Below, one piece after another: positions 1 to 43,128 of a stretch of 43,128 nucleotides of DNA; positions within the stretch are counted from its first letter, which is position 1, and the number at the start of each line of letters is the position of its first letter. This DNA comes from Clostridia bacterium (GTDB taxonomy: Bacteria > Bacillota > Clostridia > Christensenellales > UBA1242), in NCBI GenBank assembly GCA_900768425.1, contig CAAGCR010000013.1, positions 1 to 43,128 on the forward strand, given 5' to 3'. The position numbers and the translations under genes were made by a program. The notes under the pieces were generated by a model. It was not told where the DNA came from, made no database searches, and saw nothing but the letters and a program-made list of their open reading frames with translations.

Positions 1-2
1 CG

Positions 3-299
3 TTAAATCAATTAGGTGGTCCAATTTCTACAATAACTCAAATGACACAAGTTGCTTCATATGGTCTTGCTAATTTCTTATATTTATTACCATTGCTTGC
101 AGCCAATTTGGCAATATTCAATATTTTACCAATCCCGGGTTTAGATGGTGCACACGTAGTATTCACAACAATAGAATGGATTCGTGGCAAACCTATTAAA
201 AGAAATGTTGAAAATGCAATTCATGGTTGGGGCATAATATGTCTGTTTGCTTTTGTCATAATAATTGACATAATACATTTAATTACTGCTGGTTTTTAA
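3..299 (+). CDS. rseP: RIP/site-2 zinc metalloprotease RseP (RasP), C-terminal fragment; the 5' end lies outside the window
   Basis: Frame 3 is open from nt 3 (LNQLGGPISTITQ precedes the first Met of ORF 42..299). The translation contains NLAIFNILPIPGLDGAHVVF, the C-terminal M50 NxxPxxxLDG motif. Its position upstream of a polC-like gene and rimP-nusA matches the Bacillus neighbourhood. Confidence 0.8.
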   Translation, partial: LNQLGGPISTITQMTQVASYGLANFLYLLPLLAANLAIFNILPIPGLDGAHVVFTTIEWIRGKPIKRNVENAIHGWGIICLFAFVIIIDIIHLITAGF

Positions 300-321
300 A
301 TAAAAAACTAATGGAGATAAA

Positions 322-1872
322 ATGGATTTTAAAAGTTTACTTTCAAAAAAATTGAATGGAAAATTTGACTTTTTAAAGGTGTTGAAAGTGGTATATAATA
401 CCACTTTTTCAATATGTAACATTAGCTTCATATATCCAGAAAACGAACCAACATTAACAGACAATCAAAAAGAAGAAATAAAACAAGCCTGCCAAGAAGT
501 TTTAGGTCTAAAAGGTAAACTAAATTGCAAATTCAATAAAAGTTATCTAGATGAAAATATTATAAAAAACAATTGTGAAGAATACTTTAAAACCGACTTT
601 GATAGCATCAGTTCTTGCGTAAATATGGATAATGTCTCATATAAACGCAATCTTTTAGCGGTAGAACTTGTTTTTTACGTGAATAATACACTTTATAACT
701 ATTTTATAGATAACGAAATATGTGAAAAAGTAAAAAAGCATTTGCAAGATAATTTCTGTGGCGAGTTTGTTGTTGGCGTACGAGTTGACAACAGTGAAGA
801 CTTTAATGAAGAAGCGCTTGAAGAAAGAGCTGTTTTAATTCAATCACAAATAGAAACAAAAGCAAGAACTCCAAGATACAAAGTGGAAAATGTCAACATT
901 GTTTTTGGTTCTGAAATTATGCCAATGCCCGAATATATTGAAAACTTAAAAACAGAAAAAATCTCCTTAATTTTGGCGGGAACAGTAGTAAATTTAGAGC
1001 AAAAAGAATTTTTGCCACGTAGAAATAAAATTAAAGGCATTGACGAAAAACGCAAAATGTATAAGTTCAAATTAGACGATGGAACAGGTAAGGTTAATTG
1101 CATACATTTTTGCACTAAAAATTCCGAAAAACATTTTGGTCTTATTGAAGAAGGCACATATATTCTTTGCCTAGGAGATTATGTTAAGCGAGATAGTGGC
1201 GAAATGCAATATATGATTAAATCAATCTCGCTATGCAAAAAGAGCGAAGAAGTTGTTGAATATAACGATGAAAAAGTAGAGCAATTAACATACAAATATG
1301 TAAAACCAAAGCCATATACAAGAATGATTCAAAACAACCTTTTTGAAGTCAAAAAAGAGTATCCAGATTACATAATGAACAATACTTTTGTTGTTTTTGA
1401 CGTTGAAACAACAGGTTTAATTCCTGATAAAAACGAAATAACCGAAATCGGTGCGGTAAAAATAGTAAAAGGCGAGATTACCGAAAGTTTCCAAACTTTA
1501 TGCAAACCGCATCAAAGCATATCTGCTGAAATAACAAAACTTACTGGTATAGATGATGAATTAGTAGCAAACGAGCACGCACCGGAAGAAGTAATAGGTG
1601 ACTTTTTGCTATTTGCTGGCAATAGCATTATGGTTGGTTACAATGTAAACTTTGACTATCAATTTATACAAATAACAGCACAAAAAATAGATAAAAAATT
1701 TGATAATGAATTTAGAGATTGTATGGGCGATGCAAAAGCAAAACTATTCTTACCAAATTATAAATTAGGAACAGTCGTAGACCATTTAGGTGTAAATCTT
1801 AACAATGCACACAGAGCTTTACACGATGCCACAGCCACCGCCGAAGCCTTTTTAAAACTAAGTTTGCTATAA
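322..1872 (+). CDS. PolC-like N-terminal region and OB-fold-like segment fused to a DEDDh (DnaQ/epsilon-type) 3'-5' exonuclease; no PHP or polymerase domains
   Basis: ATG at 322 follows a GGAGA RBS. ExoI motif FDVETTGL is at 1396..1419 and ExoIII motif HRALHDA at 1810..1830. The central segment (about 880..1240) has a beta-rich OB-like pattern. The ORF stops at 1872 and is followed by 530 bp with no ORF. Confidence 0.7.
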   Translation: MDFKSLLSKKLNGKFDFLKVLKVVYNTTFSICNISFIYPENEPTLTDNQKEEIKQACQEVLGLKGKLNCKFNKSYLDENIIKNNCEEYFKTDFDSISSCVNMDNVSYKRNLLAVELVFYVNNTLYNYFIDNEICEKVKKHLQDNFCGEFVVGVRVDNSEDFNEEALEERAVLIQSQIETKARTPRYKVENVNIVFGSEIMPMPEYIENLKTEKISLILAGTVVNLEQKEFLPRRNKIKGIDEKRKMYKFKLDDGTGKVNCIHFCTKNSEKHFGLIEEGTYILCLGDYVKRDSGEMQYMIKSISLCKKSEEVVEYNDEKVEQLTYKYVKPKPYTRMIQNNLFEVKKEYPDYIMNNTFVVFDVETTGLIPDKNEITEIGAVKIVKGEITESFQTLCKPHQSISAEITKLTGIDDELVANEHAPEEVIGDFLLFAGNSIMVGYNVNFDYQFIQITAQKIDKKFDNEFRDCMGDAKAKLFLPNYKLGTVVDHLGVNLNNAHRALHDATATAEAFLKLSLL

Positions 1873-1887
1873 ATAGTAACAAGGAGA

Positions 1888-2085
1888 GAAAAATATATTA
1901 TTTTTTGTTCCCCTGTTTAGGGTTTTATACAGCAAATGTATACCTATACATAATAGAAAAATGTCCAAGTTTTTGCTCACCTGTAAGGGTCTTACAGCAA
2001 AAGCACACAAATTTATAGTAGAAAAATATCCAATTTTTTGCTCATTAGCTCGTGGGGAGCCGTCAGCCGAATGAATGACTGAGAG
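1888..2085. repeat. Three degenerate tandem repeats of about 65-68 bp
   Basis: Units start at 1888, 1956 and 2021. Each opens with GAAAAATRT..(C)CAAKTTTTTGYTC. Unit 2 carries a bulged hairpin: TTTTG 1971-75 pairs with CAAAA 1998-2002, and CTGTAAG 1981-87 pairs with CTTACAG 1991-97. Confidence 0.6.
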
Positions 2086-2339
2086 GTATACTATAATAAT
2101 TTTTTTAAAGAAATACGATTTATAAATTGATACAAGTAGGCACACACCGAAGTTTTTTTAAGATATTTAAACAAAACATTATAATTTATTACGCAAAAAT
2201 CAATCACTATTTAGAAGAGTGAAAAATAGTGATTATATAAACATACATAGAATTTTCATAAATACTATACTAACATACTCCATATGTCATTTTTTAACTA
2301 ATTTTTTGTCAATAATATGCAAAAAGTTTATTAAAACTA

Positions 2340-2368
2340 TTGCTTTATTTTGTTAGAAGTGTTAATAT
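2340..2368 (+). promoter_or_regulatory. Candidate sigmaA promoter of the rimP-nusA-infB operon
   Basis: TTGCTT (2340-45), 17-nt spacer, then TGtTAATAT as an extended -10 (2360-68). Other AT-rich matches lie nearby, so placement is uncertain. Confidence 0.3.
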
Positions 2369-2386
2369 ATAAATACATACTAGGTT

Positions 2387-2420
2387 AGGCGTGGGCAAGA
2401 AATTTGCCCACGCTTAATTT
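2387..2420 (+). promoter_or_regulatory. Leader hairpin and possible attenuator upstream of rimP
   Basis: Perfect 10-bp stem: GCGTGGGCAA (2389-98) pairs with TTGCCCACGC (2404-13), loop GAAAT. It is followed by an interrupted T-tract, TTAATTT. It is the only G+C-rich element in an AT-rich leader. Confidence 0.45.
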
Positions 2421-2445
2421 AAGGATGGAATTATTAGGAGAATAT

Positions 2446-2910
2446 ATGGCAAGTAAAGCAATTGAAAAATGCAATCAAAGTGTTGTTCCTGTCATTGAAA
2501 AAATGGGTTACGATGTTTTAGAAGTTGAATATGCCAAAAAGGTAGATGGAATGAATTTAACTTTCTTCATTGACAAACCAGAAGGCATCACACTTGACGA
2601 TTGTGAAAAAGTAAACAATGCAATTACTGATTTGTTGGATGAAATCAATGTATCAGATGATGCTCCTTACATTTTAAATGTAAGTTCCGCTGGACTAGAC
2701 AGACCTATAAAAAATCAAAAAGATTTCAATCGCAATAAGGGTAAACAAGTAGAAATTAAATTATATGTTCCATACAACAAACAAAAATTATATACCGGAG
2801 CATTGATAGGTTTTGATGAAAAAGGTTATACTATAAAAAACGATAAGGGCGAAGAGTTGTTTTTTGAAAAAGATAAAGTTGCACTTTGCTCGCCTGTAAT
2901 AGAATTTTAA
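2446..2910 (+). CDS. rimP: Ribosome maturation factor RimP
   Basis: ATG at 2446 is preceded by AGGAG (2436-40). The ORF-track TTG start at 2404 lies inside the leader hairpin, so I reject it. Sequence is RimP-like (VLEVEY...LTFFIDKPEGITLDDCEKV) and the gene sits directly upstream of nusA. Confidence 0.85.
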   Translation: MASKAIEKCNQSVVPVIEKMGYDVLEVEYAKKVDGMNLTFFIDKPEGITLDDCEKVNNAITDLLDEINVSDDAPYILNVSSAGLDRPIKNQKDFNRNKGKQVEIKLYVPYNKQKLYTGALIGFDEKGYTIKNDKGEELFFEKDKVALCSPVIEF

Positions 2911-2922
2911 GGAGAAATATAA

Positions 2923-4050
2923 ATGACAAACAAAGATTTTTTTCAAGCATTAGAAGATCTTGAACGTGAAAAAAACATAAATTCAGAGCAATTTATAGAA
3001 TCATTAGAAGCAGCACTTACATCTGCGTATAAAAAAGTATATGGTGAAGCGAAATCTGCATTGGTAAAACTTAATCCAGAAAAAGCAACAATTAAAATAT
3101 ACAGTTATAAAACTGTTGTAGAAAATGTTGAAGATTCTGATAAAGAAATCAGTTTGGAAAATGCTCGCCAAATTAAAAAATCATACGCAATAGGTGATGT
3201 TGTTACCGAAGAAGTAAGTCCTAAAGATTTTGGCAGAATTGCCGCTCAAACCGCAAAACAAGTTGTTATGCAAAAGCTAAAAGAACTTGAAAGGGAACAA
3301 GCATTAAGTGAAATTGCGGAAAAAGAAGATGAACTTATCACAACCATTATTAAAAGAGTAGAAAATGGCACAGTTTATGTTCAACTTGCCGGCTCTAATA
3401 TGGAAGGTGTAATGCTAGAAAATGACCAAATACCGGGCGAAAAGTACAACGTTGGTGATAGAATTAAGGTTTACGTTAAAAAAATCAAAGATTCTTTCAA
3501 AGGTCCACAAGTTCAAGTTTCACGTTCATACAATGGCTTTGTAAAAAAATTATTTGAAATTGAAGTTCCCGAAGTTGCCAGTGGCGATGTTGAAATTAAA
3601 AGCATTGCTCGTGACCCAGGAAATCGTTGCAAAGTTGCAATTTACAGCACAAAACCACACATTGATGCATTAGGTGCTTGTGTTGGTAATCGTGGTGTTA
3701 GAATAAATACAATTATGGGTGAATTAAACGGTGAAAAAATTGACCTTGTTCCATATTCTGATGACCCATTAGAATATATAGCAAAAGCATTAGCACCGGC
3801 AGAAGTTTTATCTGTTGAAATCAATGAAAGTTTAAAAGCATCACAAGTTATTGTTCCTGATGATAAATTATCATTGGCAATAGGCAAAAAAGGTCAAAAT
3901 GTTAGACTTGCTGCCAAACTTACTGGTTGGAAAATAGATGTTAAACCAAAGAGCAAAGCCGATGGCTCATTAGAGTCAACACCGGATTATGAAATTACAA
4001 GCATTGATGACGATGATGACACATTTGCTAATCTTGAAGATATTACCTAA
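2923..4050 (+). CDS. nusA: Transcription termination/antitermination factor NusA
   Basis: AAGGAG RBS. Contains an S1 domain (GDRIKVYV) and KH domains (IGKKGQNVRLAAKLTGWKIDV). Sits in the rimP-nusA-ylxR-infB order. Confidence 0.95.
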   Translation: MTNKDFFQALEDLEREKNINSEQFIESLEAALTSAYKKVYGEAKSALVKLNPEKATIKIYSYKTVVENVEDSDKEISLENARQIKKSYAIGDVVTEEVSPKDFGRIAAQTAKQVVMQKLKELEREQALSEIAEKEDELITTIIKRVENGTVYVQLAGSNMEGVMLENDQIPGEKYNVGDRIKVYVKKIKDSFKGPQVQVSRSYNGFVKKLFEIEVPEVASGDVEIKSIARDPGNRCKVAIYSTKPHIDALGACVGNRGVRINTIMGELNGEKIDLVPYSDDPLEYIAKALAPAEVLSVEINESLKASQVIVPDDKLSLAIGKKGQNVRLAAKLTGWKIDVKPKSKADGSLESTPDYEITSIDDDDDTFANLEDIT

Positions 4051-4065
4051 TTTAAGGAGTCTATT

Positions 4066-4329
4066 TTGAAACAAGAAATAAATCGTATGTGTTTCATATG
4101 TAGAAAGACACATAATAAACAAGATATGCTAAGAATTGTAAAAAATTCGGCAGGTGAGATATTTATTGATAAAACCGGCAAAGCAAACGGTCGTGGTGCA
4201 TATATTTGTAGAGATGCAAATTGTATAGAGCAAATTAAGAAACAAAAAATACTATCAAAAGCATTTAAGTGCGAAGTACCGCTAGATGTATATCAAAAAT
4301 TGTGCGAGGAATTAATTGATAAAAAATAA
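4066..4329 (+). CDS. ylxR: YlxR/RnpM family (DUF448) RNA-binding protein
   Basis: TTG start 7 nt after AAGGAG (4053-58). Contains RMCFICRK...GRGAYIC, typical of the family. Conserved position after nusA. Confidence 0.85.
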   Translation: MKQEINRMCFICRKTHNKQDMLRIVKNSAGEIFIDKTGKANGRGAYICRDANCIEQIKKQKILSKAFKCEVPLDVYQKLCEELIDKK

Positions 4330-4633
4330 TTTAGATAAAATTAAAGGTTATGTCGGAATTGCCAATAGAGCAAATTATATAATATTTGGTTCTGATAATC
4401 TAAAAGGTTATACACATAAATTATATATTGTGCTTTATAGGCAAGACTATGGCAAAACTATTCAAAAAACATTAAATGAATTAAGTGAAAGAAATATACC
4501 TTGTATTAAACTGGATATAAATGATTTTGATTATATAACAGGCTTAACAAATTGCAAACTGCTTGCAATAAAAAACAAAGGCATTTCAGATCAGGTACTA
4601 AAAATATTAAGGAGTGAAAATATTAGTGGCTAA
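4316..4633 (+). CDS. ylxQ: L7Ae-family ribosomal-protein-like protein YlxQ
   Basis: Small ORF between ylxR and infB. Contains GIANRANYIIFGSDN, an L7Ae-like pattern. The TTG start overlaps the ylxR stop and is uncertain. Confidence 0.7.
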   Translation: MIKNNLDKIKGYVGIANRANYIIFGSDNLKGYTHKLYIVLYRQDYGKTIQKTLNELSERNIPCIKLDINDFDYITGLTNCKLLAIKNKGISDQVLKILRSENISG

Positions 4634-7196
4634 CGAAAAAACAAATGGATTGAATAATTTAAAAACAATCAATCAAATTCAAAAAGAAGGCGTATTACAA
4701 GAACTATTGCGTGATTTACGCTCAACAAAAAGCCAATTAGAGATGTTAGTTAAAAACACATCTCGCTTTATTGCGGCAAAAAAAGAGAAAGAAAAAGAAA
4801 AGGAAATAGAAAAACCTGTTCAGAAAGAAGAAAAAAATGAAGCAATAGAGCATATCGCACCAAAGGCAGAAAAAGAACCTGTTATTGAAAAGGCTGAAGA
4901 AAAATCAGAAGTTAAACAACCTGTTCAATCGCGTGATAATAATAGACAAAATGGCTATAATCGCGATCAAAGACAAAATAATTATCAAAATAATTATTAT
5001 AACGATAGACGTCAGTTTAATAATAATCGTGATCAGCGTCAATTTGGCAATAATAATGGCTTTAATAGACAATACAACAATCAACGCCAATTTGGTAACT
5101 TTAATAATAACGAAAGACGTCCATATAATAACAATTTTAACGGCGAAAGACGTCCTTTTAATAACCAAAATGGTTTTGCACAAAGTAAAGCAAATACATT
5201 TAAAAGTTTTGTTCCACTAGAGAGTTCAAAGGTTTTAGCCGGTCCTGAAAAGACTTTTGCAGGCAAAAAAGCACCGGTTAAGTCTCAATATGATGAAAAG
5301 AAACAAATGAGTAAAAAATCTCTTATGAAAAGAGGTTTCATTATTGATGATTCATACAATGAAGATTTAGATGGCGTAAGAATGGGTTCAAGAAAACTCG
5401 TTAAATCTAAAAAGAAAGAAACACCTACTTTTGTTGCACCTGCCATTGAAAATGCAGTTATAACAACTGAAAGTGTAACAGTTAAAACATTGTCAGAAAA
5501 AACAGGGAAACCTGTAACTGAAATCATTAAAAAATTAATGATATTAGGTGTAATGGCAACAATTAATAGTTCGCTTGACTTTACGACTGCTGAACTTGTT
5601 GCAGAAGAATTGGGTGTAAAACTAGAACAAAAACTTGAAAAAACCTATGAAGAGCAATTAGAGGAACAATCAAAAGAAATTGGTGATCACGCAATTAAAC
5701 GCCCACCAGTTGTAACTGTTATGGGGCACGTTGACCATGGTAAAACATCACTCCTAGATGCAATAAGAAAAACCAATGTTGTTAGCGGTGAAGCCGGTGG
5801 TATTACACAAAAAATTGGTGCATATCAAGTATCGTGGAATGGAGAAAAAATCACATTCATTGATACACCAGGTCACGCAGCATTTACCGCAATGCGTGCA
5901 AGAGGTGCAAAGGTTACTGATATTGCTATTCTAGTAGTTGCTGCCGATGATGGTATTATGCCACAAACTATTGAAGCAATAAATCACATTAAAGCCGCCG
6001 CTTGTCCAATGATTGTTGCAATCAATAAAATGGATAAACCAGAAGCAAATCCAGAAAGAGTTAAACAACAGTTGGCAGAAAATGGTGTATTGCCAGAAGA
6101 ATGGGGTGGTGATACTATACTTGTTCCAATTTCAGCAAAGCAAGGTGTTGGCATTGATAAATTATTAGAAACTGTGCTTTTAGTTGCCGAAATGCAAGAA
6201 TTAAAGGCTGATCCAACACAAATGGCTGTTGGTGCTGTTATAGAAGCCGAACTAGACAAAAATCGTGGACCTATTGCAACGGTATTAATTCAAAATGGTA
6301 CATTGCACGTTGGCGATAGTGTTATGAGTGGTATCACTTATGGTAAGGTAAGAGCAATGTTTGATGAATATGGCAAACAATTAAAATCTGCTCCACCTAG
6401 CACTCCTGTTGCTATTCTAGGTTTAGATTCTGTTCCAAATGCAGGTGATCAAGTATATGCTATTGATGAAAAATTATCTAAACAAGTTATTCAAGAAAGA
6501 ATCAACAAGATAAAAGAAGAACGTGCTAACTCTACCTCGGGTGTGTCATTAGATGATTTTATGGATAGGGTAAACGAAGGTAAATTAAAGACATTAAACA
6601 TCATAATCAAAGCAGACGTTCAAGGCTCTGTTGAAGCATTAAAACAAACTCTAACATCAATTAAAAATGAAGAAGCAAAAGTTGTTTGTATCCATAGTGG
6701 TGCAGGTCCTGTTACAGAATCTGATGTTATATTGGCAGGTGCAAGTGATGCAGTTATAATCAACTTTAACCTAAAAATTGCTGGAAAGATTGAACAATTT
6801 GCTGAAAATCAAAAAGTACAAATCAAGTCTTATAAAGTAATATATGAATGTGTTGATGAAATAACAAAAGCATTAACAGGTATGCTTTCTGTTAAATATG
6901 AAGATAAAGTCATTGGTCATGCAGAAGTTAGAGCAATGTTTAAATTATCAAGTGCGGGTATTGTTTGTGGCTCTTATATTAAAGATGGTAAAGTAACTCG
7001 TAATTCATATGTTAATGTGTTTAGGGGTGATGAAAAAATATTACAAACACAAATAGAAGCATTAAAGATTCAAAAAGATGATAAAGCAGAAGTAAATTAT
7101 GGTTACGAATGCGGTATTAAACTAAAAGACAGCACTGGTGTTCAAGTAGGTGATATATTTGAAGTTTATGAAAAAGTTGAAATCAAAAGGGGATAA
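4626..7196 (+). CDS. infB: Translation initiation factor IF-2
   Basis: GTPase motifs are GHVDHGKTSLLD, DTPGH and NKMD. I prefer the GTG at 4626 because the in-frame GTG at 4614 overlaps the AAGGAG RBS (4609-14). The N-terminus carries an N/Q/R-rich low-complexity tract. Confidence 0.95.
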   Translation: MANEKTNGLNNLKTINQIQKEGVLQELLRDLRSTKSQLEMLVKNTSRFIAAKKEKEKEKEIEKPVQKEEKNEAIEHIAPKAEKEPVIEKAEEKSEVKQPVQSRDNNRQNGYNRDQRQNNYQNNYYNDRRQFNNNRDQRQFGNNNGFNRQYNNQRQFGNFNNNERRPYNNNFNGERRPFNNQNGFAQSKANTFKSFVPLESSKVLAGPEKTFAGKKAPVKSQYDEKKQMSKKSLMKRGFIIDDSYNEDLDGVRMGSRKLVKSKKKETPTFVAPAIENAVITTESVTVKTLSEKTGKPVTEIIKKLMILGVMATINSSLDFTTAELVAEELGVKLEQKLEKTYEEQLEEQSKEIGDHAIKRPPVVTVMGHVDHGKTSLLDAIRKTNVVSGEAGGITQKIGAYQVSWNGEKITFIDTPGHAAFTAMRARGAKVTDIAILVVAADDGIMPQTIEAINHIKAAACPMIVAINKMDKPEANPERVKQQLAENGVLPEEWGGDTILVPISAKQGVGIDKLLETVLLVAEMQELKADPTQMAVGAVIEAELDKNRGPIATVLIQNGTLHVGDSVMSGITYGKVRAMFDEYGKQLKSAPPSTPVAILGLDSVPNAGDQVYAIDEKLSKQVIQERINKIKEERANSTSGVSLDDFMDRVNEGKLKTLNIIIKADVQGSVEALKQTLTSIKNEEAKVVCIHSGAGPVTESDVILAGASDAVIINFNLKIAGKIEQFAENQKVQIKSYKVIYECVDEITKALTGMLSVKYEDKVIGHAEVRAMFKLSSAGIVCGSYIKDGKVTRNSYVNVFRGDEKILQTQIEALKIQKDDKAEVNYGYECGIKLKDSTGVQVGDIFEVYEKVEIKRG

Positions 7197-7201
7197 TTTT
7201 T

Positions 7202-7582
7202 ATGGAAAATGTAAGACAAGAGCGTGCAAGTGCTGAGATAGCAAAAGCATTAGATGTAATTTTGCGTGAAAAAATCAACGACCCTAGAATTAAAAGGCTT
7301 TTTATTACAATAACCTATGTAAAAACATCTGCAGATTTTAGACATGCTAAGGTAGGTTTTAGTGTCTTAAACGCAAATAAAACAGAAGCACAAAAACTAC
7401 TACAAAAAATGGAAGGTTTTATAAAAAAAGAATTGTTGCAAATGGTTAAATTACCATATGCACCAGAATTGACTTTTGTTGCTGACTTAGGTGAGGAAAA
7501 TAGCGAAAGAATAAATGATATTCTTAAAAATTTAAACATACCGAAAGAAGAACAAAATGATGATAATGATGATTTAATTTAA
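7202..7582 (+). CDS. rbfA: Ribosome-binding factor A
   Basis: RbfA-like sequence (RASAEIAKALDVILREKINDPR...PELTF). Lies immediately after infB. Confidence 0.9.
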   Translation: MENVRQERASAEIAKALDVILREKINDPRIKRLFITITYVKTSADFRHAKVGFSVLNANKTEAQKLLQKMEGFIKKELLQMVKLPYAPELTFVADLGEENSERINDILKNLNIPKEEQNDDNDDLI

Positions 7583-7601
7583 TGAATACAAAGGCATTAA
7601 A

Positions 7602-8555
7602 ATGGAAGAAATAATTAAAAAAATTAAGCAAAGTAAAAGAGTAGGCATAATAGCACATATATCACCTGATCCTGATTGTATGAGCAGTATGACTGCTCTT
7701 TCTTGCATATTAAATCAAATGGGAAAACAAACACATATGTTTGTTGATTGTGATAAATTTAGAGATATAATGTTATATTACGAATTACCTGATAACATAA
7801 ATGGAGATATTAATGCAGAAGAATTTGATACATTAATTGCGGTTGATTTGCCTCAATTATCTTTAATCGGAAAATATGGAGACGTATTTAAAAATCATAA
7901 AAATACAATAGTAATTGACCATCACGAATCTAGAAATTTAGAGGCGACAGTAAAATATGTTGATGCAACAATGTCTAGTTGTAGTGAAATTATTTTTGAT
8001 TTGGCTGAGAAATTGAATGTTGAAATAACTTCAAGAATTGCAAGTCTTTTATATGCAGGAATAATAGGTGATACAAATTGTTTTCAAAACGATAATATAA
8101 ATGAGCATACCTTTTTAACAGCCGCAGGTTGTATAAAATATGGTGCAGATAAAAATAATGTAACATTTATATTTCAAAAACATCAAACCTATGAAGAATT
8201 AAAACTAAAACAGTTAGCATATCAAAATATGGTTATAAAAAACAAAGTTGCCTATTGCATATTTACTAAAAAAATGTTTAAACAAGCAGGTGTTGAAGAA
8301 TGTCCAACATTTGTTAATGAAATGTTAAACACTGATGATAATGTTTTTGCATTTGTCATAAAACAAAAAGAAAAAAATACATACACAGTTTCGTTTAGGT
8401 GTAAAGAGGGCTTTAATGTCGCTCAAATAGCACAAAAATTTGGTGGTGGTGGACATATTCAAGCTGCAGGAACAATGTTTGTCGGTGCTCCAACGAAAAA
8501 CGCAAAGTTAATTTATGAAGAGTGTATAAAACAACTGGAAGGTAAAAATGTTTGA
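7602..8555 (+). CDS. nrnA: DHH/DHHA1 phosphoesterase (NrnA-like oligoribonuclease/pAp phosphatase)
   Basis: Motifs HISPDPDCMSS, IVIDHHES and the DHHA1 signature GGGGH. Confidence 0.8.
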   Translation: MEEIIKKIKQSKRVGIIAHISPDPDCMSSMTALSCILNQMGKQTHMFVDCDKFRDIMLYYELPDNINGDINAEEFDTLIAVDLPQLSLIGKYGDVFKNHKNTIVIDHHESRNLEATVKYVDATMSSCSEIIFDLAEKLNVEITSRIASLLYAGIIGDTNCFQNDNINEHTFLTAAGCIKYGADKNNVTFIFQKHQTYEELKLKQLAYQNMVIKNKVAYCIFTKKMFKQAGVEECPTFVNEMLNTDDNVFAFVIKQKEKNTYTVSFRCKEGFNVAQIAQKFGGGGHIQAAGTMFVGAPTKNAKLIYEECIKQLEGKNV

Positions 8556-9219
8556 TAAAAATGCAATAATAAATTTAAACAAGCCGACAGGAATGTCATC
8601 ATTTTTGGCTGTAAAAAAGGTCGCTAGATTGTTAGGTGTCAAAAAGGCCGGACATATGGGGACACTAGATCCATATGGCACAGGCGTGCTACTAGTGGGT
8701 GTTAATAAAGGAACAAAACTTTTTGATGAATACTTAAAAAAGACAAAAACATATGTGGCAGTATTTCACTTTGGCTACGAAACAGATACACTAGACAGTG
8801 AAGGACAGATTATTAAAGAAAATGATGTTAAGGTAAATAGTGACTCTATTAATGAAGCATTAAAATCATTTATCGGTAAACAAAATCAAATGCCACCACA
8901 ATATTCTGCAAAAAAAGTAAACGGCCAAAAAGCGTGTGACATAGCAAGAAATGGTGGTAGTGTAGAACTAAAATCAAAAGAGATAGAAATATATGACATT
9001 AAGTTGATTAGAGAGTTTGCTGACAACAATTTTCAGTTTGAAATCATCTGTTCGGCTGGAACTTACATAAGAAGTATATGTAGAGATTTAGCATATAAAT
9101 TATCAACATATGGTACTATGATAAGTATTATACGCACAAAATGTGGTGTATTCTGCATTGAAAATTCTTGTACATTAGAAGACATAAGCTGTGGTAATGT
9201 CAAATATTTAGAAGTTTAA
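8548..9219 (+). CDS. truB: tRNA pseudouridine-55 synthase TruB (short form, apparently without a PUA domain)
   Basis: Contains NLNKPTGMSS...KAGHMGTLDPYGTGVLLVGV with the catalytic Asp motif. Only 223 aa. Confidence 0.9.
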   Translation: MFDKNAIINLNKPTGMSSFLAVKKVARLLGVKKAGHMGTLDPYGTGVLLVGVNKGTKLFDEYLKKTKTYVAVFHFGYETDTLDSEGQIIKENDVKVNSDSINEALKSFIGKQNQMPPQYSAKKVNGQKACDIARNGGSVELKSKEIEIYDIKLIREFADNNFQFEIICSAGTYIRSICRDLAYKLSTYGTMISIIRTKCGVFCIENSCTLEDISCGNVKYLEV

Positions 9220-9233
9220 AGATAGGAGTAATT

Positions 9234-10100
9234 ATGGAGAATAAGTTAAGGTTTGGACCTTCTGGTAATAGTAAAATATTTTATGATTCAGGATATAAGC
9301 ATAGTGTTGATGCTCCAAAGTTTTGCAAAGAATTAGGTCTATCTGCCTATGAATATTCTTTTGGTCGTGGTTTCACTATGTCTTATGATACAGCTAAGGT
9401 TTTAGGTGATAATGCAAAACTAAATGATATACTACTTAGCATTCATGCTCCATATTATATCAATTTTGCAAATGAGAACGATGATATGGCTATAAAGTCT
9501 TATGAGTATGTAAGAAAAGGAATGGAATATATCAAAGTTACTGGCGGGCGAGATTTAGTAGTTCACTTGGCTTCTTGTGGTAAGTTAGATAGAAATCGTG
9601 CTTTATATTTAACCGATAAACGCTTAGATGAGTGTCTTAAAATTATATATGACAATAAACTAAACTCAGTTGGCAAAATTTGCCCTGAAACTATGGGAAA
9701 ATATTTGCAAATAGGCACTTATAATGAAGTTATAGATTTTTGTACAAAAGATGAAATTTTAGTGCCAACCTTTGATTTTGGTCATATTAACTGTGTTATG
9801 CAAGGTGGATTAAAAACCAGTGATGACTATAAAAAAATCTTTGACTATTGTTTTTCAAAATTAGGTGAAGATAAAACTAAAAATTGTCACATACATTTCA
9901 GTAAAATAGAGTATGGTGATAAAGGCGAAATAAAGCACTTAAATTTAGATGATAACATTTATGGACCTGAATTTGAGCCATTAGCAAGAGTGATTGATGA
10001 ATATAAATTAACACCAACTGTAATTAGCGAATCAAAAGAAAAAATGATGGAAGATGCTATCAAATTAAAGGAGATTTATGATAGTTGTAAACAAAATTAA
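9234..10100 (+). CDS. Endonuclease IV-like / xylose-isomerase-like TIM-barrel protein
   Basis: AGGAG RBS. Metal-ligand-like pattern: SIHAPYYINF, LVVHLAS, CPETMGK, FDFGHINC, HIHFS. Confidence 0.6.
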   Translation: MENKLRFGPSGNSKIFYDSGYKHSVDAPKFCKELGLSAYEYSFGRGFTMSYDTAKVLGDNAKLNDILLSIHAPYYINFANENDDMAIKSYEYVRKGMEYIKVTGGRDLVVHLASCGKLDRNRALYLTDKRLDECLKIIYDNKLNSVGKICPETMGKYLQIGTYNEVIDFCTKDEILVPTFDFGHINCVMQGGLKTSDDYKKIFDYCFSKLGEDKTKNCHIHFSKIEYGDKGEIKHLNLDDNIYGPEFEPLARVIDEYKLTPTVISESKEKMMEDAIKLKEIYDSCKQN

Positions 10101-10653
10101 ATGTGATTTATTCAATGAAAATTGTTATATTGTTTATGATGATGCAAGTTTAGATGCTGTCATTATTGACCCAGGCTCAAACTTTAATGATATTTATTCT
10201 TTTATTGATAGAAATAAACTTAAAGTACAAGCAATACTTTTAACTCATGGGCATTTTGACCATATTATGTCTTGTAGAAAACTACAAGATTTAGGATATA
10301 AAATATATATTTCTAAGGAAGATTCAATTATGTGTGACAACACTGAATTAAATTCCGCAAAAGCTAATAATATTGATTTTTCAATCTTCACTCCCGACTA
10401 TTTATTAACCAATGAAAATGAGTTATCCTTTGGTATAATCAATGTTAAAATAATAAAAACCCCGGGGCATTCAATGGGCGGATTGTCATATATTATTGAA
10501 AACAATTTATTTTCTGGCGATACTCTTTTTTATAAGGGATATGGCAGAACGGACTTGTACGGTGGCAATTTTAGAGAAATTTTAGTAAGCATAAAAACAC
10601 TATTACAATATGTAAAAAATGGATATAATTTATATTCTGGACACGATTATTAA
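10078..10653 (+). CDS. MBL-fold metallo-hydrolase (glyoxalase II-like)
   Basis: THGHFDH motif (LLTHGHFDHI) and TPGHS. AAGGAG RBS. Overlaps the preceding gene by 23 nt. Confidence 0.85.
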   Translation: MIVVNKIKCDLFNENCYIVYDDASLDAVIIDPGSNFNDIYSFIDRNKLKVQAILLTHGHFDHIMSCRKLQDLGYKIYISKEDSIMCDNTELNSAKANNIDFSIFTPDYLLTNENELSFGIINVKIIKTPGHSMGGLSYIIENNLFSGDTLFYKGYGRTDLYGGNFREILVSIKTLLQYVKNGYNLYSGHDY

Positions 10654-10723
10654 AAAAGTAGTAGACAACTTTAATTTTGTGTGCTAAACTTACATAGTAA
10701 TTTTAAATATTAGGAGAAAATAA

Positions 10724-11284
10724 ATGATAACAGCAGGCGATTTTAGAAAAGGCGTTACTTTTGAATATGAAGGAAATGTTTTTGTTGTTGTAGAATTTTT
10801 ACATGTTAAACCAGGCAAAGGATCTCCATTCGTTAGAACAACCATTAAAAACGTTGTTACTGGACAAGTTTTAGAGAGAACATTTAACCCAACAGATAAA
10901 TTCCAATCAGCAGTAATTGAAAGAAAAGAAATGCAATACTTATACAACGAAGGTGATTTATATTACTTTATGGATATGGAATCTTATGACCAAATTCCAC
11001 TAAACAAATCACAGGTTGAAGGTGCAATGAATTTTATGAAAGAGAATATGAATGCAACAATTCAATTCTATAAAGGCAATGCATTCAGTGTTGTTCCACC
11101 AACATTTGTTGAATTAGAAGTAACTGAAACAGAACCAGGAATTCAAGGAGATACATCTAAAGCAGGTTATAAACCAGCAAAACTTGAAACTGGCTATGAA
11201 ATCAAAGTTCCACTATTTGTAAACCAAGGCGAAATCATTCGTGTTGATACTCGTGATGGTTCATATATGGAAAGAGTTAAATAA
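10724..11284 (+). CDS. efp: Elongation factor P
   Basis: AGGAG RBS. Contains [38 protein letters not shown], a canonical EF-P sequence. Confidence 0.95.
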
Positions 11285-11300
11285 GTTTAAATATATTTTA

Positions 11301-11360
11301 AAAGACCGCTTTATGAAGTGACCTCAGTAAGTGTCACCTCAAATAATGTGGTCTTTTTTT
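11301..11360 (+). terminator. efp terminator (branched hairpin plus T8)
   Basis: Outer stem AAAGACCGC (11301-09) pairs with GTGGTCTTT (11348-56), including one G-U. Inner stem GAAGTGAC (11315-22) pairs with GTCACCTC (11333-40), 7 of 8 positions paired. A T-run follows to 11360. Confidence 0.6.
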
Positions 11361-11559
11361 ATAATTAAAAAAAGCATATTGATAATTTTGGTATTTTTCT
11401 AAAAGAATTTTTAGATTATATAATTTAAATGTTTTTAATTGTATCTAGCAATGTAAAAAACTTAACCGGTTATATATTGTGAAAAATAAGTTATTTTGTC
11501 GCATTTGCATTAATATAAATATTGTAAATATATTTACACCAAGAGAGGTGTATTTTTTT

Positions 11560-12477
11560 ATGCTGAAAGATATTTTACCAAGTTTTATATATCAATCTAT
11601 AACTCTAAAAAATTCTGAACAAGAAATAAACGAAATTAGATTTAGAAAAGATAAGCCAATCGTTGTTCTTTGTAATACAAAGACATATTTCTTAAGCAAT
11701 AATGGGTTTTGCAGTAGTGCGAACCAAGCAATAATATCTTCAGCAGAACTTATAAACGACATTGTTTTTAAGGCTTGTGATTATTCTATATATTCAGTAA
11801 ATGAGCAGCTAAAACAAGGGTTTTTAATGGTTGATGGTGGAATTAGACTGGGTGTTTGTGGTGAGGTTGTTCAAGATGGTGGAATAAAGACTATTAAAAA
11901 TTTCACATCTTTGTGTGTTCGTGTTCCACACATCATTAAAAATGCTTCTTTGCCAATTTTTAGCCATATAGTAAATAATGGAAATATTAATAACACCTTA
12001 ATAATATCACCACCGGGTGCGGGCAAAACAACAATGCTTCGTGATATAGTGTATCAATTTTCTTATCATAATTATCCATATAATATTTTTATTGCTGATG
12101 AAAGGGGAGAGATAACCTGCGGAAATAATAGCAATTTCCTAAATAGTTATTTTTATGACTCGATATGTTTTTTAAACAAAAAAGATTCTATAATGATGGG
12201 GCTTAGATGTATGTCACCTGACATAATAGTAACAGATGAATTAGGAAACAAAGATGATTTTTTAGCATTAGAATATGCTATGACTTGCGGTGTAAAAATA
12301 ATTGCAACCTTACACGCAAGTTCAATAAATGACTTAAAAAATAAAGAAGTATTTAAACGTGTATATGAACAGAAAATGTTTCAAAGAATAATAGTTTTAT
12401 CCAAAGAAAATGGAGTTGGTACAATTCAGGGAGTATATCAAGAAAATTTATCAAAGATATATGGTGGTGTTGTATGA
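11560..12477 (+). CDS. spoIIIAA: Stage III sporulation protein AA (ATPase)
   Basis: Walker A motif PPGAGKTT. ATG at 11560 gives about 305 aa with a GAGG upstream. First gene of an eight-gene spoIIIA-like cluster after efp, as in B. subtilis. Confidence 0.85.
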   Translation: MLKDILPSFIYQSITLKNSEQEINEIRFRKDKPIVVLCNTKTYFLSNNGFCSSANQAIISSAELINDIVFKACDYSIYSVNEQLKQGFLMVDGGIRLGVCGEVVQDGGIKTIKNFTSLCVRVPHIIKNASLPIFSHIVNNGNINNTLIISPPGAGKTTMLRDIVYQFSYHNYPYNIFIADERGEITCGNNSNFLNSYFYDSICFLNKKDSIMMGLRCMSPDIIVTDELGNKDDFLALEYAMTCGVKIIATLHASSINDLKNKEVFKRVYEQKMFQRIIVLSKENGVGTIQGVYQENLSKIYGGVV

Positions 12478-12971
12478 AGATTGTTCTAATACTAACATTA
12501 ATTTTTATGTGTGGCACTGTTGGATACGGGTTAAGTGGAGTATATAAACAAAGAAAGAAGTTCTATGAAGCATATGCAATGTTTCTTTTAGATCTAAAAA
12601 CAGATATAGGCTTTTCGGCAAATAAACTAAGCGAGATTATACAAACAGAAAAAAATAGTCTATCAAATAAAGATTTTTCTATTCTATTGGACAACTATCT
12701 TAAAGCAATTAAAAGTGAAGAAGTGTTAACAAAAGAATCTTTGTTTTTAAACATAAAACTACTAAACGACCAAGAGAAAAATGACATCTATTCTTTTTTT
12801 AAGGGATTGGGCAAAACCGATATATACAATCAAATAGAAACAATAAAAAATAGATATGAAGCAACAAAAAACTACTGTGACAAACTAACAAAAGAGTGTG
12901 AAAAATATTGTCCACTATATACTAAATTAAGCATTTTAGTTGGTCTATTTATGGCACTTATAATTATTTAA
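12474..12971 (+). CDS. spoIIIAB: Stage III sporulation protein AB
   Basis: Start overlaps the spoIIIAA stop (ATGA). N- and C-terminal TM segments. Size and position fit SpoIIIAB. Confidence 0.75.
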   Translation: MKIVLILTLIFMCGTVGYGLSGVYKQRKKFYEAYAMFLLDLKTDIGFSANKLSEIIQTEKNSLSNKDFSILLDNYLKAIKSEEVLTKESLFLNIKLLNDQEKNDIYSFFKGLGKTDIYNQIETIKNRYEATKNYCDKLTKECEKYCPLYTKLSILVGLFMALIII

Positions 12972-12992
12972 TGCATATGTAGGGGGTAAGTT

Positions 12993-13187
12993 ATGGGGGT
13001 AGATTTAATCATAAAAATTGCGGGAATAGGACTATTAACCGCTGTAATATCTCAGGTGTTAAAACATTCGGGTAAAGATGATATGGCAACCTTTGCAACA
13101 CTTGCTGGTGTGGTTGTTGTGTTAATGATGGTACTAGATATTGTATATGAATTGTTTAATACGGTAAAAACTATGTTTGGTTTATAG
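12993..13187 (+). CDS. spoIIIAC: Stage III sporulation protein AC
   Basis: 64 aa with 2 TM segments. Contains IKIAGIGLLTAVISQVLKHSGKDD, typical of SpoIIIAC. Confidence 0.85.
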   Translation: MGVDLIIKIAGIGLLTAVISQVLKHSGKDDMATFATLAGVVVVLMMVLDIVYELFNTVKTMFGL

Positions 13188-13198
13188 GAGTAAATAAT

Positions 13199-13588
13199 GT
13201 GATTGAACTATTTAAAATTATAGGAATAGGAATATTAACTTTAATTGCCTATTTGATAATAAAACCATTAAAACCGGAAGTCGCAGTGTTTATCAGTCTT
13301 GTCGGTTCGGTTATAGTTATTATGTCGTGCATAGATGGCTTAATGCAAGTTATAAATACTATGACATCATTTGTAGAAAAGACAGGAATAAACACTGGAC
13401 TTTTTGGTTGTATCTTAAAAATTATCGGTGTTGGTTATGTTATAGAGTTTGCTTCCGGAATTTGTAGTAATGCCGGGAACTCAGGACTTGCAGATGCAAT
13501 TACTCTTGCAGGGAAAATAACAATTTTAGTCATTAGTTTACCTATTATCAATAGTTTAATTACCATCATTATGGAAATTTTGCCTTAA
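13199..13588 (+). CDS. spoIIIAD: Stage III sporulation protein AD
   Basis: GTG start 8 nt after AGGAG. 129-aa polytopic membrane protein with LFKIIGIGILT, a SpoIIIAC/AD-family pattern. Confidence 0.8.
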   Translation: MIELFKIIGIGILTLIAYLIIKPLKPEVAVFISLVGSVIVIMSCIDGLMQVINTMTSFVEKTGINTGLFGCILKIIGVGYVIEFASGICSNAGNSGLADAITLAGKITILVISLPIINSLITIIMEILP

Positions 13589-13600
13589 AGGAAATATCTC

Positions 13601-14809
13601 TTGAAAAAATTTTTATGTATACTGATTGTGTTATTGATTGTATTTTTTAGTCCTATTTATTCTAATAGGTTATATGTTTATGCTGATTTAAACACAACAA
13701 TACAAATAAGCAAAAGCACAGATATTAGCAACGAGCTTTCAGATAATATAGATGATCAAATTAACAGTTTAGATATGGGGGAATTAGATGAAATACTAAA
13801 TCAAATATCAAGTGACTCAGAAATTTTTGGCGGTACAAGTTTTCCACAAAAAATTAAAGATATTATCAGTGGTAAACTTACCATTGATGCAACTTCATTT
13901 TTAGGATACATAAGCAGTTTATTTTTAGATGATATTGTTGCTTTTTTACCATATATATGTATTGTGGTTGCCATAGCGGTACTATATAGTATGGTCAGTG
14001 CATCTCATAGTGGTAAAAACAAAACACTTAATGATGTTATTCATTTTGTCTGTTTTAGTGCTGTTGTGGTGGTTATTATTGTTTGGACATCTAAACTTTT
14101 GTACCTTACAACAAATGCTTTAACAGGTATAAAAACGCAAATGGACTTAATATTTCCATTACTGTTAACCATATTAACCGCACTTGGTGGTAATGTATCT
14201 GTCAGTGTTTATCAACCAGCAATGGCTATGCTTTCAGGAACAGTTGTGTCGGTTTTTGTCAATGTGCTAATGCCTATTTTTACATTTGCGATAGTTTTTA
14301 CAATAATATCTAATTTGACTAAAAATATAAAATTTAACAAATTTGCAGACTTCTTTAATTCATCTTTTAAATGGATTATGGGAATAGTTCTTATGATTTT
14401 CTCCGCCTTTGTGTCTATTCAAGGCTTAATGGCTGGTAGTATTGACTCCATTTCGTTAAAAACTGCAAAGTATACAATCAAAAGTGCTGTTCCAATTATT
14501 GGTGGTTTTTTATCTGATGGTGTAAGTTTAATAATGGTGTCAGGTGTCTTAATAAAAAATGCAATTGGTGTCGGTGGGCTACTATTATTATTCTGTACAA
14601 TGCTTATGCCGGTAATAAAAATAATTGTTTTTTCATTTCTAATGAAACTTGCCAGTGCAATACTTGAACCTATTGCCGACAACCGAATAACCAGTTTTGT
14701 TTCTGGTATTGCAAAATCACTTCAAATGTTAATCGCTCTAATACTTGGAGTGGGTTTTATGTATTTTTTAATCATAGGACTAGTAATGTGCAGTACAAAT
14801 ATTCTATGA
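13601..14809 (+). CDS. spoIIIAE: Stage III sporulation protein AE
   Basis: 402 aa with a signal/TM segment, an extracytoplasmic region, then multiple TM segments. Fifth position in the cluster. Confidence 0.8.
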   Translation: MKKFLCILIVLLIVFFSPIYSNRLYVYADLNTTIQISKSTDISNELSDNIDDQINSLDMGELDEILNQISSDSEIFGGTSFPQKIKDIISGKLTIDATSFLGYISSLFLDDIVAFLPYICIVVAIAVLYSMVSASHSGKNKTLNDVIHFVCFSAVVVVIIVWTSKLLYLTTNALTGIKTQMDLIFPLLLTILTALGGNVSVSVYQPAMAMLSGTVVSVFVNVLMPIFTFAIVFTIISNLTKNIKFNKFADFFNSSFKWIMGIVLMIFSAFVSIQGLMAGSIDSISLKTAKYTIKSAVPIIGGFLSDGVSLIMVSGVLIKNAIGVGGLLLLFCTMLMPVIKIIVFSFLMKLASAILEPIADNRITSFVSGIAKSLQMLIALILGVGFMYFLIIGLVMCSTNIL

Positions 14810-14879
14810 TGAGCGAAACAGCTAAATTGAGTATTCGTTCAAAACACCAAATTAAAACTTTGGTTTAAAAGGAGAAACT

Positions 14880-15368
14880 ATGGAGAGTATATCAGCGTGG
14901 ATATTGTCAATAGCAGGCATATGTATGTTATCAGTTATTATAGATTTAGTTGTTCCAGATGGTAAAACCAACACAATAATAAAAAATGTATTTTCATATG
15001 CTATCGTCTTAGTTGTAATATTGCCCTTACCAAAACTTTTTAAAAACAATACCGACTTAAATGATTTGTTCTCACCGGTAGATTTTCCAATGCAAGATAA
15101 TTACATATACAATGTCAATCAAGCAAAATTAGACAAATGGACACAAGACATCAATGATGATTTAGTAAATGGTGGTATATATGGTGCAGTGGTGTCAATA
15201 TCGGCAAATATTTTTGAAAGAAATATGGAAATTAACGCGGTTTATGTTGATTTATATAATGTTGTTATATCTAATGAAAACAAGAATATTAATATAAAAA
15301 CGGAGGTGGTGCGTGTAGTGTTAAATTATATAAATATAAAAGAGGATAAGGTGATATTCTATGAGTGA
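14880..15368 (+). CDS. spoIIIAF: Stage III sporulation protein AF
   Basis: AAGGAG RBS. N-terminal sequence ISAWILSIAGICMLSVIIDLVVPDGK is SpoIIIAF-like. Confidence 0.75.
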   Translation: MESISAWILSIAGICMLSVIIDLVVPDGKTNTIIKNVFSYAIVLVVILPLPKLFKNNTDLNDLFSPVDFPMQDNYIYNVNQAKLDKWTQDINDDLVNGGIYGAVVSISANIFERNMEINAVYVDLYNVVISNENKNINIKTEVVRVVLNYINIKEDKVIFYE

Positions 15369-15927
15369 TAAAAAAGAAAAACTTTCTATTTGGGATAGAA
15401 TCCCTATTTTGCAAAAGTTGAAAAATATAAAACATATTGAAATATACTTGCTCTGCATATTTGCTATAATTTTGATTGTTGTTTACTCCACAACCATAAG
15501 GAACAAAAGTGATAAAACAACAACACAAACTAGTTTTACCGCACAAGAATATTCTCAGTATTTAGAGGATAAACTATCAAACATATTATCGAATATATCC
15601 GGTGCCGGTACTGTTAAAGTGATGATAACCCTAGATGGCGGAATGAAATATGAGTACGCAAAGGAAAGTGAAGAAATAACCACATCAAATGAAGTAGGTG
15701 GCAATACTAATACAAAAACAACCAAAAATGAAGAGGTGGTTATAGTTACAATAAATGGTAAGGCAACTCCGCTTATAATAAAAGAAAGTTATCCTGATGT
15801 TTGTGGTGTTGTGGTTGTGGCATCAGGTGCTAGCAATGTTCAGGTAAAACTAAACATAATGAAAGCAATCAAAACTTTATTAAATGTTAAAGATGAGAAT
15901 ATTCAGATACTTACAGGCAATGCTTAA
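15361..15927 (+). CDS. spoIIIAG: Stage III sporulation protein AG
   Basis: One TM segment followed by GAGTVKVMITLDGG...YPDVCGVVVVASGA, the SpoIIIAG ring-building motif region. Confidence 0.8.
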   Translation: MSDKKEKLSIWDRIPILQKLKNIKHIEIYLLCIFAIILIVVYSTTIRNKSDKTTTQTSFTAQEYSQYLEDKLSNILSNISGAGTVKVMITLDGGMKYEYAKESEEITTSNEVGGNTNTKTTKNEEVVIVTINGKATPLIIKESYPDVCGVVVVASGASNVQVKLNIMKAIKTLLNVKDENIQILTGNA

Positions 15928-16068
15928 ACTATATTTAAATTTAGATTTGTGTTTATATCTGAATTTGTTGATTAAAAAATTTTACGAATTGATAAATATT
16001 ATATGATGATGGTTATATTTTTGTTATAAGCATAATATATTAAGTTAAGAACAAAAAAGGAGTGTTAT

Positions 16069-16545
16069 ATGAAAAAGAAAACAAAAATTTTTATTTTAGT
16101 AGGGATGGTGTTATTGTTGGGAGTTACAGGGTATTTAAATATTGCTTTAAATAATAAAGTAAAACAAACTTCAACCACAACGGTAACAACTGCAAACTAT
16201 TTTGCAACATATAGAGAAGACCGCCAATCAACAAGAGATCAAGAACTATTATACTATGATGCTATTATCACCAGCGAAACATCTACTGCTGAAGCAATCA
16301 AAAATGCTGAAACTAAAAAATTAGCACTTGTTGCACAAATGGAAAGCGAGTTGGTTATTGAAGGTTTAATTAAAGCAAAAGGTTTTGCTGATTGCATAGT
16401 TACCAACATAGACCCGAATGTTAAAATTGTGGTTAAATGCAATGAAGCATCTTTAACCGCTAATGAAGTAGCACAAATCGTATCAATAATCAAAGAGCAA
16501 ACAAAGGCGGATATAGACAATATTCAAATTACACCGGTTGAGTAA
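16069..16545 (+). CDS. spoIIIAH: Stage III sporulation protein AH (SpoIIIAH-like)
   Basis: AAGGAG RBS. N-terminal TM segment and YFATYREDRQSTRDQE, a SpoIIIAH-like pattern. Last position in the cluster. Confidence 0.75.
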   Translation: MKKKTKIFILVGMVLLLGVTGYLNIALNNKVKQTSTTTVTTANYFATYREDRQSTRDQELLYYDAIITSETSTAEAIKNAETKKLALVAQMESELVIEGLIKAKGFADCIVTNIDPNVKIVVKCNEASLTANEVAQIVSIIKEQTKADIDNIQITPVE

Positions 16546-16701
16546 TGTTTAACCTAAAATTAAAGTATAAAATATATTTGGTATTTTAATAAAGCAAGAA
16601 GTATTTTAAATAAATGTTAGAGATAATACTAAACGAACTTATCAAATATCGGTTTTAAACCAAATAAGTTATAATAACTTTAATGTTATATAAAAAAATA
16701 A

Positions 16702-16730
16702 TTGCAAATAACCTTGCTATATGATATAAT
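16702..16730 (+). promoter_or_regulatory. SigmaA-type promoter for asp23-nusB-xseAB-proS
   Basis: TTGCAA (16702-07), 17-nt spacer, then TGaTATAAT as an extended -10 (16722-30). Confidence 0.6.
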
Positions 16731-16756
16731 GATTATTATATAAGTGAGGTTTTTTT

Positions 16757-17140
16757 ATGGTTGAATACGATGAAAATAACATATCTAATAAAGGTAAGAC
16801 AACTTGTAATAGAAGTATATTGCTTTCTATTATTAGTTTAGCAACCAAAGAAATAAGCGGTGTGAGTGAATTAGTTGATACTCCATCAATAGTTTTAAAA
16901 CGTATGTTTAAAAATAGAGATAGTAAAGGTGTAAAGGTTAGCATTTCACCGAATGGAAAAATTACTGTAGATGTTTATATTAAAGTATACTTAGGTGTTA
17001 ATGTGCCAGATATTAGTTTTAGAGTTCAAGAGAATATTAAAAATAACATAGCATCTATGGTTGATTTAAAAACAGGCAAAATTAATGTTCACGTAGTAGG
17101 AGTTAGTTTTGTAAAAGAACAAGAGGAAGGTGCAATATAA
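16757..17140 (+). CDS. Asp23/Gls24 family (alkaline shock protein-like) envelope stress protein
   Basis: Contains LLSIISLATKEISGVSEL and KVYLGVNVPDISFRVQENIK, typical Asp23-family sequence. Same position as B. subtilis yqhY upstream of nusB. Confidence 0.8.
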   Translation: MVEYDENNISNKGKTTCNRSILLSIISLATKEISGVSELVDTPSIVLKRMFKNRDSKGVKVSISPNGKITVDVYIKVYLGVNVPDISFRVQENIKNNIASMVDLKTGKINVHVVGVSFVKEQEEGAI

Positions 17141-17559
17141 TGCGTAGTTTGGCAAGAGAAACGGCATTTAAAATTATATATAAGAGTTTTTTTCTAGATG
17201 GCGACTTGTCATGTGATGAAATCTTAGAAGAAGATAATATTACAGAAGAACTAGACAAAGACTTTAACGATGATAATAAATTTGTTAGAGAAATAGTTTC
17301 TTTATATGGCGAAAATAAAGATAGTGTAAACAGTTTAATTGATTCACATTTAAAAGGATACACTCCCGAAAGGGTGTACAAAATTGACAGAGCAATCCTT
17401 GCAACTGCAATTACGGAATTGAATTATTATAAATTGACACCATTTAAAGTTGTTGTAAATGAAGCAGTTGAAATGGCAAAAAAATATTCTACTGAAAAAA
17501 GTTATTCCTTTGTAAATGGAATGTTAAAGACAATTTTGGGAGAACAAAATGCCAATTAA
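17140..17559 (+). CDS. nusB: Transcription antitermination factor NusB
   Basis: RSLARETAFKIIY at the N-terminus and FVNGMLKTI at the C-terminus. Confidence 0.9.
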   Translation: MRSLARETAFKIIYKSFFLDGDLSCDEILEEDNITEELDKDFNDDNKFVREIVSLYGENKDSVNSLIDSHLKGYTPERVYKIDRAILATAITELNYYKLTPFKVVVNEAVEMAKKYSTEKSYSFVNGMLKTILGEQNAN

Positions 17560-18727
17560 ACCAGTTACTGTTACACAACTTAGCACATATTTAAAGCAAA
17601 TTTTTGATGCGGAAGAATTATTGCATAATATAAGTGTTGTTGGAGAAATTTCTGGATATTCAAATGTTAGGGGTACTGCGTATTTTACATTAAAAGATGA
17701 AAGCAGTGCCCTTTCTTGTGTATGTTTTGTCGCTGATGACTGTCCAAATTTTAAAAATGGAGATAGTGTTATAGTTGTTGGTTCTCCAAGATATTATGTC
17801 AAAGGTGGCAAATTAAACTTTAATGTAGTAAGAATGGAGCATTATGGTGAGAATATCTTATACCAAAAGTTTTTAGAATTAAAAGCAAAGTTAGAAGCAA
17901 AAGGATATTTTGATGAATCGCATAAAATACCTATGCCAAAAAATATAAAAAGAATAGGTGTGGTGTCAAGTGAGGGGGGCGCGGTTATTCAGGATATTAT
18001 AAACATTAGAACAAGGCGTAACCCTAAAATAGATATTGTGTTGTATCCGGTAAAAGTTCAAGGTGAAAATGCAGAGTATGAGATTGCAAAAGGAATTGAA
18101 GTACTAGATAATTATAACGTAGATGTTATTGTTGTTGCACGTGGTGGTGGTAGTATGGAAGATTTGCAACCATTTAACACTGAAGTTGTAGCTGATGCAA
18201 CATATAATTGCAACAAATATATAATGTCCGCAGTTGGGCATGAAACAGACTTTACAATCATAGATTTTTGCAGTGATTTGCGAGCACCTACACCAAGTGC
18301 TGCTGCCGAATTATTGTGTGAGAATTTGCAGGATAAAAAGTATAAGTACTATAATTTAATAGATGATTTACTTATGTCTTATACAAAGTTTGAAAATGAG
18401 CAAAAACAAAAGTTTACTAATAATGTTAAAGCCTTGCAAAAGGAGTATAGTTATATTGAACAAGATTCAAAAAATCAGTTTAATAGTAACTTAATTATAT
18501 TTAATAAACTACTGAATGAATATTATGATAAGAAAGAAACAGAATTAAATTATAATAAAAAACTATTGTATAAACTTAACCCAGAAGAAATTTTAAAACT
18601 TGGATATGCAAGTGTCAAATTGAACAATAGTTATATTACAAATAAGCAACAAATAAAAAAAGATGATGAAATTGTTGTAGGTTTAAAAGATGGAAATATT
18701 TATGCCAAAGTTTTGGAGGTTGAATAA
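17549..18727 (+). CDS. xseA: Exodeoxyribonuclease VII large subunit
   Basis: N-terminal OB fold (VVGEISGYSNVRGTAYFTLKDE), followed by IGVVSSEGGAVIQDI and ARGGGSMEDL. Confidence 0.95.
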   Translation: MPIKPVTVTQLSTYLKQIFDAEELLHNISVVGEISGYSNVRGTAYFTLKDESSALSCVCFVADDCPNFKNGDSVIVVGSPRYYVKGGKLNFNVVRMEHYGENILYQKFLELKAKLEAKGYFDESHKIPMPKNIKRIGVVSSEGGAVIQDIINIRTRRNPKIDIVLYPVKVQGENAEYEIAKGIEVLDNYNVDVIVVARGGGSMEDLQPFNTEVVADATYNCNKYIMSAVGHETDFTIIDFCSDLRAPTPSAAAELLCENLQDKKYKYYNLIDDLLMSYTKFENEQKQKFTNNVKALQKEYSYIEQDSKNQFNSNLIIFNKLLNEYYDKKETELNYNKKLLYKLNPEEILKLGYASVKLNNSYITNKQQIKKDDEIVVGLKDGNIYAKVLEVE

Positions 18728-18729
18728 AC

Positions 18730-18939
18730 GTGGATTACGAACAAAATGTTAAAGAATTAGAAAACATTATTCAAAAGTTAGAAAGTGGAGATGTTAAATT
18801 TGATGAAGCAACCAAATTATTTGAAAAAGGTGCTACAATATGTAAAGAATTATCTAAAACTTTTGATGCTGCAAAAGGAAAAGTTACTGTACTTCGTGAA
18901 GAATTAATGGGGCTTTTAAAAGAAGAAGAGATGAATTAG
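18730..18939 (+). CDS. xseB: Exodeoxyribonuclease VII small subunit
   Basis: 69 aa with a GTG start. Contains LENIIQKLESGDVKFDEATKLFEKG. Confidence 0.9.
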   Translation: MDYEQNVKELENIIQKLESGDVKFDEATKLFEKGATICKELSKTFDAAKGKVTVLREELMGLLKEEEMN

Positions 18940-18950
18940 AGGAGAAATGT

Positions 18951-20372
18951 ATGAAAAACAAAAGTATAACAAGTAGAGATGTTGATTTTGCACAATGGTA
19001 TACAGATGTAGTAAAAGCGGCAAAATTGGCTGATTATAGCAGTGTAAAAGGTTGTGTTGTGTTTGAACCAAATGGTAATGCTCTTTGGGAAAAGATGAAA
19101 GAAGTTTTGGATAAAAAGTTTAAACAAACAGGGCACGAAAATGTATATATGCCAGTGTTAATTCCAGAATCTTTATTAAAAAAAGAAGGTGAGTTAATAG
19201 AAGGTTTTGCACCAGAGTGTGCTTGGGTTACACAAGGCGGTAGTTCGGAATTAGATGAGAAATTGGCATTTAGGCCAACATCTGAAACATTATTTTCAGA
19301 TTATTATTCAAAGAAAATAAAATCATATAGAGATTTACCTAAGTTGTATAATCAATGGGCAAATGTAATAAGGTGGGAAAAAGAAACTCGTCCATTTTTG
19401 CGTACACGTGAATTTTTATGGCAAGAAGGTCATACTGTTCACGAAACTGAGCAAGAGGCTGTTGAAGAAACAATCAGAATGCTAAATGTGTATAAAGATT
19501 TCTTTGTTGATTATTTGGCAATACCGGTAATCAGCGGTAAAAAAACAGAAAAAGAAAAATTTGCAGGTGCAGAAAGCACATATACTATTGAAGCCTTAAT
19601 GTATAACGGTATTGCGTTACAAAGTGCTACGAGTCATTATTTTGGTCAAAAATTTGCAAAAGCATATGATATTAAGTTTTTGAGTAGAGATGAAAAATGG
19701 GAATATGCTTATCAAACATCTTGGGGTTCAACAACAAGAATGATTGGTGCATTAATTATGGTTCATAGTGATGATAATGGTTTAGTTTTACCACCTAAAA
19801 TTGCACCAAAGCAAGTTGTTGTTATTCCAATAGGTAAAGAAGATGAAATAAATAAACTTGCTGACAAATATTCTGAGTTATTGAATAATAATGATATAGT
19901 CGCTTATGTTGACAAATCTGAAAAGTCACCAGGTTTCAAATTTGCAGAAGCAGAAGTTAATGGTATACCAGTAAGAGTAGAAGTTGGTATGAGAGATTTG
20001 ACTAATGGAATAATTACATTGGCAAGACGTGATACTGGTGAAAAAATACAAGTAGATAAAGACTGTGATATAGTTGCAGTTGTTAAAGAGTTAATGAATG
20101 ATATCCAAAATAATTTACTTGAAAGAGCAACAAAAAGAAGAAATGAATTAACTTTTGAATGTAAAACCTTAAATGAAGTAGTTGAGCAAATAAACAAACA
20201 ACCAGGTTTTATTAAAGCAGAATGGTGTGGCTGTTTAGATTGTGAACTAAAAATGAAGGAATACAGAGGAATAAAATCTAGATGCATTTTAGATGAAGAA
20301 GTTAAAAATGGAAAATGTGTTGTTTGTGGATGTCATTCAAAATTTAGTGTTATATGGGGTATTCAATATTAA
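18951..20372 (+). CDS. proS: Prolyl-tRNA synthetase, archaeal/eukaryote-like type (no editing insertion; C-terminal Zn-binding domain)
   Basis: GAGGAG RBS. Contains FAQWYTDVVKAAKLADYSSVKGC and FRPTSET. 473 aa ending in WGIQY with Cys pairs. Confidence 0.9.
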   Translation: MKNKSITSRDVDFAQWYTDVVKAAKLADYSSVKGCVVFEPNGNALWEKMKEVLDKKFKQTGHENVYMPVLIPESLLKKEGELIEGFAPECAWVTQGGSSELDEKLAFRPTSETLFSDYYSKKIKSYRDLPKLYNQWANVIRWEKETRPFLRTREFLWQEGHTVHETEQEAVEETIRMLNVYKDFFVDYLAIPVISGKKTEKEKFAGAESTYTIEALMYNGIALQSATSHYFGQKFAKAYDIKFLSRDEKWEYAYQTSWGSTTRMIGALIMVHSDDNGLVLPPKIAPKQVVVIPIGKEDEINKLADKYSELLNNNDIVAYVDKSEKSPGFKFAEAEVNGIPVRVEVGMRDLTNGIITLARRDTGEKIQVDKDCDIVAVVKELMNDIQNNLLERATKRRNELTFECKTLNEVVEQINKQPGFIKAEWCGCLDCELKMKEYRGIKSRCILDEEVKNGKCVVCGCHSKFSVIWGIQY

Positions 20373-20455
20373 CAACTAAATATGGTATATGTATTCATTA
20401 TATAAATACTATATACTGTGTATTATGTTAATAATTTTAAACAAAATAATTATTC

Positions 20456-20484
20456 TTGCATTTGTAAAATATTTATGCTATAAT
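20456..20484 (+). promoter_or_regulatory. Near-consensus sigmaA promoter driving the large ncRNA
   Basis: TTGCAT (20456-61), 17-nt spacer, then TGcTATAAT as an extended -10 (20476-84). The predicted transcription start is near 20491. Confidence 0.7.
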
Positions 20485-20490
20485 AATAAT

Positions 20491-21061
20491 GAAGGTGCAG
20501 TATCCTAGTCATCAAAGTTGTGCTGGAAGGTGATTTTTAAAGCACTGAAGGGCATATCTGTGAAGTTCTTTGTGTTTGCTTTGGTTGCCCAAACTGGGGC
20601 AGATGCTGAGAGTTAAGATTTTTGGGCGGGTTATAATGGCATATAGTCTTTACCCCATTAATCGTGGAGACCTATTTTGGCGAAAATATTAGTTTTTACT
20701 ATTTAGGCGTGAACCTGCATATGACAAACATTGTGTGCAGTGTAGCCTGCCTTGAGTGGATGTATGGGGATATAACGATTAAAACTTACTTTTGTTTTTA
20801 AGCGCTTAACAAAAGAGTAGTTGTGTTATTGAAACGGCATTTGCAAAAAAGGCTAAGGTATAATAATGGTGTTTGGGAAAACCTCTAGGCTGTTGATATA
20901 AAAGATTATGTCAGGCATATTAAGGATTATAGTGCGCTCTTAGTGGCGATTCGGTGAAAAGTCTATGGTTAAAAGGAAACTGCTTTTTGGTGACAAAAAG
21001 TCATATAGATGGGAAATCCAACCGAACCTATGTCGCAAGGTTTACTTAGTATACTACCTTC
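20491..21061 (+). ncRNA. ole: Large (~570 nt) structured ncRNA; candidate OLE-class RNA
   Basis: No + strand ORF of 60 aa or more between 20373 and 21163. G+C is much higher than the flanks: 29 of 60 in 20581-20640 against 9 of 60 in 20401-20460. A terminal helix joins the ends: 20491-96 with 21056-61, and 20499-503 with 21051-55. There are many internal helices, including a GNRA-capped hairpin at 20983-21000. The context (xseAB upstream, a 4-TM protein and argR-recN downstream) matches the published OLE/oapA locus. Confidence 0.65.
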
Positions 21062-21077
21062 TTTATATTAAAAATAA

Positions 21078-21103
21078 AAAAGTCATTTTTATAATGGCTT
21101 TTT
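21078..21103 (+). terminator. Weak hairpin after the ncRNA (probably leaky)
   Basis: AAAAGTCATT (21078-87) pairs with AATGGCTTTT (21093-102), including one G-U and only two G-C pairs. The T-run is short. Confidence 0.35.
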
Positions 21104-21217
21104 AATATATATAAGATATATAGATGTATGTAAAGATATAAAATTATTAGATAAGAATTTTTTTTGTACATAAAAGATAAAGTTGTAATTTGTAAAATAA
21201 AATTAAAAGGGATTATT

Positions 21218-21844
21218 ATGGAAGAAGAACCGAAGCGGTCAAACAAAAAAGTGAAAAAACAAAGCATAAATTTTTGGCCTTTAAAAATTTTGATTCTTGC
21301 TATAGCCTTGTCGTTAGGGTTTAGTTTGTTGTCGGAATATGTTATGGGGGCAACCGGTATAATTATTGCAGTTTTAGTAATTATACTTTTTGTTGCTTTA
21401 TCAATTATAACTGATATGATTGGTGTTGCTGCAACCGCTTGTTCAAAAGAACCTTTTATGGCAATGTGTTCAAAAAAGGTTAGGGGAGCAAAAGAAGGTT
21501 TAATGCTTATAAGAAATGCGGATAAAGTTGCTTCGCTATGCAATGATGTTATAGGTGATGTTTGTGGTATATTGAGTGGTGCTGCTGGTGCTAGTATTGT
21601 CGCAAGAATAACTGTTGATTTCCAAAATGCAAATTTATCAATTTTAGTTGCATCTTTAATTACTGCATTTATTGCTGGGGTTACAATTTTTGGTAAAGCA
21701 TTGGGTAAGCATACTGCCATGGATAATTGTAATTCTATAATTTTAAGAGTTGGGAAGATTTTAAGTTTATTTACTAAACAAAATAAAACTAAAAAGGTAA
21801 AAGACAAGAAAGATAAAAATTTAGATGAAAAACCAAATGAGTAG
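21218..21844 (+). CDS. oapA: 4-TM membrane protein with a Lys-rich tail; candidate OLE-associated protein OapA
   Basis: ATG at 21218 (MEEEPKRSNKK). I count four hydrophobic segments. The pattern DMIGVAATA...GAKEGL...VIGDVCGILSGAAG is faintly CNNM/CorB-like. The gene lies immediately downstream of the ncRNA. Confidence 0.55.
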   Translation: MEEEPKRSNKKVKKQSINFWPLKILILAIALSLGFSLLSEYVMGATGIIIAVLVIILFVALSIITDMIGVAATACSKEPFMAMCSKKVRGAKEGLMLIRNADKVASLCNDVIGDVCGILSGAAGASIVARITVDFQNANLSILVASLITAFIAGVTIFGKALGKHTAMDNCNSIILRVGKILSLFTKQNKTKKVKDKKDKNLDEKPNE

Positions 21845-21922
21845 AAAGTTGTTAAGAATTAAAAATATTTACCATATAAATTATATCGTTTGTGTTTTTT
21901 AAAATGAAATAGTTTATTGCGG

Positions 21923-21949
21923 GGTAGACTTTTGTCTACCTTGTTTTTT
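21923..21949 (+). terminator. Intrinsic terminator of the ncRNA-membrane protein unit
   Basis: GGTAGAC (21923-29), loop TTTT, GTCTACC (21934-40), then TTGTTTTTT. Confidence 0.8.
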
Positions 21950-22228
21950 ATTTTCGTTTATTGGTGGTTAGAGTAGAAGTGTTCCGTCTGTGTTAATATT
22001 TTTTATTAAGGTTTTCAGTGATAATCAAAGAGTAGTTCTTTAATATTGCTGTGTAAGAGATATATTAAACATTGAATAATGTTTAATTATTTTTAATGCA
22101 TATTTTGTTTTGTAAAATGTGTGATGATGTGTAGTCTAAAATAATACAAAATGGTTATGTATAATGCGATTATAAATATAAAATATGTTTTTATAAAAAT
22201 GCGTAAATGTAAATTTTAATAAAAATTG

Positions 22229-22246
22229 CTTGCATAAATATGCATA
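22229..22246. promoter_or_regulatory. ARG-box-like operator (best of several)
   Basis: TGCAT-AAAT-ATGCA at 22231-44: inverted 5-nt half-sites with a 4-nt A/T spacer, the same architecture as the TGAAT-N4-ATTCA ARG box. Weaker copies lie at 22254-67 and 22309-22. Confidence 0.45.
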
Positions 22247-22252
22247 AAACAC

Positions 22253-22281
22253 TTGCATAATTATAAATTGTATTGTATAAT
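22253..22281 (+). promoter_or_regulatory. SigmaA-type promoter of argR-recN
   Basis: TTGCAT (22253-58), 17-nt spacer, TATAAT (22276-81). Confidence 0.55.
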
Positions 22282-22379
22282 ATTCAAAAATGAATGAATA
22301 AACATAAATTTATAAATATGCATAAAGTGCTTCAATCCCTTTAAAATAAAGGCATTGAGAATGTTATAAGGAGGCAAAT

Positions 22380-22832
22380 TTGGCACGCTCATTAAGACAA
22401 TCTAAAATATTAGAAATCATATCTACCAAAGAAATTGAAACCCAAGATGATTTAGTTGCTCAGTTAAAAGCAGCCAATTTTGACATAACTCAAGCAACAA
22501 TTTCTCGTGACATTAAAGAGTTAGGGCTTATAAAAGTTTTGGGGAGCGAAGGTAGGTATAAGTATGCTCTTGTAGAATCTGGTGAGCAAGGTGTAAGCAA
22601 TAAAAATATAAACTTATTTAAAATGTGTGTTATATCAGTAAAAGCAATTCAAAATGTTTGCATTATCAGAACAGTTAAACAGTTTGCTATGGGTGTATGC
22701 TCTTTAATTGATAAATTAAATTTGATTGATGTTATGGGTTCTTCTTGTGGCGATGATTCTGTTTTGGTTTATTTTCCGGATAACACAAAAGCAATTAACG
22801 CAATGAATACTATAGTTGAAATATTAGGATAG
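22380..22832 (+). CDS. argR: Arginine repressor ArgR/AhrC
   Basis: TTG start 5 nt after AAGGAGG. Contains RQSKILEIISTKEIETQDDLVAQLKAANFDITQATISRDIKELGLIK and a C-terminal GDDSVLV motif. Confidence 0.9.
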   Translation: MARSLRQSKILEIISTKEIETQDDLVAQLKAANFDITQATISRDIKELGLIKVLGSEGRYKYALVESGEQGVSNKNINLFKMCVISVKAIQNVCIIRTVKQFAMGVCSLIDKLNLIDVMGSSCGDDSVLVYFPDNTKAINAMNTIVEILG

Positions 22833-22840
22833 ATACATAG

Positions 22841-24529
22841 ATGTTACAAAGTTTAATTATTAAAAATTTTGCTCTTATTAAAGATCAAACAATAGATTTT
22901 AAAAAAGGCTTTAATGTATTGGTTGGTGAAACTGGTGCTGGTAAAAGCCTTATTTTAGATGCTTTGGGTTTTGCTCTTGGCGATAAGGCTAACAAGTTAA
23001 ATTTAAGACATGGTGAAAATAAGATGTTTGTTCAGGCTATCTTTGATGATATTTCTGACAGTGTGAACAATGCATTAAAAGAGAATGGTATTGATTGTGA
23101 AAATGGTGAGAACTTAATCTTTTCTCGTTCTTACACTTTAGAAGGTAAGAATGATTGTAGAATTAATGGTGTGGTTGTTACTACCAATGTTGTAAAAAGT
23201 ATATCATCTTTAATTGTTGATACTTATGCACAAAATGAAAATATTGAACTATTAAAGGTTAAAAATCACTTAACAATTTTAGATAGTTATTTCTTGGATG
23301 ATGTGCTTCCTTTAAAAAATCAAATTGCTAATGAAATTGAGAGTATGAACGAAATCAAAACTCAAATGCAGAAGATTGGTGGAGATAAACAAAATAGAGA
23401 AAGAGAATTAGAGTTACTTAATTATCAAATAAAAGATATTGAAGAAGCTAATTTAGTTGTTGGTGAAGATGAAGAAATTAAAGAAAGAATAAATATTCTT
23501 AACAATTACGAGAAGATTTTTGATGCTTTAAAAATGGCGAATGATGGTTTAAATAATGTTAGTTTAAGCCTTTACAATGTTAAAGCAAATTTGGACTCTG
23601 TATCTAATTATGATTCTAGTTTAAACGATTTTTCTGAGAGGGTTAATTCTGCAAAGATTGATTTAGATGATATAAACGAGTCTATAACTAATAATTTGTC
23701 ATCAATGGAGTTTGATAGTGATGAATTGAATAGATTAGATTCTAGATTGGAAGATATTAAATTATTAAAAAAGAAATATGGTGCAACCATAGAAGATGTG
23801 CTTGCTTATCTAGGGAAAATTAAAGAAGATTATGACAATTTGCTTTTTGGTGAAGAAAAATTATTAAAACTAAGTAAGGAATTGGGCGATGTAAGAAAAA
23901 GTCTTTATTCTAAATGTCAAGAATTGTCAGATGTAAGAAAAAAGATTGCTATTCAAATTGAAGATAAAGTTATGCAGGAGCTAAAATTATTAGGTTTTAA
24001 TAATGCTAAATTTAAAATAAATTTTGCCAAGTTGCCAAATATAGATGATGCAGTTTTCACTTTGAATGGGTTAGATGATGTTGAGTTTTTATTGTCGGCA
24101 AATGCCGGGCAAGAATTAAAAAGTTTATCAAAAACTATATCTGGTGGTGAAATGAGCAGATTTATGTTGGCTCTAAAAAATGTTTTTGCTGACTCATTTA
24201 ATACATCTGTGCTGATTTTTGATGAGGTTGATACAGGTATCAGTGGTGAAATTGGACAGAAGGTTGCAGAAAGGCTTGCTGTACTTTCAAAAAAATATCA
24301 ACTTATATGCATAACTCACTTATGTCAAGTTACTGCAATGGCAGATAATTATATATTTGTTAGGAAGAATGTTGTTGATGGGCAGACATATACGGAGATT
24401 TCGTATCTTGAGGGTGATGATTTGATAAAATATATTGCTGTTGTTTCAGGTGCTACACCAACAGAAGTGGCTTTAAAGTTTGCTAAAGAATTAAAAACAA
24501 AGGCGGATACCTTTAAGAAAAACTTGTAG
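22841..24529 (+). CDS. recN: DNA repair protein RecN
   Basis: Walker A GETGAGKS, signature ISGGEMSR, Walker B LIFDEVDTG, and a long coiled-coil middle region. Confidence 0.95.
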   Translation: MLQSLIIKNFALIKDQTIDFKKGFNVLVGETGAGKSLILDALGFALGDKANKLNLRHGENKMFVQAIFDDISDSVNNALKENGIDCENGENLIFSRSYTLEGKNDCRINGVVVTTNVVKSISSLIVDTYAQNENIELLKVKNHLTILDSYFLDDVLPLKNQIANEIESMNEIKTQMQKIGGDKQNRERELELLNYQIKDIEEANLVVGEDEEIKERINILNNYEKIFDALKMANDGLNNVSLSLYNVKANLDSVSNYDSSLNDFSERVNSAKIDLDDINESITNNLSSMEFDSDELNRLDSRLEDIKLLKKKYGATIEDVLAYLGKIKEDYDNLLFGEEKLLKLSKELGDVRKSLYSKCQELSDVRKKIAIQIEDKVMQELKLLGFNNAKFKINFAKLPNIDDAVFTLNGLDDVEFLLSANAGQELKSLSKTISGGEMSRFMLALKNVFADSFNTSVLIFDEVDTGISGEIGQKVAERLAVLSKKYQLICITHLCQVTAMADNYIFVRKNVVDGQTYTEISYLEGDDLIKYIAVVSGATPTEVALKFAKELKTKADTFKKNL

Positions 24530-24549
24530 TATATTTTATAGTTTTTTAC

Positions 24550-24593
24550 AAAGACTAGAATTAAACATTTGTGTTTAGTTTTAGTCTTTTTTT
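24550..24593 (+). terminator. recN terminator
   Basis: AAAGACTA (24550-57) pairs with TAGTCTTT (24582-89). Inner stem TAAACA pairs with TGTTTA. A T-run follows. Confidence 0.65.
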
Positions 24594-24602
24594 AGGTGGT
24601 AT

Positions 24603-25808
24603 ATGTTAAAAAAATATTTTATTAAATGTGTTGGGATTGTTTTTGCGGTTGTTTTTGTTTTGGTTTGTGTTAATATAAATTTTGTTGCAATATTTGATTT
24701 ACCTAATAGTGTACATATAACACTTAACGACCTAAATGAATTAAATGAAACTTCAACGTTTGGCTCTTATGCATCTGCTGAGTTGAGTGAAAATATCTTT
24801 ACTGTTGGAGATAAACGTGTTCACAATACAAGTCTTTTGGTAAAATTGTTTGGTTTTATTCCTATTAAAAAGGTTGATGCAATCATAGAAGATTCAAAAG
24901 AAGTTTTTTTAGGTGGTATTCCGTTAGGTTTTTCTATAAATACAAAAGGATTAATAGTCGTTGGTGAAAATAGAGTCGCTAATAACAAATCAAAAACGCC
25001 ATTTAAAACAGGTGATATTATAACCAAAATTAATAATGAAAATGTTAATACTCCTAGCGATATATTGAATTTGTTAAAAGAAAGTGATGGAAATCCTATA
25101 AGTGTTGTTGTAAAAAGAAAGGAAGAAGAAAAAGAGATTGTTGTGTTTCCGCAATATGATGAAAATACTGCCGAATATAAACTTGGACTTTGGGTTCGTA
25201 ACGATGCACAAGGGGTTGGTACTCTGACTTTTGTTACTAAAGAAGGAAAGTTTGGTGCTCTAGGACATAATATTTGCGACTACGAAACGGGTGTAGAGAT
25301 TCCTGTTAAAGATGGTGGTATATATTTGTGTAATTTGGTTGGCATAAACAAGGCACAAAAAGGACAAACCGGAGAATTAAGATGTTTGTTTTCGCAAACA
25401 AAAAAGCCAAATGGGGATATATTAAAGAATACAAAATGTGGTGTTTTTGGCACTACTGATAATGCTGAATCTTTGATTGATGAAAATATTTCGGCCCCGG
25501 TTGGTAACAGAATGCTTGTAAAATTAGGAAAAGCAACTTTGGTGAGTTCGGTTAGTGGTATTAGGGAAGAGTACGATGTAGAAATTATTAAAGCAAAATT
25601 TCAACCCGAAACTAGCGATAAAAGTTTTGTTTTTCGTGTTGTTGATAAAAGGTTGATAAATTTAACTGGTGGCATTGTTCAAGGAATGAGTGGTTCACCT
25701 ATATTGCAAAACGGAAAGGTAATAGGAGCTGTTACTCATGTATTTTTGAATGATGCTACTAAGGGGTATGGTGTATATATTGATTGGATGTTGGAAAATG
25801 CAGCATAA
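24603..25808 (+). CDS. spoIVB: SpoIVB peptidase (S55) with PDZ domain
   Basis: N-terminal TM segment, PDZ-like GDIITKINNENV, catalytic regions GALGHN and GMSGSPI. Follows recN as in Bacillus. Confidence 0.9.
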   Translation: MLKKYFIKCVGIVFAVVFVLVCVNINFVAIFDLPNSVHITLNDLNELNETSTFGSYASAELSENIFTVGDKRVHNTSLLVKLFGFIPIKKVDAIIEDSKEVFLGGIPLGFSINTKGLIVVGENRVANNKSKTPFKTGDIITKINNENVNTPSDILNLLKESDGNPISVVVKRKEEEKEIVVFPQYDENTAEYKLGLWVRNDAQGVGTLTFVTKEGKFGALGHNICDYETGVEIPVKDGGIYLCNLVGINKAQKGQTGELRCLFSQTKKPNGDILKNTKCGVFGTTDNAESLIDENISAPVGNRMLVKLGKATLVSSVSGIREEYDVEIIKAKFQPETSDKSFVFRVVDKRLINLTGGIVQGMSGSPILQNGKVIGAVTHVFLNDATKGYGVYIDWMLENAA

Positions 25809-25869
25809 TTTGGATGTTGGAAATTAGCATAAATGATATATTGTAACAAAGTACAACATATATTAATAT

Positions 25870-26490
25870 ATGGTAAATTATAATAGTCAAGCAAAATGTG
25901 TGGCTATAAAATATGCAGTAATTGAGTTCTGGCGAAAAAATAAATTTTTGCTTATTTTGCTTGGTAGTTTAATTCTTATAGCATTGCTGACCGGTGTTTT
26001 TACATCTATAAAGTTATATAATTTAGATAACGATATAGATTTAACCGATTATAGTGTAAAGACAATGGTGGATGGCTCTATTTATTCGTTTAGTTACTTT
26101 TTGCTAAGGTTGTTGTCCTGTCTTATAATAATTGGATTGCTTTTGCTGTTTTCACTTAACAAATTTATGTATTTTCTTGGTGTGTCGCTTATAGTTTATC
26201 GCACATATTTGATAACATTAAATTGCACATTTATTATTATAAAGTATGGAGTGGGTGGGATTTTAAATGCAATTTTGATTATATTGCCTTGTCAGTTACT
26301 GTTTCTTTTTTTAATAACTATTCTTTTTGTGTTGTTTATAGATATGTTTAAACAAAAGAAAGAATGTGGTAGTGTGGATAGTGGTTATTATAAGTTAATT
26401 ATATATCTGTTGTTGTTATTACTTGTTATTGATTTGGTTGAAATAATATTATTGGTGGTTTTTAAACCAACAACAATATTAATTATTTGA
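25870..26490 (+). CDS. Polytopic membrane protein, possibly SpoIIM-like
   Basis: 206 aa with about 5 TM segments. The topology (short N-terminus, TM, loop, clustered TMs) and the neighbourhood near punA/dacF recall spoIIM. No RBS is visible and there is no diagnostic motif. Confidence 0.3.
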   Translation: MVNYNSQAKCVAIKYAVIEFWRKNKFLLILLGSLILIALLTGVFTSIKLYNLDNDIDLTDYSVKTMVDGSIYSFSYFLLRLLSCLIIIGLLLLFSLNKFMYFLGVSLIVYRTYLITLNCTFIIIKYGVGGILNAILIILPCQLLFLFLITILFVLFIDMFKQKKECGSVDSGYYKLIIYLLLLLLVIDLVEIILLVVFKPTTILII

Positions 26491-26510
26491 CAAAAGTGAA
26501 AGAATTTGTG

Positions 26511-26597
26511 ATAATACTATCGGAAGCAAAATTTTGCAAATGCAAAATTTTTAAAATTGCTAACACAATTTTGTTTGCTAACGCAAATGCTTCCTTG
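26511..26597 (+). repeat. 87-bp direct repeat, copy 1 (73-nt cloverleaf-like fold plus T-tract)
   Basis: 82 of 87 positions identical to copy 2. GGAAGCA (26522-28) pairs with TGCTTCC (26588-94) and encloses three hairpins. TTGTATTTTTT follows. Confidence 0.8.
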
Positions 26598-26671
26598 TAT
26601 TTTTTGGTGGCGGCGCAAAAACTCAAATGCCAATGATTACGGCATTGTCGCTTGGTTTGTTGCTTCTTATA

Positions 26672-26758
26672 ATAATACTATCGGAAGCAAAATTTTGCAA
26701 ATGCAAAATTTTTAAAATTGACAACATAATTTTGTTTGCTAACGCAAACACTTCCTTG
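26672..26758 (+). repeat. 87-bp direct repeat, copy 2
   Basis: Offset by 161 bp from copy 1. There are 5 substitutions: three in the third hairpin region (one converts a G-C pair to G-T) and two that weaken the closing stem. No T-tract follows. Confidence 0.8.
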
Positions 26759-26818
26759 AAAAAGGGTGTTGGCAACATTAAAAAAATACTTTTTTTTGAA
26801 TGCGATAAGGGGGATAAA

Positions 26819-27595
26819 ATGGTTGATAATGCAGTAAAAAAATTGAATGATTTGTATAATATTAAGAGTGTTGATTTGGCTATTGTTTGTGGCTCTGGTT
26901 TGGGTGATGCTTTGCCAGATTTGGAGAATAAAGTAGTTGTATCATATGATGAATTAGGGTTGCCTAAATCAAAGGTTAAAGGTCACAGTGGTAATTTTGT
27001 TTTTGGTGAATATAAAGGCTTAAAAGTAGTGCTAGTGTCAAGAATTCACTATTACGAAAGCGGAAAAGTTGAAAATGTTAGATTACCATATGAGATTATA
27101 TCTAAATTAGGTGTAAAAAAAGTTATATTATTGACATCTTCAGGTGGATTGAATAAGACATATAAAGTTGGTGATTTGGTTTTAATAAAAGACCATATAA
27201 ATTTTGCTGGAGTAAACCCATTAATTGGTGTTAAAGATATGAGATTTACCAATATGGGAGATTGTTATAATCTAGAATGGAGAAATATGGCGAAAGATGT
27301 TGCTCTAAAAGAAGGAGTGCCACTAAAAGAAGGTGTTTTCGTTCAGATGAGTGGACCTAGCTATGAAACTTTGGCAGAAGTTGAAATGCTAAGAATGATT
27401 GGCGCTGATGTTGTTAGTATGAGTACGGCTTTTGACTGTATCATTGCTAATTATTTAGGAATGAAAGTTATAGGATTCTCTGTAGTCGTTAATGTTTTCT
27501 CTGGCGGAAATGATAACTTAAACCATCAAGAAGTTTTAGATAATGCTAAAAAGGCAAGTATTAATTTAAAGAAAATATTAACAAATATTATTTAA
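26819..27595 (+). CDS. punA: Purine nucleoside phosphorylase (trimeric PNP, PunA type)
   Basis: ATG at 26819 follows AAGGGGGA. Contains GSGLG, GHSGNFVFG, SRIHYYE, MSGPSYET and VSMST. The ORF-track start at 26627 runs through repeat copy 2, so I reject it. Confidence 0.9.
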   Translation: MVDNAVKKLNDLYNIKSVDLAIVCGSGLGDALPDLENKVVVSYDELGLPKSKVKGHSGNFVFGEYKGLKVVLVSRIHYYESGKVENVRLPYEIISKLGVKKVILLTSSGGLNKTYKVGDLVLIKDHINFAGVNPLIGVKDMRFTNMGDCYNLEWRNMAKDVALKEGVPLKEGVFVQMSGPSYETLAEVEMLRMIGADVVSMSTAFDCIIANYLGMKVIGFSVVVNVFSGGNDNLNHQEVLDNAKKASINLKKILTNII

Positions 27596-27614
27596 AGATT
27601 GAATATATATTAAT

Positions 27615-27656
27615 AAAAGTAAAACTTAAAGTGTAATTTGGGTTTTACTTTTTTAT
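27615..27656 (+). terminator. punA terminator
   Basis: AAAAGTAAAAC (27615-25) pairs with GTTTTACTTTT (27642-52). A T-run follows. Confidence 0.75.
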
Positions 27657-27795
27657 TACTTACTTTTGTTAATTGGGTGTTGATAATATGAATTTTTCTA
27701 AAAATTTGTGAGAAAGGGTGAGAAATAAATAATCTTTATTTTGTGTAAATATTTTGTAATTGTTTGTAAATACTATAATTAATAAAGGAGTATTT

Positions 27796-28953
27796 ATGAG
27801 AAGAAATAAAATATATTGTATAATATTTGCATTAATACTAACTATATATTGTAGTGTTATGCAAAATAACAATTTTGTTTATGCTGATGATAAATTTGAT
27901 TTAACTGCTAAATCGGCTATTTTGATTGATTATAATTCGCAAACAATTATTTTTGAAAAGGACAAAGATAAAAAGTTGCCGATAGCAAGTATGGTTAAAT
28001 TAATGACGATATATATTACCTTTCAAAATTTGGAAACTGGCAAAATAACTTATGAACAAGAATTTACTTCATCGGAACACGCATCCGGTATGGGCGGTTC
28101 ACAAGTTTTTATAGACCCATATGTAAACTATTCGGTTAAAGATTTATTAAGAAGTGTTATTATGGCATCTGCAAATGATGCAAGTGTTGCCCTAGCAGAA
28201 GGAATATCTGGAAGCGAAAGTGAATTTGTTGATTTGATGAATGAAACCGCTAAAAAACTAGGAATGGAAAATACTTTATATGTAAACTCAACAGGTTTAC
28301 CAGCGCCGGAGCAATATTCAACCGCATATGATTGTGCTATTCTATTAAAAAATCTATTAAAGTATGATGACTATCATAAGTTTAGCACAATATGGATGGA
28401 TTCTTTAACTCATCCTTCAGGTCGCAAAACTGAGCTTGTTAATACTAACAAACTTATTCGTTATTACGATGGTTGTGATGGTGGTAAAACTGGTTCAACA
28501 AGTGAAGCTGGTTACTGTTTAACTTCTTCGGCAAAAAGAAATAATATGCGTTTAATTTCGGTTGTTATAGGTGCTAAAACCGGAAAGGACAGATTTAAAG
28601 AGTCAACTAATTTGTTTAATTTTGGTTTTGCCAACTATGAAAATAAGCAACTTGTAAATAAAGAAAAGATTTTTAAAGAAGTTGAAACTAAACGTTGTAA
28701 AGAAAAAGTTGCGAATGTTGTCCCCGTTGAAGATTTTTATGCATTTGACAAAAAAGGAAATAAGTCTAGTTATGAAATATCTGTTGAATTGCCAGAAGTT
28801 TTAGGATCAACCAAAGCCGGTGAAATAATAGGTAAAATCATTATTTCAAAAGAAGGGAATGTTGTAAAAACTATTGGTTTGACAGTACAAGAAGATATAA
28901 ACTCATTATCACTTATAGATAACTTCAAGTATATAATTTCAAATATGTATTAG
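27796..28953 (+). CDS. dacF: D-alanyl-D-alanine carboxypeptidase (S11), DacF/DacA-like
   Basis: ATG at 27796 is 6 nt after AAAGGAG. Has a signal peptide, SxxK (ASMVKLM), SxN (SANDA) and KTG (GKTGST). SEHASGMGGSQVF resembles DacF/DacA. Follows punA as dacF does in B. subtilis. Confidence 0.8.
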   Translation: MRRNKIYCIIFALILTIYCSVMQNNNFVYADDKFDLTAKSAILIDYNSQTIIFEKDKDKKLPIASMVKLMTIYITFQNLETGKITYEQEFTSSEHASGMGGSQVFIDPYVNYSVKDLLRSVIMASANDASVALAEGISGSESEFVDLMNETAKKLGMENTLYVNSTGLPAPEQYSTAYDCAILLKNLLKYDDYHKFSTIWMDSLTHPSGRKTELVNTNKLIRYYDGCDGGKTGSTSEAGYCLTSSAKRNNMRLISVVIGAKTGKDRFKESTNLFNFGFANYENKQLVNKEKIFKEVETKRCKEKVANVVPVEDFYAFDKKGNKSSYEISVELPEVLGSTKAGEIIGKIIISKEGNVVKTIGLTVQEDINSLSLIDNFKYIISNMY

Positions 28954-28961
28954 TAAAAAAT

Positions 28962-29002
28962 GCTAGGTTTAGTTCTTCAAAGAAACTACCTAGTATTTTT
29001 TT
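28962..29002 (+). terminator. dacF terminator
   Basis: GCTAGGT..TAGTT pairs with AACTACCTAGT in a bulged stem, followed by ATTTTTTT. Confidence 0.6.
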
Positions 29003-29093
29003 ATTTTGTATTTATAAATTTTTATTTATTTCAAATAACTCTTTTTTTGATTTAATGGTTGATTAAATTAAAATTGTTTGTTATAATTATTTT

Positions 29094-29792
29094 ATGTTTT
29101 ATATTATAAGTAGTTTAAGTCAAAATGGTTTGCCTTTTTCTAGAATCCTTGCATTTATTGTAGGATATATTTTTGCTATCATTATTGCTTTTAGTTTACA
29201 TGAATATGCACACGCTTTAACAGCATATAAATTGGGGGATATTACTCCAAAAGCATTGGGCAGACTAACTATCAATCCGTTTAAACATATTGATATGTAT
29301 GGATTAATTGGTTTTTTAGTTGTTGGCTTTGGTTGGGCTAAACCTGTTGAGGTTAATCCTTTGCATTTCAAAAAATATCGTAGAGATATGTTTTTGGTTA
29401 GTATTGCAGGTGTTTTAACAAATCTTATTTTAGCATTCGTGTTTAGCGGAATTTTTTATTTTTATTACTACTATGTTGCTAAAGTAGATTCTACCGGTGC
29501 AATTTATTATACAAATGATTTATTGTATTTAATTCATTACTTTTTAGAGTATTCGGTTGTTTTAAATATTGCATTATTTTGTTTTAATCTTATACCTATT
29601 TACCCATTAGATGGTTTTAATGCTATCAAGTCTTTATTTAGATTAAATAACAAATTTTTAAACTTTATGTATCGCTGGGGAAATTTAATTTTAATTGTAG
29701 TAATCATAATGCCATTTTTTGATTATTTCTATAATTTGGTTACAGGCTTTATTACAAACACATTTTTTAGTTTTTGGGGGTTGTTTGTATAA
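29094..29792 (+). CDS. Site-2 protease family (M50) membrane metalloprotease
   Basis: HExxH motif (LHEYAHALTA) inside a TM segment, and a second motif NLIPIYPLDG. Confidence 0.85.
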   Translation: MFYIISSLSQNGLPFSRILAFIVGYIFAIIIAFSLHEYAHALTAYKLGDITPKALGRLTINPFKHIDMYGLIGFLVVGFGWAKPVEVNPLHFKKYRRDMFLVSIAGVLTNLILAFVFSGIFYFYYYYVAKVDSTGAIYYTNDLLYLIHYFLEYSVVLNIALFCFNLIPIYPLDGFNAIKSLFRLNNKFLNFMYRWGNLILIVVIIMPFFDYFYNLVTGFITNTFFSFWGLFV

Positions 29793-30553
29793 TGAAAGAT
29801 GAAAATTTAGAAGATATTTATGCTGATAGTTATGGTGTTAAGTTAGAGAATTTTGAAGGTCCAATAGCTTTATTATTGCATTTGGTTAAAGAATCAAAAA
29901 TGGATATTGATGAGATTCATTTAGCTGATATAACCGAACAATATCTTGATTATATTAAAGATGTTGATAGTCTTGACCTAGAAAGTGCTAGTGAGTTTAT
30001 TCAAGTTGCTTCTATGCTTATTGAAATTAAGTCAAAAGCAATTTTACCTGTTGAAGTTCCAGATGATTTAGAAGAAGAAATTGACCCAGAAACATACCTA
30101 AAACAAAAAATGAAGGAATATGCTGTATTCCAAGATGCTAGTGCTGCTTTGCAACAAATAGAAGATATAAACAAGTTATATAAAGACCCGGACAAAATGG
30201 CTGGCAATGTGAAAATTATTTTAAAGGATATGGTTTTAGAAAATCTTTTAGATGCCTTTGCCAACTTATTATGTAGGGTTGAGAGAAAAGAAGAAGATAA
30301 AGAACCTAAAAAAATTGTTAAAGATAGGTTTACTGTTGCAGAAAAGATAGTCGCTATTAAAAGTATTATTCGCGAGAAAAAACATATCAAATTTACCGAT
30401 TTGTTTGAGGCGGATCATACAAAAAGTGAAATGCTCAACATTTTTTTAGCACTATTAGAGCTTTTAAAATTACAGTTTGTAAAAGCAAAACAAACTGAAA
30501 TATTTGGTGAAATAGATATATACGAAAACGAGGAAAAAGCAATAAATGAATAA
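29792..30553 (+). CDS. scpA: Segregation and condensation protein A
   Basis: The ATG overlaps the upstream stop (TAATG). Contains FEGPIALLLHLVKESKMDIDEIHLADITEQYLDYI. Confidence 0.9.
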   Translation: MKDENLEDIYADSYGVKLENFEGPIALLLHLVKESKMDIDEIHLADITEQYLDYIKDVDSLDLESASEFIQVASMLIEIKSKAILPVEVPDDLEEEIDPETYLKQKMKEYAVFQDASAALQQIEDINKLYKDPDKMAGNVKIILKDMVLENLLDAFANLLCRVERKEEDKEPKKIVKDRFTVAEKIVAIKSIIREKKHIKFTDLFEADHTKSEMLNIFLALLELLKLQFVKAKQTEIFGEIDIYENEEKAINE

Positions 30554-31235
30554 CAATAAAGAAATATTAAAAGCAACACTTTTTGTTGCCGGTGAAGGTG
30601 TAGAAAAGAGTGTTATTAAAGAAAAGTTAGAATTAAACGAAAAACAGTTTAATGGTTTGGTTGATGAACTTAAACAAGATTTGTCAGGAGATAGTGGAAT
30701 TATTCTTATAGAGTACAAGAATAAATTACAACTATGCACAAATCAAAAATATGTTGATATTGTCAGCGATATATTAAATCCTATAAGAGAAAAAGCTTTA
30801 ACCAAAGCTACATTAGAAACTGTAGCGATAATCGCCTACAAACAACCAATAACTAAACTTGAAATAGAAGAGATTAGGAATACACGTTCAGCAGATTATG
30901 CAGTTCAAATGTTATTGGATAATAAGTTAATAGAAGTTGTTGGAAGAAAAGATGCTGTAGGTAAGCCATTTTTGTATGGAACAACCGATGAGTTTTTAAA
31001 GAGATTTAACTTAAAAGACATCAAAGATTTGCCTTCATATGAAGATTTGTTAGAACGAATTAAACTTATTAGAGCAGAAACAGAAGTTCAACAAACAACT
31101 GATAGTTTATATCGTGACCACGAAATATCACAAGAAGAAATTGTCCCTGAATTCTTAAAAGGTGAGGATATTCAAACAATAGAAAGCGATGAGCCTTTAC
31201 CTGATGTTATAAACATAGATGACACAAACGAATAG
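30546..31235 (+). CDS. scpB: Segregation and condensation protein B
   Basis: Overlaps the scpA stop. Contains LEAILFVAG-like sequence (LKATLFVAGEGV), ETVAIIAYKQPITKLEIEEIR and GKPFLYGTT. Confidence 0.9.
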   Translation: MNNNKEILKATLFVAGEGVEKSVIKEKLELNEKQFNGLVDELKQDLSGDSGIILIEYKNKLQLCTNQKYVDIVSDILNPIREKALTKATLETVAIIAYKQPITKLEIEEIRNTRSADYAVQMLLDNKLIEVVGRKDAVGKPFLYGTTDEFLKRFNLKDIKDLPSYEDLLERIKLIRAETEVQQTTDSLYRDHEISQEEIVPEFLKGEDIQTIESDEPLPDVINIDDTNE

Positions 31236-31287
31236 TAAATAACCATTTATAAAGAATATATTTTAAATTTTTAAACACAATAATAAT

Positions 31288-31848
31288 ATGCAGAGTTTAT
31301 GGCTTATTATTGTTGTGTTTTTTTTAATAGTGCTGATTTTGCCTATATTTTCAAAAGCGTATGTTACTTTTGATTTTTTGAACAATATTGGGGTTATATC
31401 ACTTTACATATTTTGCTTTAAAATAATAACCTACAAAGCGAAATTTCAAAAATTTAAACTGGTTATATTCACTAGTAAAGATGAAAAAGATATTGAAGTT
31501 CAGGTTTCACAAAAGCAAATGCGATTCCTAAAACAAATGTCGGTGCAATTAAAAGAAAAGCTGATTTTAAAAGATATATCGTTTTATTCACGAATAGGAT
31601 TATACGATGCATTTAATACAGCTATTGTAACTGGTTTGTTTAGTTCACTTGTGTCAGCATTTATGGGGTATGTAAAGAACACTAAAAAATCGGCAACGGT
31701 TAATATGATAAACAATCCAAATTATAATGGTCATAATTTTACTATTGCTTTTAAAATAAGGTTTTTTATAACCATATTTGATGTTATATATGCCATTTTA
31801 ATGTCTTTTATAATAATAAAAAGGAGTGAAAAATATGAAAGAGTTTAA
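31288..31848 (+). CDS. ytfI: YtfI-like (DUF2953) sporulation membrane protein
   Basis: N-terminal TM segment, 186 aa. Paired with ytfJ downstream as in B. subtilis. The call rests on context. Confidence 0.5.
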   Translation: MQSLWLIIVVFFLIVLILPIFSKAYVTFDFLNNIGVISLYIFCFKIITYKAKFQKFKLVIFTSKDEKDIEVQVSQKQMRFLKQMSVQLKEKLILKDISFYSRIGLYDAFNTAIVTGLFSSLVSAFMGYVKNTKKSATVNMINNPNYNGHNFTIAFKIRFFITIFDVIYAILMSFIIIKRSEKYERV

Positions 31849-32242
31849 CAAAGAATCGGGTTTAGATGACCTTATAAAAATCTCATTAGATAGGGTTAAA
31901 ACTTTAATGGAAACAAACACTATTGTTGGTGAACCTTTAAGAGTAGATGAAATGACATCAATAATACCAATATCTAAGGCAAGTGTTGGGTTTGTTGTTG
32001 GTGGTGGAGAATATTCAGATAAGAGTAATCGCAGAGTTGCAAATCATTTTCCTATGGCTGGTGGCAGTGGTTGTGGTATGAGTGTTTCTCCTGTAGGTTT
32101 TATAGTTATAAAAGAAAACGGTACAGAGTTTATTAATGTAGAAAACAAAACAATGTATCAAACTCTTCTAAATTTGGCTAATAAACTTATTGATAAGATT
32201 AATGCCAATAAAAACGAGGCAAGTAATGAAAAAGACATTTAA
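31835..32242 (+). CDS. ytfJ: GerW/YtfJ family sporulation protein
   Basis: ATG at 31835 is 8 nt after AAGGAG. Contains IVGEPLRVDEMTSIIPISKASVGFVVGGGEY and GGSGCGMSVSPVGFIVI. Confidence 0.85.
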   Translation: MKEFNKESGLDDLIKISLDRVKTLMETNTIVGEPLRVDEMTSIIPISKASVGFVVGGGEYSDKSNRRVANHFPMAGGSGCGMSVSPVGFIVIKENGTEFINVENKTMYQTLLNLANKLIDKINANKNEASNEKDI

Positions 32243-33365
32243 AGTTATAGGTATGTTGCTTGTTATTTGTTTTCTTGTATGTACATTTGTCCATAAATTT
32301 TCGAAAAACAAGTGTATAATCAGTGCAGATTCTCATTTTAAAGCAATGTGTGTAATTGAATGTGATAGTGCAAGAAAATTATATAAAAAAGATGAAACTT
32401 TAAAATTGCCTATGGCTTCAACAACTAAAATTGTTACAGCGTTAACAGTTTTAAATAATTGCAGTGACTTAGATAGGGAGTTTGAGGTTGATAATAGGGC
32501 TATTGGCATATCTGGTACAAGTATTTATTTAAAACAAGGGGAAATAATGACTGTAAGGGAACTTTTGTATGGAATGATGTTACCTTCAGGCAATGATGCA
32601 GCAATGGCACTTGCGTATCATATTTCCGCAGATATTCCTTCATTTTGCAAATTAATGAAACAAACAGTCGAAAAGTGTGGTGCATATAATTCAAGTTTTG
32701 ATAATCCACATGGCTTAGATAGTATCAGTCATTATACAACTGCCTACGATTTAGCTTTGATTACCGCAAAAGCATTAGAAAATGAAACATTTAAAGAGAT
32801 TGTTACAACAAAAGCAACAAGAATTCGTGGTGCTAGTGAGGGAACATATAGATATTTAAAGAATAAAAATCGCTTATTGAACACTTTAAATGGCTGTATA
32901 GGTGTTAAAACTGGCTTTACAAACGATGCTGGCAGATGTCTTGTTAGTGCTTGTGAACGAGATGGTTTTAGAACAGTGTGTGTTGTTTTAAATTGTGGTC
33001 CTATGTTTGAGGAAAGTGAGTCGTACCTAAATATGGTATATAAAGAATACGAAAAGATTACTCTTTTGCCTAGTTATAAAATAATAAGACAAATTTCTGT
33101 TGAACAAGGTAAAAAAGATTTTGTAAAAACATTTAGCAAAAAGGCTTTTACTTATCCTTTAACAAAGGATGAGCTTTCGCGTATTATAATTAAATATAAC
33201 TTACCGAATAGTTTAAATGCTCCAGTTTTAAAAGATGAAATAATTGGCAATGTTGAAATATATTTGGATAATTGCTTGCTATTTTCTGAAAAAATATATA
33301 CTATGGATAATGTAAAAAAAGTAGGAGTATGGAGTAGTATTCAAGATTTACTATCCGATTGGTAA
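32226..33365 (+). CDS. dacB: D-alanyl-D-alanine carboxypeptidase (S11), DacB-like
   Basis: ATG at 32226. Has a signal/TM segment, SxxK (ASTTKIV), SxN (SGNDA) and KTG (VKTGFT). Sits between scpAB and rluB, as dacB does in B. subtilis. Confidence 0.8.
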   Translation: MKKTFKVIGMLLVICFLVCTFVHKFSKNKCIISADSHFKAMCVIECDSARKLYKKDETLKLPMASTTKIVTALTVLNNCSDLDREFEVDNRAIGISGTSIYLKQGEIMTVRELLYGMMLPSGNDAAMALAYHISADIPSFCKLMKQTVEKCGAYNSSFDNPHGLDSISHYTTAYDLALITAKALENETFKEIVTTKATRIRGASEGTYRYLKNKNRLLNTLNGCIGVKTGFTNDAGRCLVSACERDGFRTVCVVLNCGPMFEESESYLNMVYKEYEKITLLPSYKIIRQISVEQGKKDFVKTFSKKAFTYPLTKDELSRIIIKYNLPNSLNAPVLKDEIIGNVEIYLDNCLLFSEKIYTMDNVKKVGVWSSIQDLLSDW

Positions 33366-33366
33366 T

Positions 33367-34077
33367 ATGCGAATTAACAAATATCTAGCACTTTGCGGTG
33401 TTGGATCAAGAAGAAAAGTGGAAGAATATATTTTAAACGGAGATGTTAAGGTTAATGGTAAAGTTGTTACCTTATTATCTACAGATATTAACCCAAAAAG
33501 TGATAAGGTTTCATATCTAGAAAGAGATGTAGCCTTGCCAATGCGTTATGTATATTATAAGTTTAATAAGCCTAAGGGCTATATTTGTTCCGCCAAAGAT
33601 GAAAAAGGTAGAAAAACTATATACGATTTAGTTAAAGTAGATAATCGTATTTTTTCTGTTGGTAGGTTAGATTATAACAGTGAAGGTTTGTTGCTTTTAA
33701 CAAATGATGGTGATTTTGCTAATAAACTAACGCATCCAACAAATCATATTGATAAGGAATATGTTGTAACCATTGAGGGCGAGATAACAGAAGGTGAACT
33801 TGCCGTATTACGTGCCGGTGTTGTTGAGAATGGAAAAAGAATGCCTAGTGCAAAAGTTAAATTACTTGGTTATCAAAATAAATTATCACGACTTTCTGTA
33901 ATTATAGATGAAGGACAAAACAGACAAATTAGACGTATGTTTGAAGCAATTGGAAAGAATATTGTTTTATTAAAACGTGTTGCGATAGGTGGCTTAAGGT
34001 TAGGCGGACTAGAAAGAGGAAAATATAGACCGCTTACAGATAAAGAGTTATATAGCATATTTGGAGTAAAAAAATGA
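33367..34077 (+). CDS. rluB: Pseudouridine synthase, RsuA/RluB family
   Basis: S4 domain (INKYLALCGVGSRRKVEEYI) and catalytic motif GRLDYNSEGLLLLTNDG. Confidence 0.9.
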   Translation: MRINKYLALCGVGSRRKVEEYILNGDVKVNGKVVTLLSTDINPKSDKVSYLERDVALPMRYVYYKFNKPKGYICSAKDEKGRKTIYDLVKVDNRIFSVGRLDYNSEGLLLLTNDGDFANKLTHPTNHIDKEYVVTIEGEITEGELAVLRAGVVENGKRMPSAKVKLLGYQNKLSRLSVIIDEGQNRQIRRMFEAIGKNIVLLKRVAIGGLRLGGLERGKYRPLTDKELYSIFGVKK

Positions 34078-35285
34078 GAGTAGCGGTTATTGGTGGTGGT
34101 GCGAGCGGAATGATGGCTGCTGGTGTTTGTGCTAAAAAAGGACACAGTGTTGACTTGTTTGAAGCAAATGAAAAGCTAGGTAAAAAAATATATATAACCG
34201 GTAAAGGTAGATGTAATGTTACAAATGCTTCAAACAAAGATGAAATTTTGAATAATATAGTTAATAATTCAAAATTTTTATATAGTGCATTAAATGCTTT
34301 TGATAGTTTTTCAACTATCAATTTTTTTGAAAAAATGGGTGTTCCTATTAAAATTGAAAGGGGAAATAGAGCATTCCCGGTTTCGGATAAATCAAGTGAT
34401 ATAATTAAAGCATTAACTAATTTTGATATTAAAAACAATGTGAATATTCTGTTAAATCACAAGGTTATAAATATAAATAAAAATAATGATAAATTTGACA
34501 TATATACAACATTTGGTATGTATAATAGTTATGATAGTGTTATATGTTGTACTGGTGGTATTACTTATTCTGCAACTGGAAGCAAAGGTGATGGCTATAA
34601 ATTTGCTAAAAATTTTGGACATAATATTATAGAAGTTAAACCGGCGCTTGTTCCTATTTTGTTAAAAGATAGCTACATAAAAAGTATAGAAGGTTTAAGT
34701 TTAAAAAATGTTAAATTGATTGCAATTAAGAATGGAAAAATTTTTAAAGAACTTTTTGGTGAAATGTTATTTACATCAAATGGTATTAGTGGACCTATTG
34801 CATTATCTATGAGTTCTTATATAAATAGACAAAGTGATATTTCATTAAAAATTGATTTTAAACCGGCATTAACAAATGAACAACTATATAATAGGTTAAT
34901 GAGAGATATTGAGTCAAATAGAGAAATGCAAACATCGACATTAATTAGCGGTTTGCTTCCTAAAGCTCTTGTAGAACCATTTTTACAAAAATGTAATATT
35001 GACAAATGCAAGAGAGTAAAAAGTCTAATTGCAAAAGAAATTGATAATATTGTTAATACATTAAAAAATTATGACCTATTATATAATAGTGTAGATAAAT
35101 TAGATTTCGGAATTATAACTAGTGGTGGAGTTGATGTTCGTGAAGTAAATCCAAAAACAATGGAAAGTAAACTTGTTAATGGTCTATATTTTGCCGGTGA
35201 AGTGTTAGATATTGATGCTCTAACAGGTGGATTTAATTTGCAAATAGCTTTTGCAACAGGATATTTGGCTGGTATAAATATATAA
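34074..35285 (+). CDS. NAD(FAD)-utilizing dehydrogenase, HI0933/BaiN/YtfP family flavoprotein
   Basis: VIGGGASGMMAAG dinucleotide-binding motif, KGRCNVTN, and C-terminal GGFNLQIAFATG. Confidence 0.8.
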   Translation: MRVAVIGGGASGMMAAGVCAKKGHSVDLFEANEKLGKKIYITGKGRCNVTNASNKDEILNNIVNNSKFLYSALNAFDSFSTINFFEKMGVPIKIERGNRAFPVSDKSSDIIKALTNFDIKNNVNILLNHKVININKNNDKFDIYTTFGMYNSYDSVICCTGGITYSATGSKGDGYKFAKNFGHNIIEVKPALVPILLKDSYIKSIEGLSLKNVKLIAIKNGKIFKELFGEMLFTSNGISGPIALSMSSYINRQSDISLKIDFKPALTNEQLYNRLMRDIESNREMQTSTLISGLLPKALVEPFLQKCNIDKCKRVKSLIAKEIDNIVNTLKNYDLLYNSVDKLDFGIITSGGVDVREVNPKTMESKLVNGLYFAGEVLDIDALTGGFNLQIAFATGYLAGINI

Positions 35286-35356
35286 TTTGGTAAATTTGTT
35301 TTACATTTTATTTTGTTTTTGATATGATTACTTTTGGAATTATAAGGAGAAATTTG

Positions 35357-35608
35357 ATGATAGAATTTATTTTTGATACCCAATTATTAATTGATGGTAA
35401 AAATTTAGACGATGAAAAAATAAGAGATTATTTTATTCAAAATTTTAAAGGAGATTGCTTGATTTGTGTTGGTGATAGTGAATTAATTAAAATCCATTTC
35501 CATACAAATGAGCCTTGGAAAGTTCTTGAATATTGTGCATCTCTTGGCGAAATAAGTGACATAGTTGTTGAAAATATGGATAGACAAGCTCGTGGTTTAA
35601 AGGGCTAA
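35357..35608 (+). CDS. Small stand-alone protein resembling the KvHvHT...NM..Q segment of DAK2/FakA (YloV)-family proteins
   Basis: ATG at 35357 is 6 nt after AAGGAG. Contains GDCLICVGDSELIKIHFHTNEPWKVLEYCASLGEISDIVVENMDRQ. Confidence 0.45.
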   Translation: MIEFIFDTQLLIDGKNLDDEKIRDYFIQNFKGDCLICVGDSELIKIHFHTNEPWKVLEYCASLGEISDIVVENMDRQARGLKG

Positions 35609-35620
35609 AAGGATATATTT

Positions 35621-36274
35621 ATGATTATTGCGTTAGATGGGCAATCTGGTACAGGAAAGAGTACATTATCTAAACTTGTTGCTAAAAAACTAGGTTTTAA
35701 GTATTTGAATACAGGAATGATTTATAGAGCAATTACCTATTATTTTGTAAAAAACAATATTTTACCAAATGATATAAATGAGATAACAAATGCTTTAAGC
35801 AATATAAACATTTACATAAAATTTGATAATGATAATCAAATGGTTTATGTAGATAACCAAGACATAACACCTTATGTTTCATCACAAGAAGTACAACGCA
35901 ATGTTTCTTTGTATTCTCAAATATTTAGTATTAGAGAAAAGATTACCGAAATTCAAAGAGTTTTTGCTCAAAACAATAATATAGTGGTGGAAGGTAGAGA
36001 TATAGGAACTCACGTTTTTCCTAATGCTGACTATAAGTTTTTTGTTACTTGCAATATTGAGATAAGAGCAAAAAGGCGTTTAGATGATTTGGTTAAATCT
36101 GGTCAAAATATAACATTAGATGAAGTGGTAAACTCTCTAAAAAATAGAGATTATATTGATACTACAAGAGAGTTTAGTCCTTTAAAGCGTGCAGATGATG
36201 CTATTGATATTGACACATCTAATTCAACAATAGATGAAAGTGTAAACGAGATTATAGGATACATTAGGAGATAA
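35621..36274 (+). CDS. cmk: Cytidylate kinase
   Basis: P-loop IIALDGQSGTGKST, plus GMIYRA and GRDIGT. Confidence 0.9.
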   Translation: MIIALDGQSGTGKSTLSKLVAKKLGFKYLNTGMIYRAITYYFVKNNILPNDINEITNALSNINIYIKFDNDNQMVYVDNQDITPYVSSQEVQRNVSLYSQIFSIREKITEIQRVFAQNNNIVVEGRDIGTHVFPNADYKFFVTCNIEIRAKRRLDDLVKSGQNITLDEVVNSLKNRDYIDTTREFSPLKRADDAIDIDTSNSTIDESVNEIIGYIRR

Positions 36275-36277
36275 CAA

Positions 36278-36856
36278 GTGTTATATTGGTTTATTAAAAT
36301 ATTATTGTTTATTCCTTTTAGTATAATGTTTCCTTGCAGAATCATTGGTAAAAAAAGAATACCAAAAGGAAGATGTATTATAATTTGTAATCATAGAAGC
36401 AATATTGACTATATTTATTTGTGGAATAAAATTTGGCGTAAACAATATGTCTTGGCCAAAAAAGAGTTGTTTAAAGGAAAATTAGTTAGTTGGTTCTTTA
36501 CTAAAATGGGCGGAATTCCTGTTGATAGAGAAAGTATAGACTTGTCAGTTATAAAAAATAGTCTTACTGCTTTAAAAAAGGATAAAATTTTGACAATTTT
36601 TCCCGAAGCCACACGCAATAAAACATCGCAAGATTTGTTAGAGTTTAAGGCCGGTGCAAGCGTATTTTCTATAAAGGCGAATGCACCTATTGTCCCTATT
36701 TATATTCAAAAGCGACCACATTTTTTAGGTTTTAACAGAATTGTTGTAGGTGAACCTATATTTTTTGATGATAGTTATAAGGGAACAGAAGGAACAGAAA
36801 GGGCAAACGAAGTTTTGCGTGAAAAAATGTTAGAATTGAAAGATAGAAAAAAATAA
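36278..36856 (+). CDS. plsC: 1-acyl-sn-glycerol-3-phosphate acyltransferase
   Basis: GTG start 9 nt after AGGAG. HX4D motif NHRSNID, plus FPEATR. Confidence 0.85.
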   Translation: MLYWFIKILLFIPFSIMFPCRIIGKKRIPKGRCIIICNHRSNIDYIYLWNKIWRKQYVLAKKELFKGKLVSWFFTKMGGIPVDRESIDLSVIKNSLTALKKDKILTIFPEATRNKTSQDLLEFKAGASVFSIKANAPIVPIYIQKRPHFLGFNRIVVGEPIFFDDSYKGTEGTERANEVLREKMLELKDRKK

Positions 36857-36867
36857 ACGGAGATATT

Positions 36868-37911
36868 ATGGAAGAGAATGTAAAATTTGACTTAAATGCA
36901 ATAGAGCAAACACTAGCGAACTATAAAAAAGACAATATTTACGATGGTGTAGTCGTTGCATTAAGAGAAGATGGTGTTGTTTTTAACATTGGTGGAAAGT
37001 CAGATGCTTTTATAAATAAAGATGACTTTAAAAATTTTGATAATGTAAAAATAGGTGATAGATTTAAAGTTTTGGTTTTAGGCACAAAAACAGAAGATGG
37101 TATGATTGAAGTGTCTAAATCGGAAGCAGAAGAAATTATAACCGGTTCATTAAAAGCTGAAAGTTTAAAGGTTGGTTCAACTTTCACCTTTGTTGTAAAT
37201 AGTTTTAACGATGATGGTTTGCATAGTCGTCTTGGTGCATATAAAGTGTTTATTCCAAAGGACCAAGTTGATATTAAAGTACATCATTTAGGATATTATA
37301 AATCTAAACAGTTAGAAGCAATAGTTTTAGAGATTAATTCAGATAAAAAAGAAATCATTGCATCTGTAAAAATGTTAAAAGAACAAATCAAAGAAAATGC
37401 TGAAAATCTATTTTGGAGTGCCGCTTTTGTTGGTAAAAAAGTTACTGGTAAAATTGTAAAGATTATGCCATATGGTGCTTTTGTTGACATAAACGGTGTA
37501 GATGCTTTCTTGCATATAAGTGATATTAGTTATAGAAGAATATCCAAACCAGAAGAAGTTATAGAACTTGGCAAAGAATATGAATTTAGAATTACTAAAT
37601 TAGATAAAGAGAATAAAAAAGTATCAGTTGGTTTAAAACAAAATAACGAAGACCCAAGAATTACAGCAATAAAAAATCTTAAATTTAGTGAAATTTATGA
37701 TGGTGAAGTAATTAAAATTCTTCCTTTTGGAGCAATAATTAGATTAGATAATGGTGCAGAAGGCTTACTTCATGTATCTGATGCAACACAAAAGAATGAT
37801 AAAAGAATCTATGAAATAGTAAAACTTGGCGACAAGGTAAAAGTTGGTGTAAAATCAATTTCAGAAGATAATACAAAAGTTAATTTCTGTATGTATAATA
37901 TGCAAGCATAA
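36868..37911 (+). CDS. rpsA: S1 RNA-binding domain protein (ribosomal protein S1 homologue, about four S1 repeats)
   Basis: Repeated S1 signatures, for example GKIVKIMPYGAFVDI and GEVIKILPFGAIIRL. cmk-plsC-S1 order. Confidence 0.8.
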   Translation: MEENVKFDLNAIEQTLANYKKDNIYDGVVVALREDGVVFNIGGKSDAFINKDDFKNFDNVKIGDRFKVLVLGTKTEDGMIEVSKSEAEEIITGSLKAESLKVGSTFTFVVNSFNDDGLHSRLGAYKVFIPKDQVDIKVHHLGYYKSKQLEAIVLEINSDKKEIIASVKMLKEQIKENAENLFWSAAFVGKKVTGKIVKIMPYGAFVDINGVDAFLHISDISYRRISKPEEVIELGKEYEFRITKLDKENKKVSVGLKQNNEDPRITAIKNLKFSEIYDGEVIKILPFGAIIRLDNGAEGLLHVSDATQKNDKRIYEIVKLGDKVKVGVKSISEDNTKVNFCMYNMQA

Positions 37912-37924
37912 ATAAAAACTGTAA

Positions 37925-37948
37925 GGTGTCTTTTTCGGACACCATTTT
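37925..37948 (+). terminator. Hairpin after rpsA (weak terminator or processing stem before the tRNA)
   Basis: GGTGTC (37925-30) pairs with GACACC (37938-43), then ATTTT. The tRNA starts at the next base. Confidence 0.4.
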
Positions 37949-38024
37949 GCTACTGTGGCTCAGTTGGTAGAGCAGCGCATTCGTAATGCGCGGGTCGGCG
38001 GTTCAAGCCCGCCCAGTAGCTCCA
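37949..38024 (+). tRNA. tRNA-Thr (anticodon CGT), CCA encoded
   Basis: Manual cloverleaf. Acceptor GCTACTG pairs with CAGTAGC. D arm GCTC-AGTTGGTA-GAGC. Anticodon arm GCGCA-TTCGTAA-TGCGC. T arm GGCGG-TTCAAGC-CCGCC. Confidence 0.95.
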
Positions 38025-38033
38025 AATATTAAT

Positions 38034-38057
38034 AAAGCCCGTTGTGGCTTTTTTTAT
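38034..38057 (+). terminator. Terminator after tRNA-Thr
   Basis: AAAGCC (38034-39) pairs with GGCTTT (38046-51), followed by a T-run. Confidence 0.7.
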
Positions 38058-38182
38058 ACTTTTTTGTCAGAAAATAAAAATATGGCAAATACTATTTTTG
38101 ATATTTCAAAATCCAAATATGACAAAATATGGCATATTTGAATATGTTGCAAAAATAAACTTTAAAATGTATACTTAAAATT

Positions 38183-38665
38183 ATGGAAATATATGAATTA
38201 GATAACCAATATGATGAAAATGTAAAAGATTTACTAGTAGACTTACAAAAATATGTAATATCTATTGATAAGTATAATTTAAACATTATATCCAGCGATT
38301 ATAGAGATAAATATTTTCAATATATGCTTAATGATTGCACACAAGGTGAAGGAAAGGTATTTGTCGCCATAGAAAATGACTTATGTCTTGGTATGATTGC
38401 AGGGTATGTTCAAAAGTATGGTAATAGAGATAAACTAGACTATCTCTGTCCTAAAAAAGGAATCGTAAGCGAACTTATAGTTAGCGCTAATGCTAGAAAC
38501 AAGGGCGTTGGCAATAAACTTTTAAGTAAAATGGAAAATTATTTTAAGTCTATTAATTGCGAATATATACAGTTGGATGTATTTGCGTACAACTCAAATG
38601 CCATTAGTTTTTATAACAAGAACGGCTATGAAAACAGAATGATAACTATGTTTAAAAAGGTATAA
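38183..38665 (+). CDS. GNAT family N-acetyltransferase
   Basis: Acetyl-CoA motif A (ELIVSANARNKGVGNKLL) and C-terminal FYNKNGY. Confidence 0.85.
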   Translation: MEIYELDNQYDENVKDLLVDLQKYVISIDKYNLNIISSDYRDKYFQYMLNDCTQGEGKVFVAIENDLCLGMIAGYVQKYGNRDKLDYLCPKKGIVSELIVSANARNKGVGNKLLSKMENYFKSINCEYIQLDVFAYNSNAISFYNKNGYENRMITMFKKV

Positions 38666-38755
38666 TAATATTTTATATAGAATGTTTTTATTTAAAAAGC
38701 AATCAACTATTTTTTATAGTGAGTTTATTAAATACTGAATATTTGTCAACAAAAC

Positions 38756-38783
38756 TTGACTTTTGTAAATTTATTGTTATACT
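38756..38783 (+). promoter_or_regulatory. SigmaA-type promoter upstream of the antiporter gene
   Basis: TTGACT (38756-61), 16-nt spacer, then TGtTATACT (38775-83). The -35 lies in the palindrome GTCAA-N6-TTGAC (38745-60). Confidence 0.5.
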
Positions 38784-38826
38784 TAACATACATTAATTAA
38801 ATGTGAATATATAAAAGGAGGGTTTA

Positions 38827-40284
38827 ATGACTTGGTTTGTTGATAAATTAAGCAATACATCTACTATAACACAAGTAATTGTTTCGGTATCGTTAATTAT
38901 GTCTGTTGGCTTTTTAATGACAAGATTGACAAAACTGGCAAAACTTCCAAATGTTACTGGTTATATTTTAGCGGGAATATTGATTGGACCATATTGTTTG
39001 AATTTGATACCGCAAAATATAATAAGTGGTATGGGCTTTATTTCCGATATTGCTTTGGCTTTTATTGCATTTAGTGTTGGAGAGTTTTTTAAGTTTGATA
39101 GTTTAAAGAAAAGTGGTCTTAAAATAATTGTATTAACAATTTTTGAAGCATTGATGGCTTCAATAGTAGTATTTATTGTTATGTACTTTGTTTTAGGTTT
39201 AAGTTTACCTTTTTCTATTGTACTTGCAGCCTTGGCTTCGGCAACAGCACCGGCATCAACAATTATGACAATTAGGCAAACAAAAGCAAAGGGAGATTTT
39301 GTTGACACACTTTTGCAAGTTGTTGCCTTAGATGATGTTGTAAGTTTAATTGCATATAGTGTTGCAATTTCCGTTGCTTTGGCTTCAGTAAGTGGTGCAG
39401 GTGGGTTTAGTTTTAATGTTGTTGTTTTACCTATACTAAAAAATCTTTTAATGTTAGTAATAGGTGCTGCAATGGGATACTTATTAAAACTATTAATGCA
39501 AGTAAAACATGGTTCTGATAACAGATTAATTATAGTTATAAGTGTTCTACTATTATTCTGTGGTATAAGTTCTTTATTTGATGTGTCACCACTTTTAGGA
39601 TGTATGATAATTGGCACAGTTTACATAAATCTAACTAAAGATGAAAAATTATTCTTGCAAGTAAACTATTTTAGCCCACCAATTTTGCTTATGTTTTTTG
39701 TAGTGTCCGGTTTAAGTTTTAACCTATCTGCGTTATTTTCCGGTGAGAGTATAATAGGTTCAATTCCACTTTGGGCAATAGGTGTTATATATTTCTTCGT
39801 CAGAATAATAGGCAAATATCTTGGTGCATACTTAGGTTGTTTAACTATAAAGAAACCCAGAGAAGTGCGTAATTATTTAGGATTAGCACTTATACCACAA
39901 GCTGGTGTTGCAATCGGTTTGGCTGCGCTTGGTGCTAGAACATTAGGCGGTGATGTAGGAAGTGCTTTACAGACTATTATCTTGGCATCTAGTGTGTTAT
40001 ATGAACTTGTTGGCCCTGTTTGTGCTAAACTATCTTTGTATTTGTCAAAGTCATATTCAACAAAAATTGAAGATGTTGTGCCTGTGGAAGAAGTGACTCC
40101 ACAAGGTCAAAAGAAATCTCAAGTAGATTTATTGATAGAACGCATACATGAGATAGAGCGACAAAATGCAACAGAGCCGACTGTATCTCAAGAAGAACAA
40201 GCCTTTACTGAGGCTAGTGAAGAAGCCTTAGAGGCATTATATAACGATATACGCAAACAGCGTAATCGCAGAGGAAGATTTTAA
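38827..40284 (+). CDS. Cation:proton antiporter (Na+/H+ exchanger family, CPA2-like) with a charged C-terminal tail
   Basis: AAGGAGG RBS. Contains KLPNVTGYILAGILIGP. About 12 TM segments by eye. Confidence 0.8.
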   Translation: MTWFVDKLSNTSTITQVIVSVSLIMSVGFLMTRLTKLAKLPNVTGYILAGILIGPYCLNLIPQNIISGMGFISDIALAFIAFSVGEFFKFDSLKKSGLKIIVLTIFEALMASIVVFIVMYFVLGLSLPFSIVLAALASATAPASTIMTIRQTKAKGDFVDTLLQVVALDDVVSLIAYSVAISVALASVSGAGGFSFNVVVLPILKNLLMLVIGAAMGYLLKLLMQVKHGSDNRLIIVISVLLLFCGISSLFDVSPLLGCMIIGTVYINLTKDEKLFLQVNYFSPPILLMFFVVSGLSFNLSALFSGESIIGSIPLWAIGVIYFFVRIIGKYLGAYLGCLTIKKPREVRNYLGLALIPQAGVAIGLAALGARTLGGDVGSALQTIILASSVLYELVGPVCAKLSLYLSKSYSTKIEDVVPVEEVTPQGQKKSQVDLLIERIHEIERQNATEPTVSQEEQAFTEASEEALEALYNDIRKQRNRRGRF

Positions 40285-40301
40285 TAAAGGAGTAATAAAA
40301 A

Positions 40302-41018
40302 ATGATAGATCCAATAGCAAAATTATTAGGTAGTTGGTCTGCATCAATTACAATAGGAGCAATATGTTTAAGGTTAGGATTAACCTTGGTTTTCTCAGCA
40401 ATACTAGGCTGTGAAAGAGCGAGCAAAAGACACTCTGCTGGTCTTAGAACATTTATGGTGGTGGCACTTGCATCAACTCTTGCAGGAATGATTGATATGT
40501 TTTTGATTGAATCATATGCTTTAACTGTATCTCTAATTTCAGTCGGTGTGGTTATAGCCGTTGCTTCGCTTAGTAACAATTCAGTTTTATTTTCATCAAA
40601 AAATCAAATTAAAGGTCTAACAACATCTGTTAGTTTATGGGCTTGTGGAATAATTGGCTTATGCTTTGGCGTAGGTTTTTACACAATCGGTTTAATTGGT
40701 TTTATTGTTCTTCTTTGCAGTTTGTCATTGTTCCCAAGAATTGAACTATATTTGAAAAATCGTTCTAACCATTTTGAAATTCACTTGGAATTAGATAATA
40801 AAAATAATTTACCAAGATTTATGAATACAATAAGAGAATTAGGACTTAGAATTGATGATATAGAATTAAATTCCGCATATCTTAATTCAGGATTAAGTGT
40901 GTATACAGTATCGTTGACAGTTGTTAGTCCGGAATTAAAGAAATACAAAACACACACAGAAATTATTGCAGCAATTAATTCTTTGGAATATGTTAGTCAT
41001 ATAGAAGAAATGAGATAA
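40302..41018 (+). CDS. mgtC: MgtC/SapB family membrane protein
   Basis: Contains GCERASKRHSAGLRTFMVVALAS. N-terminal TM domain plus a soluble C-terminal domain. Confidence 0.85.
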   Translation: MIDPIAKLLGSWSASITIGAICLRLGLTLVFSAILGCERASKRHSAGLRTFMVVALASTLAGMIDMFLIESYALTVSLISVGVVIAVASLSNNSVLFSSKNQIKGLTTSVSLWACGIIGLCFGVGFYTIGLIGFIVLLCSLSLFPRIELYLKNRSNHFEIHLELDNKNNLPRFMNTIRELGLRIDDIELNSAYLNSGLSVYTVSLTVVSPELKKYKTHTEIIAAINSLEYVSHIEEMR

Positions 41019-41026
41019 AAAAAAGA

Positions 41027-41061
41027 GCAGTGTAAATCAAACATTTACATTGCTTTTTTTT
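41027..41061. terminator. Bidirectional terminator between convergent mgtC and sigF
   Basis: GCAGTGTAAAT (41027-37) pairs with ATTTACATTGC (41043-53), including one G-T. It is flanked by an A-run upstream and a T-run downstream. Confidence 0.8.
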
Positions 41062-41065
41062 AGTA

Positions 41066-41794
41066 TTATTCGTTAGATATTAAGGATTGTCGCATCTTTG
41101 AGATTATTTTGTTTTCTAATCTGCTTACTTGCACTTGTGATACGCCTAAAATTTTAGCAATTTCACTTTGTGTTTTATCTCTAAAAAATCTTAAAACAAT
41201 TATTTGTTTATCTCTTTCGTTTAAACTTTTTAAAACATCTTTTAATACAAGGTTATCGACCATATCATCGCTGTTGTCGGTTGTATATTTGTCCAACAAG
41301 AAGTTGCTTTTAGTGTCATCATCTTCTGCTGGAGTATATATTGATACAGGCATTTTTGCCGAGTCCATAGTAAAGATGACTTCTGATACATCCATATTAA
41401 ATTCTTTGGCTATTTCTTCATAAGATGGATGTTTATATTCTCTTTTAACATAATCATCAATATACTTGCTTATTTTCATATTTTGAGTTTTAATTGCTCT
41501 AGAAACCTTTATTGCACCATCATCACGCATAAATCGCTTGATTTCGCCGATAACCATTGGTACTACATAAGTAGAAAACTTTGTATCAAAACTTTCATCG
41601 TAGTTATAGATTGCTTTTATAAAACCTAATGAACCTAGTTGAAAAAGGTCATCATATTCAATTCCTTTGTTTAAATATCTCTTAATTAAACTTTTAATAA
41701 GAGGAGAGTTTGCTTTTACTAATTCTTCTTTTGCTTGATTATCACCATCTTTTGCACGTCTAATTAATAAAGTCGTTTCCTCTTTTGAAAGCAT
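41066..41794 (-). CDS. sigF: Sporulation sigma factor SigF
   Basis: Sigma-70 regions 2 to 4 (DLFQLGSLGFIKAIYNYD..., SQSEIAKILGVSQVQVSRLE). Third gene of the spoIIAA-spoIIAB-sigF operon. Confidence 0.9.
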   Translation of the reverse strand: MLSKEETTLLIRRAKDGDNQAKEELVKANSPLIKSLIKRYLNKGIEYDDLFQLGSLGFIKAIYNYDESFDTKFSTYVVPMVIGEIKRFMRDDGAIKVSRAIKTQNMKISKYIDDYVKREYKHPSYEEIAKEFNMDVSEVIFTMDSAKMPVSIYTPAEDDDTKSNFLLDKYTTDNSDDMVDNLVLKDVLKSLNERDKQIIVLRFFRDKTQSEIAKILGVSQVQVSRLENKIISKMRQSLISNE

Positions 41795-42246
41795 TACATA
41801 CCCGCTACACTTTGAGATGTGTTGTCCTTAAATATTTTTTCCATTTTAACAATAAGTCCAGATTTTCCGTTTTTTAATAAGGTCACAGAATCCATAAAAC
41901 TCTCCATTACTGTAAAACCCATACCGGAACGTTCATCGCTTGGTTTTGTGGTATAAAAAGGCTCTCTTGCTTTATCATAATCTTCTATACCAATGCCATT
42001 ATCCATAATCTCAATAATAACTCCACTTGCATAAAGTTTTACCTTTATTGTTATATCACCATCTTTTAAAGGGTAGGCATGAACAACAGCATTTGTTACG
42101 GCCTCACTTACAGCTGTTTTAATGTCTGTTATTTCATCTACTGATGGGTTTACTTGTGAACAAAAAGCAGCGATAGCAGAGCGGGAAAAGCCCTCATTAA
42201 TAGATAATGCTTTAAATTTTAATTCCATTTCATTTATTGTTTTCAT
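41794..42246 (-). CDS. spoIIAB: Anti-sigma F factor SpoIIAB (serine kinase)
   Basis: HATPase N-box EAVTNAVVHAY, G1 DNGIGI, and GMGFTVM. Confidence 0.9.
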   Translation of the reverse strand: MKTINEMELKFKALSINEGFSRSAIAAFCSQVNPSVDEITDIKTAVSEAVTNAVVHAYPLKDGDITIKVKLYASGVIIEIMDNGIGIEDYDKAREPFYTTKPSDERSGMGFTVMESFMDSVTLLKNGKSGLIVKMEKIFKDNTSQSVAGM

Positions 42247-42267
42247 TATTTTTTCTCCTTTATGTTT

Positions 42268-42576
42268 TTATGAAATTTTAGGCATAATGTCATATAGTCC
42301 AGTCATTTTAAAAATACGTTCAGCATGGCTTGATGGGTTGCATATAAAAATTGGTATATTTTTGTCTTTTAGTTTTTTATATCTGCCAACCAAAACACCT
42401 ATGCCGGTGCTATCCATAAAGTCAAGTTCGGATAGGTCTATTATTACTTGATTAAAGTTTGGCTTAGAGAATATATCATCAAGGTTTATTCGTGTTTGAT
42501 AGGCACTATGTTCATCAAGTTCGCCACTAAGTATTACATATAATGTATTTTCATAAATTCTGTTTTTAATTTGCAT
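42268..42576 (-). CDS. spoIIAA: Anti-sigma F factor antagonist SpoIIAA (STAS domain)
   Basis: STAS fold with a phosphorylatable Ser in FMDSTGIGVLVG. GGAGG RBS on the - strand (42581-85). Confidence 0.9.
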   Translation of the reverse strand: MQIKNRIYENTLYVILSGELDEHSAYQTRINLDDIFSKPNFNQVIIDLSELDFMDSTGIGVLVGRYKKLKDKNIPIFICNPSSHAERIFKMTGLYDIMPKIS

Positions 42577-42822
42577 ACTTCCTCCTAAATTACATAAATG
42601 AGTTTAACACAATGAAAATATACAATTTTGACTAAGAAAAGGGTAAATAGGAATATTTTGTCGGAAAACAAAACTTAAGCATTTATTAAAATTCAATGTA
42701 CAAAATTTTAAAAATAAGTAGGAAAGTGAAGTTATAAAATCAATTAAGGACATACTTTCATGTATTAAATTTGTCGTAATAAAAAAATAATTTAAAAAAG
42801 TTAAAAAATTTTGAAAAATGTG

Positions 42823-42851
42823 TTGACAATATTTTAAATTTATAATATTAT
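42823..42851 (+). promoter_or_regulatory. SigmaA promoter for the tRNA-Pro/tRNA-CAT pair
   Basis: TTGACA (42823-28), 17-nt spacer, TATTAT (42846-51). Confidence 0.6.
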
Positions 42852-42870
42852 ATCAAAGTCAATTGTTTGA

Positions 42871-42946
42871 CGGGGTGTAGCGCAGTTGGTAGCGCACGTG
42901 GTTTGGGACCATGGGGCCGGGAGTTCGAGTCTCTTCACCCCGACCA
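42871..42946 (+). tRNA. tRNA-Pro (anticodon TGG), CCA encoded
   Basis: Manual cloverleaf. Acceptor CGGGGTG pairs with CACCCCG. Anticodon arm CGTGG-TTTGGGA-CCATG. T loop TTCGAGT. The T stem has two G-T pairs. Confidence 0.9.
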
Positions 42947-42955
42947 ATATTTTTT

Positions 42956-43032
42956 GGGTCTTTAGCTCAGTTGGTTAGAGCTACCGGCTCATAACCGGTT
43001 GGTCCGGGGTTCGAGTCCCTGAAGGTCCACCA
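42956..43032 (+). tRNA. tRNA with CAT anticodon, most likely tRNA-Ile2 (lysidine-modified) rather than Met
   Basis: Manual cloverleaf. Acceptor GGGTCTT pairs with AAGGTCC (two G-T pairs). Anticodon arm ACCGG-CTCATAA-CCGGT. The overall sequence (TTAGCTCAGTTGGTTAGAGC...GGCTCATAACC...GGTCCACCA) resembles Bacillus tRNA-Ile(CAU) as I recall it. Confidence 0.85.
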
Positions 43033-43057
43033 TATCGGATAGTTAATTGCTATCAGC

Positions 43058-43094
43058 AAAAAACCCTTGAATTTCAAGGGTTTTTTGTTTTTTC
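43058..43094 (+). terminator. Intrinsic terminator after the tRNA pair
   Basis: AAAAA, then CCCTTGA (43064-70) pairs with TCAAGGG (43074-80), then TTTTTTGTTTTTT. Confidence 0.85.
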
Positions 43095-43117
43095 GTATAC
43101 GTTAATATTCATGCGAG

Positions 43118-43128
43118 AGATCGGAAGA
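43118..43128. other. Illumina adapter remnant at the contig end (AGATCGGAAGA)
   Basis: The last 11 nt exactly match the start of the TruSeq/Nextera read-through adapter AGATCGGAAGAGC. Confidence 0.7.

Follow-up and report, generated by a model that had tools for sequence, protein, structure and literature searches.

OLE RNAs (ornate, large, extremophilic) are membrane-associated bacterial noncoding RNAs that have been known since 2006 and of which some 2,800 members are catalogued (PMC11332333). A stable and abundant transcript, membrane localisation and stress phenotypes are known only for the RNA of Halalkalibacterium (Bacillus) halodurans (PMC3413148, PMC12265935). In ordinary OLE RNAs the 5' strand of helix P12.2 is followed by P13, a GNRA-capped hairpin bulged at a single nucleotide, which forms the high-affinity primary site for the protein OapB (PMC7936274). 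A kissing loop between the P9 arms of OLE molecules has been seen by cryo-EM (PMC12286853), and the A-rich P4 loop is a published dimer contact. A published 'variant 1' OLE occurs mostly in the TANB77 gut clade, often misses the OapB site, has shortened P7, P8 and P9, and belongs to clades that mostly do without OapB and OapC (PMC11332333).

The window, that is, the whole stretch of DNA analysed here (43,128 nucleotides from a Clostridia bacterium), has a gap of about 0.85 kb between proS, whose stop lies at 20372, and the next gene. A gathering-threshold Rfam scan of the whole window matched the OLE family, RF01071, to 20476-21076 on the forward strand, untruncated and covering model positions 1-616 of 616; it scored 346.7 bits, where the gathering score is 50 (E 2.2e-98). 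The suggestion of a candidate OLE-class large ncRNA, made earlier by a sequence-only reading of this DNA, is thus borne out end to end. OLE alone matched: ROOL, GOLLD, HEARO and raiA, which had been proposed as controls, gave no gathering-threshold match anywhere in the window, and a permissive scan of 20300-22450 returned no Rfam family besides OLE, these four included, at E <= 1. Identity extends to 203 of the 249 well-conserved RF01071 consensus positions (81.5%). The model has 159 consensus base pairs, 147 of which are present here, 134 of these in canonical form; exactly one consensus helix, of 8 pairs, is absent. Based on 15 anchor motifs, whose spacing was compared strictly among 28 retained loci, none of the conserved OLE sequence blocks is missing, and they follow one another in the usual order and at the usual spacing, P13 excepted. 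The fallback offered by the sequence-only reading, that a new class of large structured RNA has taken the genomic place of OLE, had as its sole basis that membership had been left unconfirmed from primary sequence, and we found no support for it; it is refuted by the match to RF01071 over its full length (E 2e-98), the order and spacing of the conserved blocks also speak against it, and it retains next to no probability. We conclude that the following element is a genuine OLE RNA, of a length that agrees with the roughly 600 nt and many near-invariant nucleotides of the class; as a member of an established class it is no new finding.

20491..21061, forward strand: OLE RNA, 571 nt from the P1 5' strand to the P1 3' strand, matching RF01071

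The explanation that best covers the locus as a whole joins OLE identity, transcription of its own, the canonical fold, a mode of working inferred by homology and the traits of a P13-less lineage, and we give it a probability of about 0.95.

Compared with the model OLE RNA of H. halodurans (Rfam RF01071), the window RNA shares the family, the conserved blocks and closure by P1; both have a proximal promoter that ends just before P1, oapA immediately downstream, a GNRA-capped P14.1 and a P12.2 helix. H. halodurans OLE has P13, with a bulged U and a GUGA hairpin as the high-affinity OapB site, whereas the window RNA does not; in the latter the P4 loop is non-canonical, the P9 loop reads GCGC rather than GGCC, and P1 comprises 6 bp. 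The window host is a low-G+C gut anaerobe and not an alkaliphile, and the neighbouring genes are proS and argR instead of ispA and dxs. The OLE RNAs of Clostridium acetobutylicum and C. botulinum, solved as homodimers by cryo-EM in 2025, are likewise clostridial, measure about 575 nt and have a domain 1 (P3-P9) of comparable size. Their palindromic P9 loop occupies the same position (nt 315-318, against nt 312-315 in the window RNA), but its core is GGCC, whereas that of the window RNA is GCGC within an 8-nt palindrome, and their A-rich L4 loop, which forms an A-A bridge, is not conserved here. Knowledge of the OLE class is left unchanged by the present findings, to which the P13-less features are a small addition.

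The earlier claims about the composition of the gap were largely accurate. It was said to hold no forward-strand ORF of 60 aa or more, and the longest is 46 aa; the G+C counts of 29 of 60 (20581-20640) and 9 of 60 (20401-20460) are exact. Calling it the most G+C-rich stretch in the window was an overstatement: the 571-nt RNA span, at 38.5% G+C versus 30.1% in the window, ranks in the top 1% of equal-sized segments, yet the highest value, 40.3%, is reached at 5682. Conservation of the span might be owed to a small protein-coding ORF, and forward-strand ORFs of 20-46 aa do occur in it, but none reaches 60 aa and the variation among relatives is compensatory in helices, not codon-patterned, which makes a coding explanation hardly credible.

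The genes around the RNA run spoIIIAA-AH, asp23, nusB, xseA, xseB, proS, OLE, a 208-aa ORF, argR, recN, spoIVB. The OLE context given in the sequence-only reading is recovered for xseA, xseB, OLE, oapA, argR and recN; the locus departs from it in that proS stands where ispA is usually found and dxs is missing, and a search across all 43 kb of the window located neither ispA nor dxs. We regard proS as a lineage-specific insertion, because xseB directly abuts OLE in related loci. The first ORF downstream of the RNA is:

21218..21844, forward strand: oapA, 208 aa with four hydrophobic segments

Its product is homologous to the protein encoded by the first downstream ORF in 82 of the 101 OLE loci among those listed (phmmer, E 1e-28 to 1e-47), and it keeps every residue that is invariant across 83 homologues, namely D66, G69, D110, G113, D114, G121, K160 and K164. 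A length of about 200 aa, the four hydrophobic segments and charged and glycine motifs are those of the OapA family. No curated family in Pfam or NCBIfam, neither of which has a model for OapA, matched at default thresholds; Pfam at E <= 1 gave a sub-threshold CNNM/DUF21 match (PF01595, E 0.0012), which is in line with the published relation of OapA to MpfA (PMC11332333). Neither this protein nor the 105-aa ORF that occupies the ylxQ position gave a meaningful match in sequence searches of the PDB, and the 535-nt oapA-argR gap had no Rfam match in the permissive scan (E <= 1). From homology and residue conservation, we assign the 208-aa ORF as OapA, the partner protein of OLE. The 0.85-kb intergenic region, empty in the annotation, is thereby explained, and an unnamed membrane protein can be given the name OapA. 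The window also carries the sporulation genes spoIIIAA-AH, spoIVB and sigF-spoIIAB-spoIIAA, as expected of a Bacillota host that is an anaerobe or spore-former.

For comparison of the fold we used at least 120 loci from species-representative genomes, found through the invariant core motif GCAGNGTAGCCTNCCTNGAG, and the closing helices were tested on 101 independent loci among those listed in which the conserved blocks at both ends of the RNA could be placed. The elements concerned are:

20491..20496, forward strand: P1 5' strand GAAGGU, pairing with 21056-21061
20494..20511, forward strand: conserved 5' block GGUGCAGUAUCCUAGUCA, whose AGUAU is invariant in the 101 loci among those listed
20914..20924, forward strand: P10 5' strand, pairing with 21045-21055
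21056..21061, forward strand: P1 3' strand ACCUUC, pairing with 20491-20496

P1, a helix that the literature names (PMC12265935, PMC3413148) and the Rfam structure line omits, corresponds to the GAAGGU/ACCUUC pairing (20491-96 with 21056-61) that the sequence-only reading had proposed to close the molecule. Its six pairs are 94-99% paired in the 101 loci among those listed, and it covaries: at five of the six pairs both sides have changed in 6-35 sequences, and the remaining pair is an invariant G-C. A second pairing had been placed beside it, AGUAU 20499-503 with AUACU 21051-55. Taken together the two helices reach a covariation score of 0.457, as against 0.236 in shuffled alignments (none of 500 as high) and at most 0.19 in slid ones. 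Covariation stands behind P1 and not behind AGUAU/AUACU, which we rejected: its 5' side is invariant, no pair in it changes on both sides, and its 3' side belongs to P10, the strongly covarying helix with which it would compete. Over 10 pairs, P10 shows 93% pairing in 99 loci among those listed, with 407 cells changed on both sides, while slid controls give 38-42%. The molecule adopts the canonical two-domain OLE fold, closed as a whole by P1 and in its 3' domain by P10, as both the covariance-model match and the covariation show.

Within these closing helices the RNA contains the following hairpins and strands, for which the names P4-P9 were put on the Rfam helices by inference from paper text and the names P12.2, P13, P14 and P14.1 follow the description in PMC7936274:

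20529..20546, forward strand: P4 hairpin, with the non-canonical loop AUUUUUAAAG at 20533-42
20566..20612, forward strand: P5/P5.1 hairpin, 20 of 20 pairs canonical, conserved apical loop GCCCA at 20587-91
20617..20663, forward strand: P6/P6.1 hairpin, RF01071 consensus helices
20671..20707, forward strand: P7 hairpin, shorter than the median
20715..20740, forward strand: P8 hairpin, the 10-bp hairpin of the sequence-only reading, 97.7% paired in the alignment of P13-less relatives
20749..20853, forward strand: P9 long arm, among the longest of the 28 loci compared
20800..20807, forward strand: P9 apical-loop palindrome AAGCGCUU, core GCGC at 20802-05, candidate intermolecular kissing loop
20950..20955, forward strand: P12.2 5' strand UUCGGU, pairing with ACCGAA 21021-26
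20956..20960, forward strand: 5-nt linker GAAAA that replaces the P13 hairpin, model 481-501 being deleted
20961..21010, forward strand: P14 and P14.1, with P14 (20961-68/21002-10) enclosing the UUAAAAGGAAAC internal loop and P14.1
20982-89/20994-21001, forward strand: P14.1, with a GUGA tetraloop at 20990-93

All eight helices that had been picked out by hand are complementary where they were placed, seven of them in perfect Watson-Crick pairing and the 10-bp hairpin with three G-U pairs. Judged against the consensus and its conservation, five are real: besides P1, these are the 10-bp hairpin 20715-24/20731-40, which is P8 of the OLE consensus, CUUUUG 20789-94/CAAAAG 20810-15, which is distal P9, UUCGGU 20950-55/ACCGAA 21021-26, which is P12.2, and the GNRA-capped hairpin with its GUGA loop, which is P14.1. 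The remaining three arise by coincidence and conflict with consensus helices that covary. One is the AGUAU/AUACU pairing. GCCCAAA 20587-93/UUUGGGC 20621-27 draws on the conserved GCCCA apical loop of P5, and we rejected it, since complementarity in other loci is confined to the invariant GCCC/GGGC portion, with the AAA/UUU extension pairing in just 29-62% of them. AGGC 20705-08/GCCU 20745-48 uses the P7 3' strand and part of an invariant junction motif and was likewise set aside. The 'stem' TTAAGCGCTTAA said to lie inside distal P9 is the palindromic apical loop of that arm.

The one missing consensus helix is P13, so that the window RNA departs from the canonical subtype: the anchors that flank P13 are 33 nt apart, whereas 91 of the 92 other loci among those listed have a spacing of 49-53 nt. 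A metagenome scan for this architecture yielded 33 gut and rumen loci, 29 of them with oapA downstream; all 18 that were tested are full-length Rfam OLE matches (329-408 bits). With the window structure projected onto a MAFFT alignment of 22 P13-less RNAs, 84.4% of cells were paired, compared with 73.4% after shuffling and 41-45% after sliding, and 81 of the 153 pairs had changed on both sides; the observed values were reached in 0 of 500 shuffles. Using polymorphism among seven strains as a readout for constraint, we counted 0.53 variable columns per 100 nt in OLE, 1.4-7.8 in the flanking genes and at least 3.2 in the flanking spacers. Within the region, OLE thus shows the lowest polymorphism among these strains and is under purifying selection. 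An identical OapA protein is encoded on at least 22 contigs from gut metagenomes. That P13 and the canonical P4 loop have gone might suggest a decaying, non-functional OLE relic, and defective ole genes have been noted in rare genomes without OapA (PMC11332333); here, however, oapA is intact with all its invariant residues, the RNA is more conserved among the seven strains than anything else in the locus, and the same architecture recurs with compensatory changes in relatives that are only 67-72% identical to the window RNA. A frameshift of oapA in most strains and neutral-rate divergence of the RNA among strains were both looked for and neither was seen. We consider decay very improbable and retain the reading of a functional OLE RNA from a P13-less lineage.

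The loops through which OLE molecules are known to meet have changed in different ways. The P4 loop CUAAAAA, which provides the A-A dimer bridge, is found in 97 of 99 ordinary OLE loci and in none of the P13-less group, and the window RNA, with AUUUUUAAAG in its place, deviates from the canonical subtype in this respect too. The P9 loop core is GGCC in about 85 of 100 other loci among those listed and GCGC in the window RNA. Within the P13-less group the P9 loops vary and all are self-complementary (GGCC, UCGCGA, UGACGUCA, GUCGAC and, in the window, AAGCGCUU), and across nearly all loci the loop is palindromic despite its sequence changes, with GGCC, GCGC, CGCG or ACGU cores. Self-complementarity that persists through sequence change supports the intermolecular kissing loop seen by cryo-EM (PMC12286853), to which the GCGC, CGCG and ACGU cores are added as evidence. 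The P14.1 tetraloop is GUGA in 17 of 29 P13-less RNAs, compared with 9 of 92 ordinary OLE RNAs.

The P13-less group is probably the published variant 1 of Fernando and Breaker (2024). Like the window RNA, variant 1 comes from uncultured gut Clostridia and misses the P13 nucleotides that bind OapB; P7 and P8 are shortened in variant 1, as they are in the window RNA, where both fall below the median length in the anchor spacing comparison of 28 loci. P9, by contrast, is shortened in variant 1 but is among the longest in the window RNA (28 loci). For OLE biology the gain is modest and consists in a gut-commensal representative of the P13-less form.

Because P13 is deleted, the particle is expected to work without OapB at that site, and independence from OapB at the primary site would follow from the deletion in the sequence. 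With the P4 loop not conserved and P13 absent, the contacts within the particle may therefore differ from those in model organisms. We tentatively suggest, at somewhat less than even odds, that the window RNA and some 20 or more diverged gut and rumen relatives form a naturally pared-down OLE particle, which would have no OapB at P13 and no canonical A-A bridge through P4 and would depend on OapA together with a P9 kissing loop that is re-coded and, in the window RNA, lengthened; P14.1 might take over the tetraloop contact with P12.2 in such a particle. If this were true, the group would mark the published contacts that are dispensable and would offer a simpler domain 2 for structural work.

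For the working of the RNA, we infer the transcript ends, dimerisation, membrane anchoring and stress role from other species. By homology with the H. halodurans and Clostridium OLE RNAs, the molecule would form a homodimer via loop-loop contacts that include the self-complementary P9 loop AAGCGCUU, and dimers of the four-helix membrane protein OapA, whose gene lies immediately downstream, would hold it at the cell membrane. The resulting ribonucleoprotein, again by homology, may help the cell to cope with short-chain alcohols, cold, excess Mg2+ and poor carbon sources (PMC3413148, PMC12265935). The host belongs to the uncultured spore-forming gut Clostridia, in which the particle is expected to function with no OapB bound at P13.

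For transcription of the RNA the locus carries the following putative signals:

20456..20461, forward strand: -35-like hexamer TTGCAT, a 3/6 match to TTGACA, 17 nt upstream of the -10
20476..20484, forward strand: extended -10 TGcTATAAT, with a transcription start predicted at about 20490-20492
21079..21103, forward strand: terminator-like A-tract, hairpin and U-run, -9.8 kcal/mol and z -4.2 by folding

The site described in the sequence-only reading as an 'almost perfect extended sigmaA promoter' (20456-84) is there, and its extended -10 is perfect, ending 6 nt before the first paired base of P1; 'almost perfect' does not hold for the -35, which matches at three of six positions, and our promoter scan skipped the site for that reason. 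No site within 20456-20484 varies among the seven strains. At 54 of 97 OLE loci there is a sigma-A-type promoter with the end of its -10 located 8-20 nt ahead of the GGYGCAGUAU block, in most cases with the TG extension, while a control region 200 nt upstream contained none at the same 97 loci. As a sequence element the proximal promoter is thus present and positionally conserved, and its activity is predicted. This count agrees with the H. halodurans experiments, in which the proximal promoter is active and raises expression more than 100-fold and the 5' ends map to the start of P1 (PMC3413148); across species, it shows that ole genes commonly have an extended -10 promoter directly next to P1. 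Most likely the RNA would be transcribed from its own sigma-A extended -10 promoter, with a start at or next to the first P1 nucleotide, and termination at the weak hairpin and U-run 21079-21103 would be leaky.

The terminator-like hairpin has only two G-C pairs, and our scan of 20300-21300, which demands three, reported no site for that reason. This weakness, together with the lack of a strong separate promoter for oapA, for which the candidates found score 9-10 of 12, might suggest that the RNA serves chiefly as a long, structured 5' leader for the cis regulation of oapA, and rescue constructs in H. halodurans do drive ole-oap from one promoter (PMC3413148). Against a cis-acting leader, the OLE RNA of H. 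halodurans builds up to one separate band that is abundant and very stable (PMC3413148), some P13-less loci have oapA over 2 kb downstream, and the RNA is conserved in the manner of one that acts in trans and binds proteins. In L099, the closest of the loci listed (about 71% identical, from an uncultured Clostridia MAG with different synteny), a DUF5662 gene sits between OLE and oapA. A leader function is improbable as the main role, if a shade less so than decay, and we favour an independently transcribed OLE RNA, with oapA probably expressed at least in part by readthrough from the ole promoter, given the weak terminator and the absence of a strong oapA promoter. At the same place after P1, L099 has a clearer hairpin followed by a T-run.

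In the window, an archaeal-like proS is inserted between xseB and the gene for the large noncoding RNA OLE; in the related OLE loci that share loss of the P13 hairpin (P13-less loci), OLE is directly preceded by xseB, with no proS between the two. A single strain (L122) carries a 34-nt insertion immediately 3' of the proS stop codon.

18951-20372 (+), proS, type I, archaeal-like (TIGR00408, 557.7 bits)

On the other side of OLE, the membrane-protein gene oapA lies approximately 2.3 kb downstream and is thus non-adjacent in the P13-less metagenome loci L128, L152, L153 and L140, and a DUF5662 gene separates OLE from oapA in L099, the closest OLE locus among the genome loci fetched. We therefore conclude that ole-oapA adjacency is loosened in parts of the P13-less group. 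Two features of the window lie at or just beyond the 3' end of OLE:

21068-21095 (+), promoter-like site TTAAAA-16-TATAAT, 10/12 matches
21046-21807 (-), 253-aa ORF with a TTG start, antisense to oapA and the OLE 3' end

The promoter-like site sits inside the terminator-like hairpin 3' of OLE and could permit some separate transcription of oapA. In L130, L131 and L136, the 3' strand of P1, the helix closing OLE, reads GCCUUC and immediately precedes a stretch of 7-9 T, and a separate hairpin is lacking, raising the question of how those OLE transcripts terminate. The antisense ORF is most likely a shadow of the oapA frame and no gene.

Within the 3' domain of OLE, the tetraloop of the GNRA-capped hairpin P14.1 (window 20990-20993) is GUGA in 17 of 29 P13-less RNAs versus 9 of 92 ordinary OLE RNAs, in samples that are phylogenetically non-independent; GCGA dominates at P14.1 in the ordinary RNAs. 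GUGA, the commonest P14.1 tetraloop in P13-less RNAs, also forms the loop of P13 in H. halodurans OLE.

Beyond oapA lies a long spacer:

21845-22379, oapA-argR spacer, 535 nt

It contains no ORF of at least 60 aa on either strand and has no match in Rfam. Variation among strains is fairly high, at 4.5 variable columns per 100 nt, and the spacer's counterpart in related loci is about 230 nt shorter. The spacer may contain what is left of genes often found at this position, for example dxs, nadK or tlyA, or it may simply be the argR control region.

Further features lie outside this core:

38827-41018 (+), Na+/H+ exchanger gene and MgtC-family gene
4066-4329, ylxR (Pfam YlxR)
4316-4633 (+), 105-aa ORF between ylxR and infB
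25870-26490 (+), 206-aa ORF directly 3' of spoIVB

The exchanger and MgtC-family genes are of passing interest because the OLE particle is linked to Mg2+ homeostasis; situated ~18 kb downstream of ole, they are too distant for a linkage argument. In Bacillus, the ylxR-infB position is occupied by ylxQ, whose product is an L7Ae-type kink-turn-binding paralogue of OapC/YbxF. A Pfam search with the 105-aa ORF (E <= 1) revealed no L7Ae signature, and the PDB gave no match. The 206-aa ORF has no Pfam match, and a 35% identical counterpart occupies the equivalent position in L149, another of the compared OLE loci.
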